This document shows positions 1 through 64,000 of a stretch of 64,000 nt of DNA, piece after piece; position 1 is the first letter of the stretch, and each line of letters begins with the position of its first letter. Position numbers and translations under genes: made by a program. The notes under the pieces are model-generated. The model ran no database searches. It was not told where the DNA came from and worked only from the letters and a program-made list of their open reading frames with translations. This DNA is from Coleofasciculus sp. B1-GNL1-01 (lineage in GTDB: Bacteria; Cyanobacteriota; Cyanobacteriia; Cyanobacteriales; Coleofasciculaceae): NCBI GenBank assembly GCA_040220235.1, contig JAVJTO010000102.1; one strand, written 5' to 3'.

Positions 1-914
1 ATGGGGCGTTAGCGGAACGGGCGATTATTCCCATATTACCGCCGCAAAATGAGTTTCCTTATGTGATTCGGGTGGTATCGGAGGTGCTATCCTCCAATGG
101 TTCAACCTCGATGGGTTCGGTGTGTGGATCGACGCTAGCTTTAATGGATGCTGGGGTGCCAATTACCAAGCCTGTTAGTGGGGCGGCGATGGGATTGATA
201 AAAGAAGGCGATGAAGTCCGCATTCTCACTGATATTCAAGGGATTGAAGACTTTTTAGGCGACATGGACTTCAAAGTCGCGGGAACGGATAGCGGAATTA
301 CCGCGTTACAAATGGACATGAAAATCACCGGGTTGTCCATGGACACCGTTGCTAAAGCGATTGAACAAGCCAAACCAGCGCGACTGCATATTTTAGAAAA
401 GATGCTGGCGACAATTGACAAACCCCGTCCTGATTTGTCGGCGTTTGCGCCACGCTTGTTGACGATGAAGATTGATCCGGACTTAATTGGCTTGGTGATT
501 GGTCCTGGCGGTAAGACGATTAAAGGGATTACCGAACAAACCGGTGCCAAAGTCGATATTGATGATGATGGCACGATTACGGTTTCTGCGGTTGAAGGGG
601 AAAAGGCAAAGAAAGCGATTACCCTGATTCACGGGATGACCCGTCGCTTAGAAGAAGGGGATGTTTATGCAGGGCGCGTGACACGGATTATTCCCATTGG
701 TGCGTTTGTGGAAGTGTTACCGGGGAAAGAGGGAATGATTCATATTTCCCAACTGGCAGATTATCGGGTCGGTAAGGTCGAAGATGAGGTGGCTGTTGGC
801 GATGAAGTGATTGTAAAAGTTCGCGAAATTGACAACAAAGGTCGGATTAATCTGACTCGTTTGGGAATTCATCCCGATGAAGCAGCCGCAGCGCGTGCAG
901 CAGCGACAACTTAG
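1..914 (+). CDS. pnp: Polyribonucleotide nucleotidyltransferase, C-terminal part (runs off window start)
   Basis: The frame is open from base 3 ([10 protein letters not shown]...[18 protein letters not shown]). It shows the [12 protein letters not shown] motif, a KH domain ([10 protein letters not shown]) and an S1 domain (GMIHISQL). Confidence 0.97.
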
Positions 915-938
915 ATAGTTTTGGAGTTAGCTGAACGT

Positions 939-1041
939 TAAGCTGTAATGCATTTAAATTGGGTATTAGTAGCGAGCAAGATGCTCGCACTACAAGGATC
1001 TCGCAATTCTTGACATTATGGTTTAAATGCCGAACAGCTTA
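939..1041. mobile_element. MITE-like element (TAAGCTG...CAGCTTA ends) containing a GTAG REP hairpin
   Basis: Terminal inverted repeats, internal gtagcgagcaagatgctcgcactac, and an inverted homolog at 8149-8279. Confidence 0.7.
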
Positions 1042-1073
1042 AGTCAATTGTCAGTAAGCCTCAGCATCCGCCA

Positions 1074-1333
1074 AGAACTCAAGTTCTTGGCTAAAAGCTT
1101 AAGTCCATTAAAATAGACTAAAACTCTGATCCAGTCCGCTCAATTCTGACTTGAGTAGGGTGGGCATTGCCCACCAACCTTAAGTCGAATGCCACTGAAT
1201 TTAGAGTTTGTAGTCAGCGCTGTCCTCGCTTCTGGCACGCTTCGTGCCTACTAAGAACCCAGCTTAAGTCAGTGACTTCAGTCCATTAAAATGGACTCAA
1301 ACTCTGATCCAGTCCACTCGATTCTGACTTAAG
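1074..1333. repeat. Repeat cluster: two ~55 bp direct copies plus REP hairpins
   Basis: agtccattaaaatRgact..aactctgatccagtccRctc..ttctgactt occurs at ~1102 and ~1280. gtagggtgggcattgcccacc is at 1155. Bases 1074-1112 match the elements at 38859 and 40116 in reverse orientation. Confidence 0.7.
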
Positions 1334-1408
1334 CGTTTGCCCTTGGGTTTCAACCCAAGGCAATTTCAAGCAAGTGATACAAGATCTGATTCTTCGCTGA
1401 TTATCTTG

Positions 1409-2116
1409 ATGAACGATATCTATGGTGGCAAAACTCCCAGAGATATCCCCAACTACAGCATTGGGGACACCGCCCGCTACCTGAAAATTCCCGCCGCAAC
1501 GATTCGTTCTTGGACAGTAGGACGAAACTATCCTGTCAGCGAAGGCGAAAAGAAATTTTATCCCCTGATTGAGGTCAAAAAAAGCCAACCGATTCGACTG
1601 AGTTTTACTAATTTAATTGAAGTTCATATCCTGCGGGCAATCCGAAAACACCACAAAATTGACCTGGATAAAGTTAGAGCGACACTAGATTATATTGACG
1701 AACAACTGCAAATCCCTCACCCCCTCGCCCACCAAGAATTCCAGACGGATGGAATTGACCTATTTATTGAACGCTACGGTTCTCTAATTAACACGTCAAA
1801 ACAAGGGCAGACAAATCTCAAAGATGCCCTCAAAACCCACCTTGAACGCATCGAACTCGACGACAGGGGTTTAGCCATCAAACTCTATCCCTTTACCCGC
1901 AACGGCGAACAGGATAATCCTCGCTGGGTTGTGATTGACCCGCGTATTGCCTTCGGGCGTCTTGTGATTGCAGGAACTGGAATTCCCACCAGCATCCTCG
2001 CCGAACGCTATAAAGCTGGGGATTCCATCGATGATTTGGCTTATGATTATGATTGCGATCGCCTGAAAATTGAAGAAGCGATTCGCTGTGAAATGGATAA
2101 TCAAAAAGCTGCATGA
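1409..2116 (+). CDS. DUF433-domain antitoxin (VapB45-like, N-terminal HTH)
   Basis: YSIGDTARYLKIPAATIRSW is an HTH and IDPRIAFGRLVIAGTGIPT is DUF433. ATG 1409 is preferred over TTG 1337, which lies in a repeat. ATGA overlap with the next gene. Confidence 0.85.
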   Translation: MNDIYGGKTPRDIPNYSIGDTARYLKIPAATIRSWTVGRNYPVSEGEKKFYPLIEVKKSQPIRLSFTNLIEVHILRAIRKHHKIDLDKVRATLDYIDEQLQIPHPLAHQEFQTDGIDLFIERYGSLINTSKQGQTNLKDALKTHLERIELDDRGLAIKLYPFTRNGEQDNPRWVVIDPRIAFGRLVIAGTGIPTSILAERYKAGDSIDDLAYDYDCDRLKIEEAIRCEMDNQKAA

Positions 2117-2547
2117 GTGAACCGTCAACAGAAATCGTCTTCTTCATCGACAGATGTTTAGGAAAACGGTATATTGTCGAAGCCCTCAAAGACACTGGAA
2201 TTACTGTCGAAATCCATGACGATCACTTTCCTCAAGCAGCCCAAGATGTAACCTGGATGCCAGAAGTCGGAAAAAGGGGCTGGATTATTCTCACCAAAGA
2301 TGCCGCGATTGGGAGAAATCAACTGGAACGTCAAGCTGTCGCCTATGCAGGAATTCGTATGTTTGCCCTTGCCTCTCAAAATCTTTCGGGAAGAGAAATG
2401 GCTGAAATTTTTAGAGTTGCCATCCTCGAAATGCAGAAATTCATTGAAAAGAATCCAGCCCCCTTCATTGCTAAAGTCTATCGAGAAGGTAAAGTAAAAT
2501 CCTGGAAAACTCAAGCTGATCTCTTGGCAGAACTAGAAAAGGATTGA
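2113..2547 (+). CDS. VapC45-type PIN-like toxin
   Basis: FFIDRCLG...HDDHF...D..W...VGKRGWIILTKD motifs; translationally coupled to the DUF433 gene. Confidence 0.85.
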   Translation: MSEPSTEIVFFIDRCLGKRYIVEALKDTGITVEIHDDHFPQAAQDVTWMPEVGKRGWIILTKDAAIGRNQLERQAVAYAGIRMFALASQNLSGREMAEIFRVAILEMQKFIEKNPAPFIAKVYREGKVKSWKTQADLLAELEKD

Positions 2548-2558
2548 ACTTCACTTAA

Positions 2559-5500
2559 CTAATTAGAAATGCCGTCGCAGAGAGCGCGATCGCTTTCTCT
2601 CACGTTCGGGTTAGTCTTAAGGTAGTCTCGCGCCAAATTACACCCCTTTACTAGTAACTCATCTAAATCCAGACTCCACAGTTTAATTGTATTATCACCA
2701 CTTCCAGAGGCTAAGGTTTTTCCATCGGGGCTAAAACTTACACTCTTGACCCATGAATCATGTTCATTAAGGGTGGCAGTCGCTTCGCCTGTTTCTAAAT
2801 TCCACAGTTTAATTGTATTATCATCACTTCCAGAGGCTAAGGTTTGCCCATCGGGGCTGAAACTTACACTATTGAGCGATGAATCATGTCCATTGAGGGT
2901 GGTAATTGCTTCCCCTGTTTCTAGATTCCATAGTTTGATTGTATTATCACCACTTCCAGAGGCTAAGGTTTTCCCATCGGGGCTGAAACTTACACTATTG
3001 ACCAATGAATCATGTCCATTGAGGGTGGTAATCGCTTCCCCTGTTTCTAGCTTCCACAGTTTTATTGTATTATCGTAACTTCCAGAGGCTAAGGTTTTCC
3101 CATCGGGGCTGAAACTTACACTACTGATCCATGAATCATGTCCTTCTAGACGGTTGTATTCCCTCACAGGATTAACTGCCTGCCTAAGTACATTTGCAAC
3201 TCGTACTTTTGTCGCATGATCAAGCTGTTTCTCAGATATCTGTTTCAGTGGTATTCCTGCCTGTAAAGCAGCTATCAGTGCATCAAATATTTTATCCTGG
3301 TTGAAAAGTTCCTCTGCATATCGACTGAGACTATCACTTTGACCAATTTGAAGTTTTTCAGCTCGCCGCCTTTGAGATTCAGCTTGCCAAGTTAATCCAG
3401 CTAATCCAAATACAGCCACTACTGAACCCACTAATGCTATCCTAATAAACCGATTAAATCGTTGTTCACCAATTTGACGTTTCTCTTTCTCTATTGTTAA
3501 TTCTTCTAAAAGTTTAGTCGTCTGATTTTGTCGAATAAAGGGAACTAAATAATCGTGAACCAATTGATAACGGTCATCAGGAGATTCTGGTATCCGTACC
3601 ACTAACCCAGAATCCACTAAAATCGGTAAAACTAAATCATCTAATTGACGCCTTTTAACCTGTAACCCTGCGGCGGCTAAATCTTGGCTCAACTCACTGC
3701 GAGTCTTCAGGGGACGAGTTAGATTTTCAGCGGTTAGCCAATATAAAACCAGTCGAGTAATTCTGTCATTCTCTTGACCACAGTCTTTAATAACTCCCTC
3801 TAAATAGTGGTTGACCAATACTTCTTTAGGATTTTCACCTAGTCCTCGATACTGTTCTAGCCGAGTAATCTTCTTGTCCTGAAACTGTGCGCCAACTATC
3901 TGCAATTCAATCGGACGGACTGAATCCAACTCAATGGCTAAATCCTTAACCAGTTCCGTGATTAATCCAGGTTCTAAATAAAACTGGGAGCGTTGGGTTA
4001 ACCGTTCAATCACTAACCTGGCTTCCTCTGGGGTAAAGTTACCTAAATAACAGAGAATATCCTTATCTAAAATATTATGGTTGATGGCTCCCAGATAGTT
4101 CAGGCGATTACACTCTAATAGATAATGGAGATAGTCTTCTCGTAGAGACAGAATCAGTTTCACAAAGGGAATATCCAGGCAATCCGCCAAAAAACGATAA
4201 AATTCCTGTCGTTTTCCTGGGTCTTTAGCAATAAAGAAAAACTCTTCAAACTGGTCAAATATCAGAACCGTTACCCGGTTACGGTCTGCATTAGTCCGCA
4301 ATTGTTGGATAATGACTGCTGTTGAATTTAATGTTTCCCCTAATGCTTCTGCCAAACCCGTCCCCAAGGTTTCCACCCAATTGGTATAAATCCTGAGAAC
4401 CACAGGGAAAGCTTCGCGCTCTCCAATCAACTGTTGTCTCAACGCTGGAACTAATCCCGCCTGGATAATTGAACTTTTACCGACACCGGATTGACCATGA
4501 ATAATCGTGAGTTTATGGTCATTTCGACGGATTCGTTGGATTAACTCTTTGATCAACTTTTCTCGACCAGAAGCAGCGATTTCTTGGGCAATAATCGCTT
4601 GTTTATCCGTTGATGTCTCTGCCACATTAATCAACTGCTTTTTCGCTTGGAGATGAGACGCTCCCGCAAACGCCTGAAATCCATATTGATATTCAATCGA
4701 CCGTTTAGTTTGCTTCAGTTCAAATGCCTTCCGGTATTCTCCTTGCTCAAAATAAAGAGAGCGCAACATTGCCAAACTCTTGATATAAAGTTGAGGATCA
4801 TAGTCTGGCTGATTTCCCTCTATCCCTTGTTCTAAATGAGCAATCGCCGCTTTAATTTCCCCTAAAGACTGACAAGCACTGGCTAAAATAAAATGATAAA
4901 ACGTCTGTTCACGCGGATGACGTTCAGGACTTTGATTTAAAAGCGTCAGTGCCTGTTGAGCCAATTGTTTTGCCTCTTGCCAGCGCGACTGCTTCAGCGC
5001 TACTTCTGCTAACATTCCATAATCTTGAGCCACTTGTAGAGACGTGCCATACTGCTGATGCAACCTTTGAGCTGATTCAGCCAAATGCCTTAAATCATCC
5101 CAGTCTTGTAATTGTCGCAGAACTTCGGCAAAGTGGTGAATCGTTGAGGCAATTAAATCAAATCGTTGACCTTCAGCAAATTTCTGAATCGATTCCTGAA
5201 AATAATTTCTGCTTGTGCGCCAATCCTGCTCATCCTTCCCTGAATTTTGTTCAGCTTTGCGGGAATAACAGAGAGCGATATGTAAAAACAAAATACCCTG
5301 GCGTTCTAATTCCTCAGTATGGGCATCTATCAGCACATCCCGACAAGTCTGATAATGGGCTAATGCTTCATCAAATCGATGATGCTTAAAATCATTGAAG
5401 CCGCGCACAAATTCCAGATTAGCTGCCAACTCTGGCGCTATCTCTTGCCCTCGCTTTTGTAACGCTGTCCAGGCTAATTCAAGTTCATCATAATTGTCCA

Positions 5501-6026
5501 AAGAAACCGTTAAATCAGCCCTAAAGAGTTTCTCAGTTTCCTGGGTTAGAAATTCCAGCAATTCCGCCGTTGTCCATTGAAACTCAACCGTCGTCGCCCA
5601 GCTTTCCAAATCAGGCGCTACCCGAATCAACCTTTGCCAAACCGGATCATTCATCCAGAGAATCAGAGGAAAAGAAAAATTATGACTCAACTCCTCTCGG
5701 ATATAATTACTGGATTTGAAAACATCAGTGAGATTCCTAACCGACTCTAAACCCAATACAATGACAGCCTGAGGTGTTTCATCTGCCAATTCTGTCTTAA
5801 TAAACCTGTAGAGAGACTTCACCGACTCTGCCAAAACCAACTCGCGAATCGGCACCGGAGATACTTCTCGCAGACTTTGCACCATGCGCTGTCGTAATTC
5901 CCCATAATTACAGCGCACCAAAATCAGGCGAAACTGTCCCTGGGATAGCCGAAGCGATCGCACGAGGGCATTTAACGACTTCTGGTTATCCGCTATACTA
6001 TCATCTGGCTGGGGCGTATGAGTCAT
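2559..6026 (-). CDS. NLR-like protein: degenerate NTPase-like N-domain, TPRs, STAND (nSTAND1-like) NTPase, TM helix, 4 WD40 repeats
   Basis: Walker A GQSGVGKSS, Walker B VLIFDQFEEFF, LSLREDY, hydrophobic IALVGSVVAVFGLAGLTW, and GHDS..SVSFSPDGKTLASGS.DNTIKLW x4. Confidence 0.9.
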   Translation of the reverse strand: MTHTPQPDDSIADNQKSLNALVRSLRLSQGQFRLILVRCNYGELRQRMVQSLREVSPVPIRELVLAESVKSLYRFIKTELADETPQAVIVLGLESVRNLTDVFKSSNYIREELSHNFSFPLILWMNDPVWQRLIRVAPDLESWATTVEFQWTTAELLEFLTQETEKLFRADLTVSLDNYDELELAWTALQKRGQEIAPELAANLEFVRGFNDFKHHRFDEALAHYQTCRDVLIDAHTEELERQGILFLHIALCYSRKAEQNSGKDEQDWRTSRNYFQESIQKFAEGQRFDLIASTIHHFAEVLRQLQDWDDLRHLAESAQRLHQQYGTSLQVAQDYGMLAEVALKQSRWQEAKQLAQQALTLLNQSPERHPREQTFYHFILASACQSLGEIKAAIAHLEQGIEGNQPDYDPQLYIKSLAMLRSLYFEQGEYRKAFELKQTKRSIEYQYGFQAFAGASHLQAKKQLINVAETSTDKQAIIAQEIAASGREKLIKELIQRIRRNDHKLTIIHGQSGVGKSSIIQAGLVPALRQQLIGEREAFPVVLRIYTNWVETLGTGLAEALGETLNSTAVIIQQLRTNADRNRVTVLIFDQFEEFFFIAKDPGKRQEFYRFLADCLDIPFVKLILSLREDYLHYLLECNRLNYLGAINHNILDKDILCYLGNFTPEEARLVIERLTQRSQFYLEPGLITELVKDLAIELDSVRPIELQIVGAQFQDKKITRLEQYRGLGENPKEVLVNHYLEGVIKDCGQENDRITRLVLYWLTAENLTRPLKTRSELSQDLAAAGLQVKRRQLDDLVLPILVDSGLVVRIPESPDDRYQLVHDYLVPFIRQNQTTKLLEELTIEKEKRQIGEQRFNRFIRIALVGSVVAVFGLAGLTWQAESQRRRAEKLQIGQSDSLSRYAEELFNQDKIFDALIAALQAGIPLKQISEKQLDHATKVRVANVLRQAVNPVREYNRLEGHDSWISSVSFSPDGKTLASGSYDNTIKLWKLETGEAITTLNGHDSLVNSVSFSPDGKTLASGSGDNTIKLWNLETGEAITTLNGHDSSLNSVSFSPDGQTLASGSDDNTIKLWNLETGEATATLNEHDSWVKSVSFSPDGKTLASGSGDNTIKLWSLDLDELLVKGCNLARDYLKTNPNVRESDRALCDGISN
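2670..3150 (-). repeat. Four near-identical 126-bp WD40-coding repeats
   Basis: ccagaggctaaggtt recurs at 2704, 2830, 2956 and 3082. Confidence 0.92.
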
Positions 6027-6109
6027 GGATCAATTTTATGCGATTCGCGTGCATCTTAACCGCGTAAATTCTCTAATCTTCATCTTAATCCCTAAATTCC
6101 GTCAATTTC

Positions 6110-6390
6110 GTAGGGTGCGTTAGCGAAAGCGTAACGCACCGAATTCTACCCAATCTAAAACGCACCGCATCCTACCCAATCCTCAACGCACCGCATCCGC
6201 TACTCATCCCAAATTCCCCCAGGCAAATCAGGAACTTCACTCACCCCCCAATTTTGCGAATAAATCCCCTGTGCCATCAACCGATGAAGACTAGAAAATT
6301 CCCACTCCTGGAGAACAGAACACAATCCATGTTTTACCGGATTATAGTCCAAGATTATTTGGTGCGTTACGCTTCGCTAACGCACCCTAC
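6110..6390. mobile_element. REPIN-like element: inverted GTAG REPs enclosing a RAYT fragment
   Basis: gtagggtgcgttagcgaaagcgtaacgcacc (6110-6140) and ggtgcgttacgcttcgctaacgcaccctac (6361-6390). Confidence 0.8.
6200..6349 (-). pseudogene. C-terminal fragment of a REP-associated tyrosine transposase (RAYT)
   Basis: Manual translation gives DYNPVKHGLCSVLQEWEFSSLHRLMAQGIYSQNWGVSEVPDLPGGIWDE*, matching the RAYT YNPVKHG..W..SS.H....G.Y...WG signature. No start codon and no HUH motif. Confidence 0.8.
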
Positions 6391-6484
6391 AATTACTACA
6401 ATTACTTGTTTCTTGCTCCCCTCTCCCCAAGGGTGGGAGAGGGGCTGGGGGTGAGGGGTTGAGCTTAAATAACATCATTGAACT

Positions 6485-7777
6485 CTACAATTCTGCGGCT
6501 TCCGCCAACATGGGATTAATGTCAAACCAAGACCCCTGAGAATCTCGATATTCAAAGACGAACATATCGCGAATCAAAATTTGATATTTCTCTTCTCCTC
6601 TTAAACTTTTCTGCTGCGCTACCTCCCGCAAATAGATCCACTCATCCTCGGTAATGGCTAAGGTTAATTCATTTCGCCGAAACCGAATAATATCTTCAAG
6701 ACAATCTCGTGAAAAGGGTGGATCATCTCGCTCAAGACATCGGTTGATTAGCATGAGTAATTGCCGTGCGTGTCCACCACTGATTTGACACAATCGTTTT
6801 AACGTATCGGGATGATCAAAGAGTTCTGATATCGAATCTAGGCGCTGAACCGGATTCATATCTGGAAACGCCCTCGCTAATACCATTTGTTGCAGCAGCG
6901 CTATCCCTTCTTGACATTCACCTCCTTGGCGCAATTGCACGGGAACCATGGGTAATATTTTGGGATCAACGCCAAATCGATTGGTTAATCGTCCCAAAGC
7001 ATTGGAAAAAATCAAGAATAAGGGAATGGTATAAACAACGTGACAATTCAGTTGTTTTAATTGTTCGCCTCGGTCTACAAATAGGTAAACAGGCTGAAGC
7101 TCACCTGTGGGTTTAATCGTGTTATCCAAGCGGTCAAGATTATCGATAATTACCACTAATCCTTTTTTGCCAATTCGCTTCAGTTTCTCCGTAGCAGGTG
7201 TTAAGAGTTCCTGATTAATTGCCTTTAAAATCCCATTGGTGCGCGGTTCTAAATACTGGCGTAACTGAGAACGCAGCCGGGGGCTGTCTTTCATCTTGGT
7301 GGTAATTTCAGCAATTCCCCCAGGTAGGGAAAACTTGGCTTCGGATAACTCGATGGGGGTTTGCAAGAAATCGCCCATCTCGCGAAACAGGTTGACAAAA
7401 TAGGCGGGTTGTAGTTTGATTTTAACCGCTTCCAAACTTTCTGCCACCGATCGCGCGATCGCGAGTAGGATATCTGTCACGTCAACGTCTGCCATTTCTA
7501 AGACGTGGCTAGACTCAAAATACACAACATGACAGCCCTGTTTCTCTAATCCCAGCTTGAGTTGCTGCAATTCCGTAGACTTGCCACAACCGATATGTCC
7601 GGTAAATAATTGGCAGGTTGGTTTATTGGGAGATAGTCGAGTAATAGTTCTACCGATCTCCTTAATCGTATTACCGCCACGCACCGAGGAAAAATCGATA
7701 TAATACTTCTGATCCTGGGGATTGGCAAATTTCAGGGGACTTGGGTTACAGGCTTGATAGAACTGCGCGATATCCAT
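6485..7777 (-). CDS. P-loop/AAA-family ATPase
   Basis: Walker A GHIGCGKSTEL and Walker B VVIIDNLDR; 430 aa. Confidence 0.88.
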   Translation of the reverse strand: MDIAQFYQACNPSPLKFANPQDQKYYIDFSSVRGGNTIKEIGRTITRLSPNKPTCQLFTGHIGCGKSTELQQLKLGLEKQGCHVVYFESSHVLEMADVDVTDILLAIARSVAESLEAVKIKLQPAYFVNLFREMGDFLQTPIELSEAKFSLPGGIAEITTKMKDSPRLRSQLRQYLEPRTNGILKAINQELLTPATEKLKRIGKKGLVVIIDNLDRLDNTIKPTGELQPVYLFVDRGEQLKQLNCHVVYTIPLFLIFSNALGRLTNRFGVDPKILPMVPVQLRQGGECQEGIALLQQMVLARAFPDMNPVQRLDSISELFDHPDTLKRLCQISGGHARQLLMLINRCLERDDPPFSRDCLEDIIRFRRNELTLAITEDEWIYLREVAQQKSLRGEEKYQILIRDMFVFEYRDSQGSWFDINPMLAEAAEL

Positions 7778-7782
7778 GAATT

Positions 7783-7970
7783 TAAGTGGGTGGACACAAT
7801 TAAAGTTAACGGTTGAGATCAGGGAATAGGGAATACCTCGGTTTCGCTCGGTAACACGCTCGGTAACACGCTCGGTAACACGCTCGGTGTGTCACAGGGA
7901 ACAGTAAGGGTTTGAGGGTGATTTACTTGCACTTGTCAGAGCGTGCCGCTTTCTTTTGTCTGACTACTTA
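7783..7970. mobile_element. MITE (TAAGTRG...CTACTTA) with internal tandem repeats
   Basis: Terminal inverted repeats, internal gggaata heptamers and cgctcggtaaca x3. Relatives at ~8352, ~21690, 30531 and 38241. Confidence 0.7.
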
Positions 7971-8148
7971 TTCGTTGAACCATAACCTTATTCACCTTTG
8001 ACCATTTACAGGAAAAAACTGTATTAGGTAGAGTTTACACCAGTGGAGAATTGGACATCAACGTCGCGTTTATTTAAATAATATATGCCGTTCGTAGGGG
8101 CGCAAAGGCTTGCGCCCTTTATAAAATGTTACGAACGAACCCGATTAA

Positions 8149-8279
8149 TAAGCTATTCGGCATTTAAACCTTAATGTCAATAATGGCAAAATCATTGCCG
8201 TAGTGCGTTTAGCGAAGCCATGCCGCAGGCTTTGCATCTTGCTCGCTACCCATTCCCAATTTCAATGCATGACAGCTTA
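8149..8279. mobile_element. Inverted copy of the 939-1041 MITE with a 26-nt insertion
   Basis: Aligns to the reverse complement of 939-1041 except for tttagcgaagccatgccgcaggcttt at 8208-8233. Confidence 0.72.
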
Positions 8280-8439
8280 TCGGTGGGTTACGGCGGATAG
8301 TTCATTAATCATTATCGCCTGAATTTAAGTCCTGCCTAACCCACCCTACGCAACTAATTAAGTTATACAAACAACCATCAAACCCTTACAAATGACGAAT
8401 GACGATCTCCACCGTTAACTTTAATTATCCCCACCTATA

Positions 8440-9873
8440 TTAAGTTGGTGCAGGCAATAATACTGTAAACACACTCCCTTGACTCAGTTGCGATCGCACG
8501 CTAACTTGACCCCCCATTCCTTCTACCAAAGTCTTCACAATCGATAAGCCTAAACCTGTCCCTCCAGGCGAACGGGCGCGATTCTCATCCCCGCGATAAA
8601 ATCTCTCAAAGATACGAGATTGCTGCGCTAAGGGGATACCTTGTCCGCGATCGCACACCTGAATCCTGACTTGTTCCCCCGCTTGGTCTAAGGTTACGGT
8701 AACCGGTTGATCGGGATTAGAATATTTTACCGCATTGTCAATTAAATTCAGCAACACTTGCTTAAGGCGATCGCGATCGGCTAACACTTCAATCACGTCA
8801 CTTGTGCTATCACGATGAATCACTCGATTACTATATTGTGCCGCCATCTCTACGACTTCAGCCACCAAATCATTCAGCACAAACGGTTCTAAATTAAAAT
8901 GCATTCTGCCATGATCAACCCGGGCTAAGTCTAATAAATCTTGTAACAGTTGCACCGTGCGATCGGCTTCTGAGGCGGCAATTCCTAAGGCTTCCTGCTG
9001 AGGTGGGGTTAAGTTTTTCCCGCGCCGTAATGTACTTTGCAGATAGCCAGAAACAATCGTCAACGGCGTTCGCAATTCATGGGAAACATTACTGACAAAT
9101 TGCCGCTGTTGTTCCCACGCCTCAAACAGGCGGTTTAACATATTATCAAACGTTTGCGCTAATTCTTTCACCTCACTCGGCGCTTTATCCAGATGCAGCC
9201 GCGCTTGTCCTAAATCGTCAGCGGAAATGGTTTGGGTGAGTTGACTCATCTGACATAACGGTTGTAGCGATCGCTTAATATAAAAGGAAATGACCACAAT
9301 CATGACGGTAATGGAGAGCAAGCTGGCAATACCCAAGGTGCGAATCAAACTCAAAAACATGGTTTGTTCGCTGGTAATATCCTTTGCCACATAAATCTTA
9401 CCCAACCGTTCACCCTGCACCTGTAAGGGAGTACCACACGCGATCCAATACCGTCCGTTCACCCGATAGAGTTTAGGAATTAGGGGTATCTTTGAGGATA
9501 ATAAATTATTGGTGGGATTAAGCTGTAAGGCTGAGGATTGAGCCGGAATTGAGCCATCAGAACGACGCACCCATAACAGCGTATCCCCCGTAGTTAAGTT
9601 TTCAATCGCCTTTTGCATCCCTGTTTCTAGGGACATAATCTCACTATAAAGTTCTACATCATCGGGGAAGCGATCGCTAAGATATTGAATATGATGTTTT
9701 TGGGCTTTAATCAGGATTTGCTGCATGTACCAACTCGTCCAGATGGCAACAGCACTTAATCCCGTAATCGACACTGCTGCAATGCCTACCGTTAATCGCA
9801 CCTGGAGTGAAAAAAGGTCAAATTTGGGTAAGGCTTGACATAAGAATTTGAATAGACGGCTGGAAAATTTCAT
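8440..9873 (-). CDS. Membrane sensor histidine kinase (HAMP, HisKA, HATPase)
   Basis: H-box VSHELRTPL, N-box NLIDNAVKYS, G-box GGTGLGLSIV and two TM segments. Start uncertain (9873 or up to 9996). Confidence 0.92.
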   Translation of the reverse strand: MKFSSRLFKFLCQALPKFDLFSLQVRLTVGIAAVSITGLSAVAIWTSWYMQQILIKAQKHHIQYLSDRFPDDVELYSEIMSLETGMQKAIENLTTGDTLLWVRRSDGSIPAQSSALQLNPTNNLLSSKIPLIPKLYRVNGRYWIACGTPLQVQGERLGKIYVAKDITSEQTMFLSLIRTLGIASLLSITVMIVVISFYIKRSLQPLCQMSQLTQTISADDLGQARLHLDKAPSEVKELAQTFDNMLNRLFEAWEQQRQFVSNVSHELRTPLTIVSGYLQSTLRRGKNLTPPQQEALGIAASEADRTVQLLQDLLDLARVDHGRMHFNLEPFVLNDLVAEVVEMAAQYSNRVIHRDSTSDVIEVLADRDRLKQVLLNLIDNAVKYSNPDQPVTVTLDQAGEQVRIQVCDRGQGIPLAQQSRIFERFYRGDENRARSPGGTGLGLSIVKTLVEGMGGQVSVRSQLSQGSVFTVLLPAPT

Positions 9874-10077
9874 CGGAGTGTTGATCGAACTATCATGGTT
9901 AAATACATCCCATTTGAGAGTTGAGCTTTGGCTATTTCTCTTCAAAAGGGATGCATCGGGGAAACTGGGTTTACTTTCAGTTAATCCGATGATCATTAAA
10001 TAAAGATGATTTTTTCCTGATAGATAGATGAGTTTTATTCGTTATGTTGGGGAATAGGGAACCGGGAACGGGGAACA

Positions 10078-10483
10078 GTGACAGGATGAGACAGGGCGGG
10101 TTTTGGTCGAAATATTATCGGTTTCACTATTAATTTTGTTCCTAAACCCGCCCCTACATTCCATCTTATTTATCAATATTCTATTTATCAATAGAACCGA
10201 AAATCGAAATTGGATCGGAAAATAGACCCGATTTTCCGGCGCGTCACCTTACCTTGCCGATATTAACATTCCACATCGGTAGGGGCGGGTTTAGGGATTC
10301 AATCGGGAAACCCACCTCAAACCCAACAACGAAACCCGCCCTATTCCCCACCTACAATTAATCCCTAACCCGATATGTTTTACACCGCGATCGCGCTAAA
10401 GTGACAGGAGGAGACAGGGCGGGTTTTGGTCGAAAGGTTATGGGTTTCACTATTATTTTTGTTCCTAAACCCGCCCCTACATT
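10078..10483. repeat. Three long-loop REPs (GTAGGGGCGGGTTTAGG-N~36-AAACCCGCCCT)
   Basis: Copies at 10093-10157 (-), 10279-10342 (+) and 10416-10480 (-). The first and third form an ~83 bp direct repeat. Confidence 0.8.
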
Positions 10484-10513
10484 AAGGCTTATCTGTCGAT
10501 CCTCGCCAAACAA

Positions 10514-12934
10514 TCAACGCTTCAGATGTTCTTCTAACAACTGTTGGGCGCGAGGCTTATAAATGAGATAGAACAATGACTCAATATACCGCAACAAATC
10601 CTCCCGTTTTTCTTTCGAGGTGTAATTCCAAAACCCATAAATCCGCGCCAAGGATAACAGGCGGCTGGTGTGAATCTTCCAGGTATAAGTACTGTACACC
10701 CGTTCCATTCCCTGATTGGAAATCTCTAACCAATAATCGGGATTTTGTTCACATTTAGAGAGAAAATCCAAAATCTTCTCAGCCGTCTCTTCCAGATTCG
10801 TGGGGTTAATTAAGAACCCATTCACCTTATCCTGAATAATCTCCAACGGACCCCCAAACTGGGTGCCAAACGTTGGTAACCCGGAAATCATCGCTTCTAA
10901 AATCGTCAAACCAAACGCTTCAAACAGTGCAGGTTGAACAAAAATTCCTCGGTGATCCGCAATCACGCGATAGATTTCCCCGGAATCCCGCTTCGGTAAG
11001 CGCACGCCTAACCAGCGAATTTTCCCATGTAAATTGTACTCGTCGATCAGACGATAGAGTTTAACAATTTCATCCCGTTCTTCGTTATCTGTCGAGTCTT
11101 CCGTGCGTAATTTCCCGGCGACGAAAATCAGGTTACACTGCTCTTGTAACGCTTTACTCTTACCAAAACACTCCGTTAACCCGGTGAGATTTTTAATCCG
11201 GTCAAGACGCGCTATTGAGAAGAGAGGACGCTTTGTCGGATCATCTAACTTACCATAGACTTGAGACGGATCATCTAAAGTAAACAGTAACTCCTCTAAC
11301 CGTTCACAATCGCGAGGCACCCGATCCTGACTCCGAGTATACGGGAAGTAAACCTGTTCATTCACTCCCGGCGGCACCACATTAAACTTAGGTGAAAATA
11401 ACTCAATTCCATTCACCACATGATACAAATCCGGCATGGTAAAATTCTGGTAGGATTCATACTGACCCACACTATCCGGCTTACCGACAATCTCTTGATA
11501 GGTACTGCTGATAATAAAGTTTGCCGCATTCATGGCAATCAAATCAGCCGTAAATTGAATCGAGAAATGATATTGGTCTTCTAATTCCTGCCAGTAGAGA
11601 TTACTGAATAGGTATTTAGACTTTTCCAAGGCGTGAGCGACAATACACTGGGTTACATCCATGCGGCGAGACAGGAGAAATGCCACCAAATTGCCGTCTG
11701 AATAGTTGCCAACAATGAAATCAGGAACCCCTTGAAATTCTGCCCGGAGTTCTTTTTCCGCATCAATTGCATACGTTTCCAGATAGGGCCAAATTTCAAA
11801 CCGAGAAATCCAGTTCTGGGTATAGTTGGGATTAAATTCTCGGAAGGGAACCCGCAAGATCCAAGCATTATCCGTGCCATGAACTTTTTCTAGGCGTTCG
11901 TTGCAGCGTGTGCCATCATTGTTGGGAATTAACCGGGATAAGATAATAACTTTGGGCTTGACATTTAGCAACTCTAACCCAGCCAGTTTAATATCTTCTT
12001 GCAGTTGCTTTTCCAAACTCCGAGCCTGATCCAGGACATAAACCACTTGACCCCCGGTATCGGGACGCCCTAAAACGCCTTCTTGTCCAAACCACCCATG
12101 AATTGAAACTAAGACAATCCGGAAAATCATCGGGATACGGGACAGAAATTCTTCTAATCCCTGGTGATCGGGAGAATCAATCAGTTCATCCAGGATTTCT
12201 AGGGTTTCTCGGACGCGACTGGCGGTATTCCCCCAACCTGCTTCAAACCCCATGTCTTGCAGCTTGAAACGAAAACTTTCATAAGGTTCATTCTCGGCGC
12301 GATCGCTAACAAATCCCAGGGCTAATTTTACCTGATCAGAAAGCTGCTGTTGGCTTTTAATCCGCCCGTTAATTAGCAGTTGAGTCCCTTGTACTTCATG
12401 GAGACTGAGGAAATTAAATAACGATTCTTGCCATTGGCGCGGATCTTGAAACAGTTTACTGGATAGGAAGCGATTCAGGAACTGAACTCCCTTACCAATG
12501 TTTTTCGAGTCCCGAATAATCGGACTATAATCATAAAAGGGTTTAAAATCCAGTTCCAGGACATCCCCTTCATTGGGACGATAATGATTGACAAAGCGAT
12601 CGCGCACATCGAGCAGTTGTTGAATCGCGATCGGCTCAACGGTTAAGTCTTCTAGAATTTGAAACGCTTCTTGTTCGGCAATCTTGGGTCGGATGATTAG
12701 ATAAAGACTTTCTTCATCGAGGATAATTTCCTGGGTGTAATAAATCAGTCGTCCTAGATTCGAGGAATGATAAAAATAGTCCGGTTTTTGTTGGTCAGCG
12801 CAGTATTTACTAAAGTCAGACAGAATATCGTTTCGCAGTAGATACCGTGGACCAGATTGTTTTAATTGGCTAGCAAATTGACGTAAATCATTGCGTTCTT
12901 CACAATCGAGTACATTCTGGATTAAATTGAGCAT
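10514..12934 (-). CDS. susA: Sucrose synthase
   Basis: 806 aa with GRPDTGGQVVYVLDQ, AHALEKSKY and EAFGLTILEAM. Confidence 0.95.
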   Translation of the reverse strand: MLNLIQNVLDCEERNDLRQFASQLKQSGPRYLLRNDILSDFSKYCADQQKPDYFYHSSNLGRLIYYTQEIILDEESLYLIIRPKIAEQEAFQILEDLTVEPIAIQQLLDVRDRFVNHYRPNEGDVLELDFKPFYDYSPIIRDSKNIGKGVQFLNRFLSSKLFQDPRQWQESLFNFLSLHEVQGTQLLINGRIKSQQQLSDQVKLALGFVSDRAENEPYESFRFKLQDMGFEAGWGNTASRVRETLEILDELIDSPDHQGLEEFLSRIPMIFRIVLVSIHGWFGQEGVLGRPDTGGQVVYVLDQARSLEKQLQEDIKLAGLELLNVKPKVIILSRLIPNNDGTRCNERLEKVHGTDNAWILRVPFREFNPNYTQNWISRFEIWPYLETYAIDAEKELRAEFQGVPDFIVGNYSDGNLVAFLLSRRMDVTQCIVAHALEKSKYLFSNLYWQELEDQYHFSIQFTADLIAMNAANFIISSTYQEIVGKPDSVGQYESYQNFTMPDLYHVVNGIELFSPKFNVVPPGVNEQVYFPYTRSQDRVPRDCERLEELLFTLDDPSQVYGKLDDPTKRPLFSIARLDRIKNLTGLTECFGKSKALQEQCNLIFVAGKLRTEDSTDNEERDEIVKLYRLIDEYNLHGKIRWLGVRLPKRDSGEIYRVIADHRGIFVQPALFEAFGLTILEAMISGLPTFGTQFGGPLEIIQDKVNGFLINPTNLEETAEKILDFLSKCEQNPDYWLEISNQGMERVYSTYTWKIHTSRLLSLARIYGFWNYTSKEKREDLLRYIESLFYLIYKPRAQQLLEEHLKR

Positions 12935-13140
12935 TACAATGTCCCAAGCAGAAATTCAAACAGGATAGACGTCGGGAGATATGACTCCGGAAAAACGCCC
13001 TACTCCAAAGCGGTAACAGCAGAGTAACCACTTTTTTTCGGGCGCGGGGTAACAGGGGTAATTGAACAGGTCAGTGAATAAACACCTTGCTGCACGAGTG
13101 CTTTATACGGTTGAGCCACCCAGAAAAAAGCAAGCAATCT

Positions 13141-14664
13141 TTACAAATCGTAAAGCTGCCCATACTTTTGCCGGATATAACGGATGAATGGGGCGATGTG
13201 CAAATCTGCACCCGTGACGCCCTTGATTAATTCAGCCGCTGTGTACTTGCAACCGTGTTGGTATATGTTTTCTCTTAACCAATTATGCAAGGTACTGAAT
13301 TGTCCTTGCTCAATGTTAGCTAAGATTTCTGGATGAGCGGCTAAGGCGGCTTCAAAAAATTGGCTGCTCATCAAGTTGCCCAGGGTGTAGCATTGGAACA
13401 TGCCCCCAATTTGACTGGTATACCAGTGAACATCTTGCAGAACGCCATCCATATCCGTTTCGGGGACAATGCCTAAATCAGACCGATACCGTTCTCTCCA
13501 GGCTTCCGGTAAGTCTCGGACGGCTAATTTCCCTTCTAGCAAGTCCAGTTCTAAGTCAAAGCGAATCATCACATGGAGGTTGTACGTCACCTCATCTGCA
13601 TCTGTGCGAATGAGCGATCGCACGACTTTGTTGATAGCTCGGTAGAATGTCTCTAAGGGAACATCCTTAAGCTGATGGGGAAACGCGGCTTGGAGTTGGG
13701 GATAGAAGAATTGCCAAAAGCCGCGACTGCGCCCGACGATATTTTCCCACAGCCGAGATTGGCTTTCATGAATACCCGCTGAAGTCCCACCCGCTAAGGG
13801 CGTTCCTTCCAAGGTTGGGCTAATCCCTTGTTCATACAACCCATGACCCATTTCATGAATACTACTAAACAGCGCCTGTCCTAAGTCATTGTCGTAGACG
13901 CGAGTGGTAATTCGGACATCCTCTGTAGAGAAGTTAATCATAAAGGGGTGATGGGTTTGATCTTGTCGTCCCCGTTGGAAATCATACCCCAACTGCTCAA
14001 TGATTTTTAAGGTAAAGGCTAACTGATCTTGAGCCGGATAATACTGATGCAAACACCGATCATCCGTCATCGGTTGAGCGGTAATCGCTTCCACAATCGG
14101 CACTAATTCGTCTCGCAACTGGGCAAACAGCGATCGCAAAAAGCCAGCTTGCATCCCATAATCGGCAAAATCAATTAACGGATCAGCAATATGGTCATAT
14201 CCAGGGAAAAAGTTCGCCAATTCCCGGCTCAACTCCAGGGTTTTTTCCAGATAGGGTTCAACAGCCGCAAAATTATTTTCTGGCCGCGCCGCCACCCACG
14301 CCCCATACGTATCGGTGCGATGGCGAGAAAACTTTGCCATAAACGTGGCGGGAACCCGCGCTGCCCGCTCATATTTGCGACGGGTAACCCGCACTAAACT
14401 GGCTTCATCCGAGTCGTAGGGCAAACTGGCTTCTAGGGAGCGTAAGTCCTCTAGAAGCTCACCCATGGCTGGATCAGTAAATTTGCTATGAGAAATTTGT
14501 TGCAACGTTGCTAACTGTCGTCCGCGAGCGGCTGCGCCTTTGGGCGGCATATAGGTTGCCTGATCCCAATACAACAAAGACGCGGCGGCTTCGATATCAT
14601 TAATCTCACTCAGGCGGGTTTTCAGCTCTAGGAGTTTGGTTTCTGTCTTTTCGATAGTCTGCAT
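13141..14664 (-). CDS. Carboxypeptidase, M32 (Taq) family
   Basis: HPF, DVRITT, HEMGH, HESQS, IRTDADE and QDVHW motifs. Confidence 0.95.
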   Translation of the reverse strand: MQTIEKTETKLLELKTRLSEINDIEAAASLLYWDQATYMPPKGAAARGRQLATLQQISHSKFTDPAMGELLEDLRSLEASLPYDSDEASLVRVTRRKYERAARVPATFMAKFSRHRTDTYGAWVAARPENNFAAVEPYLEKTLELSRELANFFPGYDHIADPLIDFADYGMQAGFLRSLFAQLRDELVPIVEAITAQPMTDDRCLHQYYPAQDQLAFTLKIIEQLGYDFQRGRQDQTHHPFMINFSTEDVRITTRVYDNDLGQALFSSIHEMGHGLYEQGISPTLEGTPLAGGTSAGIHESQSRLWENIVGRSRGFWQFFYPQLQAAFPHQLKDVPLETFYRAINKVVRSLIRTDADEVTYNLHVMIRFDLELDLLEGKLAVRDLPEAWRERYRSDLGIVPETDMDGVLQDVHWYTSQIGGMFQCYTLGNLMSSQFFEAALAAHPEILANIEQGQFSTLHNWLRENIYQHGCKYTAAELIKGVTGADLHIAPFIRYIRQKYGQLYDL

Positions 14665-15052
14665 AGTCGGTGGGTGATGCTGTAGTATTGGCTTTAGGAG
14701 ACATTGTTGGAAATGTTTCCCAGATTAGTAAATGTACACCTGACAATCGAAAAGGAGAATCATCCCTAACTGGCAGGGAACGAACAGCTAGGCTGAACTC
14801 TAGGCTCTCACACTGACTCTCGTGCTTAACTACGGTAACTTAACGGCAATGGATACATTCGTTGAGTGATAGCGTTGGAAATGGTTGACCCTGATCCGGT
14901 GGAGAATGATTAAACTATCTCTCTACCTTAATCCATTACGCTTAAGACTTTTGCTGATCGACAGACCAATATTGTGCCATTTCTCTGCGACTTCCGCATT
15001 GGTCGCTGATGCTGTAGTTCTATGAAGTGAAGACAATGTAGCGCTACGCGCC

Positions 15053-15146
15053 AGGGAATAGGCAATAGGCAATAGGCAATAGGGTAATGGGTTATAGAAA
15101 TTTTGTCTCCCAGCTCCCCCAGCTCCCCCAGCTCCCCCATCTCCCC
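15053..15146. repeat. STRR-type short tandem repeats (ggcaata; ctcccccag)
   Basis: Read directly in the sequence. Confidence 0.75.
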
Positions 15147-15773
15147 TTAGGGTTCCCGATACAATTCAGGCATAGGTTCTTTCTCAATCCGATAAATCTT
15201 AAAGCCCCGTTTAATGCAATTATCCAGGGCGTAGGGGCTATCCAGATTGCTGGTATGAATCCAGAGGCGTTGTGTGCCTTTGTTCCAAGCGTAAGCAATC
15301 CCATGGCTGAGTAAATGCTTGCCTAACCCCCGCCCAAGATAGTTTTCGCGCAACCCAAAGTAGACAATTTCTGTCGAGTAGAACCGACCCGACGGTCCCT
15401 CTCGACGCTTGACCAACTCAATGTATCCGGCGGGCGCTCCATTGACATAGAGAACATGAATACTGGTTTCCGAAGCGGTGAGAATCTCTTGCAGTTCTTC
15501 ATCCGAGTAGGATAAGCGATCGCGCCAACGCCAGGGTTTGCCTACGGTACTGTACAGGAAACGATAGAAGGCAACATCAGGCGTATCCATACACATCATT
15601 TTTATCCCATCCGGGTAGTTGAGATACGCCGGACGGAATTGAGTTGGATCAGTCATCTGGAGATAGGTGATCACCAGAGTATCCGGAATAGGTGTTATGG
15701 GAGGAGAGTTCAAAGACACCGGAATTTGAGTGCTGTTGGGACATGTTGCCGCCTGAGAAACCGATACAGCCAT
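15147..15773 (-). CDS. GNAT family N-acetyltransferase
   Basis: YFGLRENYLGRGLGKHLL acetyl-CoA motif; RLWIHTSNLD. Confidence 0.88.
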   Translation of the reverse strand: MAVSVSQAATCPNSTQIPVSLNSPPITPIPDTLVITYLQMTDPTQFRPAYLNYPDGIKMMCMDTPDVAFYRFLYSTVGKPWRWRDRLSYSDEELQEILTASETSIHVLYVNGAPAGYIELVKRREGPSGRFYSTEIVYFGLRENYLGRGLGKHLLSHGIAYAWNKGTQRLWIHTSNLDSPYALDNCIKRGFKIYRIEKEPMPELYREP

Positions 15774-16089
15774 CGCAATTCACAATCTGCTTAACTATTC
15801 ATTAACGTTGGGCGATTTGACCGATGGGGCAGCAGTTTATGACTTACACTGTATTCTACGGTGGAATGATTATGATTAAGGATTGCTCCTGCTGTTTGTT
15901 GCCGAGGTCACATTTTCCACACCGAGTTGATATCACTATCAGGAAATGGCAGTACAGGATACCGATGCTGTCGGTTCAGACAACGCGAGTTTACCCATCA
16001 CTGACTCTCTACAACCCAACTTACCCCAATTTTACGTCTATTTTTCTTCCAGTGTAATTTTAACTCAGGTCAATTCGTATTTATTTAAG

Positions 16090-16131
16090 AATTTATCAGG
16101 AGATTCTTTTTTTTTAAGTATATACAAATAC
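16090..16131 (-). promoter_or_regulatory. Candidate NtcA-activated promoter
   Basis: GTA-N8-TAC at 16118-16131, then exactly 22 nt, then TAAATT (TAN3T) at 16095-16090 on the minus strand. Confidence 0.55.
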
Positions 16132-16296
16132 ATTCTCCCTGAACCCAATCCCTGTTTTCGCCCAAAGTCCATTGGATTTGCTGGCATTTAGGCAATGGCA
16201 GTCAAACCCGGATTGAACTTTAGGCAGTTATTTTGTGATCCGCAACGCCCGATAACGGTTCATTGGTCACCGGACATTGTTGATGCCGATCACTGC

Positions 16297-19200
16297 TTAC
16301 TGAGTCTCGTAAATGTAGTCTTGCAACGCTTTCACATCTAAAGGCTGAGACTTCAAGGAACGAATTGCCCCGGCTGTTGCCTTCGCCCCCGCAATCGTGG
16401 TAACAAGTGGGATTTTGTAAGTCAGTGCGGTGCGCCGAATTAACCGACCATCGGCTTGGGCATCTTCTCCGGTTGGGGTATTAATAATCAACTGGATCTG
16501 CTTATTTTTAATCGCATCCAAGACATGGGGACGCCCTTGATGCAGTTTCAGGATTAAATCAACCTGCAAGCCTTGATCCTTAAGGGCTTGGCGTGTCCCT
16601 TCCGTGGCAATGACAGTAAAGCCCAAGTCCATCAAGTCTCGCACCACCGGGACAACATTGGCTTTATCCCGGTTATTGGTGGAGACAAAAACAGTACCTG
16701 AAAGGGGTAAACGCTGACCGGCGGCTAATTCTGCCTTGGCAAATGCCTTACCAAAGTCTGTATCAATCCCCATCACTTCACCAGTAGACCGCATTTCTGG
16801 TCCGAGGATGACATCGGTACCGGGGAATTTATCAAAGGGCAAGACGGCTTCTTTTACGGCAATGTGCTGGAGTTGAGGTTCGCGAGTTAAACCCAGGGCT
16901 TCTAGGGTTTCTCCTGCCATGATCCGGGACGCCAAAGCCGCTAGAGGGACACCGGTGGCTTTGGAGACATAAGGAACAGTACGCGACGCCCTCGGGTTGG
17001 CTTCCAGGATGTAAACGGTTTCCCCTTGCACCGCAAACTGGATATTCATCAAGCCGATGACTTTCAACTTTGTGGCTAATTGATGGGTACTGGTGCGAAT
17101 CGTTTCCATTGCTGTGGGACTCAGGGAAATAAACGGAACCGAACATGCTGAGTCGCCAGAGTGAATCCCGGCTTGTTCGATATGTTCCATGATGCCACCA
17201 ATCACCACGCGCCCGGTATGATCCGCGATCGCATCCACATCAACTTCAATGGCATTTTCCAAGAATTTATCAATCAGAATCGGGTGTTCCGGTTCAACTT
17301 GCACCGCAAAAGTCATATACCGTTCCAACTCTAGGTCAGAATAGACAATTTCCATTGCCCGTCCACCCAGGACGTAGGAGGGGCGCACTACCACCGGGTA
17401 ACCGATGCGCTTAGCAATGTCCAACGCCTCCTCATAACTGCGGGCGATGCCGTTGGGAGGCTGTTTGATATCCAGTTGGCGCAGGATTTGTTCAAAGCGT
17501 TCCCGATCTTCGGCAATATCAATGGAGTCGGGAGAAGTTCCCCAGATTTTGGTGGGAGCGGAGGTAGGGATTTCGGGATTGTTTAAAAACTCTTGGAGGG
17601 GAACGGCGAGTTTTAATGGAGTTTGACCGCCAAACTGGATGATAATCCCTTCTGGCTTCTCAGTTTCAATGATATTGAGAACGTCTTCTTTGGTCAGGGG
17701 TTCAAAGTAAAGGCGATCGCTGGTGTCGTAGTCTGTGGAAACGGTTTCGGGGTTGGAATTGACCATAATCGTCTCAAACCCTTCTTTGGCGAGGGCATAA
17801 GCCGCATGACAGCAACAGTAGTCAAACTCAATTCCCTGTCCAATCCGGTTGGGTCCCCCACCGAGAATCATCACCTTGCGCTTATCGGAGGGGATGACTT
17901 CGGTTTCTTCTTCGTAGGTGGAATAGTAATAGGGGGTGAGGGCTTCAAATTCGGCGGCGCAGGTATCCACGACTTTATAAACGGCGACAACCCCCAGTTG
18001 CTTACGATAGGTTCGCACCTCATCTTCGCTGGTTTTCGTGGCGAAGGCAATTTGGCGATCGCTATACCCTTGGCGTTTGATATACAAAAGCTGTTCTTTT
18101 GTCAAGTTTTTTAAGGGAGTACGCTTGATGAATTTTTCAGTTTCCAGTAAATCGGCAAACTTATCCAGGAACCAAGGGTCAATCCCGGTGAGTTCATAAA
18201 TTTCTTCCACGGTCATGCCTAACTGTAAAGCATGACGTAGGGTAAAGATGCGATCAGGGTTAGGAGTCCGTAAGCCAGACCGGACTTGTTCCAGGGAGGG
18301 GAGTTTCTCGGCGCGATCGCATCCCCACCCGTAGCGTCCGATTTCCAGAGAACGCAAGGCTTTTTGACAGGATTCTTGGAACGTGCGTCCAATTGCCATG
18401 GCTTCCCCCACGGACTTCATCTGGGTGGTGAGTACGGGTTGGGCGTTGGGGAATTTTTCAAAGGTAAATCGGGGAATTTTGGTCACCACATAGTCAATCG
18501 TGGGTTCAAAGGAGGCGGGGGTTTTCTGAGTGATGTCGTTGGGAATCTCATCCAAGGTGTACCCTACCGCCAACTTCGCTGCAAACTTGGCGATTGGGAA
18601 CCCTGTAGCTTTTGAGGCGAGGGCAGAACTACGGGAGACACGGGGGTTCATTTCAATGACAATCACGTCCCCGGAAACTGGATTGATGGCAAACTGAATA
18701 TTTGAGCCACCCGTTTCCACGCCAATCTCCCGGATAATTTGAATCGAGTAATCCCGGAGTCGCTGATATTCTTTATCAGTGAGGGTTTGGGCGGGGGCGA
18801 CGGTAATCGAGTCCCCCGTGTGGACGCCCATCGGGTCAAGGTTCTCGATTGAACAGATAATGACGACGTTATCGGCGAGATCCCGCATCACCTCTAACTC
18901 ATATTCTTTCCATCCCAGCAGCGACTGTTCTACGATGATTTGAGATACGGGGGAGGCATCTAACCCCGCTTGTGCCATTTCTTCGTATTCTTCCTGGTTA
19001 TAGGCAATGCCGCCGCCTGTCCCGCCTAACGTATAGGCTGGACGAATAATCAGGGGGTAAGTGCCAATGCGTTGGGCAAGGGCTTTGGCTTCATCCAGGT
19101 TACTGGCGATTCCGGAGGGACAGACTGGAATCCCAATGCGTCCCATGGCGTCTTTGAAAAGCTGGCGGTCTTCTGCCATTTCGATGGCATCAAGTTTAGC

Positions 19201-19551
19201 ACCAATGAGATCAACGCCGTATTTATCCAGAACCCCGTTTTTTGCCAGCGTTACGGCAACATTCAAACCCGTCTGACCCCCCATCGTTGGCAATAGGGCG
19301 TCTGGGCGTTCATTGGCAATCACCTTCTCCACAATTTCCGGAGTCAGGGGTTCAATGTAAGTACGGTCTGCGGTGTCTGGGTCGGTCATGATCGTGGCTG
19401 GATTGGAGTTAACCAGTACCACTTCGTAGCCTTCCTGTTGGAGGGCTTTACACGCCTGAGTTCCAGAGTAGTCAAACTCACAGGCTTGTCCAATAACAAT
19501 GGGACCAGAACCCAAGATCAGGATTTTGTGAAGATCGTCGCGGCGAGGCAT
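16297..19551 (-). CDS. carB: Carbamoyl-phosphate synthase large subunit
   Basis: MPRRDD...[17 protein letters not shown]; duplicated ATP-grasp halves and C-terminal MGS domain. Confidence 0.98.
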
Positions 19552-19949
19552 AAGTGTCGGTGATTGCGTGACTATTCTTGAATCCTGTTTATTTTATATG
19601 GTTTGAGGGAAATTCGTCGCGGCAGTTATGTTGGGATTTGATGACTTAGGGGAGTTTGGGTAACACAGATTTCTCTGAATTTATTGGGAGGTTAGGGGTG
19701 GGGAGGTGGACTGTTGATAGCACTGATTGCACTGAGGCATTAGTAGAGAGGGGACACAGGATTAAAGGATGATTACGATGGTATCTCGTCTAAGGGCTGA
19801 CTGTGCGATCGCGCTCTGTTTATCCTTAATTCGACCGACAGGCGATCACACTTCATTTCAACCCTAATGCGATCGCACTGTGAAATATCTGATCGGCTGA
19901 TCATTAAGATTGCTATAATCGACTAGATTCTACGGGTTGGAGTCTCTCA

Positions 19950-20150
19950 ATGACATCACTATCAAACCAGCGTCAGATCCGTATTACTAAGGTGGAGATG
20001 AGATCGGCTAAATCGGATGCAGTCTATTGGCATACTCAACCCTATGCGGCGCGTCTGGCGGCATTAGAGTCCATTCGCCAAGAGTTTGTGGGTTGGAAAT
20101 ACGGTGCTAAACCAAGATTTCAAAGAGTTTATACAATCGTTAAACGATAA
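19950..20150 (+). CDS. Small hypothetical protein paired with the nucleotidyltransferase
   Basis: D..YW..QP..ARLAALE.IRQE and RFQRVYTIVKR; RBS-like ggag upstream; overlaps the next gene. Confidence 0.65.
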   Translation: MTSLSNQRQIRITKVEMRSAKSDAVYWHTQPYAARLAALESIRQEFVGWKYGAKPRFQRVYTIVKR

Positions 20151-20559
20151 TCAGGTTCGTTATCTGGTGATTGGGGGATATGCGGTGGCGCTGCATGGCT
20201 ATCCTCGCTACACGAAAGATATTGATATTTGGATTGAGATGTCGCTGGATAATGCTAATCGTATGATACAGGCGTTGCAGGAATTTGGATTTGCCTCTGT
20301 TGATTTACAGCCTCAAGATTTTATGGTATCCGATCAGGTGATTCAGTTAGGATATCCGCCAAACCGAATTGATTTGTTAACCACACCGGATGGGGTGGAT
20401 TTTGCCACCTGTTATGCAGCAAGGCTTGAGATTGAGCTCGCGGGTGTATTAGTGAACTTCATTGATTTAGAAAATTTGCGCGTCAATAAGCGGGCGTCGG
20501 GACGATTGCAAGATCTGGCGGATTTGGAAAATTTAGAAGCTTCTCCTCAGGACGAATAG
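20104..20559 (+). CDS. Pol-beta-superfamily nucleotidyltransferase (DUF6036-like)
   Basis: VIGGYAVALHGYPRYTKDIDI and KRASGRLQDLADLE. GTG 20104 is the probable start. Confidence 0.82.
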   Translation: MLNQDFKEFIQSLNDNQVRYLVIGGYAVALHGYPRYTKDIDIWIEMSLDNANRMIQALQEFGFASVDLQPQDFMVSDQVIQLGYPPNRIDLLTTPDGVDFATCYAARLEIELAGVLVNFIDLENLRVNKRASGRLQDLADLENLEASPQDE

Positions 20560-20656
20560 AGCAGATTGAGTTCGTTTAGGTTTCAACCTTTGCTGACCAT
20601 AAGAAATGATCTGACCATAATTTTCGTGCCGCAGGAGCACCGTTTTATGTTTGGAT

Positions 20657-20686
20657 GGTGCGTTACACTTCGTTAACGCACCCTAC
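20657..20686 (-). repeat. GTAG REP hairpin (same family as 6110/6361)
   Basis: ggtgcgttacacttcgttaacgcaccctac. Confidence 0.75.
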
Positions 20687-20699
20687 AGCTAGCTAAGCA

Positions 20700-21179
20700 C
20701 CAGCGACTTTCGTCCAACCCATTGTTATGTGGCATTATCGCGTAGTCGTTTGAAGTACACCAGTTCCGGATCGCCGTCGTCCAGGTTTTCGATGAGGCCA
20801 CTTCGAGCAAATTCCAGCGTTGCCAACAGCCGCTGCATCGGGACATTGGATTGATTCGTCGATGTGAACAGTTTGGGTGTGCGGCATTCGTTGATCAAGT
20901 GGCGGATCAACGAAGAACCGATTCCCTGACCCCTGAATTGCGGATGGACGTAGAGCATTTCAATCCAACCGTTGTCGTAGAACTTGTAGTTCAGGACGGC
21001 GTAGGCCACGACGTTCGCGTCGATGACGGCGATGTAACACGCGGACGATTCGATTTGCTCGTGAATAAACTGGACGCGTGCAACGTCAGATGCGGCGACG
21101 TGATCGAACCCGATGATCGCATCTGCATCGGTCGTTGTGGCGATTCGCAATTCCATAGGAGTATCGCAAGTCACATAAC
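20700..21179 (-). mobile_element. Integron-type gene cassette with truncated attC
   Basis: Begins GTTATGTG (21179-21172) and ends with the exact complement CACATAAC (20731-20724), which contains the stop codon. A 5-nt spacer and the L''-like GTTGGACG follow. Confidence 0.65.
20725..21156 (-). CDS. GNAT family N-acetyltransferase (atypical codon usage)
   Basis: LYVHPQFRGQGIGSSL and FTSTNQSN; C-ending codons dominate. ATG 21156 lies inside the cassette boundary. Confidence 0.88.
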   Translation of the reverse strand: MELRIATTTDADAIIGFDHVAASDVARVQFIHEQIESSACYIAVIDANVVAYAVLNYKFYDNGWIEMLYVHPQFRGQGIGSSLIRHLINECRTPKLFTSTNQSNVPMQRLLATLEFARSGLIENLDDGDPELVYFKRLRDNAT

Positions 21180-21185
21180 TATTCA

Positions 21186-21277
21186 TTATTTGACAAATTC
21201 GGCTAATTGTGGTTTCAAGTCTTGAGTCGTGTTTACTGTCGTGACTAGGGATTGTTCCGCCTCGGTGAAGGGTTCAG
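21186..21277 (-). pseudogene. Orphan alternative 3' end of the 22223-23761 kinase gene
   Basis: 43 bp (21235-21277) are identical to 22269-22311. Translates EPFTEAEQSLVTTVNTTQDLKPQLAEFVK*. Confidence 0.8.
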
Positions 21278-21778
21278 TTAAATGTGGGGATGGTGCGTTA
21301 CACTTGCGTTTCTGTTGAAATATCTGCGAAATGTAGGGTTGACTCAATTTTCGGTTGGGCGACAACAGGATGGGGTCGAGATTGCGCGGGTATCGGTTGG
21401 ATATCCGATTTTTTATTCGCGTTTGCAGGTTTGGGGAGGGATTGATGGGTGGACATGATAATGATAATTAGGTATAGGCGATGGGAATAGAACCAGGTTA
21501 ACAAGTCCCCCGATGATGGGTCAGCCTCGGTTTGATAAATCTTTATATCCTTGGGCATAAAAAAATCCCAGAACCAACCGTAGGGGCGCACCGACGTGCG
21601 CCCTTTGACGTGCGCCCTTTGCCGACGCACTGACGTGTGTCCAGATAACCCTGGTATTCCAAATAACGAACGTGCGATCGCTTTACCCAAGTAAGGGTTT
21701 GAGACTTGTTTACAAAACTTAGTACAGAGCCGTTTTCTTTTGTCCGACTACTTATCAATAGGCTTTTAAGGGAAATTT

Positions 21779-21842
21779 AATATCTGAACGACCATTCAGG
21801 TGTTATGCTAAAAAAAAATATCTGAAGACTTGTTCAGATATT
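21779..21842. promoter_or_regulatory. Two SmtB/ZiaR (ArsR-family) 12-2-12 operators
   Basis: aatatctgaacg-ac-cattcaggtgtt (21779-21804) and aatatctgaaga-ct-tgttcagatatt (21817-21842), directly upstream of the metallothionein. Confidence 0.85.
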
Positions 21843-21869
21843 GAGTCAAACACTATCGTGGAGAGAAAG

Positions 21870-22037
21870 ATGACAACTGCCACTCAAACGCAATGTGCCT
21901 GTGATTCCTGCGCGTGCATGGTGAGTACCGATTCAGCCGTGCAAAAAGACGGCAAATATTACTGTAGCGACGCTTGCGCTAACGGTCATCCCAACGGAGC
22001 TGGCTGTGGGCATTCTGGTTGTGAATGTCACGCTTAA
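21870..22037 (+). CDS. smtA: Metallothionein, 55 aa (absent from the ORF track)
   Basis: MTTATQTQCACDSCACMVSTDSAVQKDGKYYCSDACANGHPNGAGCGHSGCECHA; RBS ggag. Confidence 0.95.
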   Translation: MTTATQTQCACDSCACMVSTDSAVQKDGKYYCSDACANGHPNGAGCGHSGCECHA

Positions 22038-22222
22038 TCGGGCGCATTTTCAGGGATTGCCGATCTTATGGACAGATAGAAACCACTCCAGGTACAGAAG
22101 AATCGCTGTGTCTGGAGTGGTTCTTGTCTCTTCTTTGACAGAGGGTCAACATCGAGCGAAGTCGAGATGTTAAAACCATTGCAAGAAAGCCTATTCCCTA
22201 TTGCCTCTCCCCACCACAAGAC

Positions 22223-23761
22223 TTATTCAGCAGCCCCTAATTGAGATTGCCAATTTTGAGTCGTGTCCACTGTCGTGACTAGGGATTGTTCCGCCTCGGT
22301 GAAGGGTTCAGCCGTGGCTTGTTGGCGACTGAGTAAATCAGTAGTTGCATCAGATACATCTCCAGTGCGGGATGAGAGGCGATCGCGTAGGACTTCAATA
22401 GGGGCGGTGCAGTGTAGAATCCGCAAGGGTAACTGATGTGCCTGGGCTTGAGTGATCGCATCCCCTCGAAATGCCTGTCGATCATACTTCGCATCAAGAA
22501 TCACCGGGAAGCCTTGCTGTGCTAACATGATGCCCAATTCCAACAGGCGATTGTATGTTTTCTGGTTCATCTGGGGAGTATACAGTTGATCAGATCCTTT
22601 TTGCTCCAACGGAATACCCGCTAAATGTTTCCGTACTGCATCAGATCGCAGGTGAATCGCTCCCAACTGCTGCGCCAATTGTCGCGCTACTGTACTTTTC
22701 CCCGAACCCGATAACCCGGACATAATCACAACTTGTCCGGAATTCGTTTTCGTGTAGTCCCAAGCCAACCGATAATAGTCGGCGGCTGTTTTCGCCGCAT
22801 CTTGTTTCGTCTCCTCCGGAACCGCTGAATCATCCAATAAAAATGAGGTGACTTTCGCCCGCACATAAGCTTGGCGACATAAGTACAAAGGCAATACCTG
22901 TAACCCTTGCCAATCTCCAGTTTGCTCCAAATAGGTATTCAGAAACACATTCCCCAACTCCTTAGCCCCCCGCGCATCCAAATCCATCACTACAAAAGCG
23001 ATATCGTACATCACATCCACAAAGCGGAACGGTTCATTAAATTCAATCCGATCAAACAGTTGAATCTTATCCTGCCACAGGCAAATATTTCTCAGATGCA
23101 AATCCCCGTGACATTCCCGAATCCGGTTATTGTCTAGGCGCTGTTCTAATAACGCCTCTCGTTGGGCAAAAAAGCGATCGCTAAATTGTTTCGTTTCTTG
23201 AAATTGCTCTTGGGTTTGCGCCCTACCAATATAGTTTTCCGTTTGCTGATAATTTTCGACAAATGCCTCACGAATTTTGGCAGGTGTACCGAAACTGCGG
23301 ATATAGTCATTGGTTTGGCTTTGACCATGGAATTGAGCCACGACTCGTCCCAGGTTCTCCATATCCGTTGCCGTCAATTTGCCTTGCTCGAAGCGCGTGC
23401 TAAACAAGGCATCCTGGGGGAATTGGCGCATTTTCAAGGCATACTCTACAGTCTGAGAGTCATCCCCTAGAATCAAGCGATCGCCCTTTTGACTAATCGG
23501 CAAGACATCCAGATAAATCTCCGGTGCTTGGGGTTTATTCATCTGCAACTCTTGCCAACAGAAATGCTCTCGTTTCTCCAATGTGGAAAAATCTAAAAAG
23601 CTAAAGTTAACCGCTTTCTTGACTTTATAGGCATAATCCCCCGTGAGAAATACATAAGACACATGAGTCTGAATCAAATCAATCGGTGTTTGAACCGGAT
23701 GAGGATAAAAATCCGGTTGCTTCATTTGATGAATTAGATCCGAAATAGGGCGTTGTGACAT
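22223..23761 (-). CDS. Bifunctional aminoglycoside-phosphotransferase-like / AAA_33 gluconate-kinase-like protein
   Basis: QTHVSYVFL, ECHGDLHLRNI, FDRIEFN, GLSGSGKST and RSDAVRK. Confidence 0.9.
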   Translation of the reverse strand: MSQRPISDLIHQMKQPDFYPHPVQTPIDLIQTHVSYVFLTGDYAYKVKKAVNFSFLDFSTLEKREHFCWQELQMNKPQAPEIYLDVLPISQKGDRLILGDDSQTVEYALKMRQFPQDALFSTRFEQGKLTATDMENLGRVVAQFHGQSQTNDYIRSFGTPAKIREAFVENYQQTENYIGRAQTQEQFQETKQFSDRFFAQREALLEQRLDNNRIRECHGDLHLRNICLWQDKIQLFDRIEFNEPFRFVDVMYDIAFVVMDLDARGAKELGNVFLNTYLEQTGDWQGLQVLPLYLCRQAYVRAKVTSFLLDDSAVPEETKQDAAKTAADYYRLAWDYTKTNSGQVVIMSGLSGSGKSTVARQLAQQLGAIHLRSDAVRKHLAGIPLEQKGSDQLYTPQMNQKTYNRLLELGIMLAQQGFPVILDAKYDRQAFRGDAITQAQAHQLPLRILHCTAPIEVLRDRLSSRTGDVSDATTDLLSRQQATAEPFTEAEQSLVTTVDTTQNWQSQLGAAE

Positions 23762-23808
23762 ATCGCTTAATCTACACAAAAATAACTCTTATAACCAGTG
23801 ATGAATAA

Positions 23809-23843
23809 TAAAAAAGCCAGGGATAATCTAGTGTTCCCTGGCT
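23809..23843 (-). terminator. Intrinsic terminator after rplY
   Basis: Stem agccaggga/tccctggct followed by a T-run on the minus strand. Confidence 0.6.
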
Positions 23844-23864
23844 CAAAAAACGATGTCTCTAACG

Positions 23865-24503
23865 TTAAATTTCTTCTTCTTCTTCTCCGTTCGCTAACAA
23901 GGACATTGCTTCATCCACCTCAGATTCTTCAGAGGGTTCAGCTGGCATCGTGGGCGCACCCAGGATATTAACAACAGTTCGTTGGGGATCATCCATCGCG
24001 GTAGCACCTGCTGGCAATAGAATTTCATGAACATGCAAGCTGGCACCGATATCCAAGTTGGAGATATCAACCTCAATGGCTTCTGGAATATTATCCGGAG
24101 CGCATTCAACTTGAAGTTCCGTCATCACATGTTCTAAAATGCCGCCTTGCTTCACGCCAAACGCTGTTCCCACCAAATTTACAGGTAAGGAGATTTGGAT
24201 AGTATCCTGACTTGCCACTGAGAAAAAACTCAGGTGATAGAGGATTGGTTTCCAGGGATGAGTTTGTACTTCTCGCAGCAGCGCTTTTCCCTTCCAAGAC
24301 AGGTCAGGAATGTTGACCTGAACAGCGGTATGATTAATATCAGCCTGCTTGAGTAAGGTTTCTGCGGCTTTAGCTTCAACCGTGAGTGCGACAGATTCAG
24401 CCCCCTTATGACCATAGAGTGTTGCTGGGATTAAACCCTCTCTACGTAAGGCTTTGGGCTTACTTCCCTCGGCTCGCTTGTGACATTCAACTTTAACTTC
24501 CAT
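23865..24503 (-). CDS. rplY: 50S ribosomal protein L25/Ctc
   Basis: LRREGLIPATLYG, EVQTHPW and GVKQGGILE. Confidence 0.95.
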   Translation of the reverse strand: MEVKVECHKRAEGSKPKALRREGLIPATLYGHKGAESVALTVEAKAAETLLKQADINHTAVQVNIPDLSWKGKALLREVQTHPWKPILYHLSFFSVASQDTIQISLPVNLVGTAFGVKQGGILEHVMTELQVECAPDNIPEAIEVDISNLDIGASLHVHEILLPAGATAMDDPQRTVVNILGAPTMPAEPSEESEVDEAMSLLANGEEEEEI

Positions 24504-24587
24504 AGCTAATCTTTTGGCTCAAGTATTGGTGTTGGCGATTCTTTGTCAATCATTCGTCTTATGGTATGACATAAGACATAAGGCAAG

Positions 24588-25988
<1,401 letters not shown>

Positions 25989-26000
25989 TCAATCGATTTG

Positions 26001-26126
26001 GTCATTCGTCATTCGTCATTTGTCATTCGTCATTCGTTGCTCCCCTCCCTCATCTTCCCACACCCGACACCCGACACCCGACACCCGACACCCGACACCC
26101 GACACCCGACACCCTACACCCTACAC
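26001..26126. repeat. STRR heptamer arrays (gtcattY; cacccga x~7)
   Basis: Read directly in the sequence. Confidence 0.8.
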
Positions 26127-26133
26127 CGAAACC

Positions 26134-27003
26134 CTAGAAAACCTCCGGGACAAACGTTTGAGTAGACATAGGCGGACGGTGATACTCCAATTCTGGCTGT
26201 CGGGGGGGTAACTCAATCGGGTCTGGTGTTAAATCTTTATAGGGAATCAGACTTAACAGGTGAGAAATACAATTGAGACGGGCGCGTTTTTTCTCATCGG
26301 CTTCCACCACATACCAAGGTGATTGCTTAATATCCGTCGCCGCAAACATTTCATCCTTGGCTTTAGAATACTCCACCCAGCGAGCGCGAGACTCTAAATC
26401 CATCGGACTAAGTTTCCAGCGCTTGGTTGGATCTTCCATGCGGCTACGAAAACGGCGTTCTTGCTCATCGTCACTCACGGAAAACCAATACTTGATCAGA
26501 ATAATTCCCGATCGCTGAATCATGCATTCAAATTCTGGACACGATCGCAGAAACTCCTGATACTCGTCATCCGTGCAAAACCCCATCACTCGTTCCACAC
26601 CCGCTCGATTGTACCAACTGCGGTCAAACAGTACCATCTCCCCGGCGGCTGGCAAATATGGCACATAGCGTTGAAAATACCATTGAGTTTTCTCTCGCTC
26701 TGTGGGTGTACCCAGCGCCACCACTTTACACACACGGGGATTCAAGCATTCTGTAATCCGCTTGATCACGCCACCTTTTCCGGCTGCATCCCGCCCTTCA
26801 AAAACGACGACGACTTTTAATCCCTTTTGTTTAATCCATTCCTGTAATTTGACTAACTCAACCTGTAGCCGACGCAATTCCCGTTTGTAAACTTTCTTCT
26901 TCAATTTCTTGGATTTGCCTTTGTCGGTTTTCACTTTTTCTTTTTCTTTGACCAGGGAATTTGTTTGATCTGTCACTTTGTCGTTAGTTAACTTGTTGGA
27001 CAT
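26134..27003 (-). CDS. ppk2: Polyphosphate kinase 2
   Basis: FEGRDAAGKGG, FDRSWYNR and KRWKLSPMD. Confidence 0.95.
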   Translation of the reverse strand: MSNKLTNDKVTDQTNSLVKEKEKVKTDKGKSKKLKKKVYKRELRRLQVELVKLQEWIKQKGLKVVVVFEGRDAAGKGGVIKRITECLNPRVCKVVALGTPTEREKTQWYFQRYVPYLPAAGEMVLFDRSWYNRAGVERVMGFCTDDEYQEFLRSCPEFECMIQRSGIILIKYWFSVSDDEQERRFRSRMEDPTKRWKLSPMDLESRARWVEYSKAKDEMFAATDIKQSPWYVVEADEKKRARLNCISHLLSLIPYKDLTPDPIELPPRQPELEYHRPPMSTQTFVPEVF

Positions 27004-27079
27004 TATTTAAGATAGCTCTAGCTACTCTAGCTAAAGAAATTATAGAAAACCGCTATACGATATTTTTTTGTATCAAAAA

Positions 27080-27697
27080 TCACTCCCCAGCCTGAAAGAC
27101 CTGTTGAACCGTCAAATTTAGATCCGAGAATGTGGGTGAAACAATGCGGTCATTTCCCCTAAACTGAGTCACCTGGTATTCACCGTCAATCAGTTGGTAT
27201 ACACTAAATGTCGGTCGTTTGGGGTTGCCAATGTAACGCCTCCCCCCTAACCCCAGATAGTCCACAATCCAATACTCAGGAATACCCATCGCCTCGTAGT
27301 CTTCCAGCTTCAGCGCATAATCATCACTCCAATTGGTGGAAACAACCTCGACCACCAGACGTGCGGAAGATCCTTGAGTAATAATAGATTCCCGTTCCCA
27401 TCGGGGATCATCTCCGATAGTCTGGGAATTCAACACAATAACATCCGGTTCATAGCCAGACTCATAAGGGATGGGTTTAATCACACATTCTTTAGGAATA
27501 AAACTATTAAATGAAGCCCTTCTGATTTCAAAGTTTAGTTCAGCGATAAGGAAACCTGCTATCCGCGAATGTTTTCCCGTAGGTTTAGGCATTTCAATAA
27601 TTACTCCATTGTGAAGTTCATAATGGTGTTCTGACTTCTGCGGATACCAAGCAATAAATTCATCGAATGTTACAGGTTTAGGTAAGGCTTGAATCAT
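27080..27697 (-). CDS. Uma2 (DUF820) family endonuclease
   Basis: YELHNG, PDVIV, LVVEVVS and GIPEYWIVD. ATG 27697 is preferred. Confidence 0.9.
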   Translation of the reverse strand: MIQALPKPVTFDEFIAWYPQKSEHHYELHNGVIIEMPKPTGKHSRIAGFLIAELNFEIRRASFNSFIPKECVIKPIPYESGYEPDVIVLNSQTIGDDPRWERESIITQGSSARLVVEVVSTNWSDDYALKLEDYEAMGIPEYWIVDYLGLGGRRYIGNPKRPTFSVYQLIDGEYQVTQFRGNDRIVSPTFSDLNLTVQQVFQAGE

Positions 27698-28010
27698 GGT
27701 CTGTGGGGAGAAAGGTTTCTCAAGGATGATTTCCCCACTTGAGGAAACCATCCTCGTTATCTTAACTGGAATGGTACTGACGCATAAGCTGGCGTGGCAC
27801 AGCCCACCCTACGGGATATCAAGGGTTTCGGCAATCCCCATATACACGCTTTTCAGTGCCATTCATCTTAACTGGGCTTTGGCTAACGTCCGGCTTGGCT
27901 GACACACCCAATTTAGCGAGTATGACGTGAGCCTCCGATAAGGTAACATTGTATCAATTCCTGCAAATGTATCGATTTGTTAACAAACACCTGACGAACT
28001 ACAACTGTCT

Positions 28011-28697
28011 ATGCAAACCATCGTTGCTCCTCGCCTTCATCCCTCTCACCGAAATCCAGGACATCCCCTTAAACTGGTTGTCTTGGGAGATAGCCTGATC
28101 TATGGATTCGGTGATCCCGAAGGTGGGGGCTGGGTTGAACGGCTGCGACGCCAATACATGTTACCCGATAGTCCCGGTCATGTCCTCTACAATTTGGGCG
28201 TCCGAGGTGATGGTGTCAAGCAAGTCGAAGAACGTCTCGAACATGAGTTTCGCCGTCGGGGGGAACTGAGAAATCGCGTCCCTGATGCCATAATCTTGTC
28301 TGTAGGCGTGAATGATTCTGCCCGTGTCGGACGTCCTACGGGGCGGAATTATACAGACTTTGATAGCTTTCAACAGGAACTGGCAAATCTACTCGATCAA
28401 GCCCAGCGCTTATGTCCGGTTCTGTTTGTGGGGATGGTTCCTGTCGATGAGACGAAGATGCCTTTTCTGGATTGCTTCTACTATACTCATGCTGATCAGT
28501 ACCGCTACAAAGAAGCTACCCGTCTGGCTTGTCTGAGACGCCAGATTCCTTATCTGGATATTTTTGATGTCTGGATGAATCGGGGAACATCTTGGTGGAC
28601 AAAGCAACTGTCTTCAGATGGACTTCATCCCAATGTGATGGGTTACAGGGCGTTGTTAGAAGATGTTCTAGATTGGGAACCATTCCATCGACTTTGA
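28011..28697 (+). CDS. SGNH/GDSL hydrolase
   Basis: GDSL, NLGVRG, GVND and DGLHPN blocks. Confidence 0.92.
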   Translation: MQTIVAPRLHPSHRNPGHPLKLVVLGDSLIYGFGDPEGGGWVERLRRQYMLPDSPGHVLYNLGVRGDGVKQVEERLEHEFRRRGELRNRVPDAIILSVGVNDSARVGRPTGRNYTDFDSFQQELANLLDQAQRLCPVLFVGMVPVDETKMPFLDCFYYTHADQYRYKEATRLACLRRQIPYLDIFDVWMNRGTSWWTKQLSSDGLHPNVMGYRALLEDVLDWEPFHRL

Positions 28698-28838
28698 AAA
28701 ATTTTGTCTTATGTCTTATGTCTTATGTCTTATGTCATTGGTTATTGAGCTTACTCTATTTTATCCCGGTCAGCTATATTAAAGAACAAGGAACAGGAAA
28801 TGAAATAATCCATGTATTCAATAGAGCATTAGTCTTTT

Positions 28839-29678
28839 ATGCATCATCCCTCAGCAAAAGACGCCATGATAAACAGACTTAAGGTGCGAATTTATCAAAT
28901 CTTAGAGCGGACGGACATTAGGGGTACGGCTAGCCAGATAGTTGATATATTTATTTGGACATTAATTGCCCTCAACTTGATGGCTTTTACCTTGGAAACA
29001 GTTGATCAGATTTGGAATCAGTACAGACAATACTTTATCCTTTTTGAGGAGGTCTCAATTGCTGTATTTACCGTGGAATATATCTTAAGAGTTTGGATAT
29101 GTACAGTAAATCCGGACTATAAGCATTCGATCAGGGGACGGTTAAGATTCATGTTCACCCCTTTAATGCTAATCGATTTAATTGCGATTTTTCCTTTTTA
29201 TCTGCCGCTCCTATTCCCCGATTTGCGATTTTTAAGATCTTTACGACTATTCCGATTTTTTAGAATTTTGAAACTAAGCCGTTATTCAGCTTCATTAAGA
29301 ACATTAGGACGAGTAATTCGGTCAAAGAAAGAGGAATTAATTATAACCTTTTTTGTTTTATTTATCTTATTGTTTTGCGCCTCTAGTCTAATTTATTTTG
29401 CCGAACATGAAGCGCAGGCGGAAGCGTTCCCGAATATCCCCATGTCCATGTGGTGGGGTGTGATTACCTTAACCACCGTAGGCTACGGTGACGTCTATCC
29501 AGTCACGCTGATCGGGAAATTACTAGGTGCGACATTAGCGGTGCTGGGAATTGGTATATTTGCTTTACCTGCTGGTATATTGGCGTCTGGATTCTCGGAA
29601 GAACTTCAAGTGAGACACCCGCTCAAACGTAAGCGAACCGGAAAATTTTGTCCTCATTGTGGAAAACCCATTCATTGA
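28839..29678 (+). CDS. Voltage-gated-type K+ channel (ion transporter)
   Basis: TTVGYGD selectivity filter, Arg-rich S4 (RFLRSLRLFRFFRILK) and C-terminal CPHCG. Confidence 0.92.
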   Translation: MHHPSAKDAMINRLKVRIYQILERTDIRGTASQIVDIFIWTLIALNLMAFTLETVDQIWNQYRQYFILFEEVSIAVFTVEYILRVWICTVNPDYKHSIRGRLRFMFTPLMLIDLIAIFPFYLPLLFPDLRFLRSLRLFRFFRILKLSRYSASLRTLGRVIRSKKEELIITFFVLFILLFCASSLIYFAEHEAQAEAFPNIPMSMWWGVITLTTVGYGDVYPVTLIGKLLGATLAVLGIGIFALPAGILASGFSEELQVRHPLKRKRTGKFCPHCGKPIH

Positions 29679-29690
29679 TCCCCAATCTGA

Positions 29691-30533
29691 ATGTCTAATA
29701 CCAAAACAGAATGGCAAGGCAGTTTAGAGTTAGTTTATGCCGATGATCAAGGTGAAACCCGCTTAGTGCGCGATCGCATAACTTCCCCTCTGAAGGTGCA
29801 GCGCCCTTTTTACCCCGAAGGACAAAGAGTTTGTCATACGGTAGTTTTACATACAGCCGGGGGTATTGTCGGTGGCGATCGCTTGTCACAAACCATCCAC
29901 CTACAAGAAGATAGCCAAGCCTTGATTACCACGGCGGCGGCGAGTAAAATCTATCGCAGCAATGGACAAGCTGCCAAACAACAGATTCATATCCACGTCG
30001 AGGCGGGGGCTTGTTTGGAATGGTTACCTCAGCAAACAATTGTATTTAATGGTGCCATTTATCAGCAGCAGATGACGGTAGAATTAGCTCCGGGCGCCAG
30101 TTGGTTAGCCTGGGAGATTACCCGATTTGGGCGTACTGCTAGGAAGGAACGGTTCTTACAAGGGGATTGGCGATCGCATACCGAAATTTGGCAGCAAGGA
30201 CACCCATTGTGGATTGATCGTCAGTGGTTACCGGGAGGGGAAGCGGTACTCGATAGTCCCCATGGATTAGCTGGACAGCCAATTGTCGGAACGCTGATCT
30301 GGATCGGGCAACCTGTATCATCCGCGATCGTGGATAATGCTAGAAGCTTGTGGACAGCCAACCAACGCCAAGGAGAAGCCGGAGTGACCCAAACTCAGGA
30401 ACAAGGATTATTATGCCGTTATCGTGGTTCATCAACCACTGAGGTGCGACATTGGTTTACAGAGGTGTGGCAGTGTCTGCGTCTTACTTATCTGGGACGC
30501 ACGGTTTCCAAGCCACGAGTTTGGCTACTGTAA
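29691..30533 (+). CDS. ureD: Urease accessory protein UreD
   Basis: PLKVQRPFYPE, HTAGGIVGGD and LEWLPQ; adjacent to ureA. Confidence 0.93.
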   Translation: MSNTKTEWQGSLELVYADDQGETRLVRDRITSPLKVQRPFYPEGQRVCHTVVLHTAGGIVGGDRLSQTIHLQEDSQALITTAAASKIYRSNGQAAKQQIHIHVEAGACLEWLPQQTIVFNGAIYQQQMTVELAPGASWLAWEITRFGRTARKERFLQGDWRSHTEIWQQGHPLWIDRQWLPGGEAVLDSPHGLAGQPIVGTLIWIGQPVSSAIVDNARSLWTANQRQGEAGVTQTQEQGLLCRYRGSSTTEVRHWFTEVWQCLRLTYLGRTVSKPRVWLL

Positions 30534-30660
30534 GTAGGTGGGAAAATTAAAGTTAATGGCTATGATCGTCATTTGTCATTGGTCATTTGTCCTTTGTAAG
30601 AGTTTGAGGACTATGTACGAACTTTAATAGAGTTGATTTTAGCTGATTAAATCGCGTCTA
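30531..30660. mobile_element. MITE-family copy (taagtaggtggg...) with gtcattt heptamers
   Basis: Similar to the 7783 and 38241 elements; the right end is degenerate. Confidence 0.55.
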
Positions 30661-30683
30661 CTGTCTAATTATCCATTGCCATT

Positions 30684-30989
30684 ATGCAACTCTCACCCCA
30701 GGAAAAAGATAAATTACTGGTTTTCACCGCCGCCTTACTCGCGGAACGACGCAAAGCACGCGGACTCAAACTGAATTATCCTGAAGCCGTCGCGTATATT
30801 TCGGCGGCTATTTTAGAAGGGGCGAGAGAGGGACGCACGGTGGCGGAGTTAATGAGTGATGGAACCACTCTGCTAACACGGGATGATGTCATGGACGGCA
30901 TACCAGAGATGGTGCAGGAAGTCCAGGTTGAAGCCACGTTTCCGGATGGAACAAAACTCGTCACCGTTCATAATCCCATCCGCTCGTAG
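30684..30989 (+). CDS. ureA: Urease gamma subunit
   Basis: [11 protein letters not shown]...LNYPEA...[17 protein letters not shown]. Confidence 0.97.
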
Positions 30990-31171
30990 GGGTTTGGTCT
31001 CCAAACCCCGACAAAGCCACTGGTTGGGAGTAATAAATCAGGTAGTCAGCGATGGTACAGCACTTTCATGTCACGGTGTAGTACAGTAACGATAAAACAG
31101 TGCTTTTCTACTCTTGGAAATGGCGTACCACATCGAATCTGAAAACGCTGTAATTTGCCCACCCGACAAAA

Positions 31172-32296
31172 TTAGGCGCTCTTTCGCTTTAGTAGCGAAC
31201 CCGCACCTATTGCACCGAAGGTCAAGATTCCCAGCGTTGCAGTTGGTTCAGGGACTCCTTGAGATGGCTGTGGTGTCAACAGAACAGCATGAAGTTCACC
31301 ATTGATAACGCCAGCCCCCGCGATTTGCCCCTGATCATTGATACCTTGTGCCTGAGTAAGGATAAAATCGGAACCGGGAGCAATCAGTTCGTTAAGGTCT
31401 TGCATTACACCGTCGCTATAGAGAAAGGCACGGATACCAACGCCGCTCTCCGAATAAAAGCTAGGGTTATTACCTGACCAGCCGACCACTTGACCCAAGT
31501 TGTTAATACCACTAGCGACACTGTAAGTATCAGTGGGAAACAGTCTGCCCAGGCTAATCATCTCTGTGTTGCTGCTGTATAGAAAAGCCATACCGTCATT
31601 GACACCACTGGGAGCTGAAGTTCCTACCACTTGACCTAAGTCGTTAATATCTTGGGCTGTACTGTAGTTATGACCAGGAAGAGTACCTAAATTAGTAATT
31701 GTGCCGTTGTCGTACAAAAAGGCTCGGCTGGGAGAACCGAAAATGCCGACCACTTGACCAGGATTGTTCATGCCATAAGCGATATTACCTTCAGGAAGCA
31801 AGCTACTTGTCGTACCATTACTATACAAAAAAGCACCAATGCCGTGCGCTCCGCCAACTATTTGACCCGAATCGTTAATGGCATAGGGAATGCCATCGCT
31901 AATGCCGATGCTCTGTGTTGTTCCATTGCTGTATACAAAGGGGTGATTTCCAGTGAAGCTGTTAGTGTTAACTGAATTACCCACTACTTGACCAAAGTTG
32001 TTGATTTCAGAAACAGCAAGAACATTGTCACCTAGGAGTGGCTCGATTTCAATTAACTGACCATCACTATATACAAAGGCATGACCGTCATGACCGCCAG
32101 CGTTGACGGCTACCTGACCCAAATTGTTAATGCTTCTGGCGTAACTGTAAGTCTTTCCTGTAAGAGATCCAAGGTCGGTCAGAGAATACAAAGATGCTGC
32201 ATCTGCCGATTGAGATGCAACTAAACCTAGCATGGTACAGGCAGCAGCACCAGCGGCAGCTAAGGTAAGTTGTTTATAGATAAACTTCATGAGCAT
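31172..32296 (-). CDS. PEP-CTERM protein with extracellular HAF repeats
   Basis: Signal peptide, repeated INNLGQVVG/HAF units and C-terminal VPEP-TM-KRK. Confidence 0.9.
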   Translation of the reverse strand: MLMKFIYKQLTLAAAGAAACTMLGLVASQSADAASLYSLTDLGSLTGKTYSYARSINNLGQVAVNAGGHDGHAFVYSDGQLIEIEPLLGDNVLAVSEINNFGQVVGNSVNTNSFTGNHPFVYSNGTTQSIGISDGIPYAINDSGQIVGGAHGIGAFLYSNGTTSSLLPEGNIAYGMNNPGQVVGIFGSPSRAFLYDNGTITNLGTLPGHNYSTAQDINDLGQVVGTSAPSGVNDGMAFLYSSNTEMISLGRLFPTDTYSVASGINNLGQVVGWSGNNPSFYSESGVGIRAFLYSDGVMQDLNELIAPGSDFILTQAQGINDQGQIAGAGVINGELHAVLLTPQPSQGVPEPTATLGILTFGAIGAGSLLKRKSA

Positions 32297-32354
32297 ACCT
32301 CTCTATAGTTTTTAAGTGTATATTTCCCCGCTTAATTGAGAATTTAGGGTACAG

Positions 32355-33041
32355 CTAAATTCTATTTCTGCGCTTTAGTGGTAAACCCAGAGATAACACA
32401 CTAAGGGATAGTAAACCTAACACAGTAGAAGGTTCGGGAACATCTGTTATGCTTTTGGCAAAGGTTAAGTCATCCATTCCATAGCGAGCATTGGCAACGC
32501 CGTGAAGGGTTACAGAACTGAAAGGCTGATCAGAAATTAATCCAGCAAAGGCTCCAATATCTTTGCCTTCCGCTCCCGGAGGAGCATCGTAAAAACTGGG
32601 AGCTACATCGCCAATATCGGTTTCAATAAAATAATCTCCGGTTGCTATACCAAACGTGGCAGGTAAGGAAATTCCGAAAGCAAGAATTGGCTGCTCAAAT
32701 CCAAATGTGATTGTATCTCGGGTCGGTAAAAAATCCAGTGTTGAAAAGAATAAATTATTAAATTGACTAATATTTACACCACCGACAATCGCAGCATCTC
32801 CTGTAGTCAAGGTGTAGGTTATGCCATTGAGAGTTGACCCACTGGGAATGATTGTTCCTTGTGAAAGGTTATCCCATCCTTCCACTGTTTTAATCAATGA
32901 TGGATCACTGTCAAGTGATTGGTTAAATGAGGTTCTGTCCTGAAAAATAATAGTGGTAGCGGGTGCTGTTTTTGGACAGGAGAATGTAACGAAAACAGCT
33001 CCTACAGCGGCAAATGCTAATTTCGGGGAAATGCTAGTCAT
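32355..33041 (-). CDS. PEP-CTERM surface protein
   Basis: Signal peptide and C-terminal VPEPSTVLGLL...KRR. Confidence 0.88.
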   Translation of the reverse strand: MTSISPKLAFAAVGAVFVTFSCPKTAPATTIIFQDRTSFNQSLDSDPSLIKTVEGWDNLSQGTIIPSGSTLNGITYTLTTGDAAIVGGVNISQFNNLFFSTLDFLPTRDTITFGFEQPILAFGISLPATFGIATGDYFIETDIGDVAPSFYDAPPGAEGKDIGAFAGLISDQPFSSVTLHGVANARYGMDDLTFAKSITDVPEPSTVLGLLSLSVLSLGLPLKRRNRI

Positions 33042-33459
33042 TCGCAACCTTCCTGGCTAATAGAACTTACTTATAAAAGTAATTAGCTTTATCTATAAGT
33101 AAAAATACTCTATTTTCTCGAATCGGGCTGTGAAGTGTTGATGAAGAAAACGAGGGTGTTATGTAAAGCTTCTATGAAGGGAGGGAAAAAGAGGATGGAC
33201 AGGACTTACGTAGCTGCGCTACATATAGCGTAGCTACTTTGGAGCATACTAAAGCTAATTTGTGGTCTGATCACCTCACACAAAATTAAATATACATCTT
33301 TCAGGCTGCTATTCATTTAGCTATTAAATCAATTAATTGACTATGAATTAAGGTGTGAGCGCCCCAGTTAGACCGTAAGCAATCACCAGATCCAGAAATA
33401 CACTATATATGGTGTTATGAGCGGTATTGTGTTCCCACGAGCCTTCTGCCTCCTGCCTC

Positions 33460-33777
33460 CTAAAAATCATCCAACATCCATTCCGACGCCCGTTCCCCCA
33501 TCTCAATGGGAATACTCACGGCTTTCCCCAGTCGGGGACGTTCACGAGTTTGCTCGATGTACTCTTGCACTTGGGGAACCGCACCCCAACCATGAAGATA
33601 ATGGGCAATGGCGTCCAGACGCTCTAGATACTTGGCTTCAGACAGGGGAAACGACTTTTGCTCTAGGTACTTCCACATCACCTGAACAAAAATTTTTCCC
33701 TGAGTCCGCCGAAGCTGGATGTCATAAGAGCGTCCCCACTTGCTGAGCAGGATTTGGTGCAACTCTTGTCCTGTCAT
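33460..33777 (-). CDS. DUF3067 family protein
   Basis: KWGRSYD, QVMWKYLEQKSFPL and RPRLGKAVSIP; divergent from petC as is usual in cyanobacteria. Confidence 0.88.
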   Translation of the reverse strand: MTGQELHQILLSKWGRSYDIQLRRTQGKIFVQVMWKYLEQKSFPLSEAKYLERLDAIAHYLHGWGAVPQVQEYIEQTRERPRLGKAVSIPIEMGERASEWMLDDF

Positions 33778-34016
33778 AGATCCCTTACCTGGCTGATTGT
33801 TTACATTTTTTTACAAAGATAAAGTTTCTTTACTTTATGAGAAGCGTACAAAAAATGTAATAATACTCATAGCTTACGCCTTAAATCCTTACTTACATAA
33901 GGATTGTGGCAACCCTGCTCGCGGTTGAATCCCTCTTCATAAAAGGAGCGGGGTAAAGAAAATGCTGGGAATCATCCCAGAGTTGTTAAAAAAAATATAC
34001 CCTTAGGCGTTCAGTT

Positions 34017-34559
34017 ATGGCTCAAGTATCTGGCTCCCCAGATGTCCCCGATATGGGGCGTCGTCAATTCATGAACCTCTTGACGTTTGGTACGATTACG
34101 GGTACTTTCGTCGGTGCCCTCTATCCAATCGTCAAGTACTTTATTCCCCCATCAAGTGGTGGTGCTGGCGGTGGTGTCACCGCTAAGGATGCTTTGGGCA
34201 ATGATATCCAGGTTAGCGAATTTTTAAGCAGCCATAACCCAGGCGATCGCACCTTGGCTCAAGGACTCAAAGGTGATCCCACTTATGTAGTCGTGACCGA
34301 AGACAAAGCGATCGCGGACTACGGGATCAACGCGATCTGCACTCACCTGGGATGTGTTGTTCCCTGGAATGCCAGTGAGAACAAATTCGTCTGCCCTTGT
34401 CATGGTTCTCAGTACAACAGTCAGGGCAAAGTGGTACGCGGACCAGCTCCATTGTCATTAGCCTTGGTTCACGCCGACGTCACCGAAGACGATACCCTGA
34501 CCTTTTCCCAGTGGACGGAAACCGATTTCCGCACGGATAACGATCCTTGGTGGACTTAA
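34017..34559 (+). CDS. petC: Cytochrome b6f Rieske iron-sulfur subunit
   Basis: Tat motif RRQFMN, CTHLGC and CPCHGS. Confidence 0.97.
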
Positions 34560-34635
34560 TTGTTTTCGTCATTTGTCCTTCGTTAGGGGCAAATGACATA
34601 GCCCATTTTTGAATTGTGAATTTTTTCCTTAAGCG

Positions 34636-35625
34636 ATGAGAACACCTTCTTTATCGGTGATGTACAAAAGCAGCAAGCGGATTATTACCCAAGCCCTCTT
34701 GCTGACTTTGGCAACAGCGGCATTTTTCTTCATTAGTGATATTTCCCTTCCCCAGTCGGCGGCGGCTTATCCGTTCTGGGCGCAGCAAACCGCCCCGGAA
34801 ACTCCCCGCGAAGCGACTGGAAGGATTGTTTGTGCTAACTGTCACCTCGCAGCCAAACCCACAGAAGTGGAACTTCCCCAATCCGTTAAACCGGATACCG
34901 TCTTTGAAGCTGTGGTAAAAATCCCCTATGACCTGGATACCCAACAGGTCTTAGGAGATGGTTCCAAAGGCGGTCTGAATGTCGGCGCTGTGGTCATGTT
35001 GCCCGAGGGGTTTAAAATTGCTCCCGAAGACCGCATTCCTGAAGAATTACAGGAAGAAGTTGGCGGACTTTACTTCCAGCCCTATAGCGCCGACCAGGAA
35101 AACGTAGTGATTATTGGTCCCCTACCGGGTGAACAGTATCAAGAAATTGTTTTCCCGGTTCTTTCTCCGAATCCAAAAACGGAAAAAGATGTCCATTTTG
35201 GTAAATACTCGGTTCACGTTGGCGCTAACCGAGGTCGTGGTCAGGTTTATCCGGCTGGGAATAAGAGTAACAACACGGTCTACAATTCAGCAAAAGCCGG
35301 TTTAATTTCTCAAATTACCAAGTTAGAAGAAGGCGGCTACGACGTTACTCTTCAAACCCCTGAAGGTGACACAGTTGTAAATACCATTCCCGCAGGACCG
35401 GAATTAGTGGTTTCCGAAGGGCAAGAAGTCACCGCAGGTGAAGCGTTAACCACTGATCCTAATGTGGGTGGATTTGGTCAAGTAGACGGCGAAATTGTCT
35501 TACAAGACCCGGCTCGGATTAAGTGGCTAATGGTCTTCATTGTTGCGATTATGTTTTCTCAACTCTTCCTCGTCTTGAAGAAAAAGCAGATTGAGAAAGT
35601 ACAAGCGGCTGAAATGAATTTCTAA
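34636..35625 (+). CDS. petA: Apocytochrome f
   Basis: YPFWAQ, CANCH and [16 protein letters not shown]. Confidence 0.98.
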
Positions 35626-35667
35626 GTCCAGCGCTTATTCATCCCAGTCAACTCGCTTGATTCAACC

Positions 35668-35703
35668 AAATAAGGGACAGGTTAGCTAACCTGTCCCTTA
35701 TTT
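35668..35703. terminator. Palindromic, probably bidirectional terminator
   Basis: aaataagggacaggttag/ctaacctgtcccttattt between convergent genes. Confidence 0.7.
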
Positions 35704-35765
35704 TATCAGTGCTATCGGAGCTTTATGAGATTGCTTTCACTCCAGACAAGAGTCCTGAGTAGTTA

Positions 35766-35939
35766 CTACTCAGCCTCTTTTTCTTCGCCTTCACCTTCAT
35801 TTTCATTTTTGTTATCACGATTCCCATAAAAACGTTTGTTTCTTGAGAATGATGAAGAAGAAGACTTCTTGCGAAACTGTCGAGCATAGGCTTGGTTGCG
35901 AGAGGCTTTCTCTTTTTTCAAATTACGGCGTTTAGCCAT
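35766..35939 (-). CDS. Small basic hypothetical protein
   Basis: MAKRRNLKKEKASRNQAYARQF; RBS ggag; downstream of rbp. Confidence 0.7.
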   Translation of the reverse strand: MAKRRNLKKEKASRNQAYARQFRKKSSSSSFSRNKRFYGNRDNKNENEGEGEEKEAE

Positions 35940-36031
35940 TTTAGATGTCTCCATCAATACAACAAAACGCTTCTATTGAGAGGTGATTGGATTCGTGAGA
36001 TTCAAAAGAAGCGCCAGAGGTAACTCAAAAC

Positions 36032-36319
36032 CTAGAAGCGGTTGTTTCTGCGACCACCACCGCTTTTTGCCCGATCTTCACGAGGTCGCGCTTGATTGAC
36101 CTTGAGTTCACGACCCATCCATTCAGCGCCGTTTAGCTCAGAAATTGCTGAGGCTTCTTCGTCTTCCGTTCCCATTTCCACAAAACCAAACCCCCGCATA
36201 CGACCTGTTTCGCGGTCAGTGGGCAAATGAACCCGCTTGACAGTACCGTACTCGGCAAAGACTTCGGTAAGGTCTTCAGAGGTCACGGAGTAGTCGAGAT
36301 TGCCTACATAAATTGACAT
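36032..36319 (-). CDS. rbp: RRM RNA-binding protein (Rbp family)
   Basis: MSIYVGNL and RNP1 RGFGFVEM. Confidence 0.93.
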   Translation of the reverse strand: MSIYVGNLDYSVTSEDLTEVFAEYGTVKRVHLPTDRETGRMRGFGFVEMGTEDEEASAISELNGAEWMGRELKVNQARPREDRAKSGGGRRNNRF

Positions 36320-36364
36320 CGATTGATGTTCTCCCCAATCAGAAAGTGTGTCGAGAGTCAAGAT

Positions 36365-36434
36365 TTCGGAGAACAGCCTGTCAATACTTTAGGGGGAAAA
36401 CCTATGAATACTGAAAACAAACGTAGTCACCGTT
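36365..36434 (-). promoter_or_regulatory. Conserved rbp 5'-UTR boxes (cold-regulated rbp type)
   Basis: Minus strand shows AACGGTGA (box III-like), TTTGTTTTCAGT (box II) and TCTCCGAA (box I). Confidence 0.6.
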
Positions 36435-36601
36435 TTGAGTCTCGATAGACATTCTAACCAATTTCTGCTGTGTTAGGGGATATTGCTTATACATTTCGAC
36501 TGAGAGGTAGCAGCCTAAGCATTTTCAAGGCAAGTCTTAAGGTAGATGACAGGGAAAGGCATCGATCGCACACATATAGATGGATCACTCAAGACCTGTC
36601 T

Positions 36602-37645
36602 ATGCGCGTATCGGCAAAAACGATTCAAATCCTACTGACGATCATCGCCACTATCTTAGCGATCGCGGCGCTGAAGGCAACCAGTGCAATTACCATCCCC
36701 TTAGCGTTTGCCTTTTTCATCGCGGTGTTAGTCCATCCCCTGCAACGTTGGCTGAATCGTCATGTACCCCATTGGCTGAGTTTGGTCATTGTCATGCTGG
36801 TTCTGGCTGGCGTTGTCGGCTTAGCCATCGGCGCACTGCTACTGAGTGCAGAAATCGTGGAACCTAAAGCACCTCAATACCTTGACCGTTTGCAGCAGAT
36901 GTTCCAGAATGCGATGGCTTGGGCAAAACAACGGGGACTTCCTGTGGAACAGTTATCCTCCCAAGGATCTCAAGGTCAATTAACCAATGAAGCAATCGGC
37001 GGACTCAAGTTTCTCTGGGATGGGTTAAGCCTATTTATTTTAATAATTTCGTTACTCGTCTTACTTTTACTCGAAGTCGGACAGTACCGAGAAAAAATTG
37101 AACGGAGTTTGGCGTCTAAAACCAGTGCTAAGGTGATCAATGCTGTCGTGAGAATGAGCGATAAGCTGCGAAGCTATCTTCTAATTCAGTCGTTCACCTG
37201 TGTTCTGACAGGTATACTGACGGGTTTATGGTGTTGGGTGCTAGGGGTAGATTTTGCCTTGGTTTGGGGATTGATCGCATTTGTTCTCAACTACATCCCC
37301 ACTTTAGGGTCGATTGTCGCGGTGATCCCGCCCACGCTACTGGCGCTAATTTTTCAAGGAATTGGGCGGGGAGTAGCAACGTTGGTGGGTTTGGCTGTCA
37401 TTCAAGTGATTTTAGGCAACTTCGTTGATCCCCGTCTTCAGGGACGTACTCTCAAGCTTTCACCCTTTGTGGCGCTATTGTCGATTGTATTCTGGGGTTG
37501 GGTGTGGGGGATTCCGGGCGCACTACTGGGTATTCCGATGACCATGTCTCTGATTGTATTTAGTCAAGAGTTTAAATCAACCCGCGCGATCGCACTCTTG
37601 TTTGGTGATACGGATGACCCAGAGTTGAAAAAGAAATTAAAATAG
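36602..37645 (+). CDS. AI-2E family transporter
   Basis: Multi-TM protein with LNYIPTLG and FWGWVWGIPGALLGIP. ATG 36602 is preferred. Confidence 0.9.
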   Translation: MRVSAKTIQILLTIIATILAIAALKATSAITIPLAFAFFIAVLVHPLQRWLNRHVPHWLSLVIVMLVLAGVVGLAIGALLLSAEIVEPKAPQYLDRLQQMFQNAMAWAKQRGLPVEQLSSQGSQGQLTNEAIGGLKFLWDGLSLFILIISLLVLLLLEVGQYREKIERSLASKTSAKVINAVVRMSDKLRSYLLIQSFTCVLTGILTGLWCWVLGVDFALVWGLIAFVLNYIPTLGSIVAVIPPTLLALIFQGIGRGVATLVGLAVIQVILGNFVDPRLQGRTLKLSPFVALLSIVFWGWVWGIPGALLGIPMTMSLIVFSQEFKSTRAIALLFGDTDDPELKKKLK

Positions 37646-37823
37646 CTATTTGTCCTACATCGGGGTGGCTGAATAAGTATTGGGGTGAGGAAAGGGAACA
37701 GGGAACAGGGAACAGTAATCAAGCTTCTGCCTTCTGCTATTACTTTCAATCTCTACCCACAGATAGGCTCAATGCCCAATCCAACTCGGTATTCTGAGTG
37801 AAGACAGCTATAGGAGACGATTT

Positions 37824-38027
37824 ATGTCTGTTGCCAAAGTTATTGAAGTTGTTTCTTCCTCATCAAAAAGTTTTGATGATGCCATACAACAAGGTTTAGC
37901 CGAAACAGCCACTTCTCTAAAGGGTATTAGCGGATTAGAAGTTGTTAATTGGACGGCTGATGTTGAAAATGATAAGATCGTCAGCTACAAGGTGACAATG
38001 CATATCGCTTTCAAGGTTGAGCGTTAA
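37824..38027 (+). CDS. Dodecin family protein
   Basis: KVIEVVSSSSKSFDDAIQ...YKVTMHIAF; RBS aggag. Confidence 0.88.
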   Translation: MSVAKVIEVVSSSSKSFDDAIQQGLAETATSLKGISGLEVVNWTADVENDKIVSYKVTMHIAFKVER

Positions 38028-38096
38028 TCATCAATCCTCTAAACTATTAGAAGATCCGAAAAGATACGTTCTGCAAGATTCTCAAGACTTTTTTTA

Positions 38097-38243
38097 ATGA
38101 TTGAATCTACCCAAACACCCGTTCCACCAGCAAAACCCCCTGAACCTTCTAAACCTGATGCCATTCCGGTAGAACCGCCACCTCCTCCACCCCCTGTACA
38201 ACCACCACCCCCACCAGTTGATCCCACAAAGGAAGACAAGTAA
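38097..38243 (+). CDS. Candidate 48-aa proline-rich small protein
   Basis: MIESTQTPVPPAKPPEPSKPDAIPVEPPPPPPPVQPPPPPVDPTKEDK*; the Pro codons vary at the third position. Confidence 0.45.
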   Translation: MIESTQTPVPPAKPPEPSKPDAIPVEPPPPPPPVQPPPPPVDPTKEDK

Positions 38244-38400
38244 GTAGGTGGGAAAACAGTGGGGATTGTCATTTGTCTTCTGTCATTTGTAAGGGTATGA
38301 GGATGATTTACGGACGTTAATTTAGTTGGAATGGCACGCTACTCATATTCGGATGGGCAGTGCCAATCCTACGGTATATCTGTTTAAAAATACTCTGGTT

Positions 38401-38811
38401 TTAACCAAACATCTGATGAATGCGATCGCGATACCGATCTGTTACTCGATTACGGCGAATTTTCAGCGTTCGGGTTAATAGACCATTTTCTATAGTAAAC
38501 GGTTCTTCAATTAGCTCAAACTGGGTAATCTGATCATCTGCACGATAACCCGGGCAATCGCGGACTTGCCGATTTAACTCTTGGCGAAATAAATCCCGCA
38601 CAATTAAACTATTCAAATCGATTTGTCCCTCAATCACTTGATGGGTTGAGGATTCATTTTTAGGAACTGTTGTCTGTGAGTCGCCTACACCCGCCTGAAC
38701 TAACGCCTGTTCCAACGCCTCTAAATTGGGAACAATTAAAGCACCCAGAGATTTTTGATCTTGACACACTAGCATAATTTGGTCAATATAAGGACTCCGT
38801 AGATAAGCATC
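38401..38811 (-). pseudogene. C-terminal fragment of a long-chain acyl-CoA/acyl-ACP synthetase (Aas-like)
   Basis: DAYLRSPYIDQIMLVCQDQKSLGALIVPN...EPFTIENGLLTRTLKIRR. The adenylation core is missing and the upstream DNA is a repeat element. Confidence 0.8.
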
Positions 38812-38911
38812 TTACCCCGACTAAAAAAAACCTAAAACCACAAAAGATAGATGATATGAACCCGTTTTAACGGGTTTAAGCTTTTAGCCAGAACTTGAGT
38901 TCTCTGCTGAC

Positions 38912-40081
38912 TTATAGCGAATTTAAAAAGTTCTTTACCGTAGAATCCCACAGTTGTCGATCAACACCAATAAGTTGATGATGACCTGCCTGGGGCGAAA
39001 TGACAAGCTGTTTAGATCCTGGGAGATTCTGAAATAATGCCTTAATCTCTTCTACAGTCGTCCACTTATCTTGTTCGCCGTGAATCACAAGCGCCGGACA
39101 ATCTAACTCTTTGGCAAAGTCAATTGGATTATGGCTAAACCCGTTAAAGCCATGCTGAAGTCCACCCCATAAAACCAGGAGTTCTGCTGTCAAAAATGCC
39201 GGAATCTTGTGATATTTGAGACGACTCCTGAGGGCATTGACTAGGCGAGAAAAAGGCAATTCTAAAATCACCGCATCCGGTTTAATCTTATTCACCGAAA
39301 TCGCTCTCATAATCGCCGCACTGCCCATAGAAACGCCATAAAGTATCAGCGGAGAATTAATGTTCAATGTTTGGACATAGTTGAAAGCCGCGACTACATC
39401 TTGGGCTTCTTTGATGCCAATCGTGACAGTATTGCCACTCGAACCGCCAACTCCTTGAAAATCAATCAGCATTGAATCATATCCCAAGGTAGCAAAACTT
39501 TGGGCAGGTGCGATCAGTTGACTCCCTTTTGTGCCAAGATTCCCTGGAAATAAAAGGACAGTTCCTCTCGAAAAAGCGGCTTGTGAGGGAATTAACCAGG
39601 TTTCTAACCATTCCGACTCACTGATTTTAATCTTATGGGTAGTGTATGGCAATCCTCGGTCTGAAGGTGTGCTAGAATTACTTGGCTTGGGTATTCCGAT
39701 TCCTGGCTGTCCTGGAACTCGAACATGGGTCATCTGGTAGGCGAGAAGATATGCTGAACCATTGACTATAAATAGTAGAATTGCCAATAACCAGCAAAGT
39801 CTAATTTTCCATCGAATTCCAGCCGTTTTAGTCTGTTGATGTGCGAGCAATTTTTTACTCGGCTGCTTGGGTTTTTTCCTAATCCCAGCTACAATCCAGC
39901 ACGATACGCTACCGAAGATAAGAAAAACACTAACGTGTTTGAGAGGAAACAACCAGGCATTAATCCAGCCCAACTGATGCAATATAACTAAAATGATAAC
40001 AATTCCGGCTAAGGCTACCAGAGGCAAGTAACCAACTGTAATCAGGAAGTTACGGGATGAACTCATGGTTAACGTCCTCAT
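38912..40081 (-). CDS. Membrane-anchored alpha/beta hydrolase
   Basis: GVSMG nucleophile elbow, IHGEQD, AGHH and N-terminal TMs. Confidence 0.88.
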   Translation of the reverse strand: MRTLTMSSSRNFLITVGYLPLVALAGIVIILVILHQLGWINAWLFPLKHVSVFLIFGSVSCWIVAGIRKKPKQPSKKLLAHQQTKTAGIRWKIRLCWLLAILLFIVNGSAYLLAYQMTHVRVPGQPGIGIPKPSNSSTPSDRGLPYTTHKIKISESEWLETWLIPSQAAFSRGTVLLFPGNLGTKGSQLIAPAQSFATLGYDSMLIDFQGVGGSSGNTVTIGIKEAQDVVAAFNYVQTLNINSPLILYGVSMGSAAIMRAISVNKIKPDAVILELPFSRLVNALRSRLKYHKIPAFLTAELLVLWGGLQHGFNGFSHNPIDFAKELDCPALVIHGEQDKWTTVEEIKALFQNLPGSKQLVISPQAGHHQLIGVDRQLWDSTVKNFLNSL

Positions 40082-40189
40082 CGATGTGTCTACTGCTATA
40101 ACAGGACATAATAGGAACCCGTTAAAACGGGTTTAAGCTTTAAGAGGAGAACTTTAGTTCTCGGCTGACTTTATCGATGTGTCTACTGC
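40080..40189. repeat. Double-hairpin repeat element flanked by a 17-bp direct repeat
   Basis: atcgatgtgtctactgc at 40080-40096 and 40173-40189; the interior matches 38859-38912. Confidence 0.7.
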
Positions 40190-40217
40190 GATTCAAAGAA
40201 ATACTTCAGTAAAAAAA

Positions 40218-40829
40218 TCATAGCAAACCTTGAGGTGGTGTAATCTCAATCCGACCATTTTCAAGGTCTACCACTGGCACAATTTCATCGACAAAAGGAA
40301 TCAAAACGGTTACGGGTTTGGAGGGTTTTTTCCTGACTTTCCGTTGCTTACTAATTCGGTTGGGGAGAGGCGCTTCCGGTTTAGCTGGGGTTGGTTCAGG
40401 TTGCTGGTGGAGTTTGACCTCTAAAAGCATATTCCCCGCCGGAATCACATCCACAACGACACCGACAGCTTCCCCAGTTAACTGGTTGAAAACCTCTAAA
40501 TCCAGCACATCTAGGACATGATATTCATTCTCTCCCAACTCCGGGCGATCGCTCTCTGGAACTAGCAGCATTGCACCCCGCAAGGCTTCGGCTTTTTCCC
40601 GGTTGTCCACGCCAGCAAGTTTCACCACATAGATCCCTTTATTAGGAACGTAACGCCCCCCTAATAGTTCCACAGGTTGCGGTTGGTTATCATGCGATCG
40701 CTTTAACCAACGTTGTCCCGATTTCTCGAAGCGTTCGGGAAAATCCGAATTGGGATAAACTCGTAATTCTCCTTTTAATCCTTGAGGAGCTACAATTTTA
40801 CCAATTTCTAGCCAGTCGTCATTTGTCAT
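40218..40829 (-). CDS. rimM: Ribosome maturation factor RimM
   Basis: [16 protein letters not shown] and [14 protein letters not shown]. Confidence 0.95.
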
Positions 40830-40968
40830 TTGTCATTCGTCATTTGTCATTCGTCATTTGCTTCCCCATCTTCCTCATCGCCCCCTACACCCCTACATAA
40901 GAAAAGGGGTTTGGAGACCAAACCCCTACTGTTCCCATCTTCCCTATCTCCCTCATCTCCCTCATCTT

Positions 40969-42984
40969 CTAGGTAGCCGCAGGTTCAACTGCTTGATCCA
41001 TCAGTTCTCGAAACTGAATCACATCTTGACGGGGATCAGCATGAGTGACTTGAACATCTAAGCGATCGCCTAGTCTAACGGATCGCTTAAATCGCATCAC
41101 CAACTCTAACCCTAAATCTTCTAACAGAATCAAGCCCAAGTTATCGTGTTCGCGTAACCAACGCAACATTAACGCCTGCCACACTTGATCCGGGTGACGC
41201 CGTAAATATTCCAATCCCCAATAGCGATTGGTTTGGCGTTCCACCATCGCGGCTTCTGATGCGGCTGTCGTCACGCCCTGCATGGTTTCTTGCAGGTATT
41301 CCGCCGAAAAGGGTAAGGGATCACCGCGCAGGTGGGCTTTTAGTTGGAAATGATTCAGCAAATCCGTATAACGGCGGATAGGAGAAGTGACTTGAGTATA
41401 AGTTTCCAAACCCAAACCCGCATGACGCAGGGGAGTAATACTCATTTCACTGCGAGGCATACAGCGCCGCATGGCGCAGAAGCGCACTGGACCAGGCGGT
41501 AATACCAGCAGTTCTTCATCAGAGGGCAACTCCGGCTGAGGTTGTCCGCGAAAGGGGAGAGGAATTTGATGGCTTTGACCGTAACGTCCAGCAACTTCCC
41601 CGGCTAAAATCATCATTTCTGCGACCATTAGCCGTGCTTGGGAATCCTCTAACACCTGAATAATGATCTCATCGTGATCACGGACTTTAATCACCGCCTC
41701 TGGCATGTGAATACTAATCGCACCCTGACTTGACCGCCATTCTTGACGACGCTTTGCCCATTTCGCGATCGCGGCTATTTCCGGTTCTGCCTTCACCCCC
41801 AGTTCCAACATTTCATCCACATCTTCGTAGGTGAGGCGATAGGTCGGTTTAATCAGACTAGGGTGAATCTTGTACTCTTGAACACTGCCATCTTCATCGA
41901 GGATTACCCCGAAACTTAGTGTTGGGCAAACTTGACCCTCCACCAAACTCATTGGACCGGTTGCCAGTTCAGCGGGAAACATGGAAATCATCCCCGTCGG
42001 CAAATAGAGTGTCGTACTGCGCCGTCGAGCTTCTCGATCCAGTTCGTCGTCGGGTCTGACTAAGCGGGTTGGATCAGCAATATGAATCCACAGACGCTCT
42101 TTTCCATCGTCAAGTTGTTCTAAACTCAACCCATCGTCGATTTCTGAGGTACTCTCGTCATCAACGGTGTATACCTTCAAATGAGTTAAGTCTAAGCGAT
42201 CTTGATCGGGGTCGGGAGGCGGAGAATCCAGGTATTGTTGCGCCAAGTCAAGCACCTCACGACGAAAGTGAACAGGGTAAGATGAACGCCGCAAAAACAG
42301 ATTCTCGTGAGGAGTCCATAAGCCTAAGTCTACCAACAGATCGAACGCTGCTTGGGGAGTTTGCGGGCGATCCAGGGTAGCTAGTATATCTTGGGCTGCA
42401 CGAGATGTATTTTCCGGATAAAGGACAAACCGTTCTAAGAGTTCAAAGCGAGTGCGATCGCTCTCTTGCCACTCTACCGCTTCACCGTTGAGTTTCTGCT
42501 GAGTGCGGGTTAAAAATTCTTCTTGCTCTCGCTGCTTCGATTCGGCGGCGAGTTGCTGATGTTTAATTTCAGCCACTTTCGTAGCTGGACGTGGTTCATA
42601 GCTATCGGCTTTTTGTTTAAAGTAGAGTTTGTCGTCCGATAGCAAGCAGTGAGCCGCATAACATAGGGATGGGTTTTGGTCAGAAAATAAAAGCTGTGCC
42701 ATTTCCGCACAGGTTACCGCTTTTCCCTCTTCCACCAGCAATTCCCATGCCACTTCCAGGCTGGATGGATCGAGATAGGGTTCGACTTGGCTGAGAAAGT
42801 CGGGAATTTCTGAGACGTCAAATTTACCATCCTGGACTTCGTAGGTAACTTGCCGGGGATGAAGCGTGTGAGATTGACCCTGCTCGTCGATAACCGTCCA
42901 GCGTGTTTTGCCATCTGGACGGTCTACAATCGCTAGATGACGATCGCCTTGCACACGAAATTCGATAAGTGTTCCTTTTTCCAC
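40969..42984 (-). CDS. rnb: Ribonuclease II/R family exoribonuclease
   Basis: TVDDESTSEIDDG, IHIADP and YTQVTSPIRRYTDL. Confidence 0.92.
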   Translation of the reverse strand: MEKGTLIEFRVQGDRHLAIVDRPDGKTRWTVIDEQGQSHTLHPRQVTYEVQDGKFDVSEIPDFLSQVEPYLDPSSLEVAWELLVEEGKAVTCAEMAQLLFSDQNPSLCYAAHCLLSDDKLYFKQKADSYEPRPATKVAEIKHQQLAAESKQREQEEFLTRTQQKLNGEAVEWQESDRTRFELLERFVLYPENTSRAAQDILATLDRPQTPQAAFDLLVDLGLWTPHENLFLRRSSYPVHFRREVLDLAQQYLDSPPPDPDQDRLDLTHLKVYTVDDESTSEIDDGLSLEQLDDGKERLWIHIADPTRLVRPDDELDREARRRSTTLYLPTGMISMFPAELATGPMSLVEGQVCPTLSFGVILDEDGSVQEYKIHPSLIKPTYRLTYEDVDEMLELGVKAEPEIAAIAKWAKRRQEWRSSQGAISIHMPEAVIKVRDHDEIIIQVLEDSQARLMVAEMMILAGEVAGRYGQSHQIPLPFRGQPQPELPSDEELLVLPPGPVRFCAMRRCMPRSEMSITPLRHAGLGLETYTQVTSPIRRYTDLLNHFQLKAHLRGDPLPFSAEYLQETMQGVTTAASEAAMVERQTNRYWGLEYLRRHPDQVWQALMLRWLREHDNLGLILLEDLGLELVMRFKRSVRLGDRLDVQVTHADPRQDVIQFRELMDQAVEPAAT

Positions 42985-43290
42985 CAGCTTTGCTAATCCC
43001 GGTCGTTTATCTTTAGTTTTTAACTAATCCGGCGATAGGTTCCCCAGGCTGCAACTTTTTATTCAGCGTGGGATAAATCGCCAGTAATGCCCATATAAAG
43101 TGGCATTGCATCCAAATTGGATGTGGTGTTCCTCGCCAGAGTTATCACACTCTAAATCTAGTCTAACGGGTGATGGGATGATACCGAAATCATTAGACGG
43201 GGTATCAAAGGATTTAATCATTTGACACCACCGCTTAGTCAGAGATCGATTATCTCACCACTCCTCACCCTGAGCTTCTGTTGAGCCGCA

Positions 43291-43506
43291 TCATCCCTCT
43301 TTGTTGACGAAAGGCAATAATGCTAAAAGGCGAGCGCGTTTAATAGATCGGGTCAATGCCCGTTGCTGTTGAGACGTTAGACCTGTAATCCGACGTGGCA
43401 GAATTTTACCGCGTTCGGTAATGAATTTGCGGAGTAATTCCACATCCTTGTAGTCAATGGGTTCTCCCGGCTTGATTGGAGAAAGACGTTTGCGAAAGTA
43501 GGTCAT
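43291..43506 (-). CDS. rpsR: 30S ribosomal protein S18
   Basis: [26 protein letters not shown]. Confidence 0.98.
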
Positions 43507-43570
43507 GGGCAGTTCTTAGGGGTTTGTGGTCATCAATTTCAGTTTAGGATGCATTGCCATTGTGACATGG

Positions 43571-43765
43571 CTATTTAATTTCTTTATGCACCGTATGCTT
43601 ATTGCAATGAGTGCAGAACTTTTTCAGTTCTAGCCGCCCTGTGGTATTGCGGCGGTTTTTCATAGTGGTGTAGCGAGAGACACCATTTGTGCGCTTGTCT
43701 GGGTTCGTGCGACACTCTGTACATTCTAAGGTTATAACCAGTCGAACACCTTTCTTACTTGCCAT
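43571..43765 (-). CDS. rpmG: 50S ribosomal protein L33
   Basis: ITLECTEC...RLELKKFC...HKEIK. Confidence 0.98.
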
Positions 43766-43819
43766 AGTCTTACGTCTAGTAAATTAAATGAGGGCGTGAG
43801 TAAATTTAAACACAATCTC

Positions 43820-44365
43820 TTATTTTTGCATACGACGCCGGATTTGGGCAACCCATCGCTTTAGACGCAGATCCAGAGAAAACCCACGACGGGTTTGAAT
43901 CACCAGGGTTTGGGCAATGCGATCGTGAAACGCTTGCTGTTTTTCCGGTTCCGATAAAGCGATGCCACAATCTACCCCTAATGGTGCAATTAACAGCAGC
44001 ATGGAGAGTAGCATGGAGATGCCATTAGCCAAAGCGTTGAAGCCAAACATGGCTAAGAGCGCACAGACACCCAGAATGCCTTCTCGTTTGGTTAGTGTCA
44101 ATAGCCCTGGAAGTTTACCGTATTTGGCATCCAGCACTTTCATATCCAATGCCCAGCGTCCTAAACTCTGACCCTGATTGCTCGATACCAATACGACCCG
44201 CATCCCTAACCACAGTGCCATAAACACTAACACTTGCAAAAAAGGATTTCCACCCGCCATCGAACTAACCAGCCAAACGGCGACAAAATCAATCAGGAAG
44301 GCATAGAACCGTCGCTCTATTGGCACTTGAGGAAAGCGCTTGTATATGGGTTCAAGTTCATACAT
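43820..44365 (-). CDS. RDD family membrane protein
   Basis: RRFYAFLID, GQSLGRW and HDRIAQT. Confidence 0.88.
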   Translation of the reverse strand: MYELEPIYKRFPQVPIERRFYAFLIDFVAVWLVSSMAGGNPFLQVLVFMALWLGMRVVLVSSNQGQSLGRWALDMKVLDAKYGKLPGLLTLTKREGILGVCALLAMFGFNALANGISMLLSMLLLIAPLGVDCGIALSEPEKQQAFHDRIAQTLVIQTRRGFSLDLRLKRWVAQIRRRMQK

Positions 44366-44700
44366 GGTTAGGGTTAAGTTTAGGGCTTATGCAATCTTTA
44401 TTGATTTTAGCGGACGTTTAAGTGCAATCGTTAGGTCAAAAGCAAGCTGAGTAAGACTTTGAATCTTGTCCCCTTAACCTTAGCCCCCTACCCCAAAGCA
44501 ATTAGAGTCCCCTCCCTTTGTCTCGGATTGAGATTGTCAACAGGAGTGAATTTCCCCACACCCCATACCCCAAAAAATAACTGAACAGCTAACATCTCCC
44601 CCAGCTCCCAGACGTGCCATGGCACGTCTGGAACATTTCTCCCTCTGCTTCATCGTATCTACGAAGCTGCTCAAGTATTTTTATGCCCGCTGCACTAGGG

Positions 44701-45111
44701 TTAAATTTTCTGACGCAATCGTCTAATTATACTGGCGCGACTAATGATTGTCGCCATCCCGTTCTCAATTTTCACAAACACTTTACCCGAAAAGAGGTTA
44801 CGCAACGCCGGACGTTGATACACCACAAAATCATCGAGTTCTGATTTGGGTTCAAAGCCCATCTCGGATAAGCTTGTATTTAGGGTGTTAGTAAAAGCTT
44901 TTTTGTTCTTGAACTCTAGAGAAAAAGTCATGGTGCGATTAAAGTAAGCACCCACTAATCCGGCGATCAAACCGATAGTAATACCATAACGATAAGGAAA
45001 GGGTTGGGTTAAACTTAGCCCGAGAACTTGCGAGGCTAAGAAAGCAACAATCAGAGTCATGCCTGTGAAGTAATAATAGAACGTTGCCCAAAAACCAAGA
45101 CCAAGCTGCAT
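44701..45111 (-). CDS. Hypothetical membrane protein
   Basis: 136-aa ORF with two TM segments and RBS gagg. Confidence 0.7.
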   Translation of the reverse strand: MQLGLGFWATFYYYFTGMTLIVAFLASQVLGLSLTQPFPYRYGITIGLIAGLVGAYFNRTMTFSLEFKNKKAFTNTLNTSLSEMGFEPKSELDDFVVYQRPALRNLFSGKVFVKIENGMATIISRASIIRRLRQKI

Positions 45112-45262
45112 ACAATAACCTCTATAAATTTAAATCAGTACACAATTATTTACCACAAGTTCAGGATTTTCAAGATTTAGAACTTGCTGCAAAGCCATAG
45201 TCAATCACAAAGGGAAAATCAGCGCGATCGCAGTATCAGTCTTGAAATCTAGTATATTCTTG

Positions 45263-45874
45263 TCAGTTATCCATAAATGCTCGGTAGCGGCTCCAGTACC
45301 GATCGACCGCTATCTCCAGCTCTCCGAACGGAAAATCCGCGCCGTGGGCTTCTTGGAGGGCGACAAAGAAATCGAGAATCGCTGCACCTTCGGCGGGAGC
45401 CAGGCTGTCAAAGCGCTCGTGGAAAATGGCTAGTGGAGTACCGGAATCGAACCATTCGAGCTGCTGCTTACGGAGTAGCTCGGTCATGTCGTCCGGCAAA
45501 CCGAGACCAGACGGGAGCCTAGTAGCTCGATCAAGCGCTTCTACGACGGCTGTACGAGAGGGTTCGGTAAGTGCGCCTACGAGTTCGGAGACGAAGATAC
45601 TCACAGATGGATATGACTCCAGGGAAGCGTACAGGAAGGCTGGTAGGAAGTACCGGAATGCCTCCGGAGCAAGCATCCAGAGATTGCCTTCGACCTCGGT
45701 TCGGAGATCGTACACCGAGAGTTCTGTTGACGTATTCGTAGCTAGGAGTTGGCGCAGGCGATCGCCGTTGTAGTTTACCGCCGATCGCAAGATCTGACTA
45801 GCCACGGGTCGGGGGCGCGAGGCGAACGCATTGAAAAAGCGAGCTTTGAGGTTCTTGTCAGGAAGGATTTGCAT
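45263..45874 (-). CDS. Hypothetical protein (DUF6714-like), atypical composition
   Basis: L.PEAFRYFLPAFL motif; GC-richer codon usage than neighbouring genes. Confidence 0.65.
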   Translation of the reverse strand: MQILPDKNLKARFFNAFASRPRPVASQILRSAVNYNGDRLRQLLATNTSTELSVYDLRTEVEGNLWMLAPEAFRYFLPAFLYASLESYPSVSIFVSELVGALTEPSRTAVVEALDRATRLPSGLGLPDDMTELLRKQQLEWFDSGTPLAIFHERFDSLAPAEGAAILDFFVALQEAHGADFPFGELEIAVDRYWSRYRAFMDN

Positions 45875-45972
45875 GTCAAACTTTACACAATTAGACGGCT
45901 CACAACTGTTGTGTTAACCTATGTTCTTATGCTTTACCCCCATCATGATTACGCTTACCGGCGCTCTAGGAA

Positions 45973-46038
45973 AGGGCGGGTTTTGAACAACTGTTATCGG
46001 TTATGTGCCGATAGGTTAGTTCCTAAACCCGCCCCTAC
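45973..46038 (-). repeat. Long-loop REP
   Basis: agggcgggtttt...cctaaacccgcccctac. Confidence 0.7.
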
Positions 46039-46088
46039 AGATTATATTGACCTATTATCTTGACCTGGAGGCGATCGCATCGCAGCCC

Positions 46089-47441
46089 CTACTGATTTTT
46101 CGCCAACGCCTTGGTACGAGCTTGAAATCCTGCCGACTTCAGCCTGTCAACCATACCTTGATAATCTTGTACCCAGTATTTAGGATCAAAGCGCACAAAT
46201 TGGCTCTGATTTAACGCCCCAACCCTAGCGATAACTGGCACTTTTTGCGGTTTCCTCTCCCCAGATTGTTCTTGCAAAATCGACTGGAGACGTTTCAGGG
46301 TAGCTGTGTCCACGCGCTGGGGGGTCAGTTCCACAATAATCATTTGTGCCGTTTCAATCGGTTCGACATCTTCGATAATCATCTGGATTTTCTCATCTCG
46401 TTCATCCGCCTTCCCCCACACAATTAAACGGGCATCCTTTTCAATGAAGGAACTAATTCGCTCAAAGGTTCTCGGAAAAATAACGCCATCGGCTTGACCC
46501 GTGAGATCTTCCATTTGCACAAATGCCATGCGTTCGCCACTGGTTTTGGTGGTGTGAAATTTGACCTCCGTCAGCATGACAATGGCACTTAGGATGGTGC
46601 GTTTATTTTGATCGGCTAACTCATTTAGGTTAATCGGAGTCAGCACCTGATTGGCGACGGGGCGCACGGATTTGAGGGGGTGATCGGAGACATAGAAGCC
46701 AAGCAATTCTTTTTCTTGCTGTAGTTTTTCTTGCGCCGAGAAATCCTCAACCTGCGGGGTTTTCGGAGCAGCTTTCCAGGCATCATTCGCCTCACTGTTG
46801 TTATTGTCCGTGTTTCCTAAGACATCAAAAATATTGATTTGACCACTCTCTCGATCCTTCGCCCGATCTTGCGCCCAACTAATCAGCACATCTAAATCGT
46901 GAATCAGTTGCTTGCGATTCTTCTCTAGGCGATCAAACGCCCCAGAGTAAATTAGGGATTCCAAGGCGCGACGATTCACCACCCGCAACTCCACGCGATC
47001 GCAAAAATCGGCTAATGACTGAAAATCCCCGTCCTTTTCCCGTTGCTGGAGAATAGTCTCAATCGCCCCCTCGCCCAAATTCCGGATTGCCGAGAATCCG
47101 AATAAGATTTTGCCAGAGACTGGGGTAAAATCAACCTGCGATCGGTTAATATCCGGCTGCAAGACATCGATACCCATGGTGGTACAGGTGGCGATGTACT
47201 TCTGCACCTTGTCCTGATTCCCACTACTGGCGGTTAGCAGCGCTGTCATGTACTCCACCGGATAATTGGCTTTCAGAAAAGCCGTCTGATAGGTAACATA
47301 GGCATACGCCGTGGAGTGGGACTTGTTAAAGCAATTGGACGCCACCGAGCCATTTGCCAGCAGAAAATTATGGTCGCGCTCGACGCCAATGTCATAGACT
47401 GGTTGAGTACCCAAGGGTTTACGACCGATAATTTTAACCAC
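46089..47441 (-). CDS. dnaE-c: DNA polymerase III alpha C-terminal half with N-terminal split C-intein
   Basis: [48 protein letters not shown] fold. Confidence 0.95.
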
Positions 47442-47479
47442 GTTTAGAACTCCTTAAATCGTTTCCAAATTGCGCTGAC

Positions 47480-48571
47480 ATGCTAAGAGCCGGAATTGTG
47501 GGATTGCCCAACGTAGGCAAATCAACCTTATTTAACGCCCTCGTCGCCAATGCTAAAGCAGATGCGGCGAATTTTCCCTTCTGCACGATTGAGCCGAATG
47601 TTGGGGTTGTCGCTGTACCCGATGAACGGTTGTCTGTGCTGGCGAAAATTTCCACCTCTGAGCAAATTGTGCCAACTCGGATTGAATTTGTCGATATTGC
47701 CGGATTGGTGAAGGGGGCGAGTAAAGGCGAGGGACTCGGGAACCAATTTTTAGCCAATATCCGAGAAGTGGATGCCATTGTCCATGTGGTGCGCTGTTTT
47801 GATGATGAGAATATTATCCATGTTTCCGGTTCCGTTGATCCAGTACGTGACATTGACGTGATTAATCTGGAATTGGCGTTAGCGGATTTAGCCCAAGTGG
47901 AACGCCGCATGGAACGCACCCGCAAGCAGGCGAAAACCTCTAAAGAGGCGCAGTTGGAACTGGAAGCGTTGGAAAAGTTGAGTGCGGGATTGAATGAAGG
48001 TAAATCGGCGCGGAATATTAGTTTAACCGAAGACGAAGCCGAGGCGGTGAAGCCGTTAGGATTATTGAGTGCAAAACCGATTATTTATGCGGCGAATGTG
48101 TCAGAGGATGATTTAGCCGCTGGGAATGAATGGGTGGAACAAGTGCGCCAAGTGGCAACCTCTGAAGCGGCAGAAGTTGTGGTGGTTTCAGCCCAAGTGG
48201 AGTCAGAATTAATTGAGTTACCCGAAGAGGAACGGGGAGATTTTTTGGAGTCGTTAGGCGTGGAAGAAGGGGGATTAAAATCCTTAATTCGGGCTACTTA
48301 TGAGTTATTAGGATTACGCACCTTTTTAACCACGGGACCCAAAGAAACCCGGGCTTGGACGATTACAGCCGGAATGAAAGCCCCCCAAGCGGCTGGTACG
48401 ATTCACACGGATTTTGAGCGGGGATTTATTCGGGCGGAAACGGTTGGTTATGATGATTTAGTAACGTCTGGATCAATGAATGCGGCGAAGGATAAAGGAT
48501 TAGTGCGGGCGGAAGGGAAAGAGTATGTGGTGCAAGAAGGCGATGTAATGCTATTTCGGTTTAATGTGTAA
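47480..48571 (+). CDS. ychF: Redox-regulated ATPase YchF
   Basis: [36 protein letters not shown] and TGS domain. Confidence 0.97.
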
Positions 48572-48730
48572 GTCCAATTCTCAACTACACACACAAAACC
48601 TGCCTACGCAGGTTTCAACAGATTTTAGGTAGGGTGGGCAAGAGTTATAAACTAACTCACCCTTATATTATTGTTCGTTGCTCTTACCCACTACAACGGT
48701 AACTGAATTCCTGTGAATTTAAAGTTTTGA

Positions 48731-49339
48731 TCAGCTAATCTCTAGCCTTTTAAAGTCAGCTAGCAAAAACGCGATCGCGCCAAATAATTTATCTAAATCT
48801 GTAATCGCTATTCGGGTTTTCTCTTTCGTAAAAACATCCCCCACAAGCCGCCCCAGTTGCCATAATTCTCCATCGGTAACAATGCCATAGATAGGTTTTG
48901 TTTCATTCTGGTTCATCTTCTGTGCGGCAATTAACTCCGCAAGGCATTGTCCCCACCCTTCAATAAAGTTATTCTGCTTGGCTTCAACAACGACGACAAG
49001 CGGTAAACCCAGTATGGTTTTTCCGAGTTCTGATTTTGTTGATATTAAATAATCAGGTGTACCTGTGAGTTTATGGTCATAAGTAATGGACTTATGGCTC
49101 CAGAGGGTGTATTTATCAACAAAGCTTTTATAGACTTCTCTTAAGATTGGATAAATAACATTTTCACAGCGAGAGGCTTCAGATGTAAAAACATCTATAT
49201 TTTCTAGGTTAAAGTCAAATTCGTTACGGAAATCATCTGAATGCTTCAAGTCAATATATGAAATAAAGTTGTCCTCTGAATACTTAATATTGTATTCTTG
49301 TTGAACTTGAGCCAGGGATTTGAAGTCGGTAAATACCAT
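48731..49339 (-). CDS. PD-(D/E)XK-fold protein (type I restriction R N-terminal-like)
   Basis: GTPDYLI...VVEAK...GWGQCLAELIAAQ...YGIVTDGELW. Confidence 0.75.
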   Translation of the reverse strand: MVFTDFKSLAQVQQEYNIKYSEDNFISYIDLKHSDDFRNEFDFNLENIDVFTSEASRCENVIYPILREVYKSFVDKYTLWSHKSITYDHKLTGTPDYLISTKSELGKTILGLPLVVVVEAKQNNFIEGWGQCLAELIAAQKMNQNETKPIYGIVTDGELWQLGRLVGDVFTKEKTRIAITDLDKLFGAIAFLLADFKRLEIS

Positions 49340-49445
49340 AGGTGGTCTACCGCCTCTCAACTAATTTTATGTGCCACATCCTTTTTTCCCTCAAACAGGA
49401 CAACTCAGACTATTTTACTCGATTTAGATAGGCTCTATTTCACTA

Positions 49446-49567
49446 ATATCATGTCCGCCAAAAGAACCGTAATATCCTTCTTCCTTGCAACCTTGCTCCT
49501 TCCCTTGAAGCCTTCTTCCCTCTGCCTTGTCTCCACCTAAATGTCAGTATTCAACCGGACATAATAT
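49446..49567. mobile_element. MITE-like element with 12-bp terminal inverted repeats
   Basis: atatcatgtccg ... cggacataatat (11/12 complementary). Confidence 0.55.
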
Positions 49568-49634
49568 AACCGCATTAAAGAAGTGTCAAGACCAAACAAA
49601 CCCAACCTGACTTTATGAGTAGTCAACACGTTCT

Positions 49635-51461
49635 TTAGGGATATTTTAACGATAATGATGGGATTATTGACTTGGTTAGGCTAAAGCCCTGACTACGAAC
49701 CGGGGCGATTTGAAATTCATCAAACTTGATTATGTCTGAGTCGGGTTTCCTGGTATCAAAGCGATAACTGCTGACGATTCCTGTGCTGGTGTCTAAGATG
49801 CTAAATACAGTGATATCGTTACTGGAAATATACGGTAAGGGTTGGTTATTCTCCCCCCGTAAGGGTGCAATGGTTGGCAGTATCGGTTCTAATCCATTGG
49901 GATCTCCCGTCGCCGCGTAGTCTTTACCCTCTGGCACTTTACGCTGTTTTTCGCCCAGGTAAGCCCCGTAAGTATTCCCCACATTTGATGATTCCAGAAA
50001 ATGGATTCCCTGAGGATTCACGAAGCGATTCCAAAGATGGGAATGTCCATATAAAACCAGTTGTACGCCTGCGGTTTCGAGTAAGGGGATCACATCCCGC
50101 AGAATATAATCGGCTTGGGGAGGATAATCATAACGCACCCCCGTAATCGTTCCATTCCCATCCCGTTCTATAATTTGTACGGGGTCAGTATAAGGTGGGA
50201 CAATATTGTCGCCTAAGGAATGGGGGGGATGGTGAAACATGACGATTTTATAGTTGGCTTGTTGGAATTCTGGACTGTTGAGTTCTGCCTTGAGCCAGTT
50301 ATACTGAGGACTGCCCCGTTTAATCGGTTCAAAAATATGCTGTCCATATCCCCAAGCCGTGGGATTATTTAAATCGGCTTCTCGTTCCCGATACCGTCCT
50401 TTTGCATTGGGTTTGAGGCTGGGCGTTCTCCAGATGTTGGTAATGTACAGGGAAATTAGACGAATATCACCAAAGGTTATGGCGTAATAGTTCTCGTTTC
50501 CCGGTAGCGTAAAAATTTCGTTGTAGGTGTCGGTATTAAAGGAATGCTCTTTGAGCCAAATGAGAGGGTTATTCGAGTTCAAATGAGCGGACTTTTCTTG
50601 ATATAGTTCTGCTGCAACTTGGCGAGGAATGGGGTCATTGAATTGGTCATTTAATCCGCTATCTGTAGAAAATCGTCCCATAACCTCGTGATTTCCTGTG
50701 GCGGGAAATAAGGGCGCATGTTGAATTAACTCACCTCCGGTGTAGCGGGTAGTAATGTTATTCTTCTCTAGTTGATAATTCGCCTGACCTTGAAGTGCGG
50801 GAAAGAAAGCACCGCCGCGATTATCATCAAACCATTCGGAGGCGCGATCGGGAATATTTACTAAGTCTCCGGCGAGAAAAATGGCATCCACTTTACCCAC
50901 AGTTTCTGCTACCTTTTGTAAATTGGCGGCTGTCATGGGCATGAGTTGGTGATCCGAGGTGAGCAGAATTTTCAGGGGGGTATCAGGGGGAGGTGCAGCG
51001 GCTAAGGTAAATGGGTTACTCTTGATGATTTGTCCATCATTCCGCACACTGGTTACTTGATAGGGAACTCGTTCACCCGGAGTGAGTCCCGTTACCTCGG
51101 CTTCATGTCGCCAGATATCCCTTGGCGTCGGTTTCTGGTAAACTAGAGCATCTTCGGTTTGTTCTCCAACACGGGATTTTTGGTCTTCCCGGGTACGAGT
51201 GAGTTTGGTGGTATTCGCGATCGCAACCCGCCTCAGTCCTTGTCCATAAGCTACACTATGACGGGTTCCAGGAAATTCTGTAAACCAGACGACGCGCACC
51301 GAGGTGTCAGTGGGCAATTGTAGAAATGGATCAGTCAGCAGTTGCGGTGGGAAGCGGTAAGGGGGTTGTTGAGTAAATAGCACGACAATGGGCGCCAGCG
51401 CAATGAAGACGACAAGCAAACCGACAATAAGAAGTGGGCGACTGGTTAAACGATTGACCAT
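49635..51461 (-). CDS. Calcineurin-like metallophosphoesterase (purple acid phosphatase-like)
   Basis: SDHQ, AGDLV, GNHE, FHHP and GHSH motifs; N-terminal anchor. Confidence 0.9.
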   Translation of the reverse strand: MVNRLTSRPLLIVGLLVVFIALAPIVVLFTQQPPYRFPPQLLTDPFLQLPTDTSVRVVWFTEFPGTRHSVAYGQGLRRVAIANTTKLTRTREDQKSRVGEQTEDALVYQKPTPRDIWRHEAEVTGLTPGERVPYQVTSVRNDGQIIKSNPFTLAAAPPPDTPLKILLTSDHQLMPMTAANLQKVAETVGKVDAIFLAGDLVNIPDRASEWFDDNRGGAFFPALQGQANYQLEKNNITTRYTGGELIQHAPLFPATGNHEVMGRFSTDSGLNDQFNDPIPRQVAAELYQEKSAHLNSNNPLIWLKEHSFNTDTYNEIFTLPGNENYYAITFGDIRLISLYITNIWRTPSLKPNAKGRYREREADLNNPTAWGYGQHIFEPIKRGSPQYNWLKAELNSPEFQQANYKIVMFHHPPHSLGDNIVPPYTDPVQIIERDGNGTITGVRYDYPPQADYILRDVIPLLETAGVQLVLYGHSHLWNRFVNPQGIHFLESSNVGNTYGAYLGEKQRKVPEGKDYAATGDPNGLEPILPTIAPLRGENNQPLPYISSNDITVFSILDTSTGIVSSYRFDTRKPDSDIIKFDEFQIAPVRSQGFSLTKSIIPSLSLKYP

Positions 51462-51776
51462 GAATCGTCCTCGATACAAGATTAGATGCAATACTGCTCA
51501 GTTAAACAGGAAAGTAAGAGTCTGTTCGCGTCTTGTTTACGATAATATATTACCTCGACTTCTTCTTTGGCTTTGGTGGTTTAAAGGAAAGAACTGCTCG
51601 TATCCTGAGACAGGAATTTTTTCACCTGACAAAGATGTCAATGATAGAGGTGTTGAGTATCTAAATAAAACTTTACAATCAGCAACCTACTGTTTAAAAA
51701 AGAAATAGCTATCCTGGGCTTTCCTAGGGAGGTTGCTGAACGTTCAGGGATGTAATCTAAATCACTTTAACTGACT

Positions 51777-53165
51777 GTGAGAACCTTACTTAGTCGTTTG
51801 GATCTGTCCTATCTCTATGTTCTGGTGGGAGAAGCAACTCTCGCTCTGACATTTTTCTTCTATATCATTCTTGCTCGTGTCCTCGGACCTGAGCGATATG
51901 AGATTTTCGCGGCTGCTGTTGCCTTGGGAGCCATCCTTTCCCTGCTCATCCAGTTTGGATTTCCAGCACTACTGACTCGCGAGGTAGCCGCCAACCCAGT
52001 CGAAGGATCTAAATCGACAGGTCAGTTTCTGATTATTGAGGGATTAAGCTTCCTGCTTGTTCTCATTCTTCTCTTTCCCCTAGCTCGCTTGTTAGGTTAC
52101 GAAGGTGAAGGTTTAATTGTCTGCTACTTAGTCATCTTTGCCGAACTCTGTCGTAGTGTGAAAATGACGCTACGCGGTGTTCTTAAAGGGATGGGATGGT
52201 TTAGAAGTGAAACGGTTTCCGTAGCCATAGAGCGATTTTTCGCGGTGCTACTTTCATGCATCGTTCTGTTTCTATCAAACAATTTAGTATGGGTAGTCGG
52301 AACGTTTGTTCTTGTCCGTTTCCTGGATATTGTGGGGTTGCTGGTTTACCTGAGTCGGAAAACTTCGATCTGGTTACCTCTCAGCCTGAATAAACTTTGG
52401 CAATCGGTTCGGACAGCTTACCCATTTGCGCTATCTGGCGTTCTGTGGATTCTTTACTATCAGATTGATGTGGTTATGCTCAAGGGATTAGCTCCTACGG
52501 GGGAAGCGGGGTTCTACAGTGCAGCTTACCGGATGCTGGAAATTTTTACTGAGTTGCCACAAGTTATTTTCTATGTCGCCTTCACTCGATTTGCTCGATA
52601 TTATGCCAACGAACCTGAAAAACTTCCAGAGCAGATTTATAAGTGTACGCGCCTTCTTTTAGGAGTAGCGTTACCTGTGATTGTTGTTGCTGGTTTTACC
52701 CAACCTATATTAGTGCAGCTTATTTATGGCGAAGCCTTTGCTCCTTCCGTGAAACCTCTAGCAATTCTGCTACCTAGCCTGAGTTTTAAAATGTTTGGGA
52801 CTTTAGTGCAAAAGTTACTTCAAGCTACCGGACGAGAAAAGCAACTTCCTGCTCTTATGTTTGGAGCAACAATGACAAATGTACTCTCCAATTTTATTCT
52901 TATTCCTTATCTAGGAAGTGCTGGTGCAGCCATAGCAACTTTATTGAGTGAACTAATGCTGTGTTTTATAGGTCTATACATGATGAATCGCATGGAGTAT
53001 AAGCATATAAGCCAACGCCTTAGCATTATTGCAGTAATGAGTTTGCTAGTAACTGCAATTCCCTCGCTGATTCTGTATGGATTGACACCAATTGTTGGGT
53101 TGGGATTAATGCTTCCCAGTATTGCCACGATAGTTGTGATTATGCGCCGTGATCGCTTTTTATGA
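51777..53165 (+). CDS. Wzx-type flippase / polysaccharide transporter
   Basis: ARVLGPE.Y, IDVVML...GFYSAAYR and NFILIP.LG..GAAIAT; many TMs. Confidence 0.9.
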   Translation: MRTLLSRLDLSYLYVLVGEATLALTFFFYIILARVLGPERYEIFAAAVALGAILSLLIQFGFPALLTREVAANPVEGSKSTGQFLIIEGLSFLLVLILLFPLARLLGYEGEGLIVCYLVIFAELCRSVKMTLRGVLKGMGWFRSETVSVAIERFFAVLLSCIVLFLSNNLVWVVGTFVLVRFLDIVGLLVYLSRKTSIWLPLSLNKLWQSVRTAYPFALSGVLWILYYQIDVVMLKGLAPTGEAGFYSAAYRMLEIFTELPQVIFYVAFTRFARYYANEPEKLPEQIYKCTRLLLGVALPVIVVAGFTQPILVQLIYGEAFAPSVKPLAILLPSLSFKMFGTLVQKLLQATGREKQLPALMFGATMTNVLSNFILIPYLGSAGAAIATLLSELMLCFIGLYMMNRMEYKHISQRLSIIAVMSLLVTAIPSLILYGLTPIVGLGLMLPSIATIVVIMRRDRFL

Positions 53166-53461
53166 ATGACCTAAAATCAGCGATCTTTGTTATAAAAAGC
53201 AGCTCTCCTAGACTGGTTATGGCAAATTAGCAATTTAAAGGAGCTTAACCCCGTAAATAGCAAAGGATCTAAACAATTAGAATTGCTTTTTTTAATCTCC
53301 ATGATTCTGGCTTAGCAAAGATTATGGAGATTATTTTGTAGTCATTTATCATAGCTAGTCTAGAAAAGCCAAAAAAGCTAAGCGTCGTCTCTAAAGGGGG
53401 AGTTTCTATCGCCAAAGGAAAATCCCGTGCCATACAATCTGAGCGTCGAGGTCGGAGTACA

Positions 53462-54448
53462 TCACAGAATGCCCTGTTCTTGATACCACTTACCCGTTAA
53501 CGCTAATCCCTTGTCCAAATCGACCTGAGGTTGATAACCTAGTTCTCGTTTAGCCTTTTCAATACTGAAAGCTCGATTCTGCCGGAACCAATCAACCCGT
53601 CTCCGAAACAGAGGTGGATTGATCCCTGGCAGAGGTTTATAAACCATCTCCGTTGCCAAAGCTGCTGTCCAAAGAGGCCAGAAGGGCAGATGTATAATGG
53701 TCAGATTTACACCTATAGCTTTTGCAATCGCTGTGACCAAGTTATTGAGGGTATAGTAGTTTTCATCGGCGATCAGGTATGCCTCCCCATTGCCTTTCTC
53801 TGAGGCAGCAGCGAGTTCAAAGGCATCCACTAAGTTATCGATATACAAGGGGTGGTAGTGACACTGACCATCTCCAAACATTAAAAAGCGTCCCTTTTTC
53901 ACCCGTTTGAAGAGGATAGAAAAGCGCTCTGGATCTCCTGGTCCATATATGGCTGCTGGTCGGAGTGTTAGAACCTTTAGACCCTTTTGCACAAAATCAG
54001 GTATGAGTTTCTCTCCTTCGTATTTTGTGTATTGGTAGTAATCCGCCGGGGTAATCGGCGCATTTTCATCAGCGGGGGTTTGTTTAACATTTCCGTGAAC
54101 CCCACAAGTGCTGCAATAAACGAACTTCTCAATGCCATATTTCAGAGCCGCTTCTAGTAGGTAGCGCGTTCCCTCAACATTTACATCCCAGTAGACCTTC
54201 TTGGGAAGATTGACTTGGCGAAATGCTGCTGCTAAGTGGTGAACCACTTCACACCCTTGGGTAACTTTATCCACAAGATCTCGGTCTGCCACACTGCCAA
54301 TGTGAATCTCTGCGCCTCGTTCCTTGAGTTCATCAAAAAAGAGACCGGGCTTATTATCAATAGCGACTACATCATGCCCTTTTTGTAGTAGACGTCGCGT
54401 CAAATGGCTGCCCGTAAAGCCTGTCCCGCCTGTGACTAAAATTTTCAT
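53462..54448 (-). CDS. NAD-dependent epimerase/dehydratase
   Basis: GGTGFTG and YQYTK (YxxxK). Confidence 0.9.
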
Positions 54449-54489
54449 TTTTTTACTCCAAATTAATACAGAAATTTCACCGTAAATAG

Positions 54490-55272
54490 TTAAACCTTTT
54501 TTGTTTCTTTTGTTTCTTTACGGTTGCGAATGATTCGAGCGGGTACTCCAACCGCCACCGCATAATCGGGAAGGTCTTTTGTCACGACAGCTCCTGCGCC
54601 AACAATACATCCTTTGCCAATGGAAACTCCATCCAGTACAATTACGCCAGCACCTAACCATACATCATCTGCGATCACAACCGGTCCTTGTGAGTAAATT
54701 CCCTGTTCCATCATTGGAATATCCAAACGGTCTGATAGATAACGTCCGCCACCGATATAAGAGTTGCCACCAATTAACACAGAACGACCAATAAAAATTC
54801 CGGTAGTAGACGAAAGAATAGTGTTACAGCCAATATCGGTTTTATCTTCGATTCTCACTGAACCTGTTTTACCCCGTATCGCACAATTTCTGGAGACAAT
54901 CACATCATCTCCTAGGTAGACCCCTTCCTCGCCAGCACCGCTGGCATCTAATAGTCCATAATCGTCAATAGCTACACGATCCCCGAGAAAAATCTGTCCA
55001 GGATGACGCAATACAATGCCTTTTCCTAAAATTACTCCTTTACCAATACTCTTGAAAAGGTTGCGATAAAATCGTTTGCGAAGTAAATAACCTAAGCCAC
55101 CGTTAACGTTGCCAAATAAGGATGTTACGACTTCGTATTTTAACAAATAAAAAATTCGGTCATTTCCCAAAACTTTGTTTTGATATCGTTTTAATACAGA
55201 AGATTCTGTTTGACTCAGTTGCTCTGTTAATGGAGTCTTATAGACTCGATTTTTCGTTTTAGGCGATATCAT
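54490..55272 (-). CDS. Hexapeptide-repeat (LbH) O-acyltransferase
   Basis: VVIADDVWLGAG...VGAGAVVTKD...GVPAR. Confidence 0.9.
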   Translation of the reverse strand: MISPKTKNRVYKTPLTEQLSQTESSVLKRYQNKVLGNDRIFYLLKYEVVTSLFGNVNGGLGYLLRKRFYRNLFKSIGKGVILGKGIVLRHPGQIFLGDRVAIDDYGLLDASGAGEEGVYLGDDVIVSRNCAIRGKTGSVRIEDKTDIGCNTILSSTTGIFIGRSVLIGGNSYIGGGRYLSDRLDIPMMEQGIYSQGPVVIADDVWLGAGVIVLDGVSIGKGCIVGAGAVVTKDLPDYAVAVGVPARIIRNRKETKETKKV

Positions 55273-55304
55273 AGTTACCTCTCAAAAATAATGATGATTA
55301 TCAG

Positions 55305-56057
55305 TTACTTCATTTTTAAGATTTTCCGATTTGTCAAGCTGCAATGCAAAATAACCGGAGAGCCAAACCAATAGGTTAATCCTAACCCTCTGGATAATTT
55401 TTCTAAGGCTGATGAAATGTGAGGGGACTTTAACATTCGATGTAGTACCATGGGCAGAAAAAATTGTGGATAACGGTCAATGGGGGTGAGTCCGAGAGAA
55501 TGGAAGTAATCCAGCAGTTCAGATTCTTGGAAACAGGTAAAAGGTCGTGTGTTGCCTTCTACGCCTTTCTTTAGCTTAAATAAATAGGGTGCGATCGCGT
55601 TCACACTTCTAACCGTCGGATAGTCTACAATCACAGCTTTATCCGCCACCCGACCTAATTCAGCCAGAAAGGGTTTCCATTGACTGACGTGCGGAAGTAG
55701 CCGATAGCTAATCACAATGTCAAACGTGTTATCCGGATAGGGTAAGTCCAAAATATTACCCACCTTAAAGTCACAACGATTAGCGTCCACAAAATGTTGA
55801 ATTCGTGCTTTACAACTCTCTGCACTTCCCAACACTGTAACGTGATAACCGTTCTGAATCAGCGCCTCCGTCAGTTGACCATGCCCACCGCCAACATCTA
55901 AAATCTTGGCATAGGGATAAGCCGCTAGCATCTTCAGCGTTGCGTCTTCTTGAACCTTGAGTAACCAAGCGCCAATTTCCCCAGCAAAACGGGATGCATA
56001 ATCGTCTGAAGATGTTTCGATATCGGCTGTTTCGGGAAAATTATTTGTCGTAACCAT
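55305..56057 (-). CDS. Class I SAM-dependent methyltransferase
   Basis: ILDVGGGHG and LPYPDNTFD. Confidence 0.88.
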   Translation of the reverse strand: MVTTNNFPETADIETSSDDYASRFAGEIGAWLLKVQEDATLKMLAAYPYAKILDVGGGHGQLTEALIQNGYHVTVLGSAESCKARIQHFVDANRCDFKVGNILDLPYPDNTFDIVISYRLLPHVSQWKPFLAELGRVADKAVIVDYPTVRSVNAIAPYLFKLKKGVEGNTRPFTCFQESELLDYFHSLGLTPIDRYPQFFLPMVLHRMLKSPHISSALEKLSRGLGLTYWFGSPVILHCSLTNRKILKMK

Positions 56058-56099
56058 TGTTTCATGCCCCTGAACAACTAAGGTTATGCCAACTATTTC

Positions 56100-56891
56100 C
56101 TAGGCTTTATCAATTCTGGCTTTGACAATTAGCATATAACCACTTACTCCTAATAATAAACCATCTAGCTTAGAAAACAGCCAAACAACCGGATAAACCA
56201 AAGAGTACATCCTGAACATTTTTTGGTATCGCTTCATGTCTTGTCCGGTAACAATTCGACCCTTCTGAGATTTTGCGCCTCCCCGTTTCAATACGTCAAG
56301 TGCCAATGTCATCAACGTGTCAATGGCTTCCGAGAAAAACTTAGAATAGGTTCTGTGACTGACTATTTTAAACCGACCCATCAGCAAAGATACTAAGTCA
56401 TCCACGGTATACCCCGGTCTGACATGTCCATGTTTTTCATCCGTCTGTCCAATTGCTAGCCGAAACCTTCGCAGTAGGCTGTTTTTGATATGCGGCACGT
56501 TAATGATTAATTCTCCCCCAGGTTTGATAATACGGAATAATTCCTTAACAAATTCTTCATCGGTGTGAATATGTTCCAAAAAATCGATGATAGCCACTCG
56601 GTCAAATTCGTTATCAGCAAATGGGGTTTGACGACCATCAATCTGAAATACGTTGTCTTTCACCAATCCCCGGATGGAATCAACTGTATGTTCATCTAAA
56701 TCAGCACTTTTCCAGATTCCACCCCGTTGACGAAGCAGATAACTAATCACACCATTATCAGAACCAATATCCAGACAGTGTAACTCAGTACTTTCTCCCA
56801 ACAACGCAGTAATTTCTTGGAATTTTCTCTGTTTCAGCACAGATTTTTCAAATAGTAACAGAGGCCATTCTTTTTCTAATATCTTTTTCAT
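56100..56891 (-). CDS. Class I SAM-dependent methyltransferase
   Basis: LDIGSDNG, PFADNEFD, LEHI and KPGG. Confidence 0.88.
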   Translation of the reverse strand: MKKILEKEWPLLLFEKSVLKQRKFQEITALLGESTELHCLDIGSDNGVISYLLRQRGGIWKSADLDEHTVDSIRGLVKDNVFQIDGRQTPFADNEFDRVAIIDFLEHIHTDEEFVKELFRIIKPGGELIINVPHIKNSLLRRFRLAIGQTDEKHGHVRPGYTVDDLVSLLMGRFKIVSHRTYSKFFSEAIDTLMTLALDVLKRGGAKSQKGRIVTGQDMKRYQKMFRMYSLVYPVVWLFSKLDGLLLGVSGYMLIVKARIDKA

Positions 56892-56933
56892 CGTTATTTC
56901 CTAATTATTCACTGTTTCCTTAGTTAAGCATAC

Positions 56934-57788
56934 TCATGGCATCGGTGAATCATTGGTTCGTTGACGCAATTGACTCGCCAAATTCCGTTTATACAATCGC
57001 TCAAAATGGAGGTCGGACTCGAAGCGCATGAAACGGTACACACGGTTAGAATTTAATGATAGCTCTCGATCCAAAATCAACTCTATTCCCTCACCCAACA
57101 CACCTTGATTAATCTCATAGACAATTCTGGCTTCGCCAGTGAATCGCGAACCGAAGTTAAAATCGTAGTCGTCAAAATAGATTACACAACCATTAGGTAA
57201 GTAAGGAATCAACTTGTCAAAAACGATGCGAGTTGAACTATAATAATCACAGTCTATCCAAACTAAAATAGGTAAATTAGTTTCCAGTGTACTGAGACAT
57301 ACATCAGTCAGAGTATCCTGAAAATAGCCTTTGTGAATGTGGTAATTTTGATAGTGACTCCGACAGTAGTCTTCAAGCTCTTGATATCTTCCCTTAAATT
57401 GACCCTTAACCCATCCATCATCTGCAATGATATCTTTGTCTTTTGCATCAACAGAATCGGGCATTCCCTCGAAAGAATCAAAGGTGTGAACAGTGATTCG
57501 GTCATCCATGTCAAGATACTTGGTCGCATACAGCATTTTCGTAAAAGAATAACCATCGGCTGTGCCAAATTCAAGAATAGAAAATTTTCCCTTATACTGA
57601 TTTTTAAACTCCTGAATAACTTCGTAAATTATATCCATTCGATAAAAGCTATTCAGAAGACGACGCAATATCTTACGAGGTTTGTGAATTAAATTTAAGT
57701 AAACCGTTGTTTTCAGATAGTTTCCTGGTAAGAGCTGACCTAAGCGCCGCAACAAGATAATCAATGGAGATTTATCTGGATATTTCAT
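56934..57788 (-). CDS. TylF/MycF-like sugar O-methyltransferase
   Basis: LEFGTADG, FDSFEGMP, KGYF and IDCDYYSST..FDDY. Confidence 0.82.
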   Translation of the reverse strand: MKYPDKSPLIILLRRLGQLLPGNYLKTTVYLNLIHKPRKILRRLLNSFYRMDIIYEVIQEFKNQYKGKFSILEFGTADGYSFTKMLYATKYLDMDDRITVHTFDSFEGMPDSVDAKDKDIIADDGWVKGQFKGRYQELEDYCRSHYQNYHIHKGYFQDTLTDVCLSTLETNLPILVWIDCDYYSSTRIVFDKLIPYLPNGCVIYFDDYDFNFGSRFTGEARIVYEINQGVLGEGIELILDRELSLNSNRVYRFMRFESDLHFERLYKRNLASQLRQRTNDSPMP

Positions 57789-57801
57789 TTTTTTAGTTGA
57801 T

Positions 57802-58341
57802 TTAGGTATTTCTTCTCGGATTGGCTTTGACTAATCGCAACCATCTTACTCCCCACACTAGCAAAACTGAATAGACCAATTCAAAACTAATCCAGGTTAG
57901 GTGGCTGTAATGCCACAACCCCCTAGAGTGATGAACTCCCGGAAAAATAGTAATTGAAGAGACAAAAAAGTTTTCCGTAAACGGGTACAGCAACGGAATC
58001 CCTCTGCCTTCGGTAAAAAAATCCAAAACCAGATGAGAACTATAGAGAATAAACGTTATCCAAGCCAGTTGCTGGTAAGAGAACTGCCATCGTTTACGGA
58101 GTATGAACGCCAGAATCAAACTAAAGCCAAGGGTAAAAATCAGGCTGTGGGTCAAACCGCGATGGAATGATTCTCCAGTGATGATCTGAGGAATAAAATC
58201 TAGGTCAGCAACGGTAGCTACAAAAACCGGATACAAACACAGGATTTCCCATCGCCTACGCCTAGAGGTTCTGGGTTGAGTTAAGGGTAAAAACTTGGCA
58301 AGAACATATCCGGAAACAGCGTGGGCAAGGGGAGATGGCAT
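57802..58341 (-). CDS. YdjM-like membrane metal-dependent hydrolase
   Basis: H...DLD, HRGLTHS and SHLVLD. Confidence 0.85.
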   Translation of the reverse strand: MPSPLAHAVSGYVLAKFLPLTQPRTSRRRRWEILCLYPVFVATVADLDFIPQIITGESFHRGLTHSLIFTLGFSLILAFILRKRWQFSYQQLAWITFILYSSHLVLDFFTEGRGIPLLYPFTENFFVSSITIFPGVHHSRGLWHYSHLTWISFELVYSVLLVWGVRWLRLVKANPRRNT

Positions 58342-58377
58342 AGGTCAAACAGGAGATGACTGTTGATGATCAACAAT

Positions 58378-60063
58378 TTATACTACGGTTAGAAATCGAT
58401 GCTGATTAACCTCCTTCACCGCTTGTATTTCTTGTTCAATTCGGGTGAGACTCCAACCCAGTTCTGTTGCCATGGTTTCGGCACAATGCTTGAGAATGTG
58501 AGGTTCAGGAACGCCAGCGCTACCCATTTCTATACGCCGAAATATCACATCACTTAAGGTTTGCGCCATTTCTTCGCGAACGGCATGAATTACCTCAGCT
58601 TTGAGAACAGCTAACTCATCGACTGGCGCTTGTTGTCGGTGAAGATTGCCCTCTAGGGACTGAAGTATATCCGAATAGGCAGACCCATAGTTATACACCA
58701 GACGACGCATGGTTTCCTCAGTTAATCCATCAGGGGAATTTGTTAGCGCCGTTTGCAAAAAGGTATCAAATTGTTCAATGTCTCCGCCATAAATCGGAGT
58801 GATATCAGAAACCGATTGTGGTGGTTTTTGTCCCCAGGATTTGAACAGTTTGTCTATTGCTTTTTCCGCCACATCTCTGGCGGTGGTATACTTCACACCA
58901 ATAATTGACAGGAGTCCCGGCAATCCTTCACGGGCATGATCGTGGATGTGATACTGTTTTTCCAGTAGGGGTTCTCCGGTGTGAGAATCTACTCCGGTTC
59001 TGGGCAATAGTCCCCCATGGACAAAATCAACATCTTCGGGTGTGAGATTGGCGGGTGGGTATGCCTGGTTAATTTGATCCAGCAGGTCTTGAATATCTGC
59101 TGCGGTAACCTGTAAATCATCGGGTTTCTCATCCCAAACTGTATAGGATGTACCGATGATTGATTTGCCTCGCCAAGGGGCAATAAATAGGAAGCGACTC
59201 CCTTTGTTCAGGATGGCATTGGGGTCACTATTGCTATTGGTGCTAGAAATTCCTACAGCATAGGTTTGGAATAGGGGACGAGTGACGAGGTTAACCGCTT
59301 TAGCCAAAGGCACATTAACAGATGGTGACTCTCCCTGAAGCCAACCCAGAACTTGATTCATCCAGGGACCACTGGTATTGATGACGGTTTTGGCGCGGAT
59401 GTCGAAGTGATTCCCGGTGAGGCTGTCTTTGGCTTTGATACCCGTGATGTGATTACCCTCTTTGAGAAAGCCAATCCCTTCCACATAGTTGGCGACATCT
59501 GCACCCGCTTGTGCGGCAGACTGGAGAAATGAGAGGGGAAGTCGTTCTGAGTTGTAGACTTGAGCATCATAGAAGAGTGCGCCCCCGGTTAACCCTTCGT
59601 TGGGAATACCTGGAAGCAACTGCTGACAGTCTTGAGCAGAAATGACGCGACCATTAGGAATATGTTTTTGGGGATCATCGAGTTGGTTGCGATCGCAACT
59701 AATCATATCATTCACTGCCAGTGCCAGACTCAAGGCTTCTTTTCCCTTCATCCCATGTCCATAGGTGGGAATCAAAACTGGGAGTGGGTGGATTAAGTGA
59801 GGCGCAATCCGGAATAAGGTTCTGCGTTCCCGAATCGATTCCCGCATACGCCGAAAATCAGCGTTTTGCAGATATCGCAATCCCCCATGAATCGTCTTTA
59901 AGCTGTTAGCAGAGGTGGCTGAGGCAAAATCCCCTTTCTCAACCAACGCCACGGATAAACCCCGCAAGCTGGCTTCCCAAGCGATGCAGGCACCATAGAT
60001 ACCACCGCCAATGATCAGTAAGTCGTATGTGTTTCTGGTTAAATTGAGCAGGTTTCTCTTCAT
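58378..60063 (-). CDS. Glycerol-3-phosphate dehydrogenase/oxidase-like FAD enzyme
   Basis: IIGGGIYG, SLKTIHGGLRYL and GVKYTT. ATG 60063 is preferred. Confidence 0.88.
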   Translation of the reverse strand: MKRNLLNLTRNTYDLLIIGGGIYGACIAWEASLRGLSVALVEKGDFASATSANSLKTIHGGLRYLQNADFRRMRESIRERRTLFRIAPHLIHPLPVLIPTYGHGMKGKEALSLALAVNDMISCDRNQLDDPQKHIPNGRVISAQDCQQLLPGIPNEGLTGGALFYDAQVYNSERLPLSFLQSAAQAGADVANYVEGIGFLKEGNHITGIKAKDSLTGNHFDIRAKTVINTSGPWMNQVLGWLQGESPSVNVPLAKAVNLVTRPLFQTYAVGISSTNSNSDPNAILNKGSRFLFIAPWRGKSIIGTSYTVWDEKPDDLQVTAADIQDLLDQINQAYPPANLTPEDVDFVHGGLLPRTGVDSHTGEPLLEKQYHIHDHAREGLPGLLSIIGVKYTTARDVAEKAIDKLFKSWGQKPPQSVSDITPIYGGDIEQFDTFLQTALTNSPDGLTEETMRRLVYNYGSAYSDILQSLEGNLHRQQAPVDELAVLKAEVIHAVREEMAQTLSDVIFRRIEMGSAGVPEPHILKHCAETMATELGWSLTRIEQEIQAVKEVNQHRFLTVV

Positions 60064-60095
60064 GATATGATGCTCCTTACCCTGATTGTGATTAA

Positions 60096-60722
60096 CTAAG
60101 CTTCTACGCTTAACGCTCCGGTTGCACCCTCCACTAATCCTGCATACAACCAATCATAGAGAAGATTGAATTTTCGACAAAACACTTTATACGTGTGATT
60201 CTGTTCAATAAATTCTTTTCCGCTGCTACCTAGTTTGAGTCGTAAATCGGGATCATCAATCAGATTCACCATTCCCTGGGAAAAAGCTTGAGGCTTGGGT
60301 GCTGCAAGTCGGGAAATTTGGCTATTCAACACCTGGGTGTGAGTGGGTAAATCCGTCGCTAGTAATGCTTTGCCGCTGTGTAGATAGGAATAGAGTTTCA
60401 TGGGTGTATTTTTCCCTTTGACTCTAGGCGAGACGACAATATCAGCCTGGGCTAGATATAACCCTAGATCATCAACGGGTTTAGGTCCCAAAAAATGGAC
60501 GTTTTCTAAGATGCCAAGCCGTTTAGCCTGCTGCTTGTACTTCTGAATGTCAGACGCCTCTCCACCGATAATGACTAAATCAGCTAACTTATTTTTCTTT
60601 AAAGTCAAGGCAAAACTTTCCAGGAGGAGATCCACCCCCTGATACGTTTCCAGATTTCCCACATACATTAGCAGTACATGATTAATTCCTAGTTCAGCTC
60701 TCAAATTACTCTGCATTTGCAT
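60096..60722 (-). CDS. Glycosyltransferase family 4, C-terminal (donor-binding) half
   Basis: YVGNLETYQG, ADIVVSPR and PMKLYSYL..GK. Confidence 0.85.
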   Translation of the reverse strand: MQMQSNLRAELGINHVLLMYVGNLETYQGVDLLLESFALTLKKNKLADLVIIGGEASDIQKYKQQAKRLGILENVHFLGPKPVDDLGLYLAQADIVVSPRVKGKNTPMKLYSYLHSGKALLATDLPTHTQVLNSQISRLAAPKPQAFSQGMVNLIDDPDLRLKLGSSGKEFIEQNHTYKVFCRKFNLLYDWLYAGLVEGATGALSVEA

Positions 60723-60748
60723 ACACCACCCTTTTTACAGAATCTCAG

Positions 60749-61417
60749 TCAGTTCAATAACGATATATCGGGGATAACCACCACATTTTTGGGCTTGTAG
60801 GCTTGAATATCAGTCGCTAATGCCTGACAAACTGCCACAACAACCGCCGCCTTTTGCACCGCTACTCGTTCACAAAAATTCAAAAATGAATTGAGTAATG
60901 TTAACTTTGGATACTTTTCGATAAGCTGCTGTGCTAGAGAAGAATCCATGTCATATACATAGGGAAGCTTGCAGAATAGATTCAGCATTAAGGCAATAAA
61001 GACCGATTCCTCTCCGGCATGAACCAAATCGTAGCGCTTACGGGACATCAAACCGATGACTTTAAAAATCATGAAAAAATCACAGACTAATTTCTTCCAG
61101 GAGAAACCCGGTCTAATGTTGTGAACAAAGGGTAGCCGTGGCGTCCGGTGTATGGTTACGTTGGGATACTGAATATCACGTCCTTCTGGATAAGTTACCA
61201 TGTCAACCTGGTCTCCTCGTTCAGATAACACCCTTAAAACCAAGTTCACGGCAATGGGTGTACCCCGGTTTTGGTAAAAGGGGTGAGGGGCTAATAATAG
61301 AACATTCATCTGATGGGGACTGTTCTTTGAGCCAGATACAGTCCTTTTCTGAAAGCGACTTTTCTTAACCGAGCGTTTTTTTACTCTCGTCAGAAGTTTT
61401 TGGTTAATTAGAAACAT
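60749..61417 (-). CDS. Glycosyltransferase family 4, N-terminal half
   Basis: LLLAPHPF...RGTP, YDLVHA and YVYDMD; ends at VVVIPD. Confidence 0.82.
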   Translation of the reverse strand: MFLINQKLLTRVKKRSVKKSRFQKRTVSGSKNSPHQMNVLLLAPHPFYQNRGTPIAVNLVLRVLSERGDQVDMVTYPEGRDIQYPNVTIHRTPRLPFVHNIRPGFSWKKLVCDFFMIFKVIGLMSRKRYDLVHAGEESVFIALMLNLFCKLPYVYDMDSSLAQQLIEKYPKLTLLNSFLNFCERVAVQKAAVVVAVCQALATDIQAYKPKNVVVIPDISLLN

Positions 61418-62490
61418 TTCTTGCTCCTTTTTTACGTCGATACTCAGAAATAATTTATAGTTGTCGCTGGAACTATAGAGGTAAAAGTTTCTTTACACTC
61501 TCTCTAGGAGATACAAATCTTTACCTGAATTTATTCTCCTACTCCTATTGCATATAAAAGAGATAACATGTATGAATGAAATTTTTCTATGCTTGAAGAA
61601 AAAATTTATGAGAACTTTAAATTCTGGTTTATAAGCAAAAATTATATTAAATCTTGGCGGGAGGTAATTTCGGATGCTCATCCGACTATCCCACTCTCTT
61701 ACCTGGCTTCATTTAGTTCAGAAGATCGGCGCTTACCCACTTAGAGGACATCTAATTCGACACATTCTCCTGATCCCAGCGACTGTATCAGAACTATCAA
61801 TCCAACAATTATAAGAAAACTTTATACCTCTTAAGGCATAAGCCTATAGGCTTACTTCATACAAGCTTTATACAGCGAAGGAAAATATCCTTCGTGAAAG
61901 AAAGTAGAAATACTTATAACCCAGACTCCGCACTTCAAGTTGAAGTACAAGAAGCTACATATCCAATCAAGGGAAAAAGTCTGAAAAATTTACCCCTTGA
62001 ATATCTTTTCAGGAAACCGTAATTCTTTTGGAGATTCTTGTGAGCTTTTTTAAGCAGCAGAAATTGAAGAGTATCTACTCTCCTTAAACGAATTTATCCA
62101 TGCTCAAAAAATTCTCCAATTGCCACGAAGGTGAGTCAAAAAAATCACAGATAATATTTTTGACAAGAGGAGGGCAAGAAGTTCAAAATAAATTGAATTT
62201 TATCCGTTAAGTTAACTATCTGTTTGACTCCATTAATAACTACTGCATGAATCCCTTTAAAACATTGAAATATCCACCGTAATGTTGGATGATTGGTCAA
62301 TTTACCCACTTGATTTTGGCTCTCCCGTACTTAGTGTGATAATATTTACGGAGGACTCCTGGAGGACTAGCACTGACCTGAATCCTTACGAATTCGGAAT
62401 CAACTGTTCAGTTATAGCTCAACTCTAGCTTAATGTCTAGTTTATTTTATGTCAAGCCTACTATTAGTTTATGGATGTATAAATCACTTC

Positions 62491-63264
62491 TTACTTGAGA
62501 GCCACCCAGGAAATAAAGTTATGTAATTTAATCAGAGAATCAATCTGCTTAAAGCCACTATCATACAACATTTGCACCTGCTGGGCTTCTGTTAACGGCA
62601 CTAAAACATTCTCTAGCGCCTCCTTTTTGCGTTCGATTTCAGTACGGGCATAGCCATTATGAGCTTTAAAGGCTTCATAGTGTCGGGTGATTGTCTCTTG
62701 AAATTGGGGATAGGGTGACTTGACCTTTTCACTGATGAAGAGTAAGCCTCCTGGAACCAATCCCTCGTAGATAGTCTGGAGCAAGAGTTGACGCACCTGT
62801 AGCGGCAAAAATTGCAACGTGTAGTTAATCACGACAACACTACTATTCTCAAATGAACAGTTTTCTGCCTTGTCACAGATGAATTCAATCTTATGGATCT
62901 GTTTAATCTGAACTAACTTATGCTCGGCTTTCTCTAGCATAGGTTGAGAATTATCAATCCCAACCAGCGTAGCGTTTTGCTTTAATAAACGTCCCAGTAG
63001 TTCCAAAAATGTCCCCGTAGAACAGCCCACATCAATGATCCGCGTTCCCGGTTGATAATACTCTCTCGCCCAATGAGCGGCACAGGTTAGTACCTCTTGG
63101 TACAAAGGAACGGAACGGGATATCATATTATCGAAAACATTAACCACATCCTGGTTAAAAGCAAATGGTTTGGGCCACACTCCTTTTTCAAAGAGTTCAT
63201 CTTTTTCAGGACTCAGATAAAGTTTTGTGTGATCAAGTTCTGAATCGAGTTTGTCGTAATTCAT
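62491..63264 (-). CDS. cmoA: Carboxy-SAM synthase CmoA-like protein
   Basis: FAFNQDVVNVFDNMISRSVPLY, DVGCSTG, GIDNSQPM, NYTLQF, SEK and LENVL. Confidence 0.8.
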   Translation of the reverse strand: MNYDKLDSELDHTKLYLSPEKDELFEKGVWPKPFAFNQDVVNVFDNMISRSVPLYQEVLTCAAHWAREYYQPGTRIIDVGCSTGTFLELLGRLLKQNATLVGIDNSQPMLEKAEHKLVQIKQIHKIEFICDKAENCSFENSSVVVINYTLQFLPLQVRQLLLQTIYEGLVPGGLLFISEKVKSPYPQFQETITRHYEAFKAHNGYARTEIERKKEALENVLVPLTEAQQVQMLYDSGFKQIDSLIKLHNFISWVALK

Positions 63265-63273
63265 CAGTCAATT

Positions 63274-63511
63274 GTAGGGGCAAATTTAGGGACTGTAGAG
63301 GCGGATTTAGGGACTGTATGGACGGGTTTAGGAACTGTAGGGGTAGGTTTAGGGACTGTATGGACGAGTTTAGGGACAATTGTAGGGGCGGGTTTAGGGA
63401 ATCAATTCAGCTAGTCACCGATAAATGAACAACAAAACCCGCCCTCCCCACCAATAATGGATAATGGAACAACAAAACCCGCCCTCCTCACCAATAACGG
63501 AACAACAAAAC
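63274..63511. repeat. Long-loop REP with tandemly amplified arms
   Basis: 21-bp units start at 63274, 63295, 63316, 63337, 63358 and 63382; the right arm aacaacaaaac(ccgccct) occurs x3. Confidence 0.82.
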
Positions 63512-63668
63512 TTAATAGACAGTCTAGGACAGTACGAGATAGCATAGCATTCTGTAAATTGTTGTGTAAATTACAGGTGAAGGTTCAGCACGACTCCTTT
63601 CAGGTGGATCGCAATCATAAGCTGTATTTTCTCCCCCCCGTCCGAAAGCACCTATCTCAAAGCCTTAT

Positions 63669-64000
63669 TTAGCAAAAACCTGAAAATAGAACCCCAGAAA
63701 TACGATCATGAATTGATTTCCATTCATTCGCTAAAGCTGTTTCTCCACTGCGGATTTCACGCCCATTTAACTCAGGATGACGAGCATAGAAAACCGCATC
63801 AGCTAATTTATCACGAACACTTACATTGTTCACGCTAGCTTGATCCTGGTCAGAACTTGCAGAGCCACAGTTACTTTCAATCCACCCCACCCAATTCTTT
63901 ACGACCCCGCGCAGGGCATTCCATTCTCGAACATAAAGTTCTTGAGACGGATCAATACTCCTCCCTTCCATGTCTGGATGAACCGCATAAAAGAAGGTAT
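63669..64000 (-). CDS. Hypothetical protein, C-terminal part (runs off window end), with an internal repeat
   Basis: The frame is open to the window edge. TFFYAVHPDMEGRSI and AVFYARHPELNGREI are repeats. Confidence 0.65.
   Translation of the reverse strand, partial: TFFYAVHPDMEGRSIDPSQELYVREWNALRGVVKNWVGWIESNCGSASSDQDQASVNNVSVRDKLADAVFYARHPELNGREIRSGETALANEWKSIHDRISGVLFSGFC

Follow-up and report, generated by a model that had tools for sequence, protein, structure and literature searches.

Two adjacent genes of the cyanobacterium Coleofasciculus sp. B1-GNL1-01, here called A and B, form one conserved module that is likely to be a two-part molecular switch and that probably senses non-self. 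The pair lies in a 64,000-nucleotide stretch of contig JAVJTO010000102.1, hereafter the window (Table 1). In the reading developed here, to which we give about even confidence, the ATPase encoded by A would dock on the predicted dead AAA+ domain at the start of B (the N-domain), coupling repeat sensing by B to the ATP cycle of A. NLR-like STAND proteins have a central place in the immunity of plants, animals, fungi, and bacteria, and the module, a very common one, offers a testable answer to how an effector-less sensor NOD is wired to an output: in the proposed solution, a dead AAA+ domain recruits a conserved Orc1/Cdc6-like ATPase.

Table 1. Features of the A/B module, in window coordinates.
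Feature	Coordinates	Strand	Description
Gene A	6485..7777	-	430 aa; Orc1/Cdc6- or archaeal-ATPase-like AAA+/STAND-type ATPase (fold assignment from the model)
Walker A of gene A	7577..7600	-	GHIGCGKS, residues 60-67
Walker B region of gene A	7130..7156	-	VVIIDNLDR, residues 208-216
Intergenic spacer	6027..6484	.	458 bases; palindromic and tandem repeats
Gene B	2559..6026	-	1155 aa; predicted dead AAA+ N-domain, TPRs, nSTAND1 NTPase, hydrophobic helix, four WD40
N-domain of B	5451..6026	-	residues 1-~192; predicted AAA+ alpha/beta core and first lid helices
TPR region of B	4647..5429	-	about residues 200-460; TPR_12 E 1.7e-14 and other TPR families
nSTAND1 module of B	3543..4568	-	residues 487-828; PF20703 E 3e-34
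Predicted transmembrane helix of B	3393..3449	-	residues 860-878; Kyte-Doolittle 19-mer mean 2.19
WD40 repeats of B	2640..3143	-	residues 962-1129; four near-identical units; Pfam WD40 E 2.2e-53

Both open reading frames are intact and co-oriented, as the preliminary description of this DNA had them. A, which it read as an active P-loop ATPase, keeps both Walker motifs intact, and an alignment of 33 family sequences shows no variation at G60, H61, G63, G65, K66, and S67 of the first or at D212, N213, L214, D215, and R216 of the second. Among Pfam families, KAP_NTPase (PF07693) is a marginal pass (22.8 bits, cut-off 20, E 6.5e-5); ATPase_2 (PF01637) reaches 25.2 bits, under its cut-off of 33.2, AAA_22 and AAA_16 fall under theirs, and NACHT is sub-threshold (13.1 bits against 26.7). 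NCBIfam holds no family for the protein. The AlphaFold2 model (pLDDT 89.9) has a nucleotide-binding domain with an AAA+ base, a helical lid, and a C-terminal winged-helix-like part. Its fold matches are TnsC (Z 15.6), PABY2304 (2qen, Z 15.1, 306 residues aligned), Cdc6/Orc1 (Z 14.7-14.9; Foldseek E 4e-6 to 1e-5), and SSO1545 (2fna, Z 14.6), and the model also resembles NLR NOD modules. The matches to 2qen and 2fna both span the whole length, a likeness to the archaeal ATPases of PF01637. A sequence search of solved structures with the A profile returns nothing below E 0.03, and the Orc1/Cdc6 membership suggested by the model is one of fold, not of sequence.

KAP NTPases carry transmembrane helices inserted in the P-loop domain. 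Gene A shares with them a DxLDR-type Walker B and a long insert separating the two Walker motifs, but in the model the insert consists of soluble helices plus a disordered stretch at 143-153, and it contains no membrane helix (maximum 19-mer hydropathy 1.47). As far as the model goes, the fold matches favour Orc1/Cdc6 and PF01637-type ATPases over KAP. Unlike members of either Pfam family, A comes with an N-domain partner.

The N-domain, about the first 190 residues of B, matches no Pfam family. Its AlphaFold2 model (pLDDT 89.5, pTM 0.84) predicts with high confidence an AAA+ fold without Walker A, which bears out the earlier suggestion of a P-loop fold lacking that motif. The best Foldseek matches are RFC and the inactive AAA+ subunits ORC3, Rif2, Sir3, and a delta-prime-like protein (2gno). 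VIA-align puts TnsC (Z 11.2) and Avs5 (Z 10.0) at the top, and each of the 50 matches that it lists is AAA+. Five beta-alpha units had suggested a TIR or flavodoxin-like domain, a reading dropped because the listed fold matches are all AAA+. Alignments place RCNY at the P-loop position and GLE at the Walker B position, and N107, R110, E112, and F113 are nearly invariant. A profile comparison finds no similarity between the N-domain and gene A (probability 2%), the N-domain profile, run against the sequences of solved structures, yields only TPR chance matches above E 0.05, and the ESM Atlas returns only unnamed cyanobacterial clusters.

An active ATPase beside a nucleotide-free AAA+ fold is also the arrangement in ORC (Orc2/3), clamp loaders (delta-prime), and Sir3/Rif2. 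The A/B pair has no sequence relationship to those systems and no DNA-replication context, and its dead fold shares a chain with a sensor NTPase. The analogy is structural. In the hetero-oligomer put forward in the preliminary description, the putative interface would have the dead domain as a protomer-like docking site for A, as Orc2/3 or delta-prime are for their active AAA+ neighbours.

For the rest of B, Pfam, motif, and hydropathy evidence agree on the order of TPRs, intact STAND NTPase, hydrophobic helix, and WD40 repeats previously read from the letters; NCBIfam returns repeat or P-loop noise only. The Pfam TPR matches fall within about residues 215-440. The nSTAND1 module scores 119.7 bits against a PF20703 cut-off of 27.1 and keeps both Walker motifs (GQSGVGKS at 511, VLIFDQFEE at 587). 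Walker A is kept in 29 of 29 family members and Walker B, under a strict pattern, in 26 of 29. Residue 860 starts the most hydrophobic 19-mer of the protein, and a comparable segment is present in 17 of the 27 relatives of at least 1100 aa and absent at that place in ten. The membrane-spanning mechanism put forward earlier therefore stands as a prediction for the window copy but cannot be general to the family.

The WD40 repeats start at residues 962, 1004, 1046, and 1088 and are encoded by a 126-nt tandem array (2671-3143, 90% matches). Four blades cannot alone close a standard seven-bladed propeller, so the window copy may represent an allele that has contracted or weakened. Longer orthologs conserve both the last repeat and the C-terminal tail, and truncation of B, considered as the cause of the low count, was set aside for that reason. 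The ortholog in a near-identical strain (L025) also has four repeats; a pattern that misses some units counted five in L026 (1372 aa) and nine in L050 (1462 aa), whose protein lengths suggest about 9 and 11. Most of the variability falls at unit positions 3, 5, 7, 23, 39, and 42. Fungal NACHT-WD40 proteins (HNWD/NWD, HET-E type) are the ones that Dyrka and colleagues are said to have described in 2014 as non-self receptors. Like them, B has near-identical WD40 units that vary in number between close strains and have few variable positions per unit. Unlike them, its NOD is nSTAND1 rather than NACHT, a transmembrane helix and a partner ATPase are present in the module, and no HET or other death domain was found.

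The pairing of the two genes recurs well beyond the window. In its own genome, ten of eleven close A copies have a B-type gene, one with the N-domain, directly downstream on the same strand, and the same adjacency holds at 21 of 26 related public loci. In 19 of 20 loci of a subfamily that shares 33-36% identity with A, the gene directly downstream encodes a distant N-domain, and a Prochloron locus has a pair in which A is 22% and the N-domain 23% identical. The co-occurrence implied by the earlier description is thus found across genomes, and the association of A with the N-domain persists at three levels of divergence. Partners in the 33-36% subfamily are TPR-only or consist of ~205 aa of N-domain alone; since these keep the N-domain with TPRs or nothing after it, the constant core is A plus the N-domain. 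The same reduced forms are minimal versions suited to biochemistry. Over 24 pairs, the identity matrix of A correlates with that of the N-domain (r = 0.88; none of 2000 permutations reaches this r), a co-divergence that shows co-inheritance, not contact. Within the phylum, 51 of the 201 genomes sampled carry the module. Outside the cyanobacteria, Thiomargarita has an A copy (58% identity, L043) at a contig end and, on another contig, a 1697-aa N-domain ORF with no A in the 1.5 kb upstream.

Gene A is also found within longer proteins, 53 in number, N-terminal in 18 and C-terminal in 35. A Pfam check of four such fusions finds a second STAND-type NTPase in three; P0281 has A then nSTAND1, P0275 a STAND module, TPR, then A, and P0286 A then AAA_35. 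Of these 53 proteins, 52 lack the N-domain, which fits an adaptor needed only when A is separate. This absence bears on whether A and the N-domain touch at all. It is very unlikely that the two genes are co-inherited parts of one pathway in which A makes no contact with the N-domain, the latter being an autonomous regulatory or oligomerisation domain while A acts elsewhere, for instance on DNA through its winged helix. The dissimilarity of the two profiles would suit such an arrangement, as would the conserved RCNY loop, which could bind another ligand at the P-loop position. The loss of the N-domain from A fusions speaks against it, as does the fact that the N-domain is the only partner part kept at all three levels of divergence, even as a ~205-aa stand-alone protein.

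If docking does occur, the course of signalling may be sketched. Ligand binding on the WD40 and/or TPR repeats would lead to nSTAND1 oligomerisation, which would cluster or release A, and A, with its winged-helix-like end, would execute or gate the response. Pfam and PADLOC searches found no effector domain in A or B, so A is the only candidate output. B can nevertheless persist without its own A, since two full-length B-type genes of the same genome (C51, C164) have no adjacent A and the L050 locus has an intact 1462-aa B next to an A of which only the first 72 residues remain. One locus (L027) has a 91%-identical A and no B downstream.

The decayed A of L050 is among the points that would suit a different division of labour, in which A binds the dead AAA+ domain as a regulator or resetting chaperone of B, not as the output. 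In that case A would hold B off, license its assembly, or dismantle its oligomers after signalling, and the real output would be the oligomer of B itself, for example membrane perturbation through the helix. We regard this as rather unlikely. It gains from the far stronger conservation of A than of the sensor parts of B, from the nature of the structural relatives of A, which are loaders and assembly factors (ORC/Cdc6, TnsC, RFC), and from the two-step NTPase threshold proposed for ParA-STAND grafts in the consulted part of a preprint (bioRxiv 10.64898/2026.10.19.760177). It loses from the TPR-only and N-domain-only partners of the distant subfamily, which have no NTPase to regulate, and B, too, has no output domain that was found.

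Comparison with the near-identical strain separates the parts of the module by their rates of change. Flanking DNA is 99.2-100% identical between the window and L025, and the module 85-95%. Codon differences are mostly synonymous in gene A (50 synonymous, 11 nonsynonymous) and in the N-domain (21 and 7), and mostly nonsynonymous in the TPR region (29 synonymous, 41 nonsynonymous) and the WD40 part (27 and 40). Purifying selection acts on gene A and the N-domain, in contrast to the fast-changing TPR and WD40 parts. Identity falls abruptly where the module begins and ends, which suggests, from sequence comparison, a recognition or conflict role for this paralog. With eleven paralogs in one genome, a number of WD40 repeats that varies between strains, and a module far more diverged than its flanks, there is a parallel to the receptor repertoires of fungi and plants.

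Neighbouring genes point in more than one direction. The module is flanked in the window by genes for PNPase, DUF433-PIN, a histidine kinase, and sucrose synthase, and flanks elsewhere are mostly housekeeping genes and histidine kinases. With such flanks and no effector domain found, defence is a candidate role rather than a demonstrated one. Caspase/CHAT genes adjoin some loci, as they also do in the supplement table of PMC8195603 where consulted; a caspase-type neighbour was found at two of 16 surveyed loci (33 of 54 flanking ORFs scanned). The CHAT protein of L027, used as a single and weak tblastn query, finds no like neighbour at the 26 related loci or in 12 own-genome flanks. One paralog (C31) adjoins ftsQ-ftsZ in its own genome, as does its ortholog in L049, which fits a cell-biological role and raises a cell-division link as an alternative.

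The window copy would then be one diverged paralog of a housekeeping or developmental signalling module of filamentous cyanobacteria, with tasks such as cell division, filament integrity, or cell-cell communication, and not part of a conflict system. Besides the ftsQ-ftsZ neighbours, the mostly housekeeping flanks, and the want of an effector, this explanation can draw on the 67-80% identity of A across orders and on the presence of the family in all genomes of four sampled families (24/24, 8/8, 4/4, 3/3). We nonetheless consider it fairly improbable, for the genome holds eleven copies whose sensor repeats differ in number and sequence, the module drops in identity between nearly invariant flanks, codon changes in the TPR and WD40 parts are more often nonsynonymous than synonymous, and caspase/CHAT genes stand beside some loci.

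The switch proposed here can be set beside several known designs. In the paired or helper NLRs of plants and animals (sensor/helper, NAIP-NLRC4), two active NODs pair. The module likewise has two NOD-type ATPases side by side, one variable and with a sensor, the other conserved; unlike in paired NLRs, the conserved partner A has neither sensor nor effector, and pairing would proceed via a dead AAA+ domain. The nSTAND1 clade is assigned, in the parts of Kaur et al. (eLife 2021; PMC8195603) drawn on here, to predicted conflict systems of multicellular bacteria. B resembles these in passing PF20703, in the catalogued core 'nSTAND1+TM+BetaPropeller', and in its enrichment in filamentous cyanobacteria. 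An effector or adaptor (such as caspase, TIR, HTH, or EAD) usually opens the catalogued proteins, whereas B starts with a predicted dead AAA+ domain and TPRs and is partnered by a separate upstream ATPase. The pair occurs in the supplement of the same paper as context only ('<-TPR+nSTAND1+BetaPropeller<-AAA_22'), with the N-domain unlabelled, and the consulted portions of its main text contain no discussion of A and B as a pair.

Dual NTPases are described elsewhere in these sources. ParA-STAND grafts combine a STAND NTPase (including nSTAND1) with a second NTPase, for which the consulted part of the preprint proposes an NTP-dependent threshold in two steps, and the nSTAND2 two-gene system, in which each gene encodes an nSTAND2, is another case (PMC8195603). 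In the A/B module, unlike in either, the second NTPase is Orc1/Cdc6-like by its predicted fold, separately encoded, and matched by a dead AAA+ domain. nSTAND2 (PF20702) does not match A and is not among the best 25 of 68 families listed for B. MoxR AAA+ and vWA neighbours, as in iSTAND ternary systems (MoxR-vWA-iSTAND; Kaur et al. 2020, PMC7159879), are absent beside the module in the window, and none was seen in 33 flanking ORFs from 16 related loci. PADLOC-DB v2, which covers Avs, bNACHT, and other anti-phage STAND systems, matched no system; its best match for A is mad8 (E 1.7e-4, 19 bits), and for B it matches WD40 repeats only (HEAT-ARM_XIII) and short P-loop stretches. Literature searches found no paper describing the pair, and the earlier view that the architecture matches no characterised system agrees with the PADLOC, NCBIfam, and literature searches alike.

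A bolder form of the docking proposal is quite unlikely in our estimation. A and the dead AAA+ domain would be an ancient, portable hetero-AAA+ switch core that cyanobacteria have set on varied sensors, and it would resemble ORC or a clamp loader in having one dead subunit; the nSTAND1-WD40 form would be an effector-less, two-NTPase NLR with A itself as output, and the eleven copies a receptor repertoire. A would then be loaded onto DNA or the division machinery, arresting the cell that sensed non-self.

The spacer between the two genes contains a palindromic unit twice (arms 6110-6144 and 6354-6393) and a 26-nt tandem repeat. Because the tblastn matches of A and the N-domain lie no more than nine bases apart in 9 of 21 related loci, the spacer is an insertion in the window copy, as the preliminary description had proposed in separating the genes by repeat insertions. 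No terminator-like site was found on its minus strand, and a promoter and terminator scan gives counts at chance level. Four metatranscriptome runs yield contigs of 93-260 nt that match parts of B and a little of A at 95-100% identity, with DNA carry-over possible, and none of them spans the spacer. Very high metatranscriptome depth at 6327-6513 and 7636-8000 reflects multi-copy repeats.

The 430-aa Orc1/Cdc6-like ATPase A and its 1155-aa partner B are encoded by a real, intact and conserved two-gene module. Both open reading frames, which are on the minus strand, lie where the preliminary description had placed them, and its anatomy of the module is correct. The 8.66 Mb genome (172 contigs) contains 11 close copies of A including that of the window, the other ten being 49–61% identical to it, along with two distant copies (32–33% identity) and one fragment. 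Downstream of ten of the 11 close copies lies a same-strand gene whose N-terminus matches the N-domain of B; the eleventh lies 954 bases from a contig end, a stretch without an N-domain match. For all full-length partners in this genome (1155–2017 aa), the alignment with B spans the N-domain through the WD40 repeats. Two more full-length B-type genes, on contigs C51 and C164, have no adjacent A. The C164 gene has its N-domain interrupted by an insert of ~127 residues (matching residues 1–77, then 83–200).

Among public loci with an A relative, an N-domain gene is directly downstream in 21 of 26, and the partner has the same full layout wherever the contig permits. The five misses comprise two loci where the contig stops within 660 bases (L043, L049), one with a truncated A (L045), and two where different genes come after A (L044, L027). 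The neighborhood check proposed in the preliminary description therefore bears out the co-occurrence of A and an N-domain gene, both within the genome and in public loci. Pairwise identities of A correlate with those of the N-domain (r = 0.88, 24 pairs), which shows co-inheritance. Within the phylum, A is present in 51 of 201 sampled genomes, mostly in several copies and mostly in genomes above ~4.5 Mb; every sampled member of four families has it, against 0 of 73 in a further family. The family also exists outside cyanobacteria, as a gammaproteobacterial Thiomargarita assembly carries a 58% identical A (L043) and, on a separate contig, an N-domain in a 1697-aa ORF (G201 C136, L052).

Features of the module, its surroundings and related loci. 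The 33-sequence alignment of A comprises paralogs and homologs; codon differences are crude counts against the L025 ortholog, with no model-based dN/dS.
Feature	Position	Strand	Description	Synonymous	Nonsynonymous
A	6485–7777	minus	ORF, 430 aa	50	11
A motif GHIGCGKS	residues 60–67		invariant, 33-sequence alignment
A motif VVIIDNLDR	residues 208–216		invariant, 33-sequence alignment
A motif CH..YT.P	residues 245–252		invariant, 33-sequence alignment
A motif SGGH.R	residues 333–338		invariant, 33-sequence alignment
Spacer between A and B			458 bases, palindromic and tandem repeats
B	2559–6026	minus	ORF, 1155 aa
B, N-domain				21	7
B, TPR families	within residues 215–440		Pfam	29	41
B, nSTAND1 (PF20703)	residues 487–828		E 3e-34	53	35
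B, linker				11	16
B, top hydrophobic 19-mer	starts residue 860		mean hydropathy 2.19
B, four WD40 repeats	from residue 962		Pfam	27	40
DUF433/HTH_66 gene	1337–2116	plus
PIN_10 gene	2113–2547	plus
Repeat stretch in spacer	6327–6513
Repeat stretch upstream of A	7636–8000
12-nt tandem repeat	7845–7888		perfect, 3.7 copies
B-type gene with interrupted N-domain	C164:73784–79219 (G000)
N-domain-only partners	about 1272–1930 in each of L060, L064, L065, L067		~205 aa
B ortholog beside truncated A	L050:7939–13224
A without a B-type gene	L027:5104–9262
Pair, ftsQ-like ORF and ftsZ	C31:26606–35819		L013, L051
ftsZ	C31:34863–35819

The Pfam matches of A are to generic P-loop families only, with KAP_NTPase barely over its cut-off (22.8 bits against 20) and ATPase_2, AAA_22 and AAA_16 under theirs. 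The predicted model of A (pLDDT 89.9) matches the folds of TnsC (Z 15.6), the archaeal ATPases PABY2304 (Z 15.1, 306 residues aligned) and SSO1545 (Z 14.6), and Cdc6/Orc1 (Z 14.7–14.9). Against the NOD modules of plant NLRs, Dark, CED-4, MalT and Avs3 the scores are Z 10–12.

Residues 1–190 of B match no Pfam family. A structural model of residues 1–200, built from a 41-sequence alignment (pLDDT 89.5, pTM 0.84), consists of an N-terminal helix, five beta-alpha units and two more helices. At an E-value cut-off of 0.001, Foldseek matches 29 solved chains, of which those ranked highest are all AAA+; the matches include the delta-prime-like protein 2gno (E 3.3e-5), RAD17, RFC1, ORC3, MuB, RuvB and Hda, as well as the inactive AAA+ folds Rif2 and Sir3. 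A second, independent structure aligner places TnsC at Z 11.2 (rmsd 3.2 Å over 135 residues) and Avs5 at Z 10.0, with all 50 matches listed being AAA+ or STAND domains. Alignments of the family show a conserved RCNY where the P-loop would be and GLE at the place of Walker B, and N107, R110 and E112 are nearly invariant. Because of these fold matches and motif positions, the N-domain is predicted to be an AAA+ fold unable to bind nucleotide canonically, and structure prediction thus supports the earlier suggestion of a P-loop fold lacking Walker A. Comparison of sequence profiles detected no relationship between A and the N-domain. With E 0.001 as the limit, 956 cluster representatives match the N-domain; among the best 150 of these, every protein of at least 700 aa carries nSTAND1.

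The constant core of the system is A plus the N-domain, as is evident from distant relatives. Downstream of both distant copies of A in this genome is a TPR-only protein, and the N-terminus of one such protein is 25% identical to the N-domain of B (E 7e-6), with the motifs FxLLFVRC, GLE and RAPDFxxW present in both. Of 20 distant A genes taken from 19 further genomes, 19 have a distant N-domain gene as the next gene after A, and 13 of the 20 partners still match the window N-domain by BLASTP. Four distant partners consist of the N-domain alone, and in a Prochloron locus the two are paired at identities of 22% for A and 23% for the N-domain. From these distant pairs, the part after the N-domain varies while the coupling of A to the N-domain stays. 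The N-domain-only partners, together with A, are the smallest natural form of the pair.

Longer proteins containing A (n = 53) carry it N-terminally in 18 and C-terminally in 35. In Pfam searches of four of them, A is followed by nSTAND1 in P0281 and by AAA_35 in P0286, and in P0275 it is preceded by a STAND module and TPRs; the fourth gave no match. Just one protein in this set matches the N-domain profile: P0325 (2045 aa), a chimera in which residues 1–200 of A precede the back half of an N-domain (profile positions 147–254). It continues into nSTAND1-WD40 and looks like a deletion fusing the two genes. A has thus repeatedly been combined in one chain with another STAND-type NTPase, and the N-domain is absent when A is fused. 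From that absence, the N-domain may be an adaptor needed when A is a separate protein. Putative docking of A on the predicted dead AAA+ N-domain is the best-supported inference, as is a putative role of the module in non-self sensing.

Several results cut the other way: the C51 and C164 genes that lack a neighboring A, two other loci, and, as set out below, the uneven presence of the hydrophobic helix, the flanking genes of related loci and the ftsQ-ftsZ link of a different paralog. In L050, only the first 72 codons of A remain, next to an intact B ortholog of greater length (1462 aa). In L027, from a different Coleofasciculus assembly, an A domain with 91% identity makes up the C-terminal half of an ORF of 956 aa, which starts with TPRs and has A in frame behind them; a CHAT (caspase-like) gene is upstream, a Uma2 gene comes after, and no B-type gene follows A.

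The preliminary description also proposed a membrane-spanning system. The window B does contain a strongly hydrophobic 19-mer, but among partners of at least 1100 aa (n = 27) a hydrophobic helix lies 349–431 residues past the nSTAND1 Walker A in 17 and was not found within the stretch searched in the other 10, so membrane anchoring is not general. The predicted helix of the window B is flanked by 5 versus 4 K/R residues, charges that do not decide its orientation.

Locus L025 holds the ortholog of the module from a near-identical strain. Window DNA from 1 to 2400 (PNPase, DUF433, PIN) is 99.2–100% identical to it, and identity drops to 85–95% over ~2400–7800, with codon differences distributed among the domains as tabulated. 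Both copies of B have 4 WD40 repeats. A pattern that misses some units counts 5 in L026 and 9 in L050, where the size of B (1372 and 1462 aa) points to ~9 and ~11. The final repeat and the tail are conserved, and the variation falls mainly on six positions of the 42-residue unit.

The module belongs among the STAND/NLR-like systems, and the window copy is one of eleven. PADLOC and NCBIfam searches of it named no system, in agreement with the preliminary description, which gave no functional account of this architecture. nSTAND1 was named in PMC8195603, whose supplement fig2-data1 includes the architecture 'nSTAND1+TM+BetaPropeller'. At least four of its rows, from two Nostoc strains, give '<-TPR+nSTAND1+BetaPropeller<-AAA_22' beside caspase-bDLD3 genes, and a Nodosilinea row gives 'TPR+nSTAND1+BetaPropeller' with the upstream gene unlabelled, so the pair is already visible there as genomic context. 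The available text of that paper yielded no passage discussing the upstream ATPase or the N-domain. No published work on the pair was found, and subscription journals and other supplements could contain more. A 2026 preprint (bioRxiv 10.64898/2026.10.19.760177) proposes two-step NTPase thresholds for ParA grafts on STAND modules, nSTAND1 among them.

Neighbors of the module in the window are PNPase, a DUF433-PIN_10 pair, a histidine kinase, sucrose synthase, an M32 peptidase, GNAT and CarB. In 16 related loci (33 of 54 flanking ORFs scanned), the flanks are mostly metabolic or two-component genes, with caspase-type neighbors in two (L031, L039). On contig C31 of the same genome, an ftsQ-like ORF lies between ftsZ and a copy of A, and the pair is divergent from both; the same adjacency recurs in L049, which marks the ftsQ-ftsZ-linked member as a paralog different from that of the window. 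Directly downstream of B and convergent with it, the DUF433/HTH_66 and PIN_10 genes overlap by 4 bases, are 100% identical in protein to the L025 pair, and look like a toxin-antitoxin-type pair. In four metatranscriptome runs, summed contig depth reaches thousands over the two repeat stretches and tens to hundreds over the genes; this excess indicates that the short palindromic elements are multi-copy and present in RNA libraries. The perfect tandem repeat (CGCTCGGTAACA) lies ~70 bases upstream of the start of A.
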